DNA of 64,000 nt, taken from positions 3,136,001-3,200,000 of the forward strand of contig OY762428.1 of assembly GCA_963665665.1 (NCBI GenBank), written 5' to 3'. The notes below the pieces were generated by a model. The model made no database searches, had not been told where the DNA came from, and saw nothing but the letters and a program-made list of their open reading frames with translations. This stretch comes from Candidatus Kapaibacterium sp. GTDB taxonomy: Bacteria > Bacteroidota > Ignavibacteria > Kapaibacteriales > UBA2268. Every line of letters starts with the position of its first letter. Position 1 is the first letter of the stretch. The position numbers and the translations under genes were made by a program. Of this stretch, positions 1-64,000 are shown piece by piece.

Positions 1-306
1 CCCGAGCCGCTGGTAATTGAAAAAGTAAAAGCCCGGAAGGTATTTATCCGCGATACTGTTATTGTGTCAAGGCCATACATAGCAATTGTGGATACTGTTG
101 TGAGAAAGGATACTGTCCGGGCTGAGTATGAATTCCCGATGAACCTGTTTAGCTTAGATATACGCCGCGCCGCCGATTCCGTGAAGATAGAAACAATTAC
201 CATCAGCAAGTACATAAAAGAAAGTCGCCCCTGGTGGGAGTTGCCTTTGTCGGTGGCAGCCGGAGCCGGAATCGGATACCTGGCAGGCAGTGCGGGTAGG
301 GATTGA
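1..306 (+). CDS. Phage-associated hypothetical protein, 5'-truncated by the window edge (DT-rich, C-terminal hydrophobic segment; possible lysis accessory)
   Basis: Frame 1 is open from base 1 (PEPLVIEKVKARKVFIRDTVIV...). It has repeated xxDT motifs and a C-terminal RPWWELPLSVAAGAGIGYLAG segment like those of small Bacteroidota phage proteins, and lies directly upstream of a portal gene. Confidence 0.5.
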   Translation, partial: PEPLVIEKVKARKVFIRDTVIVSRPYIAIVDTVVRKDTVRAEYEFPMNLFSLDIRRAADSVKIETITISKYIKESRPWWELPLSVAAGAGIGYLAGSAGRD

Positions 307-312
307 TATTCT

Positions 313-532
313 GTAGGGGCGACCCTTGTGGTCGCCCTAATTTTAGATGAGGGGAAAAGAACCTCCCCTATAATCCCCTCCTCCGTGAGGCGGGGATAAG
401 AAACAATTATATAAAATTCCCCTCTCTAGGGGTGGCAGCGAAGCTGACGGGGTGGTTCTTTTTTACTCAAAGAAAGATGGATTCTTCAGTCGCTTCGCTC
501 CTGAAGCCTGCCCCGACCTGTCGGGGAATGAC
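313..532. repeat. Cluster of several REP-like short palindromic elements
   Basis: GTAGGGGCGACCCTTGTGGTCGCCCT (313-338), a CCCC...GGGG hairpin (about 362-396), CCCCTCTCTAGGGGTGGCAGCGAAGCTGACGGGGTGG (about 419-455), and GATGGATTCTTC...GAATGAC (476-532), whose ends recur at 6125-6160. Confidence 0.6.
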
Positions 533-571
533 CGCAGAATGAATAAATTAACTACAAACAAAGGAGAAAAA

Positions 572-1708
572 ATGAAAACGGCAAAATACCTTACAAGTGA
601 AATATTTAAACAGAACTCGGCATATTATATGCACAGGGATATACTGCCCAACCCGGATAAAATTCTTGCCAGGAATGGAGGAAGCAGCGGCATATACGCT
701 GATCTGAAGAACGATCCCCACGTTTGGAGCTGCATACAGTCACGCAAGAGCGGCCTGCTCTCGCTGGATTTCAATATCGTTCCGAACGGAGTCTCATCCG
801 GTGTGCAGAAAGAAATTGAAAAGATAATAGCCGGGCTGGATATTCGCAGCCTCCTATCGGACATACTCGAAGCGCCGCTGTTCGGCTGGCAGCCCTTAGA
901 AGTGATATGGAAAAGGCATGAAGAAAATAGCAGAATGATAATACCGGACAGGATAGTCCCGAAACCGAGGGAATGGTTCTATTTCAACAGCGAAGGGAAG
1001 CTTTACATGCGCCAGCCCGGCAGTATCGACGGCGAAGCTGTGCCGGAAATGAAACTGCTGCTGCCACGCCATGCCGAAAGCAGCGAAAACCCCTACGGCA
1101 GCGCCCTGCTTGCAAAATGCTACTGGCCCGTTACATTCAAGAAGGGTGCCATGAGATTCTGGGTAAACTTTGCCGAGCGCTACGGAATGCCGCTGCTAAT
1201 CGGGCAATATACGCGGGGCGCAACAACAGCCGAGGCCGAAAAACTGGCTGGCGAACTTGCCTCCATGACCGAGGACGCTGTGATAGTAACCCCATCGGAT
1301 ATTGACATAAGGATGCAGGAAGCCGCCCGGACGGGATCGGCGGAACTATTCAGGGAACTGATAAAAATATGCAATGCCGAAATATCCAAGGCGCTGCTTT
1401 CGCAAACGCTGACAACGGAACTGGACCGCGGCTCCTACGCCGCCTCCGAAACGCACTTCCGCATACGCCGCGAGGTGATACTGGCAGACCTGCGCCTTGC
1501 CGAATCGGTAATAAACGAACTGATAGGCTGGATATGCCGCCTGAACTTCAGCAGCGCGGGACAGCCTTTATTCCGGGGCGTGGTGAACGATTCGGATAAT
1601 AACGCCCGCGCAGAACGCGACCTGAAACTGTGCCAAACGGGGCAGGTAAGCTTCACAAAGAAATACTGGATGGATACTTACGGCTTCCGCGAAGAAGATT
1701 TGGAGTGA
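572..1708 (+). CDS. DUF935 family Mu gp29-like phage portal protein (short form, 378 aa)
   Basis: AAGGAG RBS at 561-566 precedes the ATG at 572. Motifs DPHVWSCIQSRK, ILEAPLFGWQPLEVIW, NPYGSALL..CYWP..FK, FAERYGMP, CNAEISKALLSQTLTT and GSYAASETH are typical of Mu-like portals. Confidence 0.85.
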   Translation: MKTAKYLTSEIFKQNSAYYMHRDILPNPDKILARNGGSSGIYADLKNDPHVWSCIQSRKSGLLSLDFNIVPNGVSSGVQKEIEKIIAGLDIRSLLSDILEAPLFGWQPLEVIWKRHEENSRMIIPDRIVPKPREWFYFNSEGKLYMRQPGSIDGEAVPEMKLLLPRHAESSENPYGSALLAKCYWPVTFKKGAMRFWVNFAERYGMPLLIGQYTRGATTAEAEKLAGELASMTEDAVIVTPSDIDIRMQEAARTGSAELFRELIKICNAEISKALLSQTLTTELDRGSYAASETHFRIRREVILADLRLAESVINELIGWICRLNFSSAGQPLFRGVVNDSDNNARAERDLKLCQTGQVSFTKKYWMDTYGFREEDLE

Positions 1709-1800
1709 GGGGCGGGGGAGTATTTGTTCTACCTTCCGTCCTTGCAGGCAGAATTAAGGACTGTCTCCGTATTAGATAAAAATTTTAAAATTTGAATAAT

Positions 1801-1922
1801 ATAGCCACGTGCTTTAGCTCGTGGATGGGAGTAATAATTACTCAACCTCAGGGTTAACCCTGAGGCTAAATAATGGCTTAAAAGAACTACTCTTATCTCC
1901 ACGACTTGAAAGTCGTGGCTAT
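1801..1922. repeat. REPIN-like inverted pair with a central palindrome (IS200/RAYT-associated type)
   Basis: ATAGCCACGTGCTTTAGCTCGTGG (1801-1824) and the inverted CCACGACTTGAAAGTCGTGGCTAT (1899-1922) flank the perfect 20-bp palindrome CCTCAGGGTTAACCCTGAGG (1846-1865). Confidence 0.65.
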
Positions 1923-2282
1923 TTCCATCCTTCCAAAGTTGTACCTGGAAAGGAATTTATCCTGTAAAGTTCTTCTTGGGAATTACCGAAGCGCAGAAAT
2001 AATCAAACTGCATTGCGAAGCCGGGGCTTCGCAACGAGGTGAATAAAAGTCTTGGCTATTTGGAAGAATATTTTGGAAAGTTATCATAAGATGTCCAACA
2101 ACTTTTTGGCGTTGGACATCTATTCCAAATAGCTTATCGGGTGGGATAAATTGTTGAATATGGCCCGTTCAAAAACCATAAATATCAAGATAAATTCTTA
2201 TTTCTTTCAAAAATATTTATTATATTACCTTCAGTGATATTATCATAACCCTTTGGCATTTATAATATATTTGAATCATATC

Positions 2283-3308
2283 ATGAATAATCGGGAAAAT
2301 ATTGATTCCACTCTGTTCGCGGAGCTGTCGGCGATAATCGAGCAGGGAAAGCAGCAGGCGGCAGTCAGGGTGAACAGCGTAATAACAGTTACCTACTGGC
2401 ATGTCGGGAAAACAATAAACGAGCATATATTGCAGTATAAAAGAGCCGAATACGGGAAAGAAATTGTATCATCAGTCTCGATACAATTAGCGGAACAATA
2501 CGGAAGAAGTTTTGAACTCCGAAATTTACGTAGAATGATGCAGTTTGCAGATCTGTTCCCTGATGTTAAAATTGTGTCGCCACTGGCGACACAATTAAGC
2601 TGGTCGCATTTTATTGAGGTACTAAAGATAAAAGATGATAAAGCCCGATTATATTATTTGGAGAAATCAGCAGAATCAACATGGAGCAAGCGCGAACTCC
2701 GCCGCCAGATTGAACGCAAAGCTTATGAACGCTCGGAAATTGCAAATACACAGATAATAACAACAGCGGATGAATTCTCGGAAATATCCGGAGTTTTTAA
2801 AGACCCGTATTTTCTTGATTTCCTGGGGCTGAAGGAAGGCTATCTTGAAAATGACCTGGAGTCGGCTATAATCAAAGAACTTGAGAACTTTATTTTGGAA
2901 CTTGGCAGGGGATTTTCATTTATTGAAAGGCAAAAGCGAATTATTCTTGATGGCAAAGATTTTTATCTTGATCTGTTGTTTTTCCATCGTAAGCTAAGAA
3001 GGCTGGTTGCCATCGAGCTTAAACTGGGCGAATTCAAACCAGCCTACAAAGGACAAATGGAGCTTTACCTGAAATGGCTGAACAGATATGAAAAGCAGGA
3101 AGGAGAGAACACGCCTATCGGCCTGATTCTGTGCGCCGAGGCAAGCAGGGAGCAGATTGAGCTGCTGGAAATGCACAAGGACGGCATTATGGTGGCGGAA
3201 TACTGGCCGGAACTTCTGCCAAAAGAAATGCTGGAACAAAAGCTCCGGAGCATTCTGATTGAAGCACGGCAGCGTTTGGAGAATATGAAATTGGAAAGGG
3301 AATATTAG
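2283..3308 (+). CDS. YhcG/DUF1016 family PD-(D/E)XK nuclease-domain protein
   Basis: Motifs YWHVG, RAEYGKEIV, RNLRRMMQFA, LSWSHF, KDPYFLDFLGL, ELGRGFSFIERQKRI, DLLFFHRKLRRLVAIELKLGEF, GQMELYL and PIGLILC. ATG at 2283. Confidence 0.92.
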   Translation: MNNRENIDSTLFAELSAIIEQGKQQAAVRVNSVITVTYWHVGKTINEHILQYKRAEYGKEIVSSVSIQLAEQYGRSFELRNLRRMMQFADLFPDVKIVSPLATQLSWSHFIEVLKIKDDKARLYYLEKSAESTWSKRELRRQIERKAYERSEIANTQIITTADEFSEISGVFKDPYFLDFLGLKEGYLENDLESAIIKELENFILELGRGFSFIERQKRIILDGKDFYLDLLFFHRKLRRLVAIELKLGEFKPAYKGQMELYLKWLNRYEKQEGENTPIGLILCAEASREQIELLEMHKDGIMVAEYWPELLPKEMLEQKLRSILIEARQRLENMKLEREY

Positions 3309-3798
3309 GCATGTTTTATCATCCAAAAATTCAAACCGGCTGTCGGGAGTCTCTAAAGAGGTTAATTATTATGTTGTTTATATTAAAAAATTTCCCACAC
3401 CAATATATCTGAACTATGAAATATAGTCTTGCCTGACATCCCCAAGGCCCTCCCCTTTGGTGAGGCGTGATACCTTTCAAGGATTTTGGAGGAAATGAGA
3501 ATTTCATGCCATGCTTATGGGAATTTAGATTTATAAAAAAATGGCAATAATAGTTGATTTAATTATTGCGAAAGAAAAATTTGCCCCAAAAACCAATAAA
3601 ATTTTAGCCTTTTATTAACGCATTTACTATCTTTGTATTTTACTGGCATTATGTCGGTATTTTTTGGTTTGATATGCTTGTGCAAAAAACCATAAAGGGG
3701 TGATCCCCAAAATTTGAAATTAAGATCAGGCCGGAATTTGACGGCCTTTGAAATTGATGATATTTTACATTTTTTAATAACGATGTTAGGAGCATTAT

Positions 3799-5868
3799 AT
3801 GGCTGATAAAAAACCATTCGTGCCATTCGTTAGCGCGGACACGAAAATGCCTGAATTTACACTGAAAGCCTTGTTGATAGGCTTGGTTCTGGCAGTTGTC
3901 CTTGGTGCAGCGAATGCGTATCTTGGCCTTAAAGCAGGTATGACTATAGCGGCTACTTACCCGGCAGCTGTTATTGGTATGGCTTTGCTTAAAGTGCTGA
4001 AAGGTTCCATCCTTGAAGAAAACATGACCCGTACTGTTGGTTCAATCGGTGAATCAGTTGCAGCCGGTGCGATTTTCACATTGCCGGCGTTTTATATTGC
4101 CGGTATCTGGGATCCGTTCATGACACTTGAAAATTACATTACTGCTACACTGATTCTTGTGTTTGGCGGTATTCTTGGTATTATGTTCGTAGCTCTTCTC
4201 CGTCGTGTGATGGTTGAAGACGCGGATCTTCCTTTTCCGGAATCTGTTGCTGCTGCCGAGATTCACAAAACAGGACGCAGTTCCGGCGGCGGGTCCAAAT
4301 TCCTATTTGGCGCAATGATAGGCGGCGCTGTTATTAAGATCATGACACAGATTCACCTGATCCCTCATATCTGGGAAAAATTTGTTGTATTCACAAAACA
4401 GACTATTACCGGTACGCCAATTTCCGGACAGGGCGGTATGCTTCTTAGCTCTCCCGGTATCAGCCCTGCTTACATGGGTGTTGGATATATTATCGGCCCG
4501 AAGCTGGCATCCCTTAACTTTTCAGGTGGTATGATAGCATGGGGCCTTCTTGCTCCTATGGTGCTTTACTTCCTTTCACCAACAGCCGAATTCCTTAATG
4601 AATGGGCTCAGATGATAGTTGCTTCTAAAGGTATTCCTTTCGAAGAAGCACACGCGAAGGTTAGCGACCCGTCATTCCAGATCATTGAAGTATGGAAATA
4701 CATCGTTCGCCCGATTGCTATCGGCGGTATGCTTGTTGGTGCTTCTTTCACTCTCTGGAATATGAGAAAAAGCCTTATTGCAGGTATTGCACGTTCAGTG
4801 AATGACGTGAAAAAAGCTGCACAGGGCGCAGGTTCTGACGTTGAACGTACAGAAAAAGACCTTCCGTTCCCATGGATTATGATTGGTATCCTTATCGTTG
4901 CTATTGCAACTTTCCTTATTACTTTCATGATATTTAAAACAACATTTATAGTAGCTTTTGTTGCTGCTACGGTTATGATAGTACTTGCATTCCTTTTTGC
5001 AGCAGTATCAGGTTACCTGGTTGGTATTATGGGTTCATCGAACAACCCGATTTCCGGACTTACTCTTACGGCATTGGTTGTAACGGCCCTTATTCTCGTT
5101 CTCCTTGGTGTGAATGCTGAATCAGGTGGTGTTGCTGCTGTATTGGGTGTAGCTGCCATCGTTTGTGTTTCTGCAGCTGTTGCAGGCGAGATGCTTCAGG
5201 ATCTTAAAGCCGGTCATATTCTTGGCGGTACTCCCCGCAAGATGCAGATCGGTGATATCGTTGGTGTTATCCTTTCCGGTGCTGTAATGTTTGCAGTACT
5301 TGCATTCCTGAACGATGGTGATATAGCTATCGGTAAAGTAAACGGCTATGAAGGTGGTTTTGGAAGCCGTACTCTTTCAGCACCACAGGGCGGCCTTATG
5401 GCTATTCTTGCTAATGGTATCGTTGGCGGCGAAATGGCATGGCCTCTGATTATAGTTGGTATGCTTATGGGTATTGGCTTTATCCTTATGCAGGTTAAAA
5501 GCCCGATGCTTGTATCAGTTGGTATGTACCTTCCGCTCGAAACAACATTTGCCATATTCGTTGGCGGCCTTGTTAAGGGCGTTGTTGAAATTGTTAACAG
5601 GAAAAATCAGTTTAATCTTGCACAGAAATCCCGAATCGAAAATGTCGGTGTACTGCTTGCTTCCGGTTTTATTGCCGGTGAGGCATTGATGGGATTGATC
5701 TTTGCAGGCCTTGCTGTATTTGATATTATTCCTGAAGCTGTATGGCCGGGCGCTCCGTTCATACTTAGCCTTGTTGTTCTTGGTATTATTGCCTGGGTTA
5801 TGATCCAGATACCTGTTAAGAATGCAGGAAGTCCGGACGAACCGGCACCGCCGTCAGCAGGACACTAA
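3799..5868 (+). CDS. OPT family oligopeptide transporter
   Basis: Motifs NAYLGLKAG, ENMTRT, LPFPESVAAAE, SNNPISG, LQDLKAGHILGGTP and GMYLP; many TM helices; AGGAG RBS. Confidence 0.93.
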   Translation: MADKKPFVPFVSADTKMPEFTLKALLIGLVLAVVLGAANAYLGLKAGMTIAATYPAAVIGMALLKVLKGSILEENMTRTVGSIGESVAAGAIFTLPAFYIAGIWDPFMTLENYITATLILVFGGILGIMFVALLRRVMVEDADLPFPESVAAAEIHKTGRSSGGGSKFLFGAMIGGAVIKIMTQIHLIPHIWEKFVVFTKQTITGTPISGQGGMLLSSPGISPAYMGVGYIIGPKLASLNFSGGMIAWGLLAPMVLYFLSPTAEFLNEWAQMIVASKGIPFEEAHAKVSDPSFQIIEVWKYIVRPIAIGGMLVGASFTLWNMRKSLIAGIARSVNDVKKAAQGAGSDVERTEKDLPFPWIMIGILIVAIATFLITFMIFKTTFIVAFVAATVMIVLAFLFAAVSGYLVGIMGSSNNPISGLTLTALVVTALILVLLGVNAESGGVAAVLGVAAIVCVSAAVAGEMLQDLKAGHILGGTPRKMQIGDIVGVILSGAVMFAVLAFLNDGDIAIGKVNGYEGGFGSRTLSAPQGGLMAILANGIVGGEMAWPLIIVGMLMGIGFILMQVKSPMLVSVGMYLPLETTFAIFVGGLVKGVVEIVNRKNQFNLAQKSRIENVGVLLASGFIAGEALMGLIFAGLAVFDIIPEAVWPGAPFILSLVVLGIIAWVMIQIPVKNAGSPDEPAPPSAGH

Positions 5869-5905
5869 TCTGATTAAGATTAGTTCTGATAAGATTAATA
5901 TTATC

Positions 5906-5938
5906 AAGCCCGCTTTTCAAATCGAAAGCGGGCTTTTT
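5906..5938 (+). terminator. Rho-independent terminator
   Basis: AAGCCCGCTTT-loop-AAAGCGGGCTTTTT just after the OPT stop codon. Confidence 0.8.
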
Positions 5939-6071
5939 AATTGTTGGTCTTGTATTCGTGTATGTTGATAATAGCTGTGTTTAACAGTCAGGAATAAGGC
6001 GTTTACTCAGCTTTAAATTTTCTGTTACTATTCAGCTGAACTTTGGGAATCTGGAAAAATTGTATAAAGCG

Positions 6072-6160
6072 GTCATTCTGAGCGCCAGCGAAGAATCCAT
6101 TCTTCAATAATTCTTTAAGAAGAAGATGGATTCTTCCCTCGCTGGCTCGGTCAGAATGAC
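6072..6160. repeat. REPIN-like inverted repeat (GTCATTCTGAGC...GAAGAATC / GATTCTTC...CAGAATGAC family)
   Basis: Two imperfect inverted copies: GTCATTCTGAGCGCCAGCGAAGAATCCAT and ATGGATTCTTCCCTCGCTGGCTCGGTCAGAATGAC. Confidence 0.7.
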
Positions 6161-6432
6161 ATTTCTCTGTATTTTTTTTCAATAACAGCAATATATTTTA
6201 CCAACCTGAGTAGAAACAATTTTCTTAATACTTTTTGAAAACACATTCTAATCACAAATCAATAATAATTGAACATTATACTTATTATTTCTTGATTTTC
6301 TCAATATTAAATGATATATTCCAATCAGATTGTTTAGGAAGTACACTTTCTCATCCCGGACATGTCCCTGTTCCGGGTTTTCAGGCATTTTGTATAATTA
6401 ATTATTCCTGTCTCACCATATTTGGGTGTATT

Positions 6433-9225
6433 ATGAAACCTAATAACTATCTTTCACTAATGATACTAATTGTTCTATTTCTTCCTGTTGGCTTGAAATC
6501 CTTTGAATTAACAGGAGATATGAAATACCTAATGCAAAACAGCAACTGTGGAAAGGAATTCTGGATAGCGCTTCCGCAGAACGAAGATCCGAGAGCTTCC
6601 ATTTCCCAGGAAGGCCTGGAGATCATTGTTACTTCCTATAAAGACACAAAAGTAACCCTTGAATATCCTTCAACCGGATTTGTAAGAACCAAGGATGTTA
6701 TTGCATATCAACCAACTGTTTTCACAAGTGAGGACTCTGATGTTCAGTTCAACTGGGTGGTTACCGAAAGTGAAACGGTGCTGGACAAAGCAGTGCATAT
6801 AATTGCGGACGACCCTGTTTTCGTATTTTCAATAAACGTCAAAAGATGGAGCGCCGAAGGATATACTGCCCTGCCAATCAGAAGCTGGGGCACTGAATAT
6901 CTCCATTGCAGCTACTTTGACGACCACGAGAACAATCGCGACCGTGGCAGTGGATTTATAATTGTTGCTGCTGAAAATAATACTCAGGTAAATATCCAGC
7001 TTAACGGTGCTGGTGCAGGTGTGGCAACAACCGTCGGAGGACGTGAAATAGGCGATGCCTTTTCCGTAAAGCTTAATAAAGGGCAAACATACATGGTTCG
7101 CGGAGACGGCTCCACTTACGGGCAGTTCGACCTAAGCGGCTCCGAAATAACTGCCAGCAACCCGATAGGGCTGATTTCTTTCCACATGAGATGTCCTATG
7201 CCGTCAAATCCCGCACGCGATCTTTACAGGGATAATCTGTCGGAAATGCTCCCGCCCGTATCACAATGGGGTAAGCAGCATGTATCAGTCCAATTCTCAA
7301 GAACGAAAAACGGAAGCCGCGAAGGCGACGGAGATAATTTCAGGGCTATGTCAGGGGAAGCTTCCAACAATGTTTCATGTGTTTACATGGAAAAAGGCGG
7401 TGGAAGTATTATCGGACAGCCGGAAATGAAAATCAATAAAAAAGGCCAGTTTTTCGAGCCATTCAACATTATGACTATTGACAGGAGAAACAATAAACTT
7501 ACATCAGTTCGGGGAGTTTCTCATTGGAGTGGCGAAAAACCATACATGCTCAATCAGTATGCATGGTCTTATCAATGGGACGGAGACTTAAGCTGGGATC
7601 CGCTTCAGATAGTAATACCCCCTGTTGAGCAATATGTTTCCAACGCAATCTTCTGTACACCTTCTTCAAGGCTAAGTTTTAACGATAATGAGCTAAACCT
7701 CTTTGTTATCGGCGATCCTGACGATCCGGACAAAGCACTGCTTAAATCAGTAAAGCTTGACGGCAAACCAATTTACGAATCAACTCCCGGAATTATTACC
7801 AACAGAATTACAGGTACCGATATTTACTGGGTTAAGCTTTTTGTTGGTCCGGGAACGCACAGTGTTGAATCGAATACAAAATTCGGAGGATATCTGACCG
7901 GTTTCAGGGCGTATTATTCTTACGGATGGCCTATAACCATGGGTACCAACACAATTGACGAACTCGACGAGGTACCTCCTGTATTTGAAGTTGATGAAGA
8001 CTGTGGTAATTACTTCGTTAAAGTTACAGAAAGAACCAAAGGCGAACCATATCCGGAACAGGAAGACCGGGGGATCAGCCGTGTTGTCCTGATTGAAGAC
8101 AGCTCCTATAATTTTAATTTCGAAATTCTTAACGAAGAAAGTTTTATTCCCCAGCATAAGATCACCGAAGTAAATTTTGTACTTGAAGTGATTGATCCCA
8201 TGAAAGAAGCTTTTGCCGTTTTTGCCGCTTTGGACAAAGCAGGAAATTACAGAATAGATTCTATTCGCTTTTATCCGGAAACTGTGGTACTTGAACCGGA
8301 AGAAGTTGTTATGCAGCCAATTCGTGCCGGAACTTCGATAAGTGATACCGTTAAAGTCATGAATACATCGGACAAGAACCTGACGATTAATGGCATTGAA
8401 ATGCAAAACGGAAGTAAATTCTTTATTAAAAACAGCCAGGATTATGTTGGCCTTGCTTTCAACTCCGGAACTGATGTTGATATTATTATTGATTACATCG
8501 CTCCTCTTGAGGACATGAAATCTGATGATATCGATACGCTGATAGTTCACACGGTTTGCTTCGAGTACAAGTATCAGATATCCGCCTCGGCTTTGATTAA
8601 TAATATCATGGTGGAAGATTTTGATTTTGGCAAACATGAAGTTAATACAAGCGTTTGCATAGAGGATATAAATAACGACGGACTGAAAATCACAAACTCC
8701 GGCGAATGGCCCCTTCTTCTGAAATCCCTTGAAGGCGCTGCCGATCCGTTCTTTGTTGAAATTAATTCTCCATCTTTGCCAAAAGTACTTGAACCTGGTG
8801 AGGAAATATATTTCAAATCAATATGCTTCTTCCCTAAGGACAGCGGCAGTTTCAGCGCCGAACTAACGTTTACATCCGATGCTATGAGCGGCGACAGTGT
8901 TATCAGCCTTACCGGGCTTGCATTCAAAGTAGATACTACAGGTATTATAGATAATCCTGCCGGCAGCTCCGATATCAGTGTTATCTCTATGCCTGTGTAT
9001 TCAGATATTCTTGAAATTGGTTTGCCTGAAATACCGGCAGGCGAGATCAACTTGTCAATATTCAACATAAACGGAATAAACACCGGCATTAACAGGAAAG
9101 TCATGATTCAGGATTCGCGTCAGGCTGTAAATATCAACACCGGGAAACTTCCCGACGGAGTTTATATTATTCAGGTTTCTGCCGGATCGAGAACATATAC
9201 TGCCAGATTTATAAGATTGAGATAG
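6433..9225 (+). CDS. Secreted IgGFc-binding-domain protein with Ig-like domains and a T9SS C-terminal sorting domain
   Basis: Signal peptide after ATG 6433. GKEFWIALPQN, ALPIRSWGTEY, IVAAENNTQV, EMLPPVSQWG and SYGWP match the IgGFc-binding N-terminal domain. The C-terminus is IFNING...LPDGVYIIQV. Confidence 0.8.
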   Translation: MKPNNYLSLMILIVLFLPVGLKSFELTGDMKYLMQNSNCGKEFWIALPQNEDPRASISQEGLEIIVTSYKDTKVTLEYPSTGFVRTKDVIAYQPTVFTSEDSDVQFNWVVTESETVLDKAVHIIADDPVFVFSINVKRWSAEGYTALPIRSWGTEYLHCSYFDDHENNRDRGSGFIIVAAENNTQVNIQLNGAGAGVATTVGGREIGDAFSVKLNKGQTYMVRGDGSTYGQFDLSGSEITASNPIGLISFHMRCPMPSNPARDLYRDNLSEMLPPVSQWGKQHVSVQFSRTKNGSREGDGDNFRAMSGEASNNVSCVYMEKGGGSIIGQPEMKINKKGQFFEPFNIMTIDRRNNKLTSVRGVSHWSGEKPYMLNQYAWSYQWDGDLSWDPLQIVIPPVEQYVSNAIFCTPSSRLSFNDNELNLFVIGDPDDPDKALLKSVKLDGKPIYESTPGIITNRITGTDIYWVKLFVGPGTHSVESNTKFGGYLTGFRAYYSYGWPITMGTNTIDELDEVPPVFEVDEDCGNYFVKVTERTKGEPYPEQEDRGISRVVLIEDSSYNFNFEILNEESFIPQHKITEVNFVLEVIDPMKEAFAVFAALDKAGNYRIDSIRFYPETVVLEPEEVVMQPIRAGTSISDTVKVMNTSDKNLTINGIEMQNGSKFFIKNSQDYVGLAFNSGTDVDIIIDYIAPLEDMKSDDIDTLIVHTVCFEYKYQISASALINNIMVEDFDFGKHEVNTSVCIEDINNDGLKITNSGEWPLLLKSLEGAADPFFVEINSPSLPKVLEPGEEIYFKSICFFPKDSGSFSAELTFTSDAMSGDSVISLTGLAFKVDTTGIIDNPAGSSDISVISMPVYSDILEIGLPEIPAGEINLSIFNINGINTGINRKVMIQDSRQAVNINTGKLPDGVYIIQVSAGSRTYTARFIRLR

Positions 9226-9249
9226 TTTTTTTTATATGCGGATTTTCAT

Positions 9250-9290
9250 AAACTCATCGGGTAACTAATTGTAAGCCGATGAGTTTTTTT
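9250..9290 (+). terminator. Rho-independent terminator
   Basis: AAACTCATCGG...CCGATGAGTTTTTTT between convergent genes. Confidence 0.7.
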
Positions 9291-9421
9291 ATTTTTAGCA
9301 AAATGAAGATTCCGAAAGCACAGGGGATTGCTGCTAAAGCATGAACCATTGCCATGAATACAAAAACACAAGCTTAAGATTTTGCCTGAGCTTGTGTTTA
9401 AAATGGGAATTTATAAAGATA

Positions 9422-10261
9422 TTATAGTTTCTTCAAAGCCATCGAAATATTTTTTATTCCTTCGAAAGCCGGCAGAGGCAGGGAAATATTACCTGCCGGA
9501 ACATCGGATTCTCTCGGGTTTATCCTGATCAGCTTTGCATTTCGGCGTATGGAAGAAGATTCTGACTGATAGCGAACCGTAGGAACTGCTTTGCCGGCGC
9601 CAATTTCAATTATAACAAGTTTTTTGCCCTTTAATGAATCGAGCCAGTCATACATCCTTTTTTCCTGGAGGTCCGAACGGTATGAAAGCCAGCTCCAATC
9701 GCCAAACATGAGAATATTTGGCCTTGCCAGTGCGCCGCAATGCGGACATTTTGGCAGCGGGTCGGCTGCGAGCATAGTACTTTCGTCTACGTCGATATTT
9801 ATATCATCGCCCCGCCATATTTCCTTGGTGCATGGTTCCGAACACTGAAAACTATGAATGGAACCGTGGCATTCCACTATTTTCTCCCTGTCGAAGCCTG
9901 CTTTCTGAAATTGTCCGTCAACATTGGATGTAAATGCAAAGTAACCATCAGGTTTTTTATCGCAAATCTCTCTTAATATTCTGAAACCGTCATGCGGGTT
10001 GGTATCCCTGTATAAATGCAACCTGTGGCCGTAGAAACCCCATGCCAGGTTCGGATTTGTTTTGAACCACCTGGGATTGGCCATTTTCGTGAAAGAAATT
10101 CCTGCTTTCTCGAGTGGTGGGTATGCTTTCCAGAATCCTTCATCACCCCTGAAATCGGGCAGGCCCGAATCAACACCGATTCCTGCACCGGCAAGAACAA
10201 ACAAAGCGTCAGCCTGTTTGATTTCGCGGGCAGCTTCTTCAATAACACCCTGTATATTCAT
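9422..10261 (-). CDS. Sir2 family NAD-dependent protein deacylase (standalone, CobB-like)
   Basis: Motifs GAGIGVDSGLPDFRG, TSNVDGQF, ECHGS, Zn-binding CSEPC/CPHC, RPNILMFGD, EIGAG and RINP. GGAGGG RBS before the ATG at 10261. Confidence 0.92.
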   Translation of the reverse strand: MNIQGVIEEAAREIKQADALFVLAGAGIGVDSGLPDFRGDEGFWKAYPPLEKAGISFTKMANPRWFKTNPNLAWGFYGHRLHLYRDTNPHDGFRILREICDKKPDGYFAFTSNVDGQFQKAGFDREKIVECHGSIHSFQCSEPCTKEIWRGDDINIDVDESTMLAADPLPKCPHCGALARPNILMFGDWSWLSYRSDLQEKRMYDWLDSLKGKKLVIIEIGAGKAVPTVRYQSESSSIRRNAKLIRINPRESDVPAGNISLPLPAFEGIKNISMALKKL

Positions 10262-10682
10262 TTGGCCCTCCGAAAATAGTAGTTTCAATAAAAGATAAAA
10301 ATCAAGTAATCAATGTTCGTGTTCCCGGGGCTGCCATCACAATTTTAACAAATAATCATTTCGCCTGTAAAATAATACTGAAAAAAATAATATTATAAAA
10401 GACTTATTTTTTTGAATATTAGTGAATATGATAGGATTATCTATCAATTTTTTGGTTTCCACCTTTAAAATCATTGATGTATAAAAACTTAATAATATTA
10501 GGCAATCCAAAGAAAAAAATTACTATGTAACCATAATGTTGTAGAAATTTAAAATCAAAGCCGGGATTAATTTTAATGAATTAAATTTGCTGACATGAGC
10601 CCAAAAACAGAATTGTTTTGATACAAACAATTAAAATGCTAAATTCCGTTCGGAACATAATAACAACCTGCGATATTGAAAA

Positions 10683-11609
10683 ATGACTGAAACAAAATTA
10701 TTTAAAGAAATTGCTGCGCTGGAAACAGAGCAGAGAAATCCAGTATCATCGAATATTGATAAAGCTTCTACAAGAGAAATTCTTGAAATAATTAATTCCC
10801 AGGATATGCTGGTGTCAAGAGCTGTTAGTGCCGAAATTGAGAATATTGGCAAAGCCGTGGACGGAATTGTTGATGCTTTCAGGGCAGGAGGGCGACTGTT
10901 CTATTTTGGCGCGGGTACCAGCGGAAGGCTCGGGGTGGTTGATGCATCCGAATGCCCGCCAACATTCGGAACTGACCCCGAAATGGTACAGGGAATTATC
11001 GCAGGCGGCAGAGAGGCTATGTTCGTTGCACAGGAGGGGGCAGAGGATTCCGAAGAAAACGGCGGAAATGAACTTGAGGAACGTGGAATTGACAAACCGG
11101 ACGTTGTTTGCGGAATTGCCGCTTCCGGCAGGACGCCCTTTGTGAAAGGAGCCGTGAACGGCGCCAAGGAAAAGGGAATTTTCACAATAATGATATCCAC
11201 GGTGCCAAGGCACAAAGTAATTTCCCTCGGGATAAATGCCGATGTTTATATATGTCCGGATGTAGGCCCGGAAGTTATCACAGGCTCAACAAGAATGAAA
11301 TCCGGAACAGCGCAGAAAATGGTACTCAATATGCTTACAACAGCGGCAATGGTTCGAATGGGGAAAACTCACGGAAATATTATGGTTGACCTTCAGCTGA
11401 CAAATGCCAAGCTTGTGGAAAGAGCGAAGAAGACAATAATGACGATTTGCAATGTTGATTACGCTACTGCCGGGGATCTGCTTGAGAAATCCCAAGGGCA
11501 TGTAAAATCAGCCCTTGTAATGTCTCTTGGGGGAGTTGACTATAACAAAGCAAAGGAGTTGCTGATAAAAGCCAAAGGATTTGTCCGGGTGGCTATTGAT
11601 ATGGCCTGA
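10683..11609 (+). CDS. murQ: N-acetylmuramic acid 6-phosphate etherase
   Basis: Motifs TEQRNP, GAGTSGRLGVVDASECPPTFG, EGAED, GIAASGRTP and GPEVITGSTRMKSGTAQKMVLNMLTT. Confidence 0.96.
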   Translation: MTETKLFKEIAALETEQRNPVSSNIDKASTREILEIINSQDMLVSRAVSAEIENIGKAVDGIVDAFRAGGRLFYFGAGTSGRLGVVDASECPPTFGTDPEMVQGIIAGGREAMFVAQEGAEDSEENGGNELEERGIDKPDVVCGIAASGRTPFVKGAVNGAKEKGIFTIMISTVPRHKVISLGINADVYICPDVGPEVITGSTRMKSGTAQKMVLNMLTTAAMVRMGKTHGNIMVDLQLTNAKLVERAKKTIMTICNVDYATAGDLLEKSQGHVKSALVMSLGGVDYNKAKELLIKAKGFVRVAIDMA

Positions 11610-11665
11610 TAGGCAATCAATATTCAGGCCCAGTTATAAAATTTTGCAAAAAGCAATAACAGGTA

Positions 11666-12337
11666 TTACCTGCCTTCAACTACCAAAATTTCCACTCTCC
11701 TGTTTTTTCTTCTGCCTTGTTCCGTATCATTTCTGGCAAGAGGGTTTGTTGCCCCACGGCCTGTAGAAAGGATAAGTCGCCTGCTTAACCCTTTACTTAA
11801 CAGATAATTTACAACATTTTCAGCTCTGCTTTGGGATAATCTGAAATTTTTAGAAGTTGATAATGTATTATCAGAATATCCGACGATTCTAATTTCATAT
11901 CCCTCGTTGGCTTTACAGAATTCAATAATTTTATCTAAGTATTCGATCAGTGCCGGGTACATATCAGTATCTTCAGTCTTTTGATATGGAAATTTCTCGG
12001 TTTTTTCGATAATAAGTGTGTCGGGTGTTTTGATCTCAGTTTCTACTAATGGATATTCTGTAATTTCTCCGTCAATCATTTCTTTGCTGGGGGATGAACT
12101 TAATACCATCGCCACAGGTTCTGACTTATGAATATGAGGCATTCTACTGTCTTCACCTGTTTCAGGCGGCTCCAACAGTTTTATTGAAGTATCTGCTTCT
12201 TTCTTTTCATTATCGGCGGTTTCAGGCGGCTCCAACAATTTTATTGAAGCATCTGCTTCTTTCTTTTCATTATCGGCAGTTTTGCATGATGAAAGAACTA
12301 AGATAGAAAGTATGATTAACGTCAATATTTGTCTCAT
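11666..12337 (-). CDS. OmpA-C (peptidoglycan-binding) domain lipoprotein
   Basis: Lipobox LSSC; GYSDN, NFRLSQSRAENV, GRGATNP and GRRKNRRVEI. Confidence 0.88.
   Translation of the reverse strand: MRQILTLIILSILVLSSCKTADNEKKEADASIKLLEPPETADNEKKEADTSIKLLEPPETGEDSRMPHIHKSEPVAMVLSSSPSKEMIDGEITEYPLVETEIKTPDTLIIEKTEKFPYQKTEDTDMYPALIEYLDKIIEFCKANEGYEIRIVGYSDNTLSTSKNFRLSQSRAENVVNYLLSKGLSRRLILSTGRGATNPLARNDTEQGRRKNRRVEILVVEGR
12159..12282. repeat. In-frame 60-bp tandem duplication inside the OmpA lipoprotein gene
   Basis: Two near-identical 60-bp units encode TADNEKKEAD(A/T)SIKLLEPPE twice. Confidence 0.9.
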
Positions 12338-12404
12338 TATAATATTCTCTGATTAATTGATAGTAAAAAGCCACTTTATAATTAATGTCATTATCAGAAA
12401 CACC

Positions 12405-12917
12405 TTAATTTTTCATCACTAAAATTTCCACTCTTCGGTTTTTTCTTCTGCCTTCTTCGTTGTTATTTTTTGCTATAGGCTGAATTGGCCCCCTTCCTGT
12501 AGATAATATGTGCTTTTTGCTTATTCCTTTGCTTATTAGATAATCCGTTACTTTTTTTGCTCTTATCTTCGATATTTCATAATTTTTTTCCATTGATAAC
12601 GAGTTGTCGGAATGTCCGATTATCCTGATTGTATATCCGTGGTTTGTTTGCAGGAAGCCGGCTACTTTATCTAAATATTCGATCAGAGAGTCATAAAGGT
12701 TACTGTCCTCAGGTTTATCATAATAGAAAATTTCAATTTTTCCGATAACAATTGGAAGTGGCATTGTGATTTCAGCAGACTTTTGTGAAACGGGTTTTTC
12801 GCTGATATTATCCAGTTTTTTTACTTCGCTGCCGGAATGGCTGCTATCTGATTCTGTAGTCTTGCATGATGTAAGTATCAAAACCGTAAGTAATATTAAG
12901 GTGGAAATATATTTCAT
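12405..12917 (-). CDS. OmpA-C domain lipoprotein (tandem paralog)
   Basis: Lipobox LTSC; GHSDN, SKIRAKKV and GRRKNRRVEI. Shares LIEYLDK and ILSTGRG with the neighbouring gene. Confidence 0.88.
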   Translation of the reverse strand: MKYISTLILLTVLILTSCKTTESDSSHSGSEVKKLDNISEKPVSQKSAEITMPLPIVIGKIEIFYYDKPEDSNLYDSLIEYLDKVAGFLQTNHGYTIRIIGHSDNSLSMEKNYEISKIRAKKVTDYLISKGISKKHILSTGRGPIQPIAKNNNEEGRRKNRRVEILVMKN

Positions 12918-13005
12918 GTTCTTATCCCGGTAAATTCAATATCATGATTTTTAGTAATATAAATATCATTAAAATAATATACAAACAAAGATTTGCAATT
13001 TTTTA

Positions 13006-14013
13006 TCAACTCCATTTTGATTCAAACCACAAATAGGCCTTAGGATTGGTCATTTCAGGTGTAAAAGTAAATTTAAAATGGTGAAATCCCATAAATGTTT
13101 CTATCAATCTGATTTTTTGGTTTCCGCTAACAAGGTTTATTTCATTGTCGTGGTAAACAGGTTCCGGAATCATGGGAATAATCCCTGCAATATTATCAAT
13201 TAGAAGGTTGCTGCTGATCATTTTATCGATTAGAATCTCGGTTTTTCTTTTCTGGATAAAATCAAAACTGTTATTGATAAAACATTCCACCCCGATTCTG
13301 TCCGATAGATTTCCGCCAACAATGCTAAGCTGCAATGAAAATACATCGAAAAATTTATTATATAAAGAAACAAATTGTAACAGATTATCTATTCCGGTTT
13401 CGGAATATCCTGACAGGGTTAGAAAACTTTTAATATTCCCGGGATTAACCGAAGATATTAAAAGCCTGACTGCGTTGTTTTTACGGCCAAGCATTATGCC
13501 AATGCAATTCAGATTAGATTCCGGGGGCATAGCTGATACTATCGTTGATATTTGCTGAATGGTATTGGGATTGATTTCAGAACTTTCTTTTCCCATGGCT
13601 TTGCTTATGGCAGTGAAATAGTCCTTTGTTATATTGAAATTTTCCTGGTTTATACCCCAGAAATATGAAGGGTAAGGCACAAAATCATTCTTTCCGGTAT
13701 CGTATTCATACCAGGTGAAATCAATATGATCCTTAAGTTCACTTGAAAAAAGTAAATTTGCTTTCAGATCAGTGTGTTTTGCGATATTATCTGAATGAAG
13801 AAGATTAACGGAGTTCCTGCCCAGCTTTGATAAAGATAATAGAAGGTCAGCCCCCGGAGTGCTAATATTGCATGGGAATTCAAAACCCGATAAAAAATAT
13901 GCTAATTCGGCAGGTAAGCGGGAAGATAAATCAAATATTGCTTTTCTGCTTTTTGAAGAAATTGTATTGCAAATCCGCCGGAGAGGCGCTTCTATGTAGT
14001 CCGAAAGAACCAT
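13006..14013 (-). CDS. Uncharacterised cytoplasmic enzyme, putative ABBA-fold aromatic/peptide prenyltransferase-like protein
   Basis: No signal peptide or TM helix. The ordered motifs GFE..., ADLLL, WYEYD, PSYFWG, IGIMLGR..AVRL, RIGVECF, HHFK and KAYL resemble a W-x-E-x-D / KAY family that I recall as prenyltransferase-like. The CDS is clear; the function is inferred. Confidence 0.5.
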   Translation of the reverse strand: MVLSDYIEAPLRRICNTISSKSRKAIFDLSSRLPAELAYFLSGFEFPCNISTPGADLLLSLSKLGRNSVNLLHSDNIAKHTDLKANLLFSSELKDHIDFTWYEYDTGKNDFVPYPSYFWGINQENFNITKDYFTAISKAMGKESSEINPNTIQQISTIVSAMPPESNLNCIGIMLGRKNNAVRLLISSVNPGNIKSFLTLSGYSETGIDNLLQFVSLYNKFFDVFSLQLSIVGGNLSDRIGVECFINNSFDFIQKRKTEILIDKMISSNLLIDNIAGIIPMIPEPVYHDNEINLVSGNQKIRLIETFMGFHHFKFTFTPEMTNPKAYLWFESKWS

Positions 14014-14167
14014 AATTATTCATTTCCAAAATTTTTTTTAGCTTAAATTAAAAATTTTCGTGATTTTTTTTACATTTTTCTTTATATTATTAAAAGTTAA
14101 ACTGAATATAAAATCCGAAAGACTATACTTTTGAAATTCCATTTACTAACAATCACGAGAGGATACA

Positions 14168-14629
14168 ATGGCAAAAATTGAATTCAAAGACCTCGAACAG
14201 AATGCAGAACTTGATGCCGATGCAATGAAAAAAGTTGTAGGCGCAGGCCTTTACGACAAATCAACCGGTGTATATGGAAATACCGGACATAAGCATGGCG
14301 GTGATGCTACAAATCAGGGCGATCAGGCCGGCGGAGCCGGTGGAGCCGGTGGAAGTTCGCGGGGTTCAACCTGGGGCTGGAACCAGGGCGGCGGCGGCGG
14401 AAGCGCATCGCAATCTGCCGGTGGCGGCGGCGGTGGCTGGCTTAGTGCCGGCGGCGGCGGTTCCATTACTAATTCCAATGCTACAGGCGGAGCCGGTGGT
14501 GGTGTAACTGATATTGGCGCTGTAGGCGGTGCCGGCGGTGCCGGTGGCGCTGCTGTAGGAGCTATGGGCGGTGCTGTATCAGACCAGATTACTAATTCTG
14601 TCAGCATCCCGGTAACTATGAATATCTAA
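14168..14629 (+). CDS. Gly-rich precursor protein 1 with a double-glycine-type leader
   Basis: GAGAGGA RBS; leader MAKIEFKDLEQNAELDADAMKKVVGA (26 aa); GGA-repeat core; C-terminus IPVTMNI; followed by a terminator. Confidence 0.8.
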   Translation: MAKIEFKDLEQNAELDADAMKKVVGAGLYDKSTGVYGNTGHKHGGDATNQGDQAGGAGGAGGSSRGSTWGWNQGGGGGSASQSAGGGGGGWLSAGGGGSITNSNATGGAGGGVTDIGAVGGAGGAGGAAVGAMGGAVSDQITNSVSIPVTMNI

Positions 14630-14653
14630 GTTCATTTAAAGATGATTTTTTAT

Positions 14654-14687
14654 ACCCGGGATATTAGTATTCCGGGTTTATTTTTTT
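14654..14687 (+). terminator. Rho-independent terminator after precursor 1
   Basis: ACCCGGGATA-TTAG-TATTCCGGGT followed by TTATTTTTTT. Confidence 0.7.
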
Positions 14688-14700
14688 AACTGGAAAAAAA

Positions 14701-15189
14701 ATGGTAAGAATTATAGCAATCATTGTATTACTGGCAATTACAGTTCTTGCTTGTGATGATGACAGTACATCGGCGAAGCCAACAGGGCAGGATACTTTAA
14801 TAGCAACAATCAGCGGTTCAAAAGTTCTTGAATTTTCAGCACAGGGAGTGAACGTGAATATTTACCCTCAGGATGGTTTTGATCTTGCGCTATATTCCGG
14901 AACCATGATTGAAAATACAAGCCATATTTATTCTGTTTATTTTGCTCTTATCGACAGTAGTGATACTTACACTTTCGATTTGGCCGGCAGCGAAGGTTTT
15001 ACCCGTTTTGAATATGATATAGGTATGGCCGGGGCAATTGTTTATGGCGACAGCATAAGTGGAAAAGTGGTTGTTTCTGAAGTTACAAAAGATTATATTA
15101 AAGGCAGTTTTGATTTCGAGGCGGTTAATAATAACGGTTCCGGAAAAGTAAGCATAACAAACGGCTATTTTGTTCGTTATAAAAATTAA
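14701..15189 (+). CDS. Beta-rich lipoprotein (DUF6252-like)
   Basis: Lipobox VLAC-DDD; C-terminal SGKVVVSEV..IKGSFDFEA...VSITNGYF. Confidence 0.7.
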   Translation: MVRIIAIIVLLAITVLACDDDSTSAKPTGQDTLIATISGSKVLEFSAQGVNVNIYPQDGFDLALYSGTMIENTSHIYSVYFALIDSSDTYTFDLAGSEGFTRFEYDIGMAGAIVYGDSISGKVVVSEVTKDYIKGSFDFEAVNNNGSGKVSITNGYFVRYKN

Positions 15190-15219
15190 ATACATTGAAA
15201 AACCTGAAGCGGAGTATAT

Positions 15220-15639
15220 ATGGCTAAGATTTCTCTTCACGACCTTGACCACAAGAAAGAAATAAGCAGCGAGGAAGCCGACAGTATTATCGGAGGAAGC
15301 AATAACTATGGCATGGCTGCCAATACAGGAAGCAAAACCGGCGGGAATGCAACTAATAACGGCGATATTGCCGGAGGCGCAGGAGGGGGCGGAGGAAGCG
15401 CCACAGGTAATACTTATGGCAACAACACGGCCGGATTTGGCGGATCGGCTAACCAATGGACTCCGTTTGGTTCAATTGCCGGATCGAATGTAACCGGCGG
15501 TGCTGGCGGTTCTGTAACAAACATTGGTGCCAAAGCCGGAGACGGTGGTGCGGGCGGAAATGCCGTGGGTGCTGAAGGCGGGGCTGTAACTGACAATATT
15601 ATCACTGAGATAAATATTCCGGTAACGATGAATATTTAA
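15220..15639 (+). CDS. Gly-rich precursor protein 2 with a double-glycine leader
   Basis: GGAG RBS; leader MAKISLHDLDHKKEISSEEADSIIGG (26 aa); core collinear with precursor 1; identical C-terminal IPVTMNI. Confidence 0.8.
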   Translation: MAKISLHDLDHKKEISSEEADSIIGGSNNYGMAANTGSKTGGNATNNGDIAGGAGGGGGSATGNTYGNNTAGFGGSANQWTPFGSIAGSNVTGGAGGSVTNIGAKAGDGGAGGNAVGAEGGAVTDNIITEINIPVTMNI

Positions 15640-15834
15640 AATATTATAACTTAGACGTGATTGTTTTTAAGTATTTCAAATTTCCTGTCGATTAATTCAT
15701 AAAATGGGCATTTGCAAGGAGTGTCCTGCTATGGATAATAATTATATTCCAATGAAACATTAGCCTGATAGTATCGTATAATAACCACCCGTCCGTTTTT
15801 AGTTATTTGTTTGGTTTAATTTGTCAGGTTATTT

Positions 15835-18075
15835 ATGAATAAACGCTACTTAATTATCGCGGGTATTTCTATTTCGCTGATAGCAATGGAAATTTCCTGG
15901 ACTCGTATTTTTTCTGCCGAATTCTTCTATACCTTTGCTTTTTTGATATTATCTACGGCTGTTCTCGGCATAGGGCTCGGAGGGCTTGCTCTTCGATATG
16001 TTAAAGCATTCAACCGTGACGTAGTGGCAAATCTGTCTATGTCATTGTCAGGTTTGTTTATTTTGCTGGGGCCTGTTCTTGTATTTCAGATAAATCCGGA
16101 ATTCACAAAGATATTTGCCGGATTAACTGATTTTCTGAAGGTATTCAGTTCCGGAATAATTCTCGGGCTTCCCTATTTCTTTGGGGGTATGGCACTCAGT
16201 TATTTATTTAAGAAAAATTACAGTGATATGCCCAGGATGTACATGTGGGATATGGCCGGTGCGGCATTTGGAGTAATAATTGCTATTGCTGCAATGAATA
16301 TTTGCGGCACTCCGAGGGCTGTAACATATACTGCTATGCCCATTTTATTTGCCGGGCTTATTGCATCCGGGAATTGGCAAAAGATTATTCCTGCAATATT
16401 AATTATTGCAACTGCAATTGGCGGATTCTTTTCTGAAGATATGCTTCAAAAACAAAACAGGCAGGAAAGAGCAAAGGTTATTTATACTCATTGGGATGCA
16501 ATGGCGAAAGTAAAAATGTACGATTTCGAAGGCCAATACAGGGGGCTGAATATTGATAATGTTGCCAATTCACCGGTTTTTCCGTTTGACGGGGAAATTG
16601 ACAGGCCGGATTCTTTGAAGTATCATTTCAATATTAATGTCGGAAATTTGATTCGTATGTTCGATTCTTGTAGATTTCTTTCGCTTGGCGCCGGTGGCGG
16701 CGGTGATGTCCTAATGGCATTGCAGGAAGGCGCTGCCGAGATTCACGCCGTAGAGGTGGTTCCGCATATTAATGATATGATGACAGAAGGGATGCTATCA
16801 GAATATACCGGCAATATGTATAATTTACCACAGGTGAAAGTTGTAACAGAAGATGCCCGGGCTTACAGCCGAATGTTCGAAAATAAATTTGATATAATAT
16901 ATTCTTTAAGTTCCAATTCCTGGGCTGCACTTGCCTCAGGGGCATTTGCCCTTGCCGAGAATTACCTGTTCACCGAGGAGGCTTTCCGGGATTACTGGAA
17001 TGCTTTAAGCGATAAAGGGTTTATGAGCATGGAACATCAGTTCTATATGCCGAGAATTGCAACAATGGTGGAACAGGCGCTTTGGAAAGAAGGGGTTGAC
17101 GATCCTGACAAACACTTTGCTATATATCATCTTCCGCACATGAGAAGAATGCTTCTTCTGCTTTCAAAAAGAGAATTGACTCCTGAGCTTTTGGCTGCTG
17201 CTTACGGTAGTTCTGTACCAAACAGGAGGGACTATAAGTATTTACTTTATCCGGCAGCTGATTCACTGAAAGGCAACCTGATAAACAGGATAGTTACCGA
17301 AGGCTGGGAAAATGTACAGGATTCTGCACATGCAGATATTTCTCCATGTTCCGATGACAGGCCATTCATAGCTCAGCTCGGTTTGTGGAAAAATTTCAAA
17401 TCTGACAATATGGAACAACTGCCGCAATACGAATTTATGGGTTATCCGTTGTCCAAGCTGATCATTTTAATGATATTGGCATTAGCGCTGATAATTATAC
17501 TACCGTTAAATTTAATACCTTTTGCGTTTAAATCTTCAAGGCTCGGGATTCGGCCATGGATGTATTTTTTTATGATAGGTATGGGATTTATGATAATAGA
17601 GGTGATATTAATTCAGCAGTACTCCCTGTTTATCGGGCCATCTGTATGGAGCATTATTACCGTGCTTTTCACCATGCTGATTGCTTCCGGTATCGGCAGC
17701 CGCTATTCGGAAATGTTTGCTGATAAAATTGTGTTCATGGCAATAATTGCCTGGGTAGCGCTCAATATTCTTGTTTTTACAAACCTGTTCGGAGTTTTTG
17801 GCGGGCTTCCTTTAGTACCGCGTATGCTGATTTCAGCAATAATGATAGCCCCGGGTGGTTTTTTCATGGGTATGCCTTTTCCAAAAGCTGCACAGAAAGT
17901 CGGTGAAAATGTGGACTGGGGCTTTGCCGTGAATGGTATGGCCTCGGTTCTTGGTTCTACCGGGATACTTCTGGTAGCATTCGAGTTCGGATTTGATATA
18001 TCACTTGTTGTGGGCGCCTTGTGCTATTTAATTGCTATGTTTTTATCGGGTTTTAATAAACCTGTACAGGCATAA
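15835..18075 (+). CDS. Membrane-embedded spermidine-synthase-like class I SAM-dependent transferase
   Basis: N- and C-terminal TM bundles (EISWTRIFS, GMPFP, WGFAVNG) flank a soluble domain with LSLGAGGGGDV, HAVEV, EDAR, FDII and ENYLFTEEAF. Confidence 0.8.
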   Translation: MNKRYLIIAGISISLIAMEISWTRIFSAEFFYTFAFLILSTAVLGIGLGGLALRYVKAFNRDVVANLSMSLSGLFILLGPVLVFQINPEFTKIFAGLTDFLKVFSSGIILGLPYFFGGMALSYLFKKNYSDMPRMYMWDMAGAAFGVIIAIAAMNICGTPRAVTYTAMPILFAGLIASGNWQKIIPAILIIATAIGGFFSEDMLQKQNRQERAKVIYTHWDAMAKVKMYDFEGQYRGLNIDNVANSPVFPFDGEIDRPDSLKYHFNINVGNLIRMFDSCRFLSLGAGGGGDVLMALQEGAAEIHAVEVVPHINDMMTEGMLSEYTGNMYNLPQVKVVTEDARAYSRMFENKFDIIYSLSSNSWAALASGAFALAENYLFTEEAFRDYWNALSDKGFMSMEHQFYMPRIATMVEQALWKEGVDDPDKHFAIYHLPHMRRMLLLLSKRELTPELLAAAYGSSVPNRRDYKYLLYPAADSLKGNLINRIVTEGWENVQDSAHADISPCSDDRPFIAQLGLWKNFKSDNMEQLPQYEFMGYPLSKLIILMILALALIIILPLNLIPFAFKSSRLGIRPWMYFFMIGMGFMIIEVILIQQYSLFIGPSVWSIITVLFTMLIASGIGSRYSEMFADKIVFMAIIAWVALNILVFTNLFGVFGGLPLVPRMLISAIMIAPGGFFMGMPFPKAAQKVGENVDWGFAVNGMASVLGSTGILLVAFEFGFDISLVVGALCYLIAMFLSGFNKPVQA

Positions 18076-18094
18076 TGAAATATTAGGGTAAATC

Positions 18095-18132
18095 AAAAAA
18101 GCCTTCCGGACATTTTGGACGGGAGGCTTTTT
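18095..18132. terminator. Bidirectional terminator
   Basis: AAAAAAGCCTTCCG...CGGGAGGCTTTTT between convergent genes. Confidence 0.75.
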
Positions 18133-18211
18133 GTTTGCCAGCTGAAAAAATTATGATGGAATTAATGGCTTATGAATTTATGGATATTGTGAATCTGCCG
18201 ATAAGCAAGTA

Positions 18212-18844
18212 TTATCGGAAATCGATAATTTCAACTCCTTCGGGCGGAGTGAATTTAAAACTGTTGCTACTGATATTACTGTTTACATTTAAATTTTCAA
18301 TTATCCATTTCAGAAAATCATTATCTGATTCGATACCTACCGCGATTATCGAGAGGTCTTTCTTCGAAAGCCATATTTTAACCCTGCGAATATCATTTAT
18401 TGCTTCATCTTCATTATCAGGTTCCAGTTCCAGGAAATAGACGCTTCCCCTGCCGGATTCAGTCATCGAGGTAAGGCCAACGGGGTAATACTTTTCAAGA
18501 AAAATAAAAAAGAACTGCTCCAGGCCGGCATCAGCACTTTCTGCATCATAATCGCTGATAACTACATTTTTATCTGTTTTTGAATAGTTCCATATTGTTT
18601 CACCGTCGCATACTATCCGGCGTGTTCCAAGAAGCAGGTTGTATTTATTCCCACGTACCGCCTTCAGCTTTCCTTTCAGCCCGGGTTCACTTTCCAGCGA
18701 GAAATCAACAGAAACAGATTCAATTTCACCGTATTTGGCAATCAGGTTGTTGTAAACATCGTCTTTGTCCGGTTCAAGGGCAAAAACCGGTAAAATACTA
18801 TTCAGCAGCAGAAGCAATCCCGTAATAATTGTTTTTTTTATCAT
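18212..18844 (-). CDS. lolA: Outer-membrane lipoprotein carrier LolA family protein
   Basis: Signal peptide from ATG 18844; GNKYNL, IVCDGETIWNYS...VVISD and C-terminal FKFTPPEGVEIIDFR. Confidence 0.85.
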   Translation of the reverse strand: MIKKTIITGLLLLLNSILPVFALEPDKDDVYNNLIAKYGEIESVSVDFSLESEPGLKGKLKAVRGNKYNLLLGTRRIVCDGETIWNYSKTDKNVVISDYDAESADAGLEQFFFIFLEKYYPVGLTSMTESGRGSVYFLELEPDNEDEAINDIRRVKIWLSKKDLSIIAVGIESDNDFLKWIIENLNVNSNISSNSFKFTPPEGVEIIDFR

Positions 18845-18848
18845 AATA

Positions 18849-19679
18849 TTAATTATCCCTGATCTTTGCATCGACTTTACCCCGAACACCTGAATATTTT
18901 GTAAGCTCGGCCCCGACATATCCTATCAGTATTTTTGTGGCTACCTTCACCGGAATTTTCCTGTCATCATCAGTAAGCCACACAAGAATTTTACCTTCGC
19001 TTTTAAACAGCCCGCCTTTAACAACCATTGGCTCGACAACTACGCATTTAAACTCTCCGGCTTTTACTTCAATTGTCTGCCTGCCCCGAATTTTCACTCC
19101 GAGCTGGTAAGTAGAATCCTTGTAGAAATTCTTCAGCATAATAGTGCTGTCCTTTGGAATATTTTTCAGGTCCATAGTCCGCACGTAAAACAAAGCAGAA
19201 ACAATATCATGAACATAGGGCGGGATATCAAAAGTATCGGTTTTCTTTTTATTGCGGGTATATGCCTTATGATTTTGCTGGTCGAAATCGGCATACATAT
19301 CTCTTTTATATTTTCCTTCGCGAATATGCTGTTCGAAAAGATAGGGGAATATCCCGCCAATATCAATTACAGTCCTGTAGGCGTCTTTCACCCGGTATAG
19401 CATATCAAGAGCTGGAAGAGACCTTACCTCGAAGCGGATATCATAGCATTTTCTGCCGTCGATAACCACAGGTTCCGGCAGAATATGGAAATATCCCGTT
19501 CCGGCAGTAATAAATTTGTAACCAACATCGTATTCAAGTTTCTCTCCAAGTCCGAATGCTTCGTTCGGAACGTAGCGGTACGAAGGAGTTTCAAAGTCGG
19601 ATTTTTCCTGTGCAGTAGAAAGGGAATGAATTCCGGCCACAGAAAATATTATCAGTATTATTTTAAAAATTTTATGCAT
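18849..19679 (-). CDS. DUF3108 domain-containing protein
   Basis: Signal peptide; FGLGEKLEY, YRVKD, EGKY, DIVSALFYVR, VKAGEFKC and WLTDDDRKIPVK. Confidence 0.85.
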   Translation of the reverse strand: MHKIFKIILIIFSVAGIHSLSTAQEKSDFETPSYRYVPNEAFGLGEKLEYDVGYKFITAGTGYFHILPEPVVIDGRKCYDIRFEVRSLPALDMLYRVKDAYRTVIDIGGIFPYLFEQHIREGKYKRDMYADFDQQNHKAYTRNKKKTDTFDIPPYVHDIVSALFYVRTMDLKNIPKDSTIMLKNFYKDSTYQLGVKIRGRQTIEVKAGEFKCVVVEPMVVKGGLFKSEGKILVWLTDDDRKIPVKVATKILIGYVGAELTKYSGVRGKVDAKIRDN

Positions 19680-20196
19680 GATAATTATCTTTATTAAAAA
19701 AATTAATTTACATTATTCTTTGCAAACCGGCAAGATTAATTTTGAAGTATAGATTTTGACGGTTATCAATTATATTTTCACATTTTTCTTTTTTGCCAGG
19801 GTATGCAGTGCTTGTTTTAAATTCCTGATGATATATTAATCCTGTTTCAACATTCAGCCTGCTCCCTTTTTTACCTGACGGCTGAAGAAAAAGAAATTGT
19901 CGATCCTTATATTATAAACGGTTGAAATTTCCAAAGGTTCATAATTTTCAAGTGAAATTATGTAATCGGCTCTTTTAATTGAGGCCCTTAATATTATTCT
20001 TTTGCCATTAGGAACGAAATTCCGAGAGTTTTTTTATGCCGGCATCCAAAGCTTCAAAATAAATTATTGAAGGCATATTTTAACACGCGTACATATATAT
20101 CCGGCGCATCCCGGGTAAATATTCTTCCGGTAAATTTGAACACGGGAGTCAAATAATTTTATAATTTCCGGGCTTCTGAAAAGAAAGATTTCAACT

Positions 20197-20496
20197 TCAC
20201 GAAATATTGATTCCTTTCATTATAAGCTGTTCCTGCAGGTGGTTCTTAAGCACCCTGCCCCGATAGGTTAAGCGTGAGAAGCTGCATTCCCGACCGTTCA
20301 GAATAGTGCCGCGCAAAAAGCCCTGCTCAATAAGCCGGCGGGCGCCTCGGTATATATCCTGATCGCTGTATTTATTCAGTAATTTATTTGTTTCCGATAC
20401 AGATTCGAGAATAAGATAAAGTAACTCATCGGAAAATTTTGGTTCCGGTTCCATGTCGTCGAAAAATGGCTGTTCAAATTCAATACTTCCTATCAT
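20197..20496 (-). CDS. Small hypothetical protein, possible winged-helix
   Basis: ATGA overlap with the upstream S24 gene; LIEQGFLRG...RLTYRG resembles a wHTH wing. Confidence 0.6.
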   Translation of the reverse strand: MIGSIEFEQPFFDDMEPEPKFSDELLYLILESVSETNKLLNKYSDQDIYRGARRLIEQGFLRGTILNGRECSFSRLTYRGRVLKNHLQEQLIMKGINIS

Positions 20497-21071
20497 TGAT
20501 TTCCTCCCGGTTCAATTCCAATAACTTTAGCAAAAATTCTGAAATTCCTGCATTTTTCAATCGGGACGGGCGGGTATTTGCGGTTTTCGGATACAAGATA
20601 CTTTCCGTTTCGTTCCACGATATATTTTTTAATAAACAGCCTGCCGTCCACTTCTGCAATTATTATATCTCCGCTTTTGCACTTCTTTCCCGGTGCTATA
20701 ATTGCCTTCATGCCTTCGAAAATTCCTGCTCCCTGCATTGAATCCCCGTATATCATGCATTCCTTCAGCTCTGAAATATTGATATTTTCAGGTATGCCGG
20801 GCATTTCAGTTTCTGAATAAGACAGGCGAAAGGGACGCAGCGGGGCATTGAGCCCGAGTATCGTGCCTGTCAGTATGTATTCCGCGTCTTCTTTGGCGTT
20901 TTCAAATGCATCCGACCCGCGTTGCAGGCATTCCCTGCTTAGTATTTCAAGCCTTTCAATATCAGGCCTGCCCGATTCGGCACCGCCGAGCAGGTATTTC
21001 CTGCTTAAGCGGTATATATCGGCATCCGGGGCCATTGCTGCCCAATCCCTGAATTCAGCCTTAGTCATCAT
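20493..21071 (-). CDS. S24 (LexA/CI-type) peptidase with an uncharacterised N-terminal domain
   Basis: GDSM (catalytic Ser), GDIIIAEVDG, FIKK (catalytic Lys) and LVSENRKYPP. The start overlaps the stop of the XRE gene. Confidence 0.85.
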   Translation of the reverse strand: MMTKAEFRDWAAMAPDADIYRLSRKYLLGGAESGRPDIERLEILSRECLQRGSDAFENAKEDAEYILTGTILGLNAPLRPFRLSYSETEMPGIPENINISELKECMIYGDSMQGAGIFEGMKAIIAPGKKCKSGDIIIAEVDGRLFIKKYIVERNGKYLVSENRKYPPVPIEKCRNFRIFAKVIGIEPGGNQ

Positions 21072-21483
21072 TTTTCTTTCTCTGGTTAAGAATGTCGCCT
21101 GCAACGGCGCTTATCAGTTCCAGCTTTTCGTCCATACTCATTTTTTTTGTATCCAGGCTGGCACTGCCAATCGGGATAACCTTATCGTTATGAAATACTT
21201 CACTTTCTTCAAGGCGTTCTTTCAGTATTTTGCCGGCACGGTTGGCAGCAAAAATACTTTCCTCGCCCGTAAGTATAAAAACCGGGTTTATACCTTTGCG
21301 GTAGAGCTTAACAAGAAGTTCCGGGGGAACTCCGGAACGCCCGTTTTCGTAATTGCGGATCTTGTCCTGGCTGACATTAAGCAATTGGGCAAACTGCGAA
21401 GCCGACAGCTTCACGCCCTCGTTGAATATGTTTACCCTGATTTCCCGCAGCCTTCTGCCAATTTCTATTCCTATCTTATCCAT
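21061..21483 (-). CDS. XRE-family helix-turn-helix repressor (no peptidase domain)
   Basis: GRRLREIR...SASQFAQLLNVSQDKIRNYENGRS...INPVFILTGE. Confidence 0.88.
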   Translation of the reverse strand: MDKIGIEIGRRLREIRVNIFNEGVKLSASQFAQLLNVSQDKIRNYENGRSGVPPELLVKLYRKGINPVFILTGEESIFAANRAGKILKERLEESEVFHNDKVIPIGSASLDTKKMSMDEKLELISAVAGDILNQRKKNDD

Positions 21484-21518
21484 ATTTTATAAACTATTTT
21501 TAAAATAAACAAAAATAA

Positions 21519-21599
21519 TTTACTTGGAATATAAGCAATATATACATATATTACAAGTAAAAATTACCAAAAATAATTGTATATATTACATTTGTAATA
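21519..21599. promoter_or_regulatory. Candidate operators in the divergent repressor/activator promoter
   Basis: Inverted repeat TTTACTTGGAATATA-N13-TATATTACAAGTAAA (21519-21561, 1 mismatch in 15) and palindrome TATTACA-TT-TGTAATA (21584-21599) share the TATTACA half-site. Confidence 0.55.
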
Positions 21600-21616
21600 A
21601 AATAAGGTAAAAAATC

Positions 21617-21856
21617 ATGCAACAATCAAAGCAAAATGCAAGTGCTGCCGACAGGCTGGAGAAGGCCGGGGAAATTCTCGGGAGTGCCCTGAAGGAAGCC
21701 GAGAGCAAAAAGCTGATAAGCCCCACTTTAAGGTCGGACCTTGAGTTTATAATTGGCGATTTTCTGTTTTCATCAAGCGGGAACGATGCTGAAATCAACT
21801 TTCTTATGTTAAACAATAATGGCTGGGAGCCTGACGGTTATGAACAGTGTTTTTGA
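21617..21856 (+). CDS. Small hypothetical protein (Cro/Ner position)
   Basis: AAGG RBS; divergent from the repressor; overlaps the start of the Mor-like gene. Confidence 0.6.
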   Translation: MQQSKQNASAADRLEKAGEILGSALKEAESKKLISPTLRSDLEFIIGDFLFSSSGNDAEINFLMLNNNGWEPDGYEQCF

Positions 21857-22106
21857 TCAGATACGCGAAGATGAGCTGACTGACGATTTGAAGCTGGTAT
21901 CAAAAGTTGTAGGAATTGATGCTGTAAGAAAAATATTGAAAGATTTTGGCGGCCTGAGTTTTTACATCCCAAAGCTAACACGGCTGGATGGTTTCGTGGA
22001 CAGGTACATGAAGCAAAACAGGAATAAAACAGCCAAGCAGATAGCTTTGGACCTTGGCGTGTCCGAGCATTACCTGCGCAGTGTCAGGAAAAGGTTTGGT
22101 AATTGA
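21840..22106 (+). CDS. Mor/C family transcription activator (phage Mu type)
   Basis: VVGIDAVRKILKDFGGLSFYIPK (Mor GGxxxYIP signature) and C-terminal HTH TAKQIALDLGVSEHYL. Confidence 0.82.
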   Translation: MNSVFDQIREDELTDDLKLVSKVVGIDAVRKILKDFGGLSFYIPKLTRLDGFVDRYMKQNRNKTAKQIALDLGVSEHYLRSVRKRFGN

Positions 22107-22128
22107 CAATAGAATACAGGATAGAAAA

Positions 22129-22455
22129 TTATCTCATTGATATTCCGAGGTAAGCATGAACCATGCATGCCCAGTCGCCAATGATTTTTCTGTCATCAGT
22201 CAGTTCTTTTCGCCAGTCGGTATTTTGCCCGGCCTGGCTCATGTTTCTTGCAAGGGCATCAATATTTGAAATAAGGGCGTTATGTGCAGCCGTTCTGTAA
22301 CTGTCTTTTTCTTTTTTATCATCAACAGAAAGAAAGGCCCAGTCAGTCCTTATTCTGGCATATTTAACTACAGAATCGAGCAGTTCAGTTTTCAGGTAAT
22401 CATTATCAGATTTCATAAGGGAATTGTAAATATCAACAACTGAATCCAAAAGCAT
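22129..22455 (-). CDS. Hypothetical helical protein (DUF3232-like)
   Basis: AAGGAG RBS; RTAAHNALISNIDALAR...DRKIIGDWA. Confidence 0.6.
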   Translation of the reverse strand: MLLDSVVDIYNSLMKSDNDYLKTELLDSVVKYARIRTDWAFLSVDDKKEKDSYRTAAHNALISNIDALARNMSQAGQNTDWRKELTDDRKIIGDWACMVHAYLGISMR

Positions 22456-22690
22456 GTATTTCTCCTTGACATAAATTGTACATCAGGAAAAAGATAATAA
22501 TTAACCATTACCATGCAAGTTCTTTTTAGTTAATAATTTATATTTTTAAATACTGTAATTTTAGTGTTGATATACTTATTGTTCCGGCAAATTGATTTTT
22601 AATTGCTGAAAATGGATTAGTACTGACGAATTACCTGATAGCCCGGATAGATAAAATAATCGAGCCTGCCCGGGGGAAAACCATAATCAG

Positions 22691-23143
22691 CTAAATGAGT
22701 GAATGTACCACGTGGCGTACTTTGCCCTGTATGGTGAAAGACATTTCCGGGCTTATCTCAATTGGCAGGAAACGGCTGTTTTCCGATTGCAGATAATAAA
22801 CACCTTTTTTTTCAATCAGCCTTTTTACTGTCAGCTCACCGTTCAGAGACGATATAACGATATCGCCGGGGCTGGCAGTATTACATTCCTCAACGATGAG
22901 TATATCCCCGTCGAATATATTTATATCTATCATACTTTCGCCGTTAACCCTTACAAGATAGAAATTATCCTGGTTTCCTGGCAGAAGGTATTTATAAAGG
23001 TCGAGGTCGCCGACATTATTTACCCCGGGAATTTTTCCGGCGGGGAATGCTGCATCGAGCAGGGGAGCTTCGAAGCGAAACCTCCTTCCTATCGAACCAA
23101 ATTTATCAGCCGATAATTTTTTGCTTTTATAAGAAACTTTCAT
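22691..23143 (-). CDS. UmuD-like S24 peptidase (catalytic residues intact)
   Basis: FPAG cleavage-type site, VRVNGESM (Ser), DGDILIV, TVKRL (Lys) and LQSEN; no HTH. Confidence 0.88.
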   Translation of the reverse strand: MKVSYKSKKLSADKFGSIGRRFRFEAPLLDAAFPAGKIPGVNNVGDLDLYKYLLPGNQDNFYLVRVNGESMIDINIFDGDILIVEECNTASPGDIVISSLNGELTVKRLIEKKGVYYLQSENSRFLPIEISPEMSFTIQGKVRHVVHSLI

Positions 23144-23168
23144 TTGAAAATATGTGTATTCTTGTTCT

Positions 23169-23597
23169 CTAAATGCTGTGAATTACTTTAGTTACAACAC
23201 CAACCGGTTTCAGGCCGATATTTTCTTCATTGATTTCCAAAGGCATAACACTGCTGTCCGGAGCTTCCAGGTATGGCCAGTGCCTTCCTTCCCTGTATAT
23301 TTTGATAGTGAACGATCCATTGACAGATACAACCACAATTCTTCCGTCGGCTGCTTCTATTGCTGTATCAACAACAAGTATATCTCCGTCGGATATATCT
23401 AAGTTATAACCGTCAATACCACTTATCCTTGCAAAAAAAGTAGCCTTCGGATGTTCTATCAGAAGGTCGTTCAAATCAATTTCCTTGTCGATTTTATCAT
23501 CAACAGGTACAGGTATTCCTGCTGAAACAGACATGTTAAAGAATGGCATTTTAGCGCCGGAATAAGGCTTGAAGCCAAATACCTCAACGATTTCCAT
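23169..23597 (-). CDS. UmuD-like S24 protein lacking the catalytic serine
   Basis: VSAGIPVP and IDLNDLLIEHPKATFFARISG are UmuD-like, but GDSM is replaced by GIDG. DGDILVVD and FTIK are retained. Confidence 0.82.
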   Translation of the reverse strand: MEIVEVFGFKPYSGAKMPFFNMSVSAGIPVPVDDKIDKEIDLNDLLIEHPKATFFARISGIDGYNLDISDGDILVVDTAIEAADGRIVVVSVNGSFTIKIYREGRHWPYLEAPDSSVMPLEINEENIGLKPVGVVTKVIHSI

Positions 23598-23748
23598 TTT
23601 ATTGTCCCCTTTTGCTGCTAATAATACATGCCGCTAATGCGACACATTAAGTATTATAATATAATGGAAAAGGCAGCACTTATGCAAATTTTTTTTTCGG
23701 GTAGTAATTTTTTTTTAATAATTGTTTCAATTTTTTAGAAATAGAATG

Positions 23749-25248
23749 TTAGTGTGCCCAAATCGGCTGCACGGCAGGATCAATTCCCAGAACGGCCGAA
23801 CCTATGAAATAGAAAAATGTTGAAATAATTAATGCACCGGCAAGGTTTAATATCAGCCCTGCGCGTGTCATATCGTGAATTTCCAAATATCCCGAACCGA
23901 ATACGATAGCATTGGGCGGAGTAGCTATTGGAAGCATGAAAGCACATGAAGCGGATATTGTGGCAGGTATCATCAATAGCAGAGGGTTAATGCCCATACC
24001 TATGCCAACAGATGCAAGTATCGGCAGCAGAGTCTGGGTTGTTGCCGTATTTGAAGTAAGCTCGGTCAGGAATGTCAGTATCAGGCATGTCAGTATTATT
24101 ATCAGGAAAACCGGAGCATCACTTAGGGCACTGAATTGATTTCCGATAATTCCCGAAAGCCCTGAATGCTGAAATCCTTCAGCAAGGGCAAAGCCGCCCC
24201 CGAAAAGCAGGATGATTTCCCAGGGAACTGAGCGAATCTGTTCCACACCTACGATACCGCTACCTTTATTTGTGCTGTCCGGAAGAATAAATAGCAAAAC
24301 AGACATAGCAACAGCTATAGTTCCGTCGTCCACAAGGCCGTTTAACCCGATCAGGTTAGTCCATCCGTAAATGGTAATAGCGCCAATATTAATATTTGTC
24401 CGGAAAGTCCAAAGCAAAGCAGATAGTACAAAAACAAACATTACTTTTTTCTCATTAACGCTCATAGCCGGAAGAGAAGTAAACGATCTGTCGTTGTTTA
24501 AATTAATATCACACAGTTCTTTCCGATGTAAAAACTTTGTAAGTATAAGCCATATCAGCCCCAGCATAGTAAGGCTTAAGGGCAGCGCAAAAATCAGCCA
24601 ATGGCCAAAACTGATTTCGGGGGCTTCCGGAAAAGTGGAATGATATATCTGGTTGAATGCAAGATTGGGAGGCGTTCCGATAAGTGTGGCTATACCTCCG
24701 GCAGAAGCGGAATAGGCTATGGCAAGCATTAGCGGCGTACCAAAGGAACGGGCTTTGGAAGCATTCCCCGCTGCATGTGTTACTGCTATGGCTACCGGAA
24801 ACATCATAACCGCCGTGGCAGTGTTTGAAATAAACATCGAAAGAAAAGCTGTTGCGATCATGAATCCGAGAATTACAACTGCCGGACTCTTTCCGGTACG
24901 GTTCAATATGAAAAAAGCAATACGTTTGTGAAGGCCGGTTTTCTGCATGGCCGAGGCAATTATAAAACCACCGAGGAAAAGTAAAATCACAGAATTGAAG
25001 TATTCTGCGGCAGTTTCTTTGCCCTTCATAATTCCAAGCAATGGGAAAAGAACAGCCGGCATCAGAGATGTTGCACTGAGCGGAAGGGCGTTTGTCATCC
25101 ACCATGTGGCCATTAATACTCCAACAGCTGTCATATCAGAAGCTGGCTTGCTATCAGAAACAGGAAATATTATCAAAAGAATGAACAATATTATACCGAG
25201 GAAGAACCCTGATCGTGAAATTTTTCTTGCTTTATTTTTGTTTTCCAT
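23749..25248 (-). CDS. SLC13/DASS family sodium:dicarboxylate (or sulfate) symporter
   Basis: Motifs LFLGGF, LHKRIA, SMFISNTAT, GGIATLIGTPPN, WEIILLFGGG, TELTSNTAT and AFMLPIATPPNAIVFG. Confidence 0.93.
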   Translation of the reverse strand: MENKNKARKISRSGFFLGIILFILLIIFPVSDSKPASDMTAVGVLMATWWMTNALPLSATSLMPAVLFPLLGIMKGKETAAEYFNSVILLFLGGFIIASAMQKTGLHKRIAFFILNRTGKSPAVVILGFMIATAFLSMFISNTATAVMMFPVAIAVTHAAGNASKARSFGTPLMLAIAYSASAGGIATLIGTPPNLAFNQIYHSTFPEAPEISFGHWLIFALPLSLTMLGLIWLILTKFLHRKELCDINLNNDRSFTSLPAMSVNEKKVMFVFVLSALLWTFRTNINIGAITIYGWTNLIGLNGLVDDGTIAVAMSVLLFILPDSTNKGSGIVGVEQIRSVPWEIILLFGGGFALAEGFQHSGLSGIIGNQFSALSDAPVFLIIILTCLILTFLTELTSNTATTQTLLPILASVGIGMGINPLLLMIPATISASCAFMLPIATPPNAIVFGSGYLEIHDMTRAGLILNLAGALIISTFFYFIGSAVLGIDPAVQPIWAH

Positions 25249-25391
25249 TGCAATTCCCGTTTTTTTATCTGAATAAATATATCAAAACGTGCTCAAAATG
25301 CAAGGAAACTGTTAATATTATTTGTTAACAATTGCAGTTTTTTTAAATTGTTCTTTTAATATGCAGCGTAAATAATTTTTAATTTGTAATT

Positions 25392-27680
25392 ATGTCAAGA
25401 TTCAGATTTCAAATAATAATATTACTAATAATACTATTGGGGATTTCCCGGCTGTATTCAGGCGGGAGGATCTGGCATGATGCTTTGAAACGTATCGATA
25501 CAGTGGACTTTGGAGTTCATTATCCGGGCCAGTACAAGGATCATTACTTCTATATAGCAAATGACGGCCCTGAAAAACTAATGCTCGGAGCGGTCGATCC
25601 TTCATTTCTTATTGGCAGGACTCCGTCGCATCCTTATGATTTTCCGGAATTTCAGAAGCAGACAAGCGGCATAATTGAACTTGACCCCGGAGATACTGTT
25701 GCTATCATAATCAGGTATTTAGCCGAGCCTCCGCCAAAATTAGCTACCTACCCGCCGGGGAATAAAGAGGCCCGACTGCTGATGGGACTTTACGACCCGG
25801 TTAAATATCCTGACGGCGTGGATGACAGGTCGCAGCTTGATACTGTGCGGGAATATATAATGGTTGCCAAAAAGACAATTCAACTATTGGATACTTACCG
25901 TGATGCTATTGATTTTGATTCTGTTTATGTAAATCCGCCAAATTCTTTTGAAAAAAACTGGAAAATAAAAAACAATGCTGATCAATCAATATCAATAAGT
26001 AATATTGATTATGGAATTTTTACTCCTGTTCCTGACGGGGAGGAGTTTGAGTTTCCGGAAATAAGCGTATCGGCTCCGATACCATCAGGGCAGACAATAG
26101 GCGGATTGGTTAGCTATCATCCGCTGAACAGGGGCTCGGATAGTGCTTTTGGCAGGATAATATATATAGCCCCGGAATCTGATACAAGCGATACGGCAAT
26201 AACAATATTCAGGGGATTCGGAGTTCAGCAGGAAATGAGGCTGTTTGAAACGGATACAAAAATTGATACCCTGAATTTCGGAGACCAGGACAGAATTTGC
26301 CTTAATGCCGGAAATGTCAGGGTTGGTACAAATGTCAGAATCAAGGGCAGCCTGGTGAACAAAGGGAATATTCCTTTTCATGCGCTTAGCCAAATAGTAA
26401 GAAATTATTACGATAATGAATTATCCGGGGCTTTTTCATTTATAAGTGGTTTTGATTTAAGCCGGAACGACATTTTAACAGACGAGAAAACGGATTTTGA
26501 AATTCAGTTTCTGCCTGATAGTGCCGGTGAGTTTTTTGCCCGCTATATTATCGGAAGCGATATCAAAGAACGTAATATCTGGGGGATACCCGCTGAGGCT
26601 TCAAATGTTATTGTATATATCAGAGGGCGTGGCATAAACCCGAAAATTTCAATTCCGGATACTATTGATTTTGGTAATATTGTTGTGAATCCGCCATATT
26701 GTTCTGCTGACAGGGACACGGTAATAAAAATTTTGAATACCGGCAACGAAGAATTGCTGATAAATAACCTGGATATTACTACCGGTGATTTTGGTTTTAT
26801 TCCGGGTAATCTGTCGATCCCGCAGTATTCAGCCGGGTCAATGACATTTACTTTCAGCTCAGGGGCTCTTGGCGATTCAGAATCAAAATTCAGGCTGTTC
26901 ACAAACGAGAACGCCGGTTTTAATGTTCATGAAATTATTCTGAAAGCAAGGGGGGTATTGCCACTTGAATCAAGTATATCCATTCCGGATACCAGGTCGG
27001 CCCCCGGAAGGAATATCAGTATTCCGATTATAACCGAAGGAAGTAAGCTGGGGAATGCCAGGAATTTTGAGGATACTGTCAGCTTTGATCCTACTTCTCT
27101 GCAATTTCTCCGGACTGACCCCATAGGAACTGCTTCAGAGGGGGCGATAATAAGCGCTGATCCTGATAATTCCAAAGGCCTGCTGTATCTTTCAATGAGA
27201 ATTCCTTCCGGAGGATTTTTCCGGAACAAAGATACATTGATAAAGATTCAGTTCAGAACATATCTCGGAGACAGGATTTCATATCCTGTTGCATTTTCCG
27301 AGCCCCGAATCGGGGATGATAAATGCTCGCACGTGATAAATTTAAACAGTGATAACGGAAGTTTTTCAATAGATTCTGTTTGCGGGTTGTCGCTTAAGGT
27401 TTATACCAAAGACGGAGGTGTTTTTAAATTTGATATGCCATCTCCGAATCCTGCAGATGAATATATTAATCTAAGTTTCGAGACAGCTTTCAAATCAAGA
27501 ACAAGGATTTCAATTCATAATTCTTACGGCGAAGAAGTAAGGTCTATCAATAACAGTGTTCTTCCCGGTGGAAGATATGAATGGAGTGTGGATCTTTTGG
27601 GCCTGCCTTCAGGAACATATTATTGTGAAATGTCCGCGGGGATTTTCAGGCAGCAAAGGATTTTTGTGATAAAAAGGTAA
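25392..27680 (+). CDS. Secreted Ig-like-repeat (choice-of-anchor D-like) protein with a cohesin-like domain and T9SS sorting domain
   Basis: Signal peptide; repeated DFG..V and I.N.G motifs; C-terminal PSPNPA...IHNSYGEEV...LPSGTYYCEM. Confidence 0.75.
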   Translation: MSRFRFQIIILLIILLGISRLYSGGRIWHDALKRIDTVDFGVHYPGQYKDHYFYIANDGPEKLMLGAVDPSFLIGRTPSHPYDFPEFQKQTSGIIELDPGDTVAIIIRYLAEPPPKLATYPPGNKEARLLMGLYDPVKYPDGVDDRSQLDTVREYIMVAKKTIQLLDTYRDAIDFDSVYVNPPNSFEKNWKIKNNADQSISISNIDYGIFTPVPDGEEFEFPEISVSAPIPSGQTIGGLVSYHPLNRGSDSAFGRIIYIAPESDTSDTAITIFRGFGVQQEMRLFETDTKIDTLNFGDQDRICLNAGNVRVGTNVRIKGSLVNKGNIPFHALSQIVRNYYDNELSGAFSFISGFDLSRNDILTDEKTDFEIQFLPDSAGEFFARYIIGSDIKERNIWGIPAEASNVIVYIRGRGINPKISIPDTIDFGNIVVNPPYCSADRDTVIKILNTGNEELLINNLDITTGDFGFIPGNLSIPQYSAGSMTFTFSSGALGDSESKFRLFTNENAGFNVHEIILKARGVLPLESSISIPDTRSAPGRNISIPIITEGSKLGNARNFEDTVSFDPTSLQFLRTDPIGTASEGAIISADPDNSKGLLYLSMRIPSGGFFRNKDTLIKIQFRTYLGDRISYPVAFSEPRIGDDKCSHVINLNSDNGSFSIDSVCGLSLKVYTKDGGVFKFDMPSPNPADEYINLSFETAFKSRTRISIHNSYGEEVRSINNSVLPGGRYEWSVDLLGLPSGTYYCEMSAGIFRQQRIFVIKR

Positions 27681-28429
27681 TGAAAAGATTAATCTGCATA
27701 TTATTTTTCTTAATTGTTCCGCCGCTACTGAACGCGCAGGGATTTGACTGGCAATATTCATCAAGGCTTCCTGCCGAACAACCTGATATATTCGTTGGAA
27801 TAGGAGTATCTTACGGCTTAGATGAGCACTATGGAAGCTTTTCGTTTTTCGAGGATTATTTCTGCGGAAAATACGAGAACGGAAACGGTAATGGTATTGC
27901 TATTGATTTGAATATTGAAAAATGGATTGGTGAAAATACTGCGATATTTATTGAAGCCGGATGGAGGAAACTGACTGCTGATTTCATCAGCCGACAGGTT
28001 TATGAAATGATAGATGAACCTCTGATTACAGAATACGCATATAACAGCAGTATTTCGGTTGTAAGGATCAATCCCGGGATAAGATACCGGCTGTTTGATT
28101 CAAAATTGTCTGTAGGTGCAATTTTAGGTATTGAATATTTTATTAGTGAATCTTCTGATTTTAGTGAAAAAGTCATATCGCCGGATTGGTATCATTTTGA
28201 CACCGATCCGCCAAGCCAGGAAAGGGTTCTTACAGCCGGCAGGCTGAAAGGATTCAGCTCGATTATAGTTAATCCCGCATTGCAGCTTGCATACGGCCTG
28301 AACCTGGGGCGTGGAAAATATGCAACGCCTTACTTCAGGGCCGAATTCCCAATCAACAGTTTTATTTCCGGTGAAGATTGGAGGCGATATTCATTAACTT
28401 TTGGAATTTCTGTTAAATTCGGGCTCTGA
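27680..28429 (+). CDS. Outer-membrane beta-barrel protein
   Basis: Signal peptide, amphipathic strands and terminal LTFGISVKFGL; translationally coupled (TAATG) to the upstream gene. Confidence 0.7.
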   Translation: MKRLICILFFLIVPPLLNAQGFDWQYSSRLPAEQPDIFVGIGVSYGLDEHYGSFSFFEDYFCGKYENGNGNGIAIDLNIEKWIGENTAIFIEAGWRKLTADFISRQVYEMIDEPLITEYAYNSSISVVRINPGIRYRLFDSKLSVGAILGIEYFISESSDFSEKVISPDWYHFDTDPPSQERVLTAGRLKGFSSIIVNPALQLAYGLNLGRGKYATPYFRAEFPINSFISGEDWRRYSLTFGISVKFGL

Positions 28430-28453
28430 GCTTTATTAAAGCAGGCCGGGATT

Positions 28454-30943
28454 TTAATAATTCATTGAAGCAGAAACCGATATGCCGAATTTTCCTGAGG
28501 CGAGATTTCCTATGCCCCACCTTGTATCAACCGACATATAAAACACATTGCTTATAAACATTGGTATCCTGGCCAGGCTGAAACCTGTTTCGATGTAATA
28601 ATCAGAAAAATCAGGGACATAAAAAATTCCTTTGTCGTAGGAAAATGAACCGGCGCTTAAAGCAAGTATAAAATCGATACCGCGTCCCTTATATAGCGGA
28701 AGCCCGCATATTCTCCAAAGGTAATCGGCAGTATTGTACCTGATGTGGACAGTTCTGAAATCCGTACCGCCGTAAGTTCCGTCGGGGGCGGATGTAAAAT
28801 GCCCGAATTTCGAAATGATGGATAAGTCTGTTCTCATCCGGAATTGATACTGAACAGGAGTTTCGGGCGAAGCATTTCCTTCGTGAATAAGAATCTCAAG
28901 GTTGAGAGGTGCAAAGCCATAATTAAAAGTAGGGATCAGCAGGTATAGTTTGCCTTCAATAATTCTGAATCTGCTACTGTGGTCGTTTTCTCCATAGGTG
29001 AATTCCAGTGAGAAATCAGAATGAAATTTCCCGGGAATGAAGAATATATCATTCTGAATCAATCGCAAGCCTGTAGTTATTGTTTTGTATTCACCCTGGT
29101 TGATATCAGGGTTGTCGCGCCATGTTTCCGAACTCAGTATAGAATTGTTTGTTTTCTTTTTCAGAGTGAAATGATTCGATTTCTCGAAGCGGCTGAAAAC
29201 ATTCACACGTTTGTATCCTGCATTAAAGCCAATATTCCATCCGTCCTTACGGAAATAATCATAATAGTCTTTGTGGCGAAGCAGGGCAACAACAGAATTC
29301 AGAAAGCGTGAATAAGATCTTTCTGTTGTCATAATATCGTCGGTTGAAAATATTCTTGATGACATTTCCAGAAAGAAATTGTCGGAATTATACAGGCCTT
29401 TCCTGAATTCTATATCGGCAAAAAATCTTTTCTGGCCAAAGCTCCAGTATAAATTGGAATTAACGAGCATAATGTCGCCAATATTGAATTTTTGCCTGAT
29501 GCCCGAGCTAACACTGACTACCCTGTTGAAATCAAAATATGGATAAACGTGATAGCCAATTTCATCTTTCTGATTTTTCGTGTATTTAATTTTTTTTGCC
29601 TGGCTTAAAATAGCAATTTCCTGCTCATCAAGCCCTGCAAGTGAATTTCTTTCCCAGAAATCATCCGAAAGAGTATCAATACTTACTGTGTCCCGTATGA
29701 ATTGATCTTCTGCAAATATTTCCTCCGGGATCTTGCTATTCGAAATTGCATGAACCATGATATTATCAAGTTTGATATCAGTTCTGATTTTAAAATAATC
29801 TGTTAGAAACCTTACATCTGCCCCGGCCCTGAAGGTTGTATATACCGGAACGCTGATTCCCGGTTCAACCTCCGAGAGTTTCATGAATATCCTGAAATCA
29901 TCGAAAAGTGTAATTTTTGTTGATTTTGAAAGTTGTATATCTATTTCCCGAACAATATAATCATCTTCTGTAACTATGAAATTACCTTTGAAGCCCGGAT
30001 GCATTTTTGATAAGGGAGCAAACTCTATTTCAATATAATCGCGCCCACTGCTGGAATATGCCTTGGTAATAATATATTTGTAATATTCAAGTGCATTGTC
30101 TGCGAGGGGTGAAGGTATCTCGAGATTAAGGATTTTAACCTTATCATTATAGAAATTCAGTAATCCGTCTATCTCGCTCAGGTATTTATCCGGCTGAAAG
30201 TCGGCAGCCTGCCTTTTATAGATAATATCAAGAAAGGTTCTGTCATCAGAGGAACGATAGTAAATGTTCGAAAAAGACTCAATAAGATAATTCTTTTTAT
30301 AATCCTCCGGTAATATCGATCTTGGGCGGGTGATTTTGTAGTTGCTGCCGCTGGCATTGACTATCCCCCAGACAGTTCCGTCCAGATTAATTGAGAACTT
30401 AGTGTAAACCAGTCCCTGAAGTGTTTTCATCAATTTAAATTGATTATTCTTTTTTCTGATGATTCCCGTAATAACCGAATCGGGGTGATACTTTGCAGAG
30501 CCGTCATATTTTAGCGGGGCTTTTACATCAGGAAGTAATTTTATATCATAAACAGAATCAGATTCCGCAAATTCAATATATGCATCCCAAAAACCGATTG
30601 CCCTTATTTGTAGCCGCCCGGACTTATCAGGGAAAGGCAGCCTGTAATATCCATCGCTTGTGGAATAAGTTCTCAGGCCATTTGATAAACATAATACTTC
30701 AGCTCCTCGAACTGGTTTGCCGGTATTAGAATTAAAAATTTTTCCACCTATTACAGAGGCATGAGAATATCCGGCAATATAAAAAAATAGGATTAAGGAT
30801 TGTATAAGCAGGTATACGGGTTGGTGAATGCGAATATTCCTTGAATGTTTCCCAACCCGAATTAACTCAGGTACGGGAATTATTAGTTTTTTACTGCTTA
30901 TTCTTTTCTCCACAACTATCTTCCGGCCAATTTCATCATTCAA
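28454..30943 (-). CDS. Carboxypeptidase-regulatory-like domain + DUF5686 family outer-membrane protein (start uncertain)
   Basis: GKIFNSNTGKPVRGA...STSDGYY...AIGF, IPSPLADNALEYYKY, FWERN, DYYDYF and YYIETGF. Confidence 0.78.
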   Translation of the reverse strand: MNDEIGRKIVVEKRISSKKLIIPVPELIRVGKHSRNIRIHQPVYLLIQSLILFFYIAGYSHASVIGGKIFNSNTGKPVRGAEVLCLSNGLRTYSTSDGYYRLPFPDKSGRLQIRAIGFWDAYIEFAESDSVYDIKLLPDVKAPLKYDGSAKYHPDSVITGIIRKKNNQFKLMKTLQGLVYTKFSINLDGTVWGIVNASGSNYKITRPRSILPEDYKKNYLIESFSNIYYRSSDDRTFLDIIYKRQAADFQPDKYLSEIDGLLNFYNDKVKILNLEIPSPLADNALEYYKYIITKAYSSSGRDYIEIEFAPLSKMHPGFKGNFIVTEDDYIVREIDIQLSKSTKITLFDDFRIFMKLSEVEPGISVPVYTTFRAGADVRFLTDYFKIRTDIKLDNIMVHAISNSKIPEEIFAEDQFIRDTVSIDTLSDDFWERNSLAGLDEQEIAILSQAKKIKYTKNQKDEIGYHVYPYFDFNRVVSVSSGIRQKFNIGDIMLVNSNLYWSFGQKRFFADIEFRKGLYNSDNFFLEMSSRIFSTDDIMTTERSYSRFLNSVVALLRHKDYYDYFRKDGWNIGFNAGYKRVNVFSRFEKSNHFTLKKKTNNSILSSETWRDNPDINQGEYKTITTGLRLIQNDIFFIPGKFHSDFSLEFTYGENDHSSRFRIIEGKLYLLIPTFNYGFAPLNLEILIHEGNASPETPVQYQFRMRTDLSIISKFGHFTSAPDGTYGGTDFRTVHIRYNTADYLWRICGLPLYKGRGIDFILALSAGSFSYDKGIFYVPDFSDYYIETGFSLARIPMFISNVFYMSVDTRWGIGNLASGKFGISVSASMNY

Positions 30944-30991
30944 AGATTTCGTTCTGATGATTTGTTATACAATATAATAGCAAAGCGAAAG

Positions 30992-31498
30992 TTATTCCTC
31001 GGCGGGCCTTACAAATAATTCATCCACTTTGAAAGACTTCGCCATTTTTTTCATCTCATTCCGGCTCATATATTTCATAACCATGAACATGAAAGTTGCT
31101 TTGGCATAAGGGATTTTCATGTATAGCATAGTATACGGGAATTTTGAATCAGAAGTCATGTAAACAGACCTGAAACCATCAATATTGAATGGATCGGATT
31201 TATCCATATTCTTAATATGTTTCAGGTTGTTAAAATCAATTATATCAGCAATTTTTATTTTCAGTTTACCTTCCTTGCCGGCAAGTGAAGCCGAGTACAT
31301 GAAGAATTTTGTACCTTTTGCGCCTTCAGTGTCAAAATCAACAGGTTTGAATCCAACAGGATGATTGTCCTTAATCCACTGTTTAAAATCTTGAAATGAA
31401 AGTTTTTCTGAAAAATGATTAACGGCAAAAGCCGTAGACAAAGCTATAAGAAATAACGGGAACAAAATAATTTTTTTCAACACAATAAACCTGTACAA
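30992..31498 (-). CDS. Hypothetical secreted protein
   Basis: KKIILFPLFLIALSTAFA signal peptide; the true start may be a few codons downstream. Confidence 0.6.
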   Translation of the reverse strand: MYRFIVLKKIILFPLFLIALSTAFAVNHFSEKLSFQDFKQWIKDNHPVGFKPVDFDTEGAKGTKFFMYSASLAGKEGKLKIKIADIIDFNNLKHIKNMDKSDPFNIDGFRSVYMTSDSKFPYTMLYMKIPYAKATFMFMVMKYMSRNEMKKMAKSFKVDELFVRPAEE

Positions 31499-31501
31499 TC
31501 A

Positions 31502-32128
31502 TCAGTTAGTAAAATTCTTATCCACAATAGTAAGCCTTCCGGGGTATGAAATCATTCCCAGGCTGGTTTTTACAGTTGGTTTGGCATCAAGTTTCAGCCT
31601 GGCAGCACTGCCGTCAATACCGCCCAGGGCAAGTGCCAGATTAACAATACCATCGTAACCTTTGTTGCCAAAAAACTGAAACAGGTCCAGCCCGACGCTT
31701 AGCGGGATAATCTCTTTCTGGCCCGTCCCGGGAATTACGAATTCACGTCCGATATCACCATGAACTGTTTCAACTTCGTCAATATATAATTTCCAGTCGA
31801 AACCTGTAACGGTGGCAGGGGTTGATTTTGTGTTTTTCCCGCCGGTGTTCGGATTTTTGGCAGCAACATTAAGCATGAAGTCAGCCGGTAATTTTTTGCT
31901 TGTAAAAGATTTTGTCAGGCCAAGTCCGTCTGTTATCGAAAAGTCTGAAATATTTTTCTTTTTGTCTAAATTAATTCCTGCCAGCCTAAAATCCGAGACT
32001 CCGTCGAGCTTAAATTCAAGCCTTTGCAGGTTAGTTACGGCGTCGGCAATTTGTTTTAAGGTTTTGCAGCCGAAAAATACGGCAAAGGAAAGAAAGCTGA
32101 TGATAACGATTAAACTGATTTTCTTCAT
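31502..32128 (-). CDS. LEA type 2 (WHy) domain lipoprotein
   Basis: Lipobox FFGC; FRLAGI, LNVAAKNPN and FDWKLYID. Confidence 0.75.
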   Translation of the reverse strand: MKKISLIVIISFLSFAVFFGCKTLKQIADAVTNLQRLEFKLDGVSDFRLAGINLDKKKNISDFSITDGLGLTKSFTSKKLPADFMLNVAAKNPNTGGKNTKSTPATVTGFDWKLYIDEVETVHGDIGREFVIPGTGQKEIIPLSVGLDLFQFFGNKGYDGIVNLALALGGIDGSAARLKLDAKPTVKTSLGMISYPGRLTIVDKNFTN

Positions 32129-32213
32129 GATAATAACCGGTAATGTTAAAAAACGAATTAGATTTAAAGAAGAATATCCTAAAAAAATATTATAAACCTT
32201 CTAAATACAAAAA

Positions 32214-32245
32214 AATACAAGAACCCGTCTCGGGGTTCTTGTATT
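32214..32245 (-). terminator. Rho-independent terminator
   Basis: AATACAAGAACCC-GTCTCG-GGGTTCTTGTATT downstream of the response regulator, with an A-run on its left. Confidence 0.65.
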
Positions 32246-32263
32246 AACATTTTTAGTCATTGA

Positions 32264-32746
32264 TTATTCCAGGCCGGCTTCGCTTACCACCTCATCAACT
32301 GATTTACCGGCATATTCGCCATTAAGAGCCTTTTCGAGTATTTCTCTCAGGGCTTTTGCTTTTTGGTTGCCAATATTTAATGTAGAAAGAAGTTTAACTT
32401 TTGCAATCAATAATTTTTCCTCAATAGGTTTGCTCAGAAAATCATCAGCACCTGCTTCGATCGATTTTAATTGATTGGCCACATCATTAAGAGCTGTAAC
32501 AATCACAACTGGTATATGCTGAGTTTCTTCATTACTTTTCAACCTTTTTACCGTTTCATAACCATCCAGACGCGGCATCATAACATCAAGCACAATGGCA
32601 TCGGGATGCTTTTCGTCAACTTTTTCCAGGCATTCGATGCCGTCATAGGCTTCAACAGCATCATACCCGTTTGCTTCAAGGTATCTCCTGAGAAGCTTTG
32701 TTGTTATCCTGTTGTCATCAACTACCAGTATATAGGGCTTTTTCAT
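32264..32746 (-). CDS. Response regulator (receiver domain plus short tail)
   Basis: ILVVDD, LDVMMPRLDG, VTAL and GADDFLSKP. Confidence 0.92.
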   Translation of the reverse strand: MKKPYILVVDDNRITTKLLRRYLEANGYDAVEAYDGIECLEKVDEKHPDAIVLDVMMPRLDGYETVKRLKSNEETQHIPVVIVTALNDVANQLKSIEAGADDFLSKPIEEKLLIAKVKLLSTLNIGNQKAKALREILEKALNGEYAGKSVDEVVSEAGLE

Positions 32747-33600
32747 AAAAAAATTCCTTTTGACATATTTTATTTATTTTTCAATTAATAGTTCTTCATT
32801 ATGTTGAAATCGTAATATTTTCCAAAAAGAAGATAATAATAAATCACATTATTCACAAATTTATTATCAGAGTAACGGTTAAATAACAGAAATATTCTTG
32901 TATTTACAAATTCATTTTAAATATATCGCCTTCAGATTAATGATTTTCTTAAAAAGAATCCAACATCCTGACGGAAGCAACCAGACAGCAAACGAATAAA
33001 AAAATTTTCTGCTAATTCCTGTGAATCCAATTTTCAATTGTCCAATAAATATATTACAATTTTCTGAACAAATAAAAAAACACTTTTTAAAAACTAAATA
33101 TTTTTATTTAATGGACAAATTCAGAGGGATGAAATAATAATTAATATTACCTGATCTAAATATTTTGTTTTTGAATATTTGTTTTTAGAAAAGCATAGCA
33201 AAATTGCTTTAAATTAAGGCTTTTGCTTAAAGCTGCTTTACCGGGCGGGGCCGTGATAAAGTTTACACGATTATTATTCTATTGATATAAAAAATTGCTG
33301 AAATATTATTTATGCCGGAAGTTATTTAATTTGGCTTTAAAAAACTCTTCGATAAAGAAATATAAAAACGAACACACTAAATATATGATATAATATGTGA
33401 TTACAAAATATTTGGTTTTGTGCGATATTTGACTTATTTTGAAACAATAAGCTGATTATTGACTTTTTGGGGGCTTATCCTATAAATCAAAAACAATTAA
33501 ATTGAAAATATTCAGATAACACGATCACATAACTTTCTCTGTTTAAGTTATTTAACAATAAACTATAACTATAGTTCCACAATTTTTTCAGGTAATCCAT

Positions 33601-34998
33601 ATGAGTACACGCATTGAAAAAGATTCGATGGGCGAAATTGAAGTTCCGTCCGATGTTTATTGGGGTGCGCAATCAGCGCGTTCATTAATTCATTTTGAAA
33701 TTGGTATCGAAAAAATGCCGCGTCCCGTTATCCGGGGAATGGGAATATTGAAGAAAGCCTGCGCCATGGCAAATAAGGAACTTGGTATGCTTCCCGCAGA
33801 AAAGGCCGACCTTATCATCAAAGCAGCCGATGAAGTTATTGAAGGCAAGCTTGATACTCATTTCCCGCTTTCAATATGGCAAACAGGCTCAGGAACCCAG
33901 TCCAATATGAACTCCAACGAGGTTATTGCCAACCGTGCTATTGAAATGGCCGGCGGAGTAATGGGAAGTAAAGAACCAATCCATCCCAATGACCATGTAA
34001 ACAAATCCCAGTCATCGAATGATACTTTCCCTACCGCTATGCATATTGCTGCTGCCGAGGAACTTGTTAATCACCTGCTGCCGAATGTAAAAGCTCTCAG
34101 GGATACTTTTAAAAAGAAATCAGATGAATTCAAAGATATTATCAAAGTTGGGCGTACACACCTGATGGATGCTGTTCCTCTTTCACTCGGGCAGGAATTC
34201 TCAGGCTACGTGCAGCAGCTTGATATGGCAATAAACAGGGTAGAACTTGTGCTTCCGGGTATTTATGAAATAGCACTCGGCGGAACTGCTGTGGGCACAG
34301 GCCTTAATGCGCACCCGGATTTTGCTGTAACAGCCGCTGCCAAGATATCCGAAATTACCGGCCTGAACTTTGTAAGCGCTCCGAATAAATTCGAAGCTCT
34401 CGCATCGCACGATGCACTGGTGTTTGCACACGGGGCAATGAAAACACTGGCAGCCTCGCTAATGAAAATTGCAAATGATGTTCGCTGGCTGGCTTCCGGC
34501 CCTCGTTGCGGATTCGGAGAGCTGTCAATTCCTGCAAACGAACCCGGATCGTCAATCATGCCCGGTAAAGTTAATCCCACTCAGTCTGAAGCTATGACAA
34601 TGGTTGCAGTTCAGGTAATGGGTAATGATGCTGCAATTAATTTTGGCGGAGCATCGGGGAACTTCGAATTGAATGTTTATAAACCGGTGATTATTTATAA
34701 TTTCCTTCAGAGTGTAAGGCTGCTTGGTGATACATGCCGTATGTTCAATATTCATTGTGCAGAAGGAATCGAGCCGCTTAAAGAGAAAATCCAGTACTTC
34801 CTGGAAAATACTCTTATGCTTGTAACCGCGCTAAACCCGCACATTGGTTATGATAATGCTGCAAAAATTGCCAAACATGCACATAAAAACGGTTCTACGC
34901 TTAAAGAAGCCGCGATTGAACTTGGTATCCTGACAGCGGAAGAGTTTGACCAGAAAGTTAAACCCTCGGAAATGTTAGGCCCAAAAGCAAAAAAATAG
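33601..34998 (+). CDS. fumC: Class II fumarate hydratase
   Basis: [43 protein letters not shown] and [15 protein letters not shown]. Confidence 0.97.
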
Positions 34999-35021
34999 AT
35001 TATTAATAATTTATTTCCATT

Positions 35022-35051
35022 ATATCCCCTCCATTACGGAGGGGATATTTT
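35022..35051 (+). terminator. Rho-independent terminator
   Basis: ATATCCCCTCC-ATTAC-GGAGGGGATATTTT after fumC. Confidence 0.75.
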
Positions 35052-35179
35052 ATTATGTTTATGCGCTTAAGATATCCTTACTTGATAACAACAAACCAAA
35101 AATTAGAAGAACAACAGCGCTAAATATTATATCGTAATTATCTCAACTTTTACCACATCAATATATTTGGTCTATAAAA

Positions 35180-35279
35180 TATTATCATGTCTGACCTCCC
35201 CAAACCCCTCCGAAGGAGGGGCTTACTGCTATTATCATGTCTGACCTACCCAAACCCCTCCGAAGGAGGGGCTTACTGC
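35180..35279. repeat. Two 50-bp direct tandem repeats containing a CCCCTCCGAAGGAGGGG hairpin (REP-like)
   Basis: TATTATCATGTCTGACCT(C/A)CCCAAACCCCTCCGAAGGAGGGGCTTACTGC occurs twice with one mismatch. A degenerate relative lies near 3433-3465. Confidence 0.85.
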
Positions 35280-35619
35280 AAGACCTTAGTATGGGATAGG
35301 TCTGAAAGTGAATTGGAATAAACAAAAAACCTGACTTTAAAAAAATTACGTTGATACCGGATAATATCTGAACTTTTTATAGACATTGTCTGAAATAAAT
35401 TATAACAACTTGTATATTAGCAATTTGTTACAAATAATTGTTTTTGAATATGTTCAAGGCTATATTAAATTTATTACAATATAAAATAACATTTAAAATC
35501 TGATCTAATATCAGTTTAGTTAAAGGAATAATTACTGAGATTTCAACTTTTCTTCTTATATTATAATTCTTTAAAATATAGAAATTATATTGATTTGTTT
35601 GAAATATTGCAGGTATAAG

Positions 35620-37296
35620 ATGAAAAACGTTAAATTTTTAATTATCACTCTATTAGCATCTTTTGTTCTTTTCTCTTGCGGCAAAGGAGAAGATAAACCG
35701 GCGGAGGACACTAAAATGAACGAACAGACAGAATTACTAAAAGAAAGAGTCGGAATTTATGCCCCGACCAAAATATCAGCTGATATATCATATTTAACTG
35801 ACAATCAGAAGAAGGTTATTGATCTGCTTGTAAAAGCAGCCAAGCTTGCTGATGAAGTATTCTGGAAACAGACAGGTATTGATGCTATTCCGCTAAGGGA
35901 TTCTCTTGCTGCATTGGACACAGAGAATGCTAAAGTTGCTCTTGAGTTCGTAAAGATAAACTATGGCCCTTACGATCTTCTTGAAGAAGGGAAGAGAATG
36001 CTTGGTAACGGCCCGGAGAAAAAACCGGCAGTAGCGAACTTCTATCCGCAGGATATGACAAAAACTGAATTCGAAAACTACGTTGTTGAACATCCGGAAC
36101 AAAAAGATGCTCTGGAAAGCTACTATACCATCGTCCGCCGTGACGGAGAAAAATTGAAAGCTATTCCTTATCATCAGGCTTATCCGGAACAAATGCAGAT
36201 AGCTGAACTTCTGGACGAAGCATCAGAGTTCGCAGAAAATCCTACATTGAAAAATTATCTTGTTGAAAAAGCAATTAGCCTGCGCCATGATACTTATTTT
36301 GCAAGCGATATGGCCTGGATGGAAATTGCCGACAATGATATTGATGTGATTATAGGCCCGACCGAAAATTACGAAGATGCACTTTTCAACTATAAAACTG
36401 CTTATGAAGCTGTAGTATTTGTTCGCGACAGGGAAGCATCGAAAGAATTGCAGATGTTCAAAGGCCATATTGATGAATTTGAAAAACGCCTGCCTTCCGA
36501 AAAGAAATATATTCGTGAATCAGTTGGCGGTGGAAATCACATACTGAATATTGTAAATGTATTATATTTTGCCGGTGATTGCCAGGCCGGATCAAAAACA
36601 ATCGCCTGCAACCTGCCAAACGATCCTGAAGTCAGGAAAGTAAAAGGCGGCAAGAACACTATGTACAAGAATATGATGGAAGCAAAATTTGATAAAATCG
36701 TTATTCCTATCGGCCAGGAAATTCTTGCACCGGAAATTGCAGGTAATGTTGATAAAAAAGCTTTTATGAGCTTTGTTACATTGCATGAGATTTCCCATAC
36801 GCTTGGTCGCGATTATGTTTATGGAAACGATGAATTATCAGTAAGAAAAGCTTTAATGGAAAGATATTCGGCAATTGAAGAATGCAAGGCGGATATCGTT
36901 TCGATGTGCAATCACAAAAACCTGATTGATATGGGTGTATGGACGGAAGAATATGGCAAAAAAGCCATGGCTACGTATATTGCCGGCCTTTACCGCTCGC
37001 TTCGTTTCGGAGCTGAAGAAGCTCATGGCAAAGCAAATATTATTCAGCTTAACTTCCTGCGTGATAAAGGAGCTATCACTGTTGATGAGAACGGTAAATT
37101 TAACGTGAACGAAGAAATTTTCTTCGACAAATGCCGTGAACTGGCTAAACTTGTTCTTGAAATTGAAGCCAGAGGTGATTACGAAGCTGCCGGTAAAGTT
37201 CTTGCAGAATACGGGCAGATCAATGACGAGATAAAATCAAACATTGATAAGCTGAAAGGTATTCCGAGGGATTTAAACACAACTTATGAATATTGA
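35620..37296 (+). CDS. Peptidase M49 / dipeptidyl peptidase III-like lipoprotein
   Basis: Lipobox LFSC; INYGPYD, ANFYPQDM, IGPTENYED, NLPND, LHEISH and EECKAD. Confidence 0.88.
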   Translation: MKNVKFLIITLLASFVLFSCGKGEDKPAEDTKMNEQTELLKERVGIYAPTKISADISYLTDNQKKVIDLLVKAAKLADEVFWKQTGIDAIPLRDSLAALDTENAKVALEFVKINYGPYDLLEEGKRMLGNGPEKKPAVANFYPQDMTKTEFENYVVEHPEQKDALESYYTIVRRDGEKLKAIPYHQAYPEQMQIAELLDEASEFAENPTLKNYLVEKAISLRHDTYFASDMAWMEIADNDIDVIIGPTENYEDALFNYKTAYEAVVFVRDREASKELQMFKGHIDEFEKRLPSEKKYIRESVGGGNHILNIVNVLYFAGDCQAGSKTIACNLPNDPEVRKVKGGKNTMYKNMMEAKFDKIVIPIGQEILAPEIAGNVDKKAFMSFVTLHEISHTLGRDYVYGNDELSVRKALMERYSAIEECKADIVSMCNHKNLIDMGVWTEEYGKKAMATYIAGLYRSLRFGAEEAHGKANIIQLNFLRDKGAITVDENGKFNVNEEIFFDKCRELAKLVLEIEARGDYEAAGKVLAEYGQINDEIKSNIDKLKGIPRDLNTTYEY

Positions 37297-37389
37297 AATT
37301 ACAATGACAAAAACATTTAAATTATTTATTTTGATTTGTTGCCAACAGGCAACATTGAAGTATGAGGTAAAAAATAATAAGGAGAAACG

Positions 37390-38463
37390 ATGTCTCAGTT
37401 TAAAATAACAAAAGCGACCGATACGCGGATAAATGATATTGATTACAATAATCTCGGCTTTGGAAAATATTTTTCCGATCACATGTTCGTTACAAAATTC
37501 TCGGATGGTAAATGGGATGAAGGTGAAATAAAGCCCTACGGTAAGATTGAAATAGAACCGGCAATGTGCACTTTGCATTATGGCCAGGCTTTGTTCGAAG
37601 GGCTTAAAGCATTCAGATCTGCAAAAGGAGGGGTTAATCTTTTCCGGCCCGAGAAAAATGGCGAAAGAATGAACAATTCCGCTGAAAGGATTTGCATTCC
37701 AACCTATGATATTGATACAATGATCGATGCAATATCCGAACTCGTAAAAATCGATATCAATTTCATCCCAAAGGAACGGGGCCATTCACTGTACATACGT
37801 CCTGTTATGTTTGGTGACGGCAATTTTCTTGGTGTTCATGCCAGTGACACTTACCAATTGATAATTATGACCGGCCCGGTATCTTCCTATTATCCGGAAG
37901 GTATTAAGCCGGTGAAAATCATGGTTTGCGATGAATATGTACGCGCAGCAAAAGGCGGAACCGGGTATGCAAAAGTTGCCGGAAATTATGCAGCTTCTCT
38001 GCTTGCCGGCAAAAAAGCCCAGGCTGCGGGATTTTCTCAGGTACTTTGGCTTGATGCTATTCACAGGGAGTATGTGGATGAAGTCGGCGCCATGAACATA
38101 ATGTTCGTTATTGGAGATGAACTTATTACTCCGACACTTGAAAACGGAACAATACTTCCCGGCGTTACAAGGAATTCGGTGCTTACACTTGCAAAAGAGT
38201 GGGGTATGAAGGTAAGCGAAAGGCCTTTGAGCATTAACGAAATTACCTCAGCTTCTTCTGACGGCACTCTGAAGGAATGCTTCGGAACAGGAACTGCTGC
38301 CGTGATTTCTCCTGTTGGGCTGCTGAATTACAAAGGCGAAGAGATAATTGTTAATAATCAGGAAATTGGCCCGGTAGCACAAAAACTTTACGATACGCTT
38401 ACCGGCGTTCAGTATGGCGAAATTGAAGATACCCGAGGCTGGATAACTCATATTGACGTATAA
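37390..38463 (+). CDS. ilvE: Branched-chain amino acid aminotransferase
   Basis: GFGKYFSDHMF, LHYGQALFEGLKA, SLYIRP, GGTGYAKVAGNYA, EVGAMN, ILPGVTR and GTGTAAVISPVG. Confidence 0.96.
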   Translation: MSQFKITKATDTRINDIDYNNLGFGKYFSDHMFVTKFSDGKWDEGEIKPYGKIEIEPAMCTLHYGQALFEGLKAFRSAKGGVNLFRPEKNGERMNNSAERICIPTYDIDTMIDAISELVKIDINFIPKERGHSLYIRPVMFGDGNFLGVHASDTYQLIIMTGPVSSYYPEGIKPVKIMVCDEYVRAAKGGTGYAKVAGNYAASLLAGKKAQAAGFSQVLWLDAIHREYVDEVGAMNIMFVIGDELITPTLENGTILPGVTRNSVLTLAKEWGMKVSERPLSINEITSASSDGTLKECFGTGTAAVISPVGLLNYKGEEIIVNNQEIGPVAQKLYDTLTGVQYGEIEDTRGWITHIDV

Positions 38464-38488
38464 TTCCAGTTTATTTTTTATTTTTAAT

Positions 38489-38518
38489 AAGCCGGGTTTT
38501 AAAATCCGGCTTTTTTTT
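38489..38518 (+). terminator. Rho-independent terminator
   Basis: AAGCCGGGTTTT-AAAATCCGGCTTTTTTTT. Confidence 0.75.
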
Positions 38519-38580
38519 ATTTTTTTTAAATATTTTTTTTTATATTCTTTAAAAGTAACCATCAACCTCACGGGTTAATT

Positions 38581-41508
38581 ATGACTCCTGAAGAGAATAA
38601 AATAAAAAAATTGGAAACCGAAATAGAACAATTGAAACAGGAAATAGAAAGCCTGAGAACTACACGATTTCCGGATAAGATTAATTCCGTTTCCGAATTA
38701 TTGAAATTTATATATGATTCAGCTCAGTTTGGTATCGGTATTGCTGATCCTGATATGAACATAATCTATTTGAACAACTACTTTCTTGATTTGCTTGGCT
38801 ATAAGATGGATGAGCTTATAGGAAAGAATGTATCAACATTTCACGATTCTGAAACACTTGCCTTTATGAATAAGTCCAGGGAGGAAATGGCCGATTCCGG
38901 CAAGAGTTTTGCCCGGCAGGTTCCACATTTGAAAAAGAATGGTGAAATAGTTCAGATGCTTTTAAAACCGGTTATTTTTAAAAATAACGAGGGAGAAATA
39001 ATTTATTATGCTACAACTGCTCTGGACCTGACAGAATTACTGGAACTAAATAACCAGCTTGAGGAAAGAGAAATTCATTTCAGGTCTATTTTTGAGAATT
39101 CAAATTTTGCCATTGCTTTTACTGATAATAATTTGAAAATCCAATTTGTAAATGATGCATTTATCAGCTTGTTTGGCTATACTATCGAAGAAATGAAAAA
39201 AATCGGTATTAAAGGAATTTCTCACCCGGATGACTTTGAAGAAGACATTAAATTTTTGCGAAAGATCCGAAGTGAGGAATCCAGTAAATATTCTTTGGAA
39301 AAAAGGTATATAAGGAAAAACGGAGAAGTGTTCTGGGGGAAAATTACCGTTTCGTTAGTAAGGGACAAAGAAGGCAGAATGAGTAATATCCTTGGAATTA
39401 TTGAAGATATCGGGGAAAGGAAGAGAAAAGAAAAATATATTCATAGCCTTAACGACCGCCTGCTAATGGCTTTGAGCCTTAGTAATATGATTATTTGGGA
39501 GATTGATTTGATACGTGGAAAGGTATCGCAATATCTTTCATCAAATAATCAGATAAATGATAATTTTCATCTTAATTCCAGTGTTAAATCTTTGCTGCGC
39601 GGTATCCACGAGGAAGATAAAAATAAAGTTTACGACAGTATAAGACTAATAATTGATAAACATCAAATATTAAACGAAGAATACAGGTTTACATTTCCAA
39701 CCGGCGAAACGCACTGGCTGCAATCTTTTGCACGGCCTGTTGAAATACAGGAGGGTGTTGTTTCAAGAATTCTCGGGGCATCCTGGATTATTACCGACAG
39801 GAAGGAAACGGAGCTTTTCCTGCAAATGAGCCAGGAAAAATATAGTAGTATTGTTGAAAATTCAAGGGATTGTATAGTCAGGTTCGATCGGGATAGGAGA
39901 CATATTTTTGCGAACCATTCAGCACTTGAAAATCTGGATCTGAAATTAGAAAATATTTTGGGGCAGAGAATTGATTCAGCAGGATTTTCTGAAAAAACAG
40001 TTGATCTGATGAATAACAAAATTGATGAGTTATTTACAACGAGAGAATCCCAGCAACTTATTTTTGAATGTGACCTGAATGACTGCCGAAAAGTATTCGA
40101 CTGGAGGATACATCCTGAATATGATGAAAACAAGGAAATAAAATCTATTCTTGCTGTTTCAAGAGACATTACAAAGCAAAAGGAATATGAAAATAACCTA
40201 AAGGAATCCAGAGAAAACGAAGCTTTGATGCATTCTATTGTTTCAGAATTTTTGATGCATTCCGACGAAAAGGTTTATGATGCTGTACAAGATATCCTGT
40301 TGGAAAAATTTGATTGTAAATACGGGTTGTTCGGATTTATTGATGATGACGGGAACCTTGTTCTACCAACACTGTCTACTGAAATATGGGATGTTTGCCG
40401 GGTAGAGGATAAAAAGATAACTTTTGAACCCAAACAGTGGGGAGGGCTTTGGGGCAGATCGCTGAATGAAAAAAAAGTGCTGGTTCAAAATTCCGGCTTG
40501 AAAGTACCAATAGGCCATATCAGGCTTAAAAATGCAATTTCAGTACCGATTATATTCAAAGACGATGTTATTGGTTTGTTGCTATTAGCAGATAAATATT
40601 GTGATTTTGATGATACTGATGTTCTTAGAATGAAAGAAATTGCTGAATATATTGCTCCTGTGCTGTCGGCCAGGCTGGATACTGAAACTCTTAGCCGGCA
40701 GCGGGATCTGGCTGAACAGGAAATTCAGAAAATGAATGTGGAGCTGGAACAGAAGGTCATTAACCGGACTATCGAGCTTAAAGAAACTAACCAGAGGCTT
40801 GAATTTGCCCTGGAAAAAGAGAAAAACCTGAATTCTATGAAAAGCCAGTTTATAAATATGGTATCGCACGAATACAGAACCCCGCTAACAGTTATCATGT
40901 CGTCTGCTCATCTTATTGACAAATTTATAGAGAATGATAAAATTGATAAGATTGGCAATCATACATTAAAAATAAAAAGATCTGTTGATAATATGATAAG
41001 CCTGATTGAAGATGTGGTTAACGTTGGCAAATCCACAGACAAGAAATTAAAAACAAATTTAATCGATATCAATATACTTGCAGAGTTAGAAGATTTAATT
41101 AATGAGTTAAAAAGTGCAAATCATAAGAATCATAACTTTATCATTGATGCTGAAGATATCAAATTCAGAACCGATCGCAAACTTTTTAAATTAATTTGTT
41201 ATAATATTATTTCAAATTCAATAAAGTATTCTCCTGAAAAAACTACTATAGAATTGAAAGCTATATGCGATTCAGAAGGCCTGGTAATTACTTTTATTGA
41301 TCAGGGTATTGGATTTACGGACGAGGATATGAAAAATCTTTATGAACCTTTTTACAGAAATAAAAACCACATCGGCACAATACCCGGAACCGGGCTTGGT
41401 ATGACTATCATCCAGCAATCTGTAGAAGCCCTGAACGGTAATTTTGCCATCAACAGTGCTCCCGGGCAGGGTACTAAAATTTTGCTTATGCTTCCGGCTG
41501 TGAAGTAG
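38581..41508 (+). CDS. Cytoplasmic multi-PAS/GAF sensor histidine kinase
   Basis: Four PAS/PAC repeats, a GAF domain, H-box SHEYRTPLT, N-box NIISNSIKYS, DQGIG and GTGLGM. Confidence 0.93.
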   Translation: MTPEENKIKKLETEIEQLKQEIESLRTTRFPDKINSVSELLKFIYDSAQFGIGIADPDMNIIYLNNYFLDLLGYKMDELIGKNVSTFHDSETLAFMNKSREEMADSGKSFARQVPHLKKNGEIVQMLLKPVIFKNNEGEIIYYATTALDLTELLELNNQLEEREIHFRSIFENSNFAIAFTDNNLKIQFVNDAFISLFGYTIEEMKKIGIKGISHPDDFEEDIKFLRKIRSEESSKYSLEKRYIRKNGEVFWGKITVSLVRDKEGRMSNILGIIEDIGERKRKEKYIHSLNDRLLMALSLSNMIIWEIDLIRGKVSQYLSSNNQINDNFHLNSSVKSLLRGIHEEDKNKVYDSIRLIIDKHQILNEEYRFTFPTGETHWLQSFARPVEIQEGVVSRILGASWIITDRKETELFLQMSQEKYSSIVENSRDCIVRFDRDRRHIFANHSALENLDLKLENILGQRIDSAGFSEKTVDLMNNKIDELFTTRESQQLIFECDLNDCRKVFDWRIHPEYDENKEIKSILAVSRDITKQKEYENNLKESRENEALMHSIVSEFLMHSDEKVYDAVQDILLEKFDCKYGLFGFIDDDGNLVLPTLSTEIWDVCRVEDKKITFEPKQWGGLWGRSLNEKKVLVQNSGLKVPIGHIRLKNAISVPIIFKDDVIGLLLLADKYCDFDDTDVLRMKEIAEYIAPVLSARLDTETLSRQRDLAEQEIQKMNVELEQKVINRTIELKETNQRLEFALEKEKNLNSMKSQFINMVSHEYRTPLTVIMSSAHLIDKFIENDKIDKIGNHTLKIKRSVDNMISLIEDVVNVGKSTDKKLKTNLIDINILAELEDLINELKSANHKNHNFIIDAEDIKFRTDRKLFKLICYNIISNSIKYSPEKTTIELKAICDSEGLVITFIDQGIGFTDEDMKNLYEPFYRNKNHIGTIPGTGLGMTIIQQSVEALNGNFAINSAPGQGTKILLMLPAVK

Positions 41509-41597
41509 GTATTATCTAAATGTAACTTTTCAGGCTATAAAATGTTGGAATAACAAATTGGGAATTGTTTTTTAAATAAATTTTAAGCGGAATAAAT

Positions 41598-44500
41598 ATG
41601 AAAACAAATTTAAGAATTTTATTTTTTACAGTAATTTTTAGTACTTTTTTATCATCTTATAGCAGTGATAAGGTATATTCACAAGAATTTTGGAGCAAAT
41701 CAATGGCTCCTGCCCCAAAACATGTTACATCCTTGCAGGTTGACAGCGAGGATGTGCTTTATGCTTCTACCTGGGGCGGGGGAATGTTCCGCTCGCTTAA
41801 TGACGGTGAAAGTTTTACTGAATTGAACAACGGGCTGGATAATCTTTTTATAAATGATATTTTTGTTGACAGTGACGATAATGTTTGGGTAGGTAGCGAA
41901 GGCGGCGGAGTTTACAAACTTCCTGAAGGTACGTTGGACTGGGAGCAGATGGATGAAGGGCTTCGGCATAAAAAGGTCAGGGCAGTTACGGTAAATTCCG
42001 ACGGACTGGTATTTGCAGGTACTTATGGCGGCGGAGTTTATGTATGGAACTCAGTTGATTCAAAATGGGAAGAATGGAATATTGGCCTTCATTACATGAA
42101 TATCAGCGAACTGTTTATTGCAGATAATGGCGATGTAGTTGCAGGTACTTACGGTGGTGGCTGCTATATTTCGGAAGATGACGGTATAAACTGGGCCAAA
42201 GCGAATTCCGGGTTGGGGAATTTATATATTAACCAGATAATTATGAATTCTTCGGGGGTGTTGTTCGCTGCAACAAATGGCAGGGGAATTGCCACATCTG
42301 TAAATAACGGGCTTTTCTGGACTGAAACAGATACTGTTATGACAGACCTTAGTATTACATGTTTGGCTCTTAACGAAAGCAACGACCTGGTTGCCGGTTC
42401 CCGCACTGACGGGGTTTATTGGTTTGACGGCAGATCCTATATGGAATGGCTGCAATCGTCAATAATCAGGGGCGGAGTTACGGCCATGACTGTCAATTCC
42501 GACGGAGTGCTGTTCTGCACAAGGTCAAACTATGGCCTGTATATTAGTTCGGATAAGGGCAAAACCTGGGATTGGACAGAGTTGTTTTATGATGATGGCG
42601 GCTATGTTGCTTCATCGGACGATACAAGGAAGAGTAAAGTTTTTGCACATAGAAAATATGATAAAACGTGGGTGACTTTTGATAACGGGAATAGCTGGCA
42701 GGGAACAACTTTACCTGATTCAAATATAATTGATTATGCAATCGACGAAAATGGATATGTTTATGCTGCCACAGAATTTTCAGGGCTTTACAAAACCGAG
42801 GACAACGGACAGACCTGGAATTATCTTGAATATAACCAGAAAAGACTCAGCAGTGTGGCTGTAAACAGGGATGACGAGGTTTTTGTTTCAGGCTTATACA
42901 TGACCGCAGGCTCCCAGCCCGAACAAAGAACATTTATTGACAGGTCAACAGATAATGGAAGCACGTGGGAAAAAATCGATCAGCTTAATAACGAAGAAGA
43001 GGCAGTTGATATTCATATAAAACCGGGGGGAGATATTTACTATGGAAGAAAACGAGGCGGAGTTGACAAATCAACAGATAATGGAACAACATGGACTACT
43101 CTTTCCGATATTAATTCAACCGGCTTGATCAATGCTTTCAAGATGAACAAAAAAGGATATATTTTTACCGGTAATTATGATTACCTGCATTGGAGTACTG
43201 ATGATGCAGCTAATTGGGAAATGAGCAATCTTGGAATGAGTACTCCTGAAATATCAGACATCTGCTTTAATACTTCCGACGAGATGTTCCTGATATGTGA
43301 TTATGATGGCGGTATTTACCATATTGAAAATTCATCTATGGAATGGGATTCATCAAATGCAAGTATCTATTACGACAAGCTGAACAGCCTGGGAACAAAT
43401 TCCGAAGGATATACTTTCCTTTGTTCAGATGTTATCTACCGTTCTATTGATCCGGCAAAACTTGAAGTGCCGCAATTATTATCTCCGGCATCCAACACCA
43501 CAGGTATCCACATTGAAAACCTCCGGCTTGACTGGAATGCCGCTGATAATGCTGACCTATACGAATTCCAGGTATCAACAAACGATGATTTTACTTTCCG
43601 GATAGAGTATGTTGTTCAGGCGGATACTTTCAGAATACTGAACAGAACACTGGATAATAACACGGAATATTACTGGCGTGTAAGGTCAAAATTCAACAGC
43701 GCATACAGTGATTGGTCGGAAGTAAGAACTTTCCGGACAGAAATTGCTGCTCCTGAATTAATCTTCCCTGAAAATAATGCTACGGGAATAGCACAGGCTA
43801 TCGAGCTTCTTTGGCATTGGCCGGACGGAGCTGAAACCTTTACGTTGAAAGTCAGCCCCAACAGCGACATGAGTGAAGAGATCATATTTGAAGAAGGTAT
43901 TGAGGACAGCACTAAGATGATCAGTGGCCTGCAACCATATAAAAATTATTACTGGATGGTTAAAGCTTTCGACGAAGTAAGCGAAAGCCCATGGTCGGCA
44001 ACATGGACATTCCGCACAGTTGTAGCTCCTCCCGTGCTCCGTAGCCCGGCTGATGATACATTGAACCTGAACCGGTCTGTTACAATGGAATGGTTTGAAT
44101 CAACCGGCGCTGACAGATATATTATTCAGGTAGCGAGGGACAGCCTGTTTGAAAGTATGGTATATAATGGAAATAGTTCGGAACTACTGTCGCATAATAT
44201 TGATATTCTTGAGTTTAATGCTGTTTACTATTGGAAAGTCCAGGCCGGGGATAAAGATGCTTACGGGCTATTTTCAGATACCTGGAAATACACAACAGCT
44301 TATGCTCCTGTTGTGCTTACCGGGCCAGATAATGATATTATTAATACTGATACAAGCCTTGTCCTTACATGGCAGTATGAAATTGATGACTTAAAATATC
44401 ATTTGCAAATTGCCAAGGATGCGGGATTCAACGATATGATCCTTGATGATACTCTCGAAACCATGTATTCTTATAATCTGAACGACCTGGAATATTATCA

Positions 44501-45149
44501 GGAATATTACTGGCGTATAAGAGTAATTAACGGCGACAGAATTGGCCTGTGGCCTGATTCAAGAAAGTTCAGAACCAGGCTTGGCCGCCCGGAACTTGAT
44601 TATCCGGCTTATGATGCAAAGGAAATTGCTCTGACAATGTATGTTCGCTGGCTGGAACTGAAAGGAGCTGATTATTACAGGTTGCAGCTATCCACCGATC
44701 CCCTTTTCAATAATCCCGAGCATGACATGGATTCAATTGAAATACAAAGAGGCGATTTCTGGTCTCTTCCAAAGAATACAAAGCATTACTGGCGGGTAAA
44801 AGGCTTTAACTCCGATGGTGAAGGACTGTGGTCGGAAACTTGGAACTTTACAACAGGAGACCCCGGAAGTGTTGTTGAAAAGCCTGCCGGAATTAGTGAA
44901 ATGAAAATTTATCCCAACCCATTCCAGTCATCTGTTTCGATAAACCTGACTGCGGCTATACCAATGAATATTGATATTGATATTGTTGATATGAGCGGGC
45001 GCGTGGTCAGATCATTACATTCGGGATACCTGAACAGCGGTGATACTGAATTAAGATGGGAACCCTCGGGATTATCCGGAGGAGTTTATTATATACGAAT
45101 GCAAAGCGGATCTGATATGAGTCTTTATAAGCTTAACTATATGCCGTAA
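41598..45149 (+). CDS. BNR/Asp-box beta-propeller + FN3-like repeat protein with T9SS sorting domain
   Basis: Repeated S.D.G.TW Asp-boxes and GTYGGG; five P.L.SP/YYWRV repeats; C-terminal IYPNPF...LSGGVYYIRM. Confidence 0.85.
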   Translation: MKTNLRILFFTVIFSTFLSSYSSDKVYSQEFWSKSMAPAPKHVTSLQVDSEDVLYASTWGGGMFRSLNDGESFTELNNGLDNLFINDIFVDSDDNVWVGSEGGGVYKLPEGTLDWEQMDEGLRHKKVRAVTVNSDGLVFAGTYGGGVYVWNSVDSKWEEWNIGLHYMNISELFIADNGDVVAGTYGGGCYISEDDGINWAKANSGLGNLYINQIIMNSSGVLFAATNGRGIATSVNNGLFWTETDTVMTDLSITCLALNESNDLVAGSRTDGVYWFDGRSYMEWLQSSIIRGGVTAMTVNSDGVLFCTRSNYGLYISSDKGKTWDWTELFYDDGGYVASSDDTRKSKVFAHRKYDKTWVTFDNGNSWQGTTLPDSNIIDYAIDENGYVYAATEFSGLYKTEDNGQTWNYLEYNQKRLSSVAVNRDDEVFVSGLYMTAGSQPEQRTFIDRSTDNGSTWEKIDQLNNEEEAVDIHIKPGGDIYYGRKRGGVDKSTDNGTTWTTLSDINSTGLINAFKMNKKGYIFTGNYDYLHWSTDDAANWEMSNLGMSTPEISDICFNTSDEMFLICDYDGGIYHIENSSMEWDSSNASIYYDKLNSLGTNSEGYTFLCSDVIYRSIDPAKLEVPQLLSPASNTTGIHIENLRLDWNAADNADLYEFQVSTNDDFTFRIEYVVQADTFRILNRTLDNNTEYYWRVRSKFNSAYSDWSEVRTFRTEIAAPELIFPENNATGIAQAIELLWHWPDGAETFTLKVSPNSDMSEEIIFEEGIEDSTKMISGLQPYKNYYWMVKAFDEVSESPWSATWTFRTVVAPPVLRSPADDTLNLNRSVTMEWFESTGADRYIIQVARDSLFESMVYNGNSSELLSHNIDILEFNAVYYWKVQAGDKDAYGLFSDTWKYTTAYAPVVLTGPDNDIINTDTSLVLTWQYEIDDLKYHLQIAKDAGFNDMILDDTLETMYSYNLNDLEYYQEYYWRIRVINGDRIGLWPDSRKFRTRLGRPELDYPAYDAKEIALTMYVRWLELKGADYYRLQLSTDPLFNNPEHDMDSIEIQRGDFWSLPKNTKHYWRVKGFNSDGEGLWSETWNFTTGDPGSVVEKPAGISEMKIYPNPFQSSVSINLTAAIPMNIDIDIVDMSGRVVRSLHSGYLNSGDTELRWEPSGLSGGVYYIRMQSGSDMSLYKLNYMP

Positions 45150-45728
45150 TCGTTTAGTTATTGAGTACAAATCTCCTTTCGGTGATCGTCCGGAAGGAGG
45201 TTTGTTCGTTTTTAGAGATCCTGGTATTGACAGGCGGTATACGGCTGATACGATTTGCGTGGCCATAAAAGTCATGCCTTTTACCTGAAAGCCACATCTT
45301 CGCAAACCCCTGTGAAAATGCCCTGAATATTGAATATTCCCTGATAGAATTAAGACAGATTTAATTCTCCCGGTGAATCTGTTTAAAAAATTATTTTCAG
45401 CAAACAACGAATCAACCGGGCACAACAAGTTCAAAGCAGTTATAATCAATCTTGCCAAAGGCGTTTACTGAGTAATCCTGAAAACATCGAGCCGGCTTTT
45501 TTATTGGTAAGCTTACGGTGATTATGCAGGGATATGAGAAACTTTTATATTTCAATATTCATAGTAATTAACTGGCTTCAATATTTCTTATAATACTGCT
45601 TTAAAATTAAAATTTTTAAAAAAAACAACAAAAAATGATATAAATTTTCAGGTGCTATTGATTTTATAGTGAAAATTAGATAATTTATAGGAGACAAAAA
45701 TAATAATAGTTTTTTATAGGAAAATTTT

Positions 45729-46085
45729 ATGTTTCTTGAATATTTGCCCCTGATACTAATGTTAGTTATCGGATTTGTCATTGGATTCGCCTTTCTTTTT
45801 GGTTCCGAATACCTTGGTGCCAGGCGCGATACTCCCGGCAAACGAACAACTTACGAAAGCGGTATGATACCCTGGAAAAGCGCAAGGGATCGTTTCTCAG
45901 TAAAATTTTACCTGGTAGCGATGCTGTTTATTTTGTTTGATATAGAAATTGTTTTCATGTATCCCTGGGCTTTGCAGATCAATGAGCTTGGTGTTACCGG
46001 GCTTGTAGCCATGATTTTGTTTATTGTTCTGCTGCTTGCAGGCTATCTGTATGTAATCAAGAAGGGAGCATTGAAATGGGAATAG
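45729..46085 (+). CDS. nuoA: NADH-quinone oxidoreductase subunit A
   Basis: [31 protein letters not shown] and KKGALKWE. Confidence 0.96.
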
Positions 46086-46612
46086 ATAAAGCACTTGAAA
46101 AACAGGGATTTATAACAACTTCCGTGGACTGGTTAGTGAAATGGGCTCAGAAGAATTCAGTATGGCCGATGCCGCTTGGCATATCCTGCTGCGGTATTGA
46201 AATGATGGCTTTTGCCAGCCCGCGATTCGATGTGGCAAGATTTGGCTCTGAAGTATTCAGGATGACACCGAGGCAGTCCGACCTGCTGCTGGTTGCTGGA
46301 ACCGTTACATACAAAATGGCATGGGTTGTAAGAAAAATTTATGATCAGATGCCTGACCCGAAATGGGTGGTATCAATGGGTGTTTGTGCTTCCACCGGAG
46401 GTATGTTCCGTAGCTATCCGGTTGTTCAGGGAGTTGACCAGTTCCTGCCTGTTGACGCTTATATTGCGGGATGCCCGCCAAGGCCGGAAGCGGTAATTGA
46501 TGCACTTATGCTGATTCAGGACAAGATTAAAAAAGAACATAAGCCTGATATTATCAATTTTGGTAAAAATGTATCAAAAATGCCAACTCAGGAAAATACG
46601 AGTATTTTTTAA
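46076..46612 (+). CDS. nuoB: NADH-quinone oxidoreductase subunit B
   Basis: [37 protein letters not shown] and GCPPRPE. Confidence 0.96.
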
Positions 46613-46639
46613 CCCTATGTACATAGATCGACACGTTCC

Positions 46640-46666
46640 AAAGCGCCCCCCGATAGGGCGCTTTTT
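46640..46666 (+). terminator. Rho-independent terminator directly after nuoB
   Basis: AAAGCGCCC-CCCGATA-GGGCGCTTTTT. Confidence 0.8.
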
Positions 46667-46888
46667 CAATTTATAAATATTGATTGTATGGTTAAAGCTA
46701 TTATAGCCAATTATTTGCATCTATAATCATAGTTATAGTAATAATACGTTAAACTTGAACAACTAAAATCATATCTAAAAGTATATATATAGGGTTAACT
46801 ATCGGGCAACTATTTCGTTATATTAATTAAGAGAGTAATTCGTTCTTTGAAAAGCAGCAAAAAAAAAACCGTGAAAAATCACGGTTTG

Positions 46889-46974
46889 TACTCGGAGTGG
46901 GACTTGAACCCACACGAACCTTACGATTCCCAGGATTTTAAGTCCTGTGCGTCTACCAATTCCGCCATCCGAGC
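46889..46974 (-). tRNA. tRNA-Leu(TAA)
   Basis: The minus strand reads GCTCGGATGGCGGAATTGGTAGACGCACAGGACTTAAAATCCTG...GGGTTCAAGTCCCACTCCGAGTA: paired acceptor stem, TAA anticodon, long variable arm, no encoded CCA. A hairpin/U-tract terminator follows at 46859-46887. Confidence 0.96.
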
Positions 46975-47127
46975 GGAATTCAAAATTAATTATATTTTTT
47001 GTATTTGCAAAAGTAATTCTTAAAATATAAAAAATAAAATTGTGAGTGCAACTATTAGTTATTAGATTTGTCAATTAAAGTATTGAAAAACAATTATAAA
47101 ATATAAATACCCGAACAGGAGGGCAAA

Positions 47128-48732
47128 ATGAAATTATTTATCAAATACAGCGGAATAGCATTACTGGCAGTATGGATACTCCAGTCCTGCTCGTCGGTTC
47201 AGGGCGAAAAAGACGACTATTTCGGCTATAATAACAATCCCGACCCTATCGAAAGCCCTGCCAGGGTCTCCGAGTCCGATGCAATCAGGAAAGCTGAGAC
47301 TAAAGATGCCTGGACTAATCCTCTTGCCGGCAGTTCCGAAGAAGCTTCCTATACTGGTGGCGAAAACTATGTTCAGGAGGATGGTGCTAACCAGACAGTA
47401 GTGCAGTACACTTATTACAACACAAGCCCGGTTTATGTTCCTGTAATGGTGCCCTGGTGGAGCCAGCATTACTGGTGGAAAAACCGCAGGAGCCATTTCA
47501 GTGTTTATGTTAATTACGGCCCGTACTGGTATGATCCTTACTACAGGGATCCATGGTATTATGCCTATTACACTCCCTGGTATGATTATCATCCATATTA
47601 CGGCGGGTACTGGGTGAATTACCACCATTGGAATTCCTACCATCCCAGGTATCACCACGTTCCTTATGGCTATTACGCCCGGGAAAGGGATAAAATCGTT
47701 AAAAAGGACAGGAATTTCGGGCCTTCACGCGGATATACCCATAATCCTAATACAGGACTCTCGGCAGATAATATGAACAGAGGCAGTCGTTCGGGTTCCA
47801 CAAATACATCCGGAATTGCAAGTTCACGGGGTACAAGCGGCGGATCATTGAAAAGGGGCACAACAACCGGGATTTCTTCCATTGACCGTTCGGGCAGGAC
47901 AGCTACGCTTGCTGATAACAAAACTGCAAGTTCCACTGCCGGCGGTGCTTTCAAGAAAATTACCACACCGGAAAAAAGCAGTTCCAAATCATCTGCTGTT
48001 CCGGTTAGGAATACCGGATTATATACCGGGAATTCCGGGAACTTATCTTCATCCTCTTCAAGGAACTCTACAATAAAGGGAATTTCAAATCCTTCTTCAG
48101 GGTCGAGAATACAGTCCAGGCCTTCAGCAAATTATACCGGAACTCAAAGCAGGTCTTCGAGCGCCGGTACTAATACAAAGAGTTCCCTTACCCCGCGAAG
48201 CAGTGGTTCCTCTTCCAAAACAACATTGAAGCGAGGCTCTACCTATAGTGGAAGCAGCAGGAACAGTTCATCAACTAACAGAAGTTCAACTCCGGTTCTC
48301 AAGAGTCCCGTATCAAGAAGTACCCCCTCTTCAGGCAGTGTTAAATCAACAAGGCCTTCGTACAGTCCTTCGAGCAGTCCGAGAGTGAAGTCGAACAGGT
48401 CAGGAAGTTCAAGTTCAAAATCAACAATTAAATCTCCGCGATCATCCAGGTCGGGATCATCTTCCGGATCATCATACTCATCCCCGAGAAGCAGTTCTTC
48501 TAAAAGTTCTTCACGTTCTACTTATTCGCCACCGAAAAGATCTTCGACTCCCAAATCTTCCGGGTCTTCATATAAAGCTCCAAGAAGTTCGGGATCGTCA
48601 AGTTCTTCACGTTCTTCAGGGTCGTCATATAAGCCGTCAGGCTCTTCTTCGTCATCTAAATCCTCAGGATCAAGATCATCAGGAAGCAGCAGCAGTTCAA
48701 GTTCACCGAAAAGAGGCAGCCGCGGGCGTTGA
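47128..48732 (+). CDS. Lipoprotein with a Tyr/Trp/His-rich segment and a long Ser/Arg/Lys-rich disordered tail
   Basis: GGAGG RBS; lipobox LQSC; DDYF motif; aromatic low-complexity block followed by more than 300 aa of low-complexity tail. Confidence 0.8.
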   Translation: MKLFIKYSGIALLAVWILQSCSSVQGEKDDYFGYNNNPDPIESPARVSESDAIRKAETKDAWTNPLAGSSEEASYTGGENYVQEDGANQTVVQYTYYNTSPVYVPVMVPWWSQHYWWKNRRSHFSVYVNYGPYWYDPYYRDPWYYAYYTPWYDYHPYYGGYWVNYHHWNSYHPRYHHVPYGYYARERDKIVKKDRNFGPSRGYTHNPNTGLSADNMNRGSRSGSTNTSGIASSRGTSGGSLKRGTTTGISSIDRSGRTATLADNKTASSTAGGAFKKITTPEKSSSKSSAVPVRNTGLYTGNSGNLSSSSSRNSTIKGISNPSSGSRIQSRPSANYTGTQSRSSSAGTNTKSSLTPRSSGSSSKTTLKRGSTYSGSSRNSSSTNRSSTPVLKSPVSRSTPSSGSVKSTRPSYSPSSSPRVKSNRSGSSSSKSTIKSPRSSRSGSSSGSSYSSPRSSSSKSSSRSTYSPPKRSSTPKSSGSSYKAPRSSGSSSSSRSSGSSYKPSGSSSSSKSSGSRSSGSSSSSSSPKRGSRGR

Positions 48733-48760
48733 TAACATAATTATTATGGAGAGGTAAAAA

Positions 48761-50179
48761 ATGAAAAAGTTAATTTTAATATTGATCGGAATTATTTTAA
48801 TAAGTCCTGTTGCAAAATCGCAGTTTATCGAAGATGCTCTGAGGTTTTCACAACCCAATAGTATCATCACTGCCAGGGCAGGCGGCCTTGGTACTGCATT
48901 CCACGGTGTTAGTGATGATTTCTCAGCTCTGTATTATAATCCTGCCGGATTGTCGCTTATGCAGAAAAGGGAGCTTACTTTTGGCTTTGGATTCCTGAGA
49001 AATACTACTGAAACAGATTATCATGACGTTGTAATGGATTTATCTGCAAATGATGCTTACCTTAGCCACTTTGGTATTGTAGCTCCTTTCACAACGAGTA
49101 AGGGTAAGGCTGCAATAGCTATCGGCTATATGCTGGAATCCAATTTTGACAATACCTACGATTTCAGCGGGTTCAACCAGAACTCTACATATATTGACTT
49201 CCGCGCTCGTAATGACGGTGAAGATAATATGCCTTATTATCTGAATCTGGCAGATCTGAAAGGAGAGTCAATCTTTACACCTGTAACCGACAGCCTGCTT
49301 CAGGAAGGTAGCGTTATAGAAAATGGCGGACTTCACAATATTACAGGCGGCGCCGGATTCGACCTTAATAAAAACGTATCAATAGGTTTCTCGGTTACCG
49401 GAAAATGGGGAACTTATGATTTCAACAGGGAATACATGGAAAAAGACATTTTCAACAAGTACAATGAATTCGTAAGTGATTATTCGAATGTTGACCTGGA
49501 TTACATGAAGGTTGAAGAGCAGATAACCCAGAATATCTCCGGTATAACCGGTTCTGTTGGAATCCAGGGTCGTGTTGGCGAGAATATCCGCCTTGGTGTG
49601 GGAGTAAAGTTCCCGACTTTCTATTCTATTGAAGAAAACTATTGGGAAGAAGCAACTGCCGGATTTGATAATGGCGATTATATTACTGAGCCTTATCAAA
49701 ATGAAGGAGAAACATCGTACAAACTGAGATCACCATGGATATTTTCGGCAGGTTTGTCGGTTCATGCTATGGGTATCACTTTCACGAGCGGCGTGGAATA
49801 CTGCGATGTTACACAGATTGAATTCTCAGATGCCACGAAAGCGGTTGAATCTTTGAATAAGTATATCCTTAGGGAACTTGTAGGCCAGACTACATGGGGA
49901 TTCGGAGTTGAATATGACATTCCGATGATGCCATTCGTTGTAAGGGGTAGTTTTAGTTCTACCACTTCGCCATATTCAGAAGATGTTCCGGGTGCTACAC
50001 TATCGAACCTTTCCCTTGGCGGAGGTGTTTATCTGGCAAAGAATGTCAGGATAGACGGACTCTTCAGGTTTTCCGACCTGACACAGGTTCGTTCTAATTA
50101 CGGAACTGACGAAAGTGCAAGATATACTTATAATGTTAGCCCGCTTAATATCGCGATGCAGCTTACCTACAGATACTGA
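48761..50179 (+). CDS. OmpP1/FadL family outer-membrane transport protein
   Basis: EDALRFS, TARAGGLG.AF, SALYYNPAGL, PTFY, LRSPW and terminal LTYRY. Confidence 0.85.
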   Translation: MKKLILILIGIILISPVAKSQFIEDALRFSQPNSIITARAGGLGTAFHGVSDDFSALYYNPAGLSLMQKRELTFGFGFLRNTTETDYHDVVMDLSANDAYLSHFGIVAPFTTSKGKAAIAIGYMLESNFDNTYDFSGFNQNSTYIDFRARNDGEDNMPYYLNLADLKGESIFTPVTDSLLQEGSVIENGGLHNITGGAGFDLNKNVSIGFSVTGKWGTYDFNREYMEKDIFNKYNEFVSDYSNVDLDYMKVEEQITQNISGITGSVGIQGRVGENIRLGVGVKFPTFYSIEENYWEEATAGFDNGDYITEPYQNEGETSYKLRSPWIFSAGLSVHAMGITFTSGVEYCDVTQIEFSDATKAVESLNKYILRELVGQTTWGFGVEYDIPMMPFVVRGSFSSTTSPYSEDVPGATLSNLSLGGGVYLAKNVRIDGLFRFSDLTQVRSNYGTDESARYTYNVSPLNIAMQLTYRY

Positions 50180-50204
50180 TTTTACAATAATAAATAAAAT
50201 ATTC

Positions 50205-50238
50205 AGCCCTGACCTTTGAAGTTAGGGCTTTTTTTTTT
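50205..50238 (+). terminator. Rho-independent terminator
   Basis: AGCCCTGAC...GTTAGGGCT followed by a T-tract. Confidence 0.75.
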
Positions 50239-50328
50239 AAATTATAGTTCGGAGCGTAATGAACAGGCAGAGTAAGAAAGTAGCAAGTCAGGCGGAAGAT
50301 ATTCAAACAACAATATTGGGTTTTGATC

Positions 50329-51633
50329 ATGAAATATTTATGGTATTTTATACTTGTTATAATGTTATTATCCTGCGGGGAGGACAATCCTTCAACACCC
50401 GGTGACGGCGGCCCTTATCCTGATGATAATGTGGTCTGCGATATTGAATACAGGGACGATGCCATGATTGTTGAATCATCTGCCTTGCTAACTTGCGATA
50501 CTGTCAACCCTGAATCTGCATTCGATGAAAAAATTATTAACCTGACTGTTGATAAAGAACTTTTTGGCCCGCCGCCTATGGCCGGGGATGTTTTTTTTAT
50601 TAAAGGGTATGGCACGAGAAAAGTTATATCAGTTGATGATCATGGTTCATTCATGATAATTGAAAGTGAATTTGCAGCGCTTACCGAAGCAGTAAAAAAT
50701 GCTAATATATCATGGGATTTTACGCCTGTTATTGAAGAACCGGGGATAATCAACGTTGAAGGTGTTGATCACAGGCCCGTAAGGATAAGCACCGAAGGTT
50801 ATGAATACAGCTTTGAATGGGGTAATAATAAATATACCTTATGGTTCAATCCTAAAGGAACAAGTGAAAACGGCCTGCCTGAAATGCAGGTGAATTTTAT
50901 TGTTGAGAATAAAATTGATGCTGATGGAAAAGTTACTGCAACTTACGGTGCCAAGGGAACAACAAGGCTTCCGCATATTTCAGCCGATATTGATATTCAG
51001 GACAGTGAACTAACCGGATTTACAACAAACAACAGCGGTTACCACAGTGAATTTACTCTTGAATATATTGCTACGTTTTCCCCGGGCAGCGAAGGCACTC
51101 AGATACTGACAATGCCGAATATTACTTTGAAAGTGCCGCTTCAGTCGCTTACTGCTATTCCTATTCCGATTCCTATATATATTAACTTTGGCCTGGGATT
51201 CCAGACTTATCTTAATCTTCCGCAAGTTCAGGCTTTTTGCAATGCAAAGGTGAAAATGATAATGGACTCGAAAACAGGTTTTGAATTTAAAGGGCCAAGC
51301 GTGGGATTCAACTATAAGGTGGGTAAAAAGGATCTTGGTGACTGTACTTTCGAAGTAGGGGACCTTTCGCTTTGCCCCACCGGAATTGAAATGAAATGGG
51401 AAGTATTATGCCCGAGAATTGCCCTGAATGTTATGGGGCAGGAGGTTTGCTGGATTGCTCCTATATTCGGAAGCAGGACTAAACTGATAGTGCCTTCGCT
51501 TTGCAAGGCGCAGATGACACAGGTCAGGCTGGAAGGCGGTTACGGATTTAAAATTTTTGGAAATAGTATAGCAGAAGGAAAAAAAGTTTTTTTCAATGCT
51601 GATAAAACTTATAAATCACCGGAATGTCCTTAA
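50329..51633 (+). CDS. Hypothetical beta-rich lipoprotein
   Basis: Lipobox LLSC-GEDNP; long ORF with no recognised catalytic motif. Confidence 0.7.
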   Translation: MKYLWYFILVIMLLSCGEDNPSTPGDGGPYPDDNVVCDIEYRDDAMIVESSALLTCDTVNPESAFDEKIINLTVDKELFGPPPMAGDVFFIKGYGTRKVISVDDHGSFMIIESEFAALTEAVKNANISWDFTPVIEEPGIINVEGVDHRPVRISTEGYEYSFEWGNNKYTLWFNPKGTSENGLPEMQVNFIVENKIDADGKVTATYGAKGTTRLPHISADIDIQDSELTGFTTNNSGYHSEFTLEYIATFSPGSEGTQILTMPNITLKVPLQSLTAIPIPIPIYINFGLGFQTYLNLPQVQAFCNAKVKMIMDSKTGFEFKGPSVGFNYKVGKKDLGDCTFEVGDLSLCPTGIEMKWEVLCPRIALNVMGQEVCWIAPIFGSRTKLIVPSLCKAQMTQVRLEGGYGFKIFGNSIAEGKKVFFNADKTYKSPECP

Positions 51634-51655
51634 TTATATTAATTGCGAGGTTAAC

Positions 51656-52186
51656 TTGGATTCGATTTTAAACGAAGATATTATCCCGAAAATACTTGTT
51701 GTTGACGACTCAACAACTTTGCTTTCGTTGATAAAAGGTGTATTAACCGTAAACAAATATGAAGTGATTACTGCTGAAAGCGGAGCAGCTGCTATTGAAA
51801 CAGCATATAATGATTTTCCTGACCTTATATTACTTGATATAATGATGCCGGGAATGGATGGTTTTGAGACCTGTAAAATATTAAAAAGCAACGAAATTAC
51901 AGCAAATATTCCTGTAATATTCCTGACTGCAAAAACATCAAAGCAGGATATAGTGGAAGGGCTTGAATGCGGCGGGGTTGACTACATTACAAAACCATTT
52001 GATAATAAAGAATTGCTTGCCAGAATTTATACTCATCTTGAACTTAAATATGCACGGCAAATAATTGAAGAGCAGAAAATTGAATTGGAAAATCTTGTTG
52101 AGGAACTTCGTATAAGCAATGAAATGCTTGAAGAAAGAACTCATGACCTTCTTGTTTTAAGAGAAAAAATGGGTGAATCAGATTAG
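51656..52186 (+). CDS. Response regulator (receiver plus coiled coil)
   Basis: Probable TTG start after GAGG; ILVVDD, PDLILLDIMMPGMDGFE, IFLTAK and DYITKPF. Confidence 0.9.
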   Translation: MDSILNEDIIPKILVVDDSTTLLSLIKGVLTVNKYEVITAESGAAAIETAYNDFPDLILLDIMMPGMDGFETCKILKSNEITANIPVIFLTAKTSKQDIVEGLECGGVDYITKPFDNKELLARIYTHLELKYARQIIEEQKIELENLVEELRISNEMLEERTHDLLVLREKMGESD

Positions 52187-52208
52187 AAGTGTATTCTGAT
52201 AAATATCT

Positions 52209-52601
52209 TTACTTTGGTTCCCAGGATGAACCGTCACAAGGTATGTAATCAGAACTTACATGTTCGTCATAAATCCGGCAAAACTGTCCGGATTTTTCAA
52301 AATGCCGACATGTTCCGCAAAGAGTTTCCTCCTCGAATTTATCGATTCTTTTATTAAAAGCCTGAAACTGCCTGTAAGCAGGCCAGGCTACCAGGAACCA
52401 CATCAGGAAAAGAACGTACCACCAGTATTTGTATAGTTCGTAATATTGAAAAATTACAATACTCAAAAATATTATTATTGATGCCCGTATTAGAATTCCC
52501 CATACAATCGAGCCTGTTGTTACTATTGGCTGTGTTGAAGAGTTGTCGTCATCGCTTGCTTCGCGAAACATCAGAATATTTTTTATTTTCTCGGTATCCA
52601 T
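52209..52601 (-). CDS. Small membrane protein with a C-terminal Cys cluster
   Basis: Two TM helices followed by CGTCRHF...FC...H...PC...W. Confidence 0.7.
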   Translation of the reverse strand: MDTEKIKNILMFREASDDDNSSTQPIVTTGSIVWGILIRASIIIFLSIVIFQYYELYKYWWYVLFLMWFLVAWPAYRQFQAFNKRIDKFEEETLCGTCRHFEKSGQFCRIYDEHVSSDYIPCDGSSWEPK

Positions 52602-52922
52602 TACTCACCGTTATGATTATTCTTTCACTTGCAATAACGCAATGATACGGAAATAATTTCATTTAGCAGCAGCTTAGGGATAATTGTATGTTTTGTTTCC
52701 CTGTATTACTGCCATGAAGAATAGGAAAAGATCAAATCAAAAAAAATCATTAGATATGTGTGTATAATTAAATATAATATATTCAACTATTTAAAAACAT
52801 ACTATCATGTCGATCTCCGGAAAAATTGAAATAAATAAGAAATGAGTGCATCATTTTTCATCTTTGTGTCTCTTACTACTAAATTCAGAAATGATGTATT
52901 TTTTAACTCGAAGGGTATAACG

Positions 52923-55301
52923 ATGAAGATATTCGAGGCAATATGCTTTTGCTTAATTATGATTTTTGCAGTAACCAACTATTCGGAAGCAACGGAAAGA
53001 ACAAACTTTGTAAGGGGCAGAATTGTAGATGCTGATGTTAAAACGGCTATTGTGGGTGCGACAGTTCAGGTGCTGACAACTGAACCGGCAAGAGGCGGAT
53101 ATACTGATAAAAACGGTGAATTTAAAATTGACGGCGTACCGCTGGGAAGGCATACTTTAAGAATAACATCCATAGGATACAAACCAAAAATTATTGATAA
53201 TGTTATTGTAATATCCGGTAAAGAAACCTACCTGAATGTATATATGGATGAAAGTGTAATACAAACTGAAGATATTAAAGTGGTTGCTAATAAAAACCAC
53301 TCTGAATCAATTAATGAGATAATTACAAATAGTGTTGTAACTTTTGAACCGGAAACTATTAACAGGTTTGCCGGCGCCAGGGGAGATATTAGTAAAATTG
53401 CGGCTACAAGTGCCGGCGCTGTAAGCAGTGCGAACCTGAGAAATGATATTATTATCCGTGGAAACTCTCCGCTCGGAGTGTTGTGGATGGTAGAAGGGGC
53501 CGAAATTCCAAATCCGAACCATTTTATGGTATCTGCTTCCGGCGGCGGGATCTTTGGTATTATAAATAATAACATGCTTGCATCAAGCGACTTTATGACC
53601 GGGGCTTTCCCGGCTGAATACGGCAACAAAATGGCGGGTGCATTCGATGTGAAGCTGAGAAACGGGAATAACAAAAACTACGAGCACACTTTTCAGTTGG
53701 GGCTTAACGGGCTGGAATTCGGATCGGAAGGCCCTTTCAGCAGCGACAGCAGGGCATCTTATGTTGCAAATGGGCGATTCGTAACATTGCAGCCTGTTAC
53801 TGCCATGGGTGTGGATATTGAAGTGGATGCTGTCCCGGAATACATGGACGGAACTTTTAAAGTAAACCTGCCGACTGATGACATAGGTTCATTGTCTGTC
53901 TGGGGGCTGGGCGGATACAGCAATGTAAATATGAAGGACAGCGAGGACGAAGATATAAACTGGACTGATTCAACTGTGATTGAAGATACGAAAATGAGAT
54001 CGAGTATGTATGCCATTGGAATGAACCACAAATGTTTTTTTGGCGATAACACGCTCGGCGAATTCATCCTTTCAAATTCTGCCAGTATTATCCGGACAGA
54101 AGATGAAAATGTTTACCTGAATAAACCCAAAATAAAAGAAGAAAAATTCGAAGGAACCGAGGGAAGATTTCTTGCTAAATATCTTCTTACCCATAAATTC
54201 AACAGGAATATTCTAATCAGGGCGGGGCTTTCATATACCTTACTTTACTATGACCTGGATATGTTTGCCTGGAATGAGGATGAAAATAAATATCGCACTA
54301 CTCTTGCAGAGAAGAATAACTCAGGTTTATTCAGAACTTTCATGCACTGGCAGTGGCGTCCAAATGAAATTATCGAACTAAATGCCGGTATGAATTATCA
54401 GCAGTTACAACTAAATAATACAAAATCAATAGAACCCAGGGCCTCAATAAAAATAAATACAAGTGAAACACAAAGCATTTCTTTTGCTTACGGATTACAC
54501 AGCCAGGTTCACCCCCTGCTATATTATTTCTATCAGTTTGAAAAAGACGGGGAAATGGTCGCAACAAATAAAAATCTTGAAATGAGTAAAGCTCATCACT
54601 TTGTTCTGGGTTTCCAGGAATCTATAAACAGTGATTTTTTTGTAAAAGCTGAAGCTTACTACCAGGATCTGTATGATATACCGGTTTCCAAAACCGAAGG
54701 CGATGAATATTATTCTTTTTCTAATCTCGGAGGTGTGTTCCATTTCGATCCCGAACCGGATCTTGTAAATGACGGTAAAGGCAAAAACTATGGCCTTGAT
54801 ATAACATTGAGCAAAAGAATGAGTAACGGGTACTATATGATGCTGACCGGCTCACTGTTTGAATCAAAATATACCGACGGGCTTGGCCGCGAACACAGCA
54901 CGGCTTTTGATCTGGGACATGTTGTAAACTTCCTGGGTGGTATTGAATATGAACTTGATGACGATAGTAAATATACTCTCTCGGCAGACTTTAAAATGAC
55001 TCACTCCGGCGGAAGAAGAGCCATGCCTGTTGATATAGCAGCATCTATGGCTGAAAAAGACGTTGTTTACGATAATACAAGGCCTTATGAAAATCAGTAC
55101 GACGATTATTTCGCCCTGGACCTGAAGATCGGTTTTAATATTAATATGGAATCAGTTACACATAATTTCTTTATTGCCGCTGACAATGTAACCAATCAAA
55201 AGAATGTTTTCGAGGAGGAATGGGACAGCGCGGAAAACAAACTTGACAAGCAGTATCAACTGGGAATTTTCCCCTATCTCGGCTACAGGCTTAATTTTTA
55301 G
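52923..55301 (+). CDS. TonB-dependent receptor with an N-terminal carboxypeptidase-regulatory-like domain
   Basis: GRIVDAD...IVGATV, RNDIIIRGNSP, EIPNPNHF, GAFPAEYGN, EPRAS, KAEAYYQ and terminal YRLNF. Confidence 0.9.
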   Translation: MKIFEAICFCLIMIFAVTNYSEATERTNFVRGRIVDADVKTAIVGATVQVLTTEPARGGYTDKNGEFKIDGVPLGRHTLRITSIGYKPKIIDNVIVISGKETYLNVYMDESVIQTEDIKVVANKNHSESINEIITNSVVTFEPETINRFAGARGDISKIAATSAGAVSSANLRNDIIIRGNSPLGVLWMVEGAEIPNPNHFMVSASGGGIFGIINNNMLASSDFMTGAFPAEYGNKMAGAFDVKLRNGNNKNYEHTFQLGLNGLEFGSEGPFSSDSRASYVANGRFVTLQPVTAMGVDIEVDAVPEYMDGTFKVNLPTDDIGSLSVWGLGGYSNVNMKDSEDEDINWTDSTVIEDTKMRSSMYAIGMNHKCFFGDNTLGEFILSNSASIIRTEDENVYLNKPKIKEEKFEGTEGRFLAKYLLTHKFNRNILIRAGLSYTLLYYDLDMFAWNEDENKYRTTLAEKNNSGLFRTFMHWQWRPNEIIELNAGMNYQQLQLNNTKSIEPRASIKINTSETQSISFAYGLHSQVHPLLYYFYQFEKDGEMVATNKNLEMSKAHHFVLGFQESINSDFFVKAEAYYQDLYDIPVSKTEGDEYYSFSNLGGVFHFDPEPDLVNDGKGKNYGLDITLSKRMSNGYYMMLTGSLFESKYTDGLGREHSTAFDLGHVVNFLGGIEYELDDDSKYTLSADFKMTHSGGRRAMPVDIAASMAEKDVVYDNTRPYENQYDDYFALDLKIGFNINMESVTHNFFIAADNVTNQKNVFEEEWDSAENKLDKQYQLGIFPYLGYRLNF

Positions 55302-55557
55302 TCAAAAATCTATAAATATAAAAAATGCGGATAATTCATGGGGCTTCGGCCCCTGTTTTTTTTGCGAAGTAAAGAGTTCTAAATATTTAAAAAATTGCTT
55401 ATCGGGATCTCTCGTTCCCCGAAAAATTTTACTCTTATAATAGCTACCTGCTTTGGCTCGTGGATAAGAACGGAGCGACACAGAGGGATAAGATAACATC
55501 GCCTGTTCTGCGCCGGCGAAGGGGGGGGGGCAGGGTAACAGTTATGACTATGAACTC

Positions 55558-55629
55558 GCATCTAAGCCCCTGCTTAGATGTGATGTTTTTTTTCTGTAGA
55601 ATTTACCTTCCCAAGCGGGGCTTGGGAAG
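55558..55629. repeat. Pair of AAGC...GCTT-core hairpins (REP-like)
   Basis: CATCTAAGC-CCCT-GCTTAGATG and CTTCCCAAGC-GGG-GCTTGGGAAG, similar to GCGAAGCCGGGGCTTCGC near 2015-2032. Confidence 0.5.
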
Positions 55630-55724
55630 TATTCAAACGCTATCCATTTATTTATTCTGTAAATGGAAAAGAGTAGTTCAATAACAAAACCCCGGCTGTG
55701 GCAAGCAGTCGGGGCAAACAATTT

Positions 55725-58043
55725 CTATTGGATAACTAATTTGAAATCAAAAATTTTATCAGAGGAAGTTACCTTAATAAAATATGCTCCATTTAATAAA
55801 TCACCCGGTAATTTGTACTGAATATCCTGGCGTATGGCTCCGAAAAGAGATAGTTTTTCTTTCTTTATCGTTCTTCCGCTAAGGTCAATCAATTCAATTA
55901 TTGTCTCACCGGCAAATTCATCATTCAAAGTCAAAGTAATCAAAGAGCCGGGATGAGCGGGATTAGGAAAAATATTTGCCTTAATGCCCTGGGTTTCTTC
56001 AACTGATGTGATCGGATTATATTCTATAGCGCATAAAAAGCCTGCATCATGTTGATATGGAAAATGAGGATCAAAGGCATTGTATATCGGAAAATCATAG
56101 CTTTCTGTCATTCCTGATAGATATATTCTTCCTGTACTGTCAATTGCCGATCCTCTCAATTCATTGAACCACCCTCTTCCTGCAAGATATGAACAATATA
56201 AAACACTATCCAACTTACTACTTATTACCATAACAAAGCCTCTGTTTTCACCCAGAAATTGACTATCCGTCGTTGTTAATGCATCATTTGTAACATCTAA
56301 TTCTCCCCCTTGTCCTGTTCCTGATACAATATAACAATTATCAGGAGTCCGGTCAAACTGAATCATATCATAAGGGTAGGTTTGTCCGTATGTTGAAATT
56401 ATCTCATTTCCGCTCAAAATGTTCTTTTTAATTAAGAACAATACCATACCAGATTCTGTATCCGTAGTTTTATGTGCTCCTGGAGTAGTGGTAATATCTT
56501 CTTCCTCTGTCAAGCCAAATATTTGAAAATTGTTGTTACCAGAATATAATACATATTGGATTCTAAGTAACTCCTCATATGTTTGGTATAATGTAGTTTT
56601 ATAGTCTGATAAATCTAAAAGACTATAATATGCAGAATCGATTTCTGTTGAATAAACATCAACACCTGATAAACAAAGCGTATCTTCAAAAAGAGTACAA
56701 AACATTAACTCGGTTTGTTTTCCTCTTCCGTAATACGAAGAGAATTTAATTTCAGAACCATTAGCGCCTAAAATTGTTATAAATCCGTCAAATTTCTGTT
56801 TCTTTTCTTTTCGTATAGCATTTTCGGTTGTAAATATATTTGTATTTTCATTAATCGATCCAACATGATAACAATTACCTTTGTCGTCTATTTCAATAAA
56901 ATCATGGGAAAAATAACCATCTGCTATTTCCCAAAAAGAACCATTATATAAAGAATCACCTGTATTCGATAGATTTACTGAATAATACATATCATTTCTA
57001 ATAGAAAAATCAGGATTTCCCAAATATGCATGATCACAAACAGGCATAGTATCTCTTGAAAAACCATATAACTTATAGGAACCATCATTAAGAAAGGCTA
57101 TTTTATGTATCATGAATTCCGGAAAATGACTTAACCACAAAGGATATTTCCCGTCCCTGTCAAAACAGCATACGACTCCTTCGACTTCTCCCCGTGCAAT
57201 ATTATATCTTTTCAATGAATCAGGGAAATACATTTTATCAAAAATGTACATTCCGAAAACCGGATTATTATCCTGATTAACACAAATTGACAATCCTGAT
57301 GCATCGGCCCCCCCAAGAAAAGTTGAAAAAACTGTCGGATCGATTATCAATTCCTCTGTTTCGTCATATTTACCGAGTTTAAATGTCAGGTGCTTGCCGT
57401 CGTAAATAACAGGTGAACAATCTATTGGCTGCAATTGATATTCAGATTTTTGAAAAGCTTTCAGCGCCCCGTGCGTATATTCTACATTACCTGAAACAAC
57501 TTTGAAGTTGCCATTATCAGAATAATCAAGATGCCCCTCGCCTTGGAATTCAATTTTCAAATTACCTGGATTAGCACCGGGAGGAAGGATAATATCATAT
57601 CTCGGTTTGTGACTATCAATTGTCAGTTTCAGGCTAAAATCCTGGTAATCAACCGTTATTTCACGATAAGATTTAACCGAAACGGCTTTATTGCTTTTAT
57701 GATCATAAAAGTAATTATGAACAGTCGGTTTCTCACCATTGGTATTCAAATTAATAACTTTATTGCGTTGATTGTCTGATGAAAATAACAACATATAGGC
57801 GCAACCGATTATGGTATCATGAGCATTTGATTCATATTTACCGGGGCTTTTCAGCCCCGGTTTAATATTATAATGATCAAATACAAGCCCGTCCCCGGTT
57901 ATCCATACATTGATACCATCAGCAGAAGCTTTGGCCAATATGTTTTCCGGCCACTGCCCGGCGTTCGGAATAATGGATTCTTCGGAATAAACAAATCCGG
58001 CGGAAAGGAATAAAATACAAAATAAAACTACTGCATTTCTCAT
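55725..58043 (-). CDS. SBBP-like beta-propeller protein with T9SS sorting domain
   Basis: IPNAGQWP, RYDIILPPGANP, YDETEELIIDP.VFSTFLGG, GMTESYDFP and C-terminal IFPNPA...LLNGAYFIKV. Confidence 0.8.
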   Translation of the reverse strand: MRNAVVLFCILFLSAGFVYSEESIIPNAGQWPENILAKASADGINVWITGDGLVFDHYNIKPGLKSPGKYESNAHDTIIGCAYMLLFSSDNQRNKVINLNTNGEKPTVHNYFYDHKSNKAVSVKSYREITVDYQDFSLKLTIDSHKPRYDIILPPGANPGNLKIEFQGEGHLDYSDNGNFKVVSGNVEYTHGALKAFQKSEYQLQPIDCSPVIYDGKHLTFKLGKYDETEELIIDPTVFSTFLGGADASGLSICVNQDNNPVFGMYIFDKMYFPDSLKRYNIARGEVEGVVCCFDRDGKYPLWLSHFPEFMIHKIAFLNDGSYKLYGFSRDTMPVCDHAYLGNPDFSIRNDMYYSVNLSNTGDSLYNGSFWEIADGYFSHDFIEIDDKGNCYHVGSINENTNIFTTENAIRKEKKQKFDGFITILGANGSEIKFSSYYGRGKQTELMFCTLFEDTLCLSGVDVYSTEIDSAYYSLLDLSDYKTTLYQTYEELLRIQYVLYSGNNNFQIFGLTEEEDITTTPGAHKTTDTESGMVLFLIKKNILSGNEIISTYGQTYPYDMIQFDRTPDNCYIVSGTGQGGELDVTNDALTTTDSQFLGENRGFVMVISSKLDSVLYCSYLAGRGWFNELRGSAIDSTGRIYLSGMTESYDFPIYNAFDPHFPYQHDAGFLCAIEYNPITSVEETQGIKANIFPNPAHPGSLITLTLNDEFAGETIIELIDLSGRTIKKEKLSLFGAIRQDIQYKLPGDLLNGAYFIKVTSSDKIFDFKLVIQ

Positions 58044-58047
58044 TATA

Positions 58048-60471
58048 TTACCTGTTTATTTGCAAAGATTTATTATCAATAATAATTCGACCGTCTTTTG
58101 TTAGTAGAATTATATTAACAATATACTGACCGGACGGCAAAGAAGCAACATCCAAAGAAATATCATTACTGTTTTGCGATAAGTTTTTGACGCTTTCGTC
58201 TATATACTTTTTGCCATTGCCATCGTAAATTACTACGGATATTTCTTTTGGAGATTTTGCGCCTATATATAGGTTTATGACATCAATTGCAGGATTTGGG
58301 AATATCCCGTCCGAATCAAAAGATTTGTTATTTTTTATGTTGGGATATAAAGTTTTGCCGCTGATAATTATTGTCGGAGCATCATAAGAATCACGTCCCG
58401 GATCATCCGCAATCTTAGCTTTACATGCGCTTACTTTCCACGAACCGGCTGGAGGTGGGACAGATTGAACCCCCATCCAGCATTCATAAGCTCTTTGGTC
58501 ATTAACATATTGCACAACATTAATTGAGTCCCATTCGTTGTTACCATTCAGTTTATATATCTTGTAATAATCCTCAGCATTCTTATATAAATCAGGAGAT
58601 TCTTTATCCCAGGAATAATTGATATCGTCATCGTAAGAGCGACTTTGCCAATGGAAAACAAAACCATTAGCATCATTTGTATAATGTAATCCTTTGATCT
58701 GTGCAGACCGCATAGTAGCTATCGGCTGACTTAATGAATACATGTTGTCAAAAATAAGATCCATTGATTCTTCAAGCTCATCGTTAGGAACAATATAAGC
58801 TTTGAAGGAATTATAAAATTCATTTTTTGGAATAGTTTGTTCTCTGGGTTCAGATGATTTCAGATCGGGAAATAAACTGACAAACTCAAATAGAATTCGA
58901 CCCAATGAAACATCTTCATTATCTAATCCAAAGAAAGGGCTTGCTCCAAAATCTGAATCATCATAACAATCATATAAATTGTGCATTAAACCTGCCATTC
59001 TGGAAATTCTCTGCTTATAATCCCAACGGGATCCATTGGTTCCCCATGGAGCAACCTTAGGAAAACGCCTCCCTTGTGAATCAAACCTGAACGGATCGGC
59101 TTCATACGAGTATGAAGTATTGTAATACTCATAATCATAATTATTTGAAGCCCATTGCTGGCATTCTTCAGCAAAAAATCTTGCAAATCCTTCACTAAAA
59201 GTTTGAGTTCCAGGTATACCAGTAGTAGGCCTACCAGCCATACTATGATGTACATAATGAGCATATTCATGATACATAACAATTATATAATTGTCACAGG
59301 AAATAGTTGTCATAAGATCAGCATTACTAGCTGAATACTGACCGGATATGTTTGTTTGAGTGCCCCAAAAAAATCTAATACATGGTATGTCGAAAGACAT
59401 ATTATTGTCAAATACAGCTTTAATGAATTCGTTTGCAATTGTGTTATACCTTAATGCTCTCCCTTCAAGTTTTCTCATTTGCAAATCAACATTATTAACT
59501 GTGTAAGATGTTGTAGAATTATTGATAGGAATTACAGATCTGGCATCTTTACTTTCTGACAATAGAGACTGTGATCTATAATTAGAATTTACATTATGCA
59601 CTACATCAAATATATCAGTTTCAGTCATAAAGATAACATCATTTTCAAGGCTGGCTACAATTAGTATTTCCCAATTTTCTTGATCATCAAATTCAAATCC
59701 TGAAAATGAGAAATTAAATTGGTAATTACCATCTTTATCACATTTGGCATAATGTATTCCTTCTATATACTCAGCTGTTGAACCAGACCCTGAAAGTGGA
59801 ACTGGATGATATAATCGCCAGTATTCCTCTCCTATAGGAATCTTTTTCTCTCTGAACCACAGCCTTACATAAGGAAAAGTTGTGTAGTCTTCACAACCAT
59901 CAAATTTATTCCAATCACCATAAGTAACATTTCCTGAAATATTGAATGTATAGACGTTTGAAATAGATGGATTTAAAAAGGAAGTAGTAAGTATTTCATA
60001 GAATTCATAATTTTCAAATGGTATATCCAGTTCTATACCAGATAATGGATCACTGTGTGTCGAAATTGTAGTAGCAACATCAACCGTAAAATCAATTTGT
60101 TCACCATTTTCGAAATTTGGGGATAGATTTTGAATATCCAATCGAATACTTGCAAGTCCCGTATCCTGAACTATTAGTTCATAATCGACTGTGTATGTCG
60201 AACTTTCTTGTACAACATGATAATCGAAAATTCTTTTTTCTGTGTTTGAAGCATCCTCATCCTTATAAACTGGATCAAAAGAAATTCCTACCCAAAGAGT
60301 ATCAGTAACATTAGCTTCGAAAACAGCTCGAACAGTAACAGTATCCCCTAAAATCGGATCGTCAATAACAGAAAATGAACTTAGATTAGCAAGCGGAGGA
60401 TCAGGAAAGGATTCTGATCTCAAAGTACTAATTAAAAATAAAAAACATAAGAAAACACATAAGTATTTCAT
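58048..60471 (-). CDS. Secreted putative zinc metalloprotease (HExxH) with T9SS sorting domain
   Basis: Signal peptide; HEYAHYVHH and downstream FSEGFA; C-terminal IFPNPA...IYDGNG...LPSGQYIV. Confidence 0.72.
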   Translation of the reverse strand: MKYLCVFLCFLFLISTLRSESFPDPPLANLSSFSVIDDPILGDTVTVRAVFEANVTDTLWVGISFDPVYKDEDASNTEKRIFDYHVVQESSTYTVDYELIVQDTGLASIRLDIQNLSPNFENGEQIDFTVDVATTISTHSDPLSGIELDIPFENYEFYEILTTSFLNPSISNVYTFNISGNVTYGDWNKFDGCEDYTTFPYVRLWFREKKIPIGEEYWRLYHPVPLSGSGSTAEYIEGIHYAKCDKDGNYQFNFSFSGFEFDDQENWEILIVASLENDVIFMTETDIFDVVHNVNSNYRSQSLLSESKDARSVIPINNSTTSYTVNNVDLQMRKLEGRALRYNTIANEFIKAVFDNNMSFDIPCIRFFWGTQTNISGQYSASNADLMTTISCDNYIIVMYHEYAHYVHHSMAGRPTTGIPGTQTFSEGFARFFAEECQQWASNNYDYEYYNTSYSYEADPFRFDSQGRRFPKVAPWGTNGSRWDYKQRISRMAGLMHNLYDCYDDSDFGASPFFGLDNEDVSLGRILFEFVSLFPDLKSSEPREQTIPKNEFYNSFKAYIVPNDELEESMDLIFDNMYSLSQPIATMRSAQIKGLHYTNDANGFVFHWQSRSYDDDINYSWDKESPDLYKNAEDYYKIYKLNGNNEWDSINVVQYVNDQRAYECWMGVQSVPPPAGSWKVSACKAKIADDPGRDSYDAPTIIISGKTLYPNIKNNKSFDSDGIFPNPAIDVINLYIGAKSPKEISVVIYDGNGKKYIDESVKNLSQNSNDISLDVASLPSGQYIVNIILLTKDGRIIIDNKSLQINR

Positions 60472-60902
60472 AAGAAAACCTCAATGAAAAATTAAACATT
60501 ATGAATTGTGCCCGAAGGCTTTTTGCAAATGTTACAAATGGCAGTTCTAACTTGGTATTTTTTTTAGCTCAATCTTTTTAATATTTGGTTCAATAATATT
60601 TCCCTAACCCTTTATTTTAATAGTAATATTGATTTCTTTTCACAAGGTAAAGTGAAAAAATGTAGAAAACAATCCTTAATGTATATTTGTATCTATAGTG
60701 TTGTTAATGTTATTAATTCTATTTTTTTTCAAACAATTAAATATCAGTGAACAACGAACAACCAGGATTCAAATATTATTATTTGATAATAAATGTACCA
60801 GAAATGTTTATAATTTTCATTTGGATGGATCGGATACTGTATCAGAATAATCAAAGCGAATACATCAAAATTTAGAAATTTACTCAGTAAAAAAAAAGAG
60901 AG

Positions 60903-60975
60903 CTACTAAAAATATAGTTGTACTACTAAAAAATTAGTAGTATATTGCATTCAGGATCAACTAAGAATTTAGTAG
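60903..60975. promoter_or_regulatory. Three BlaI-type operator palindromes CWACTA-N6-TAGTWG
   Basis: CTACTAAAAATATAGTTG (60903-60920), CTACTAAAAAATTAGTAG (60923-60940) and CAACTAAGAATTTAGTAG (60958-60975), immediately upstream of the BlaI-family gene. Confidence 0.8.
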
Positions 60976-60986
60976 AAGAGAATATA

Positions 60987-61361
60987 ATGAAAGAATTGAC
61001 AAAAGCGGAAGAACAGGTAATGCTTATACTCTGGAAAAAAGAGAAAGCATTTGTAAGGGATATAATAAACGAGTTGCCGGATCCGAAACCGGCTTATACA
61101 ACTGTTTCTACAATTGTCCGGATACTGGAAAGCAAGGGATTTGTGAAACATGAAGAGCAGGGCAATATCCATAATTACTATCCTGTTGTAAACCAGGAGG
61201 AATATGCCGGCAGGTTTATGGAGGGCTTTGTTAAAAACTATTTTTCCAATTCCTTCAAGAACCTTGTTTCCTTTTTTTCAAAGCAGGATGATATCAGCAT
61301 CAGCGAGCTTGAAGAGATCAGGCAGATAGTAAATTCAGAAATAAACAGGAAAAAGGATTAA
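60987..61361 (+). CDS. BlaI/MecI/CopY family transcriptional repressor
   Basis: LTKAEEQVMLILW, PAYTTVSTIVRILESKGFV and YFSNSFKNLVSFF. Confidence 0.93.
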   Translation: MKELTKAEEQVMLILWKKEKAFVRDIINELPDPKPAYTTVSTIVRILESKGFVKHEEQGNIHNYYPVVNQEEYAGRFMEGFVKNYFSNSFKNLVSFFSKQDDISISELEEIRQIVNSEINRKKD

Positions 61362-61363
61362 AA

Positions 61364-63010
61364 ATGGATATAATCTCTTATCTTGTTGAATCATCGGTTT
61401 GTATGGGAATGTTTTATGTCTTTTATGCCTTAATGCTTCACAGGGGAACGTTTTTTAGCCTGAACAGGTTTGTTATCATTCTCATGATCGGCGTTTCATT
61501 TGTTATTCCTTTCCTGGAATTCAATATCTCTTCTACGCCGATATATCCGGTTAACCAGGAAATAGTAAACAATATTGGCGATTCAATTGTTATTTATTCA
61601 GACAATCAGAACATAGCTTCCGATACGTTTGATTTTTCTAACCTTATATTTTTAATATTTCCTGCAATTTCGCTAATTCTACTTGCCAGGTTTTTAACAG
61701 GACTTATCAGAATACGCCGTACAATAAAACAATCAAAACCGGAACTTGTCTCCGGCAGGGTAATATATTTAAGCGCCGATGAAACCAGCCCTTTCACATT
61801 TATTAATAAAATTGTTTTGCCGGGGAGCGTATTTCATTCAGACAATTTGCAAACGCTCATCAAACATGAATCGGCGCATGCCAGGGGCCTGCATAATATC
61901 GATATCATAGCAATTGAGTTAATTAAAATCTTTTTCTGGTTCAATCCGTTTTTATGGCTGTTTTCAAGAAGAATAAGGGAAGTTCATGAATTTATTGCAG
62001 ACAGATTTGCAACGGAAAATCATACAAAAAACAAATATATAGATACAATGCTTAGCCTGACATTTAGCGCGCAAAATACCGGGCTTGCAAATAACTGGAA
62101 CGGTATAAAACTAATCAAGAGGTTAAAAATGCTTACAAAACCTAAGTCTCCGCTAATATCTATTGTTAGATATTTTTTGATAATTCCTGTATTTACTTTG
62201 CTGATTTTCCTTTTTGCCTGTGAAAAAGGTGAAAAGTTCAGGAGTTTTTCCCATTCTTCTTATGGAAAAGTAGATGAAATGCCAAAGATTTATCCCGAAT
62301 ATCAAAAATTCGGTTCAATGATAAAGGAAAGGCTGAATTTACCGGAAAGCTGGAAGAATAAAACAGCTAAATACATGCTGAGCTACGAAGTAACGAAAGA
62401 AGGGAAATTATGGAATCCCATAATAACGGCTGTAAAAATAGCCGACGAACCAGGATGGAAACATTATAGTATTGATTCAGAAGTAGAAGATCAGATTATT
62501 CGAATTATGAAAGAGATATATCCGAAATTCGAACCGGCATTGAAGAACGGCAAACCTGTTAAACATTACAACGGCATGGCACTGATAGTCGGCGACCCTG
62601 AAATCTGGTATCGGCACAACCTTGGCAGTACTGTTCTGCAGGGAAAAGGAAAAGGTTCCTTGGCAGGACTGAAAGTTCCCTACGAAGAAGCGAAAGAATC
62701 AGGAAAAACCGGAATATCATTACTCAGCAAAAAGCAGGTAAGATATATATTAAACAATATGAATTACCCCGATGAAGCAGAGAAAAACAAGGTCAGTGGC
62801 AAGGTAGAATTATCATTTTTGATAAATTCCAAAGGCAGGCCGGACGACGTTATAGTTGAAGAAGCCCTCGGATACGGATGCGACGAGGAAGCTGTCAGGA
62901 TTATAAAATCGTTGAAAGGATTCAAACCAAATCAAAAATATAAGGGTCGTGAAAGAATTAAATTGACCCTGGAATTTATGTACAGGTATGAAGATACTTT
63001 GAATTCCTGA
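61364..63010 (+). CDS. M56 (BlaR1-like) peptidase fused to TonB C-terminal domain(s)
   Basis: SPFTF, HESAH, WFNPFLW, HEFIAD and KRLKML; C-terminal YPDEA...GKVELSFLIN..G...GCDEEAVR. Confidence 0.9.
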   Translation: MDIISYLVESSVCMGMFYVFYALMLHRGTFFSLNRFVIILMIGVSFVIPFLEFNISSTPIYPVNQEIVNNIGDSIVIYSDNQNIASDTFDFSNLIFLIFPAISLILLARFLTGLIRIRRTIKQSKPELVSGRVIYLSADETSPFTFINKIVLPGSVFHSDNLQTLIKHESAHARGLHNIDIIAIELIKIFFWFNPFLWLFSRRIREVHEFIADRFATENHTKNKYIDTMLSLTFSAQNTGLANNWNGIKLIKRLKMLTKPKSPLISIVRYFLIIPVFTLLIFLFACEKGEKFRSFSHSSYGKVDEMPKIYPEYQKFGSMIKERLNLPESWKNKTAKYMLSYEVTKEGKLWNPIITAVKIADEPGWKHYSIDSEVEDQIIRIMKEIYPKFEPALKNGKPVKHYNGMALIVGDPEIWYRHNLGSTVLQGKGKGSLAGLKVPYEEAKESGKTGISLLSKKQVRYILNNMNYPDEAEKNKVSGKVELSFLINSKGRPDDVIVEEALGYGCDEEAVRIIKSLKGFKPNQKYKGRERIKLTLEFMYRYEDTLNS

Positions 63011-63424
63011 TGATGTAATATTGTATTTTTTATCAACGAACAATATTGGAATATTGATTCCATTTATCAGAGTACAGTTAATATTTACAGAAAATCAAAT
63101 TAACTGTACTCTTTGAGTTAATGTTATTATTATACTTTTTTATTTGCTCAGGCGATTGTCATTTCGATGTGTGCTTCCATAATAAGTTTGGCAGGGGGTG
63201 GTAACTGTATTGTGAAATAATCAAAAATTATGACGAGAGTTATTATGTGGATTCCTGAAACCTGTATCATACGGATATTAATATCAGGTTATATGAATAA
63301 TAGAAAGATGTTGATTGCTTTTTCTATTTTCGTATTTAATGGAATTAAACTACATTTGTAGAATAAATGATATATTGCAGTGGCTGTATTGGCTCATTTG
63401 GGTTTTAAACATTTAGAATAAACG

Positions 63425-64000
63425 ATGATTGAAATAAAAGATCTACATAAGTCCTTCGGCCCGAAAAATGTATTGGATGGTATTGACATGACAATTCCAA
63501 CGGGCGCTACCATGTGTGTTATCGGAAAGTCAGGCTGCGGGAAAAGCGTATTGTTGAAGCATATTGTTGGGTTGCTCGTGCCCGACAGGGGAAGCGTGAA
63601 AGTTGATGGCAGTGAAATTGCGGGGCTTAGCAAAAAGGATTTGTTTGGCCTGAGAAGAAAAATGGGATTTGTTTTCCAGGGTGCGGCTCTTTTCGACAGC
63701 TATACAGTTTACGAAAATGTGGTTACAGGCCTGTATGAACATGGCGAAAGAGACGAAGCGATACTTGAGAACGAAGCCATCAGAGTTCTTTCTGCTGTTG
63801 CCATGCTTCCTGAAAAAACCGGGGAAGGTGACGCGGAATTCCGGAAGGAATGGGAAATACTGAAAAATAAAAAACCTTCCGACCTGTCCGGTGGCATGAG
63901 AAAAAGAGTTGGTGTGGCAAGGGCTCTTGTCGGCAATCCGAAATATGTTTTTTATGATGAGCCTACCACCGGGCTCGACCCCGTAACCTCCGAGCAGATT
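63425..64000 (+). CDS. ABC transporter ATP-binding protein, MlaF/Mkl family (3'-truncated by the window edge)
   Basis: Translated by eye from ATG 63425: MIEIKDLHKSFG, Walker A GKSGCGKS, FQGAALFDS, LSGGMRKRVGVARA and YDEPTTGLDP. Confidence 0.9.
   Translation, partial: MIEIKDLHKSFGPKNVLDGIDMTIPTGATMCVIGKSGCGKSVLLKHIVGLLVPDRGSVKVDGSEIAGLSKKDLFGLRRKMGFVFQGAALFDSYTVYENVVTGLYEHGERDEAILENEAIRVLSAVAMLPEKTGEGDAEFRKEWEILKNKKPSDLSGGMRKRVGVARALVGNPKYVFYDEPTTGLDPVTSEQI

Follow-up and report, generated by a model that had tools for sequence, protein, structure and literature searches.

Analysis of a 64,000-nt window of the Candidatus Kapaibacterium sp. genome (GCA_963665665.1, contig OY762428.1; labelled G000 in our comparisons) revealed two glycine-rich open reading frames (ORFs) with double-glycine (GG)-type leaders, next to an enzyme with a predicted ABBA prenyltransferase fold and a lipoprotein. 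We propose that positions 13006 to 15639 of this window are the central part of a biosynthetic cluster, both rare and conserved, for glycine-rich proteins that would be modified and exported, an explanation which, taken as a whole, has in our judgement about an even chance of being right. The two leader-bearing ORFs and their neighbours are real: all five ORFs described in a previous sequence-only reading of this DNA were found where it had placed them. The features of the locus are as follows.

13006..14013, minus strand: enzyme, 335 aa, cytoplasmic, with a predicted ABBA prenyltransferase fold; unnamed family, clade linked to Gly-rich precursors
14014..14167, no strand: intergenic region of 154 bp between the divergent enzyme and precursor 1 genes, 79.9% A+T
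14168..14629, plus strand: precursor 1, 153 aa, with a 26-aa leader ending VVGA and a 127-aa core
14654..14677, plus strand: terminator-like hairpin directly 3' of precursor 1, whose 10-bp stem includes 5 G-C pairs and precedes a T-run
14701..15189, plus strand: lipoprotein of 162 aa whose signal peptide ends in VLAC, followed by DDDS; DUF6252-related
15220..15639, plus strand: precursor 2, 139 aa, with a 26-aa leader ending IIGG and a 113-aa core
15835..18075, plus strand: membrane protein, 746 aa, previously claimed to be a SAM-dependent transferase

The AT-rich divergent intergenic region reported earlier is present, and promoters in both directions are presumed to lie within it. A scan for sigma-70-like promoters gave 20 sites, not above the 16.2 +/- 3.6 expected from shuffled sequences. 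Terminator-like sites in the region were also close to expectation (6 versus 5.6), and the hairpin at 14654-14677 is a consensus match only.

Both precursors carry the 26-residue leader with the E(L/I)-x4-(M/A)-x2-(V/I) pattern that had been proposed, which reads E14-L15-x4-M20-x2-V23-V24-G25-A26 in precursor 1 and E14-I15-x4-A20-x2-I23-I24-G25-G26 in precursor 2; G25 is invariant in 13/13 members of the precursor family. Searching the genome for further leaders of this type with a leader profile (28,556 ORFs of at least 40 aa) returned precursors 1 and 2, one third paralog and nothing else; the three proteins, all Gly-rich, matched with E about 1e-14, and the next match had an E value of 3.6. 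The cores of precursor 1 (127 aa, 35% Gly), precursor 2 (113 aa, 28% Gly) and the third paralog (129 residues) are devoid of Cys. Precursors 1 and 2 both end in IPVTMNI, and the candidate substrate proteins are 139-155 aa long. Structure prediction for precursor 1 modelled a helix at leader residues 6-23, the remainder having a pLDDT below 50, and core fold prediction gave no fold (pLDDT 36.2). No sequence similarity was detected between the precursors and the bacteriocin models of Pfam and NCBIfam. The aromatic residues previously put forward as modification targets are present (Y29, WGW and WLS in precursor 1; Y30, TYG and WTPF in precursor 2) but conservation is lacking: among 13 aligned members of the family, none of the aromatic columns is invariant, and Trp is absent from P0157 and from the precursor-2 type protein of locus L018. 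The Trp or Tyr targets typical of this enzyme class therefore cannot be universal here.

Orthologs of the precursors were found in two other genomes and in several metagenomes. Precursor 1 shares 75% identity over 118 residues with its L018 ortholog by BLASTP (77% in a full-length alignment) and 68% with its ortholog in genome G590; P0002, from locus L026, is also of the precursor-1 type. The corresponding values for precursor 2 are 67% (L018) and 47% (G590), and the precursor-2 type is the most widespread of the family, including 6/6 further aligned members (P0155-P0160). When the precursor genes of the window genome are compared with those of L018, synonymous changes are saturated (pS 0.72-0.83) and pN is only 0.19-0.23, a pattern indicating that both Gly-rich ORFs are under strong purifying selection. 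Since orthologs exist elsewhere and pN is far below the saturated pS, the features of the precursors are more than chance. The family is very patchy, being found in 1 of 401 sampled genomes of the phylum; in the order of genome G401, 3 of the 200 genomes sampled contained it, one of them as a partial match only.

The sequence-only reading had suggested a divergent prenyltransferase-like enzyme at 13006-14013. In agreement with this suggestion, the predicted model displays the ABBA prenyltransferase fold, a ten-stranded antiparallel beta-barrel made of alpha-beta-beta-alpha repeats, and shows the 335-aa protein, at the level of a structural model, to be a divergent member of this fold. Most of the solved ABBA enzymes matching the model act on small molecules. 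By sequence, the enzyme matched no Pfam family at E<=0.1, its profile gave nothing significant against PDB sequences (E 1.6), and none of the 44 aligned homologs or 106 further homologs matched Trp_DMAT (PF11991), PTase_Orf2 (PF11468) or DUF5838 (PF19156). The ESM Atlas provided leads only, at 0.88-0.89. Nine residues are invariant (E45, D56, E103, D105, R177, H312, K314, K325 and Y327); together with R183, conserved at 90% or more, they sit on or just after barrel strands in the model. The charged residues that are invariant across the family are retained in the clade linked to Gly-rich precursors. A prenyl donor could be supplied by either of two polyprenyl synthases encoded in the genome.

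Sequence comparisons place this enzyme in an unnamed family, other members of which are found in class II lanthipeptide clusters or fused to MstE-like cyclases. P0011, P0076 and P0103 match the family profile nearly end to end (205-331 bits; positions 7-359 of 363 for P0011), and P0069 matches it at positions 30-354 (133 bits). A C-terminal domain of the squalene-hopene-cyclase type (E<=0.002) was found in 4 of the 106 further homologs, 2 of them above the Pfam cut-off; residues 392-673 of P0011, a protein that the window enzyme itself matches at E 1.2e-10, match MstE (6sbb) at E 2.1e-48. Two of the six homolog neighbourhoods fetched in the phylum (L012 and L014) are clusters with an NHLP precursor, LanM and JmjC. 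The enzymes of the window, L018 and L026 belong to a single 11-row clade (SH-like support 91), which stands outside a 117-row clade containing the lanthipeptide-linked and fused members. Examining the loci of this 11-row clade bore out the predicted association with GG-leader Gly-rich precursors: the enzyme gene is divergently paired with a precursor-1 gene in the window, L018 and L026, all three of the loci having upstream DNA, and these come from genomes of 52% and 39% GC. No terpene cyclase domain was found in the enzyme or in the cassettes of the window and L018; the genome's only SQHop_cyclase_C match, in a 340-aa protein encoded 114 kb away, has only repeat-level similarity to the cyclase domain of P0011. 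No LanM or LanC domain was detected in the proteins scanned from 11666-19679 or in L018, and neither cassette showed any genes for small-molecule biosynthesis.

An exporter acting in trans had been anticipated, and a single C39-peptidase (PF03412) ABC exporter was found in the genome, about 0.8 Mb from the cassette. This 1023-aa protein contains two cNMP-binding domains followed by C39, ABC_membrane and ABC_tran domains, keeps the catalytic Cys motif, and has an HlyD gene upstream. It shares 67% identity with the exporter of the L018 genome, compared with 67-75% for the precursors and 57% for PdxA. The third Gly-rich paralog, which was absent from the earlier description, lies 1.36 Mb from the cassette with two SurA/PpiC-like proteins; in L018, the cassette, the third paralog and both SurA-N/PpiC-like genes form one contiguous stretch. 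The two candidate partner proteins lack a signal peptide (251 and 428 aa in the window genome); one has a parvulin domain and the other is made of repeated SurA-N-like units. TIGR04500 describes a PpiC-related putative peptide maturation system protein. Matches to this model scored 46.9 and 86.8 bits for the 251- and 428-aa proteins and 69.1 and 101.2 bits for their L018 orthologs (E 2e-12 to 6.5e-29), and no protein in a whole-genome scan exceeded the curated NCBIfam cut-off of 180 bits. By sequence, the pair is related to TIGR04500 without belonging to it by the curated threshold.

The lipoprotein matches DUF6252 (E 4e-05, 24.3 bits; cut-off 27.2) and the Riean_0653 family (32.3 bits; cut-off 57), and its ESM Atlas neighbours are DUF6252 clusters, chiefly from Bacteroidota. 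Its position between the precursor genes is kept in L018 and in G590 (37% identity in each), and this DUF6252-like protein is a candidate immunity or handling protein. The downstream membrane protein was dropped from the module it had been assigned to: in the L018 genome its ortholog (55% identity) is found 18 kb into a different contig, and a paralog exists in the window genome. The only support for its label as a SAM-dependent transferase comes from spermidine-synthase matches that stay below threshold (Pfam E 0.0086, 16.1 bits, cut-off 22.9; NCBIfam 21.9 bits, cut-off 260).

Our best explanation, in which we place half of our confidence, is that the enzyme prenylates the precursors, that the C39 exporter cleaves and secretes them, and that the products are membrane-active, with the lipoprotein providing immunity or handling. 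The enzyme would act in the cytoplasm, using a prenyl diphosphate as donor to attach an isoprenoid group to the core of leader-bearing precursors, of which each genome would provide three (precursor 1, precursor 2 and the third paralog), probably with the help of the two signal-less SurA-N/PpiC-like proteins related to TIGR04500/MirC. The single cNMP-C39-ABC exporter and HlyD would cut the leader after G25-(G/A)26 and secrete lipidated products of 113-129 residues. Outside the cell, these would most likely be membrane-active in the manner of microcins, the least certain step of the scheme, and the DUF6252-like lipoprotein would confer immunity or assist in handling. In this genome, 1.36 Mb separate the enzyme from the third paralog and the candidate partner proteins, which counts against this explanation. 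So do the TIGR04500 scores below the cut-off, the absence of an invariant aromatic residue from the precursor family, and the G590 assembly discussed below. A further difficulty is that conservation within the cluster is by a wide margin lowest for the enzyme gene (23-26% identity, dN 0.94) and highest for its supposed substrates (dN 0.22-0.28).

The same biosynthesis could instead yield products that are not antagonistic but cooperate in a lipid-anchored surface or extracellular assembly, the lipoprotein being an assembly or anchoring factor. We regard this as rather unlikely overall, although several observations speak for it. G000, G401 and G590 each retain all three ortholog types. For bacteriocins, such strong conservation of three ortholog types is uncommon, which counts against a microcin-like role. 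No other genes of the cluster are as constrained as those of the precursors, with dN values of 0.22-0.28 (0.22 for precursor 1, with dS saturated) versus 0.49-0.94 for the rest, a pattern that suits structural proteins more than bacteriocins. There are also dedicated chaperone-like proteins, and no gene was recognised as encoding a small membrane immunity protein. Conversely, the extreme patchiness of the family fits accessory or antagonistic functions, the core has no predictable fold, and GG leaders with a peptidase-containing exporter (PCAT) and a membrane-fusion protein are, in the account given in PMC10233263, best known from bacteriocins and signals.

It is less probable still that the Gly-rich proteins are exported unmodified, similarly to class IIa microcins, and that the enzyme is merely co-located or co-regulated and acts elsewhere, for instance on a small aromatic metabolite. 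The lack of a conserved aromatic acceptor, the strong difference in evolutionary rate between enzyme and precursors, and the small-molecule substrates of most matching ABBA enzymes would fit such a scheme. So would the precursor-lipoprotein-precursor cassette of the G590 assembly, in which no match to the enzyme family was found, the contig stopping 137 bp upstream of precursor 1. However, the divergent pairing of enzyme and precursor 1 at every locus with upstream DNA, in genomes of 52% and 39% GC, the grouping of the three enzymes in one clade, the occurrence of other family members in RiPP clusters and the lack of small-molecule biosynthetic genes in the cassettes of the window and L018 all argue against it. 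Least probable, and to us very improbable, is a role for the ABBA-fold protein on the precursors other than prenyl transfer: that of a leader-binding scaffold, a chaperone or a catalyst of a different transfer. The enzyme indeed matches no Pfam prenyltransferase family by sequence, but the nine invariant charged or aromatic residues at the barrel strands of the model argue for a conserved active site, and the terpene-cyclase fusions make sense only with isoprenoid attachment.

The proposed prenylation system can be compared with NctPC, described in PMC13290415 as an ABBA-barrel prenyltransferase that shows low similarity to those of the cyanobactins, carries a fused MstE-like cyclase and geranylgeranylates Trp (Hubrich et al., Chem 2024, as cited via PMC13290415 and PMC12715784). 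Based on that review's description rather than on the NctPC sequence, the window enzyme resembles NctPC in its ABBA barrel, its low similarity to cyanobactin prenyltransferases and its family's presence in RiPP clusters; the family includes proteins that join a full-length family member at the N-terminus to a C-terminal MstE-matching domain, the architecture described for NctPC, so that its cyclase fusions appear to be of the NctPC type. Unlike NctPC, the window enzyme is stand-alone, belongs to a separate clade and has no cyclase in its cassette, and its candidate substrates are Cys-free Gly-rich proteins of 139-155 aa with a GG leader and no conserved Trp, not lanthipeptides. According to PMC12715784, the leader-dependent ABBA prenyltransferase MppC of a cyanobacterial class II lanthipeptide geranylates Trp C5 of a heptapeptide core that has a Nif11-type leader and has already been macrocyclised by LanM. 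As described there, MppC is a precedent for leader-dependent prenylation, a soluble ABBA enzyme acting on a leader-bearing ribosomal precursor before export; the system proposed here differs by having no LanM, no Cys, very long cores and another leader type. The absence of Cys from the three cores also sets them apart from lanthipeptides, LanM occurring only beside other family members (L012, L014).

Class II microcins share with the window system an N-terminal GG/GA leader, Gly-rich cores, several precursors per exporter, and a C39-peptidase ABC exporter with a membrane-fusion protein. As outlined in PMC10233263, their leaders have 15-18 aa and their cores 60-90 aa (5-10 kDa), and class IIb members are modified in the cytoplasm before export, as we propose here, by siderophore-attachment enzymes. 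Here the leader has 26 aa and the cores 113-129 aa, a length which, set against the range given in that source, counts against a microcin-like product. The exporter is also 0.8 Mb away and has two cNMP-binding domains, the tailoring enzyme has a prenyltransferase fold, and the candidate immunity gene encodes a lipoprotein. The SurA/PpiC-like pair recalls MirC, a TIGR04500 member which PMC13097080 reports to be required for a graspetide synthetase in a cluster with a PCAT: in both cases, signal-less SurA-like chaperone-domain proteins are associated with a known or proposed RiPP-type system that uses, or would use, such an exporter. In contrast to MirC, there are two proteins here, they score 47-101 bits against the 180-bit cut-off, and the proposed partner enzyme is an ABBA prenyltransferase and not an ATP-grasp ligase.

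Collectively, the pairing of an ABBA-fold enzyme with Gly-rich proteins carrying a presumably cleavable leader suggests that the probable products of this cluster are lipid-decorated secreted proteins, which would be of a kind not described before.

The genes around the ABBA-fold enzyme are the central portion of a RiPP-like cluster that is both rare and conserved. The parts of this cluster are a new clade of ABBA-fold enzymes, three Gly-rich proteins, a DUF6252-like lipoprotein, two partner-type proteins related to TIGR04500 and a C39 exporter acting in trans. The five ORFs described by the sequence-only reading were all found where it had placed them, and are listed here with their flanking genes.

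Cassette and flanking genes in the window
11666-12337 and 12405-12917, minus strand: a tandem pair of OmpA-domain lipoproteins, immediately downstream of the enzyme
13006-14013, minus strand: ABBA-fold enzyme, 335 aa
14168-14629, plus strand: Gly-rich precursor 1
14701-15189, plus strand: DUF6252-like lipoprotein, 162 aa
15220-15639, plus strand: Gly-rich precursor 2
15835-18075, plus strand: polytopic membrane protein, 746 aa, with a central domain weakly like spermidine synthase
18212-19679, minus strand: LolA1-like lipoprotein chaperone gene and DUF3108 gene, sharing about 70 bp and located downstream of the membrane protein

Both Gly-rich ORFs carry a 26-residue leader that fits the proposed double-glycine pattern and ends in VVGA or IIGG. 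Their predicted mature parts (127 and 113 residues; 35% and 28% Gly) are free of Cys and mildly acidic. The gap between the enzyme and precursor 1 measures 154 bp, with an A+T content of 79.9%; promoter-like sites showed no enrichment over shuffled sequence. Between the window genome and the genome carrying L018, another locus with the cassette, synonymous sites are saturated (pS 0.72-0.83) and pN is only 0.19-0.23. The Gly-rich ORFs are real genes, with orthologs in other genomes and a pN well below pS.

The membrane protein was ruled out as a part of the module: its ortholog in the L018 genome (55%) lies 18 kb inside another contig, among unrelated neighbours. It has a paralog in the window genome at 2367524-2369761 and behaves like a housekeeping gene. 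The matches behind its earlier label of SAM transferase are all sub-threshold ones to spermidine synthase. Neither of the tandem OmpA-domain lipoproteins was found beside the L018 cassette; the first (11666-12337) contains a duplicated EKKEAD(A/T)SIKLLEPPET stretch. The LolA1-like/DUF3108 pair looks like an ordinary outer-membrane biogenesis context.

The enzyme matched no Pfam or NCBIfam model, and a word-indexed homolog search recovered the enzyme alone. At E<=0.001, exhaustive HMMER searching detected 171 relatives; eight reach E<=1e-10, and the best non-self match is 29% identical. None of the 150 relatives listed (0/44 and 0/106) matched the Pfam prenyltransferase families. The family has nine invariant residues (E45, D56, E103, D105, R177, H312, K314, K325 and Y327), and all of them sit on or beside barrel strands of the structure model. 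In the clade linked to precursors, E45, D56, E103, D105, R177, R183 and E243 show no variation, and at least 90% of the rows have H312, K314, K325 and Y327. We infer that the conserved residues are putative prenyl diphosphate binders. A C-terminal domain of the squalene-hopene-cyclase type (E<=0.002) was present in 4 of the 106 further homologs listed, two of which exceed the Pfam cut-off; the N-terminal domains of these fusions are full-length family members, and the C-terminal domain of one homolog (P0011) matched the monodomain cyclase MstE at E 2.1e-48. In another of the homologs listed, the fusion partner is a 2OG-Fe(II) oxygenase. The architecture of the cyclase fusions is that described in a review (PMC13290415) for NctPC, an ABBA prenyltransferase joined to an MstE-like cyclase. 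Published enzyme lists may overlap with this unnamed ABBA family at the sequence level. Nine of the 401 genomes sampled in the phylum, including the window's own, encode a member, and none was found in six genomes of the same taxonomic family.

A candidate for a cyclase acting in trans was considered and set aside. The 340-aa protein, a monodomain alpha/alpha-toroid, scored 46 bits against SQHop_cyclase_C, and 75 of its residues aligned with squalene-hopene cyclase 1gsz (E 4.5e-11); its similarity to the fused cyclase domains is only at the level of repeats, and it has no MstE match at E<=0.01.

Further features in the window genome
3265106-3266128 (L042:1237-2259): monodomain alpha/alpha-toroid protein, 340 aa, after a TolC-like gene and 114 kb from the enzyme
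1787010-1789772 (L021:4011-6773): third Gly-rich paralog with proteins of 251 and 428 aa

The association between enzyme and precursor was found again at other loci. When the collection of species-representative genomes was scanned for the pattern, L018 was the sole other locus, with the same gene order as the window: enzyme on the minus strand (23% identity, E 2e-16), a gene of the precursor-1 type (75%), the lipoprotein (37%) and a gene of the precursor-2 type (67%). The closest homologs of the enzyme led to a metagenome contig (L026), where an enzyme homolog is divergent from a precursor-1-type gene that runs off the contig end. In genome G590, precursor 2, lipoprotein and precursor 1 lie in the same order. 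Just 137 bp of contig remain upstream of precursor 1, and this fragmented assembly gave no match to the enzyme family. The enzyme therefore adjoins precursor 1 in all three loci with upstream DNA (window, L018 and L026), a count that does not include G590. In a FastTree phylogeny of 147 domain sequences, which has SH-like supports only and many long branches, the three precursor-linked enzymes fell in one 11-row clade (support 91). The lanthipeptide-linked and cyclase-fused members belong to a clade of 117 rows (support 98), and the 11-row clade lies outside it. At the L018 contig end, the 300 bp after precursor 2 (L018:8440-8738) carry repeated palindromic units (ccgaaggtttaaaaccttcggtaggtt), which may have caused the assembly break there.

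Other members of the enzyme family occur in different settings. Two of the six neighbourhoods fetched (L012 and L014) are class II lanthipeptide clusters, in which an NHLP-type precursor, LanM and a JmjC protein adjoin the enzyme homolog. L012 also contains a LytTR regulator and, about 4 kb past the enzyme homolog, a C39-ABC exporter.

Neighbourhoods of enzyme homologs
L012:5051-17357 (G399), lanthipeptide cluster in the window's phylum: NHLP-type precursor, LanM, JmjC protein, ABBA-family enzyme
L014:4246-10575 (G128), lanthipeptide cluster in the window's phylum: NHLP-type precursor, LanM, JmjC protein, ABBA-family enzyme
L016:9137-11232 (G143): two tandem ABBA-family genes, adjoining an S8/pro-kumamolisin peptidase and 7TMR-DISM signalling proteins

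The products of L012 and L014 are likely prenylated lanthipeptides. There is a precedent in MppC, a characterised lanthipeptide prenyltransferase of the ABBA type that depends on the leader (PMC12715784). The remaining four neighbourhoods showed differing or unclear contexts, without a Gly-rich precursor. L016 represents yet another, distinct context for the family. An enzyme-family gene in genome G532 has no Gly-rich neighbour; a partial precursor-like match lies there in a stretch reading N.

The third Gly-rich paralog lies at 1.789 Mb in the window genome. It divergently adjoins two signal-less proteins, one of 428 aa with SurA-N-like repeats and one of 251 aa with SurA-N and a PpiC rotamase domain. 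Directly upstream of the L018 enzyme lie orthologs of both SurA/PpiC-like proteins (47% and 45%) and of the third paralog (68%), and the single L018 cluster therefore corresponds to two loci of the window genome. The four chaperone-like proteins (two per genome) scored 47-101 bits against NCBIfam TIGR04500 ('putative peptide maturation system protein'), under its curated cut-off of 180 bits. Work from 2026 on one TIGR04500 member, MirC, showed that a graspetide synthetase requires it as a partner; the two co-purify, and a C39-peptidase ABC exporter (PCAT) is encoded in the same cluster (PMC13097080).

The leader profile matched only the three Gly-rich proteins (E about 1e-14), the next match among 28,556 genome ORFs of at least 40 aa having an E of 3.6. 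It was preferred to a generic double-glycine regular expression, which gave 17 unconvincing matches over the genome and missed the true three. The genome search found one C39-peptidase gene, located away from the cassette and preceded by an HlyD gene. In its product of 1023 aa, a pair of cNMP-binding domains comes first, and C39, ABC-membrane and ABC-ATPase domains come after. The L018 genome likewise has one C39 exporter, and both exporters keep the catalytic Cys motif; the two are 67% identical over 917 residues, a value like that of the precursors and above that of PdxA (57%).

The precursors are the slowest-evolving genes of the cluster (dN 0.22-0.28) and the enzyme is the fastest (dN 0.94). 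The aromatic residues proposed as lipidation targets are present in both precursors, yet none of the aromatic columns is invariant in the 13 members of the precursor family, some of which have no Trp. The invariant non-Gly positions in these 13 members are N38, K42, N49, N72, Q82, A129, D139, P148, T150 and M151. Structure prediction of precursor 1 from seven sequences gave a mean pLDDT of 36.2, the leader helix being the sole modelled part; prediction of the enzyme-precursor complex scored 0.01 against a mark of 0.32, a result that speaks neither for binding nor against it. As a conjecture, the GGX-periodic core might form polyglycine-II helices.

Of the 401 phylum genomes sampled, the window genome alone showed the precursor family. 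Among 200 genomes from the order to which the L018 genome belongs, three gave a match, and one of those matches was partial. Profile searching of a 5.8-billion-protein collection returned nine family members, the window's own among them, and a metagenome scan with the precursor alignment found no relatives. A search of sequencing runs listed none of RNA. No prenyltransferase paired with Gly-rich double-glycine precursors was found in the main texts of the open-access literature searched.

Putative prenylation of the precursors is the best-supported mechanism, to which we give an even chance. A broader proposal, which we put forward tentatively and consider somewhat improbable, is a new class of ribosomal prenylated proteins, in which three co-evolving Gly-rich double-glycine-leader proteins of ~11 kDa would be lipidated by a stand-alone ABBA prenyltransferase working with SurA-like, TIGR04500-related partners and released by a cNMP-regulated C39 exporter. 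If true, prenylation of the RiPP type would reach beyond short peptides to Cys-free cores of protein size; the enzyme would be the first prenyltransferase to depend on a partner of chaperone type, and the product the first of microcin-like kind to be lipidated. In its working the cluster resembles a hybrid of prenylated RiPP and class IIb microcin, and it belongs to no curated family; the known cores of class II microcins are smaller than those found here. Peptide prenylation is known from cyanobactins, ComX-type pheromones and, since 2024-2025, a few lanthipeptides, and to our knowledge the substrates in all these systems are short peptides.

The cluster draws attention to a protein family that no present model in Pfam or NCBIfam detects, and it offers a concrete gene set (one enzyme, three precursors, two partner proteins, one lipoprotein and one exporter) that would suit a field seeking genetically encoded lipopeptides. 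If the working inferred here is true, an isoprenoid on protein-sized, Gly-rich, Cys-free cores with a bacteriocin-type leader would be new, an unannotated clade of ABBA enzymes would have a new class of substrate, and the enzyme would possibly be a second RiPP enzyme type needing SurA-like partners, as MirB needs MirC.
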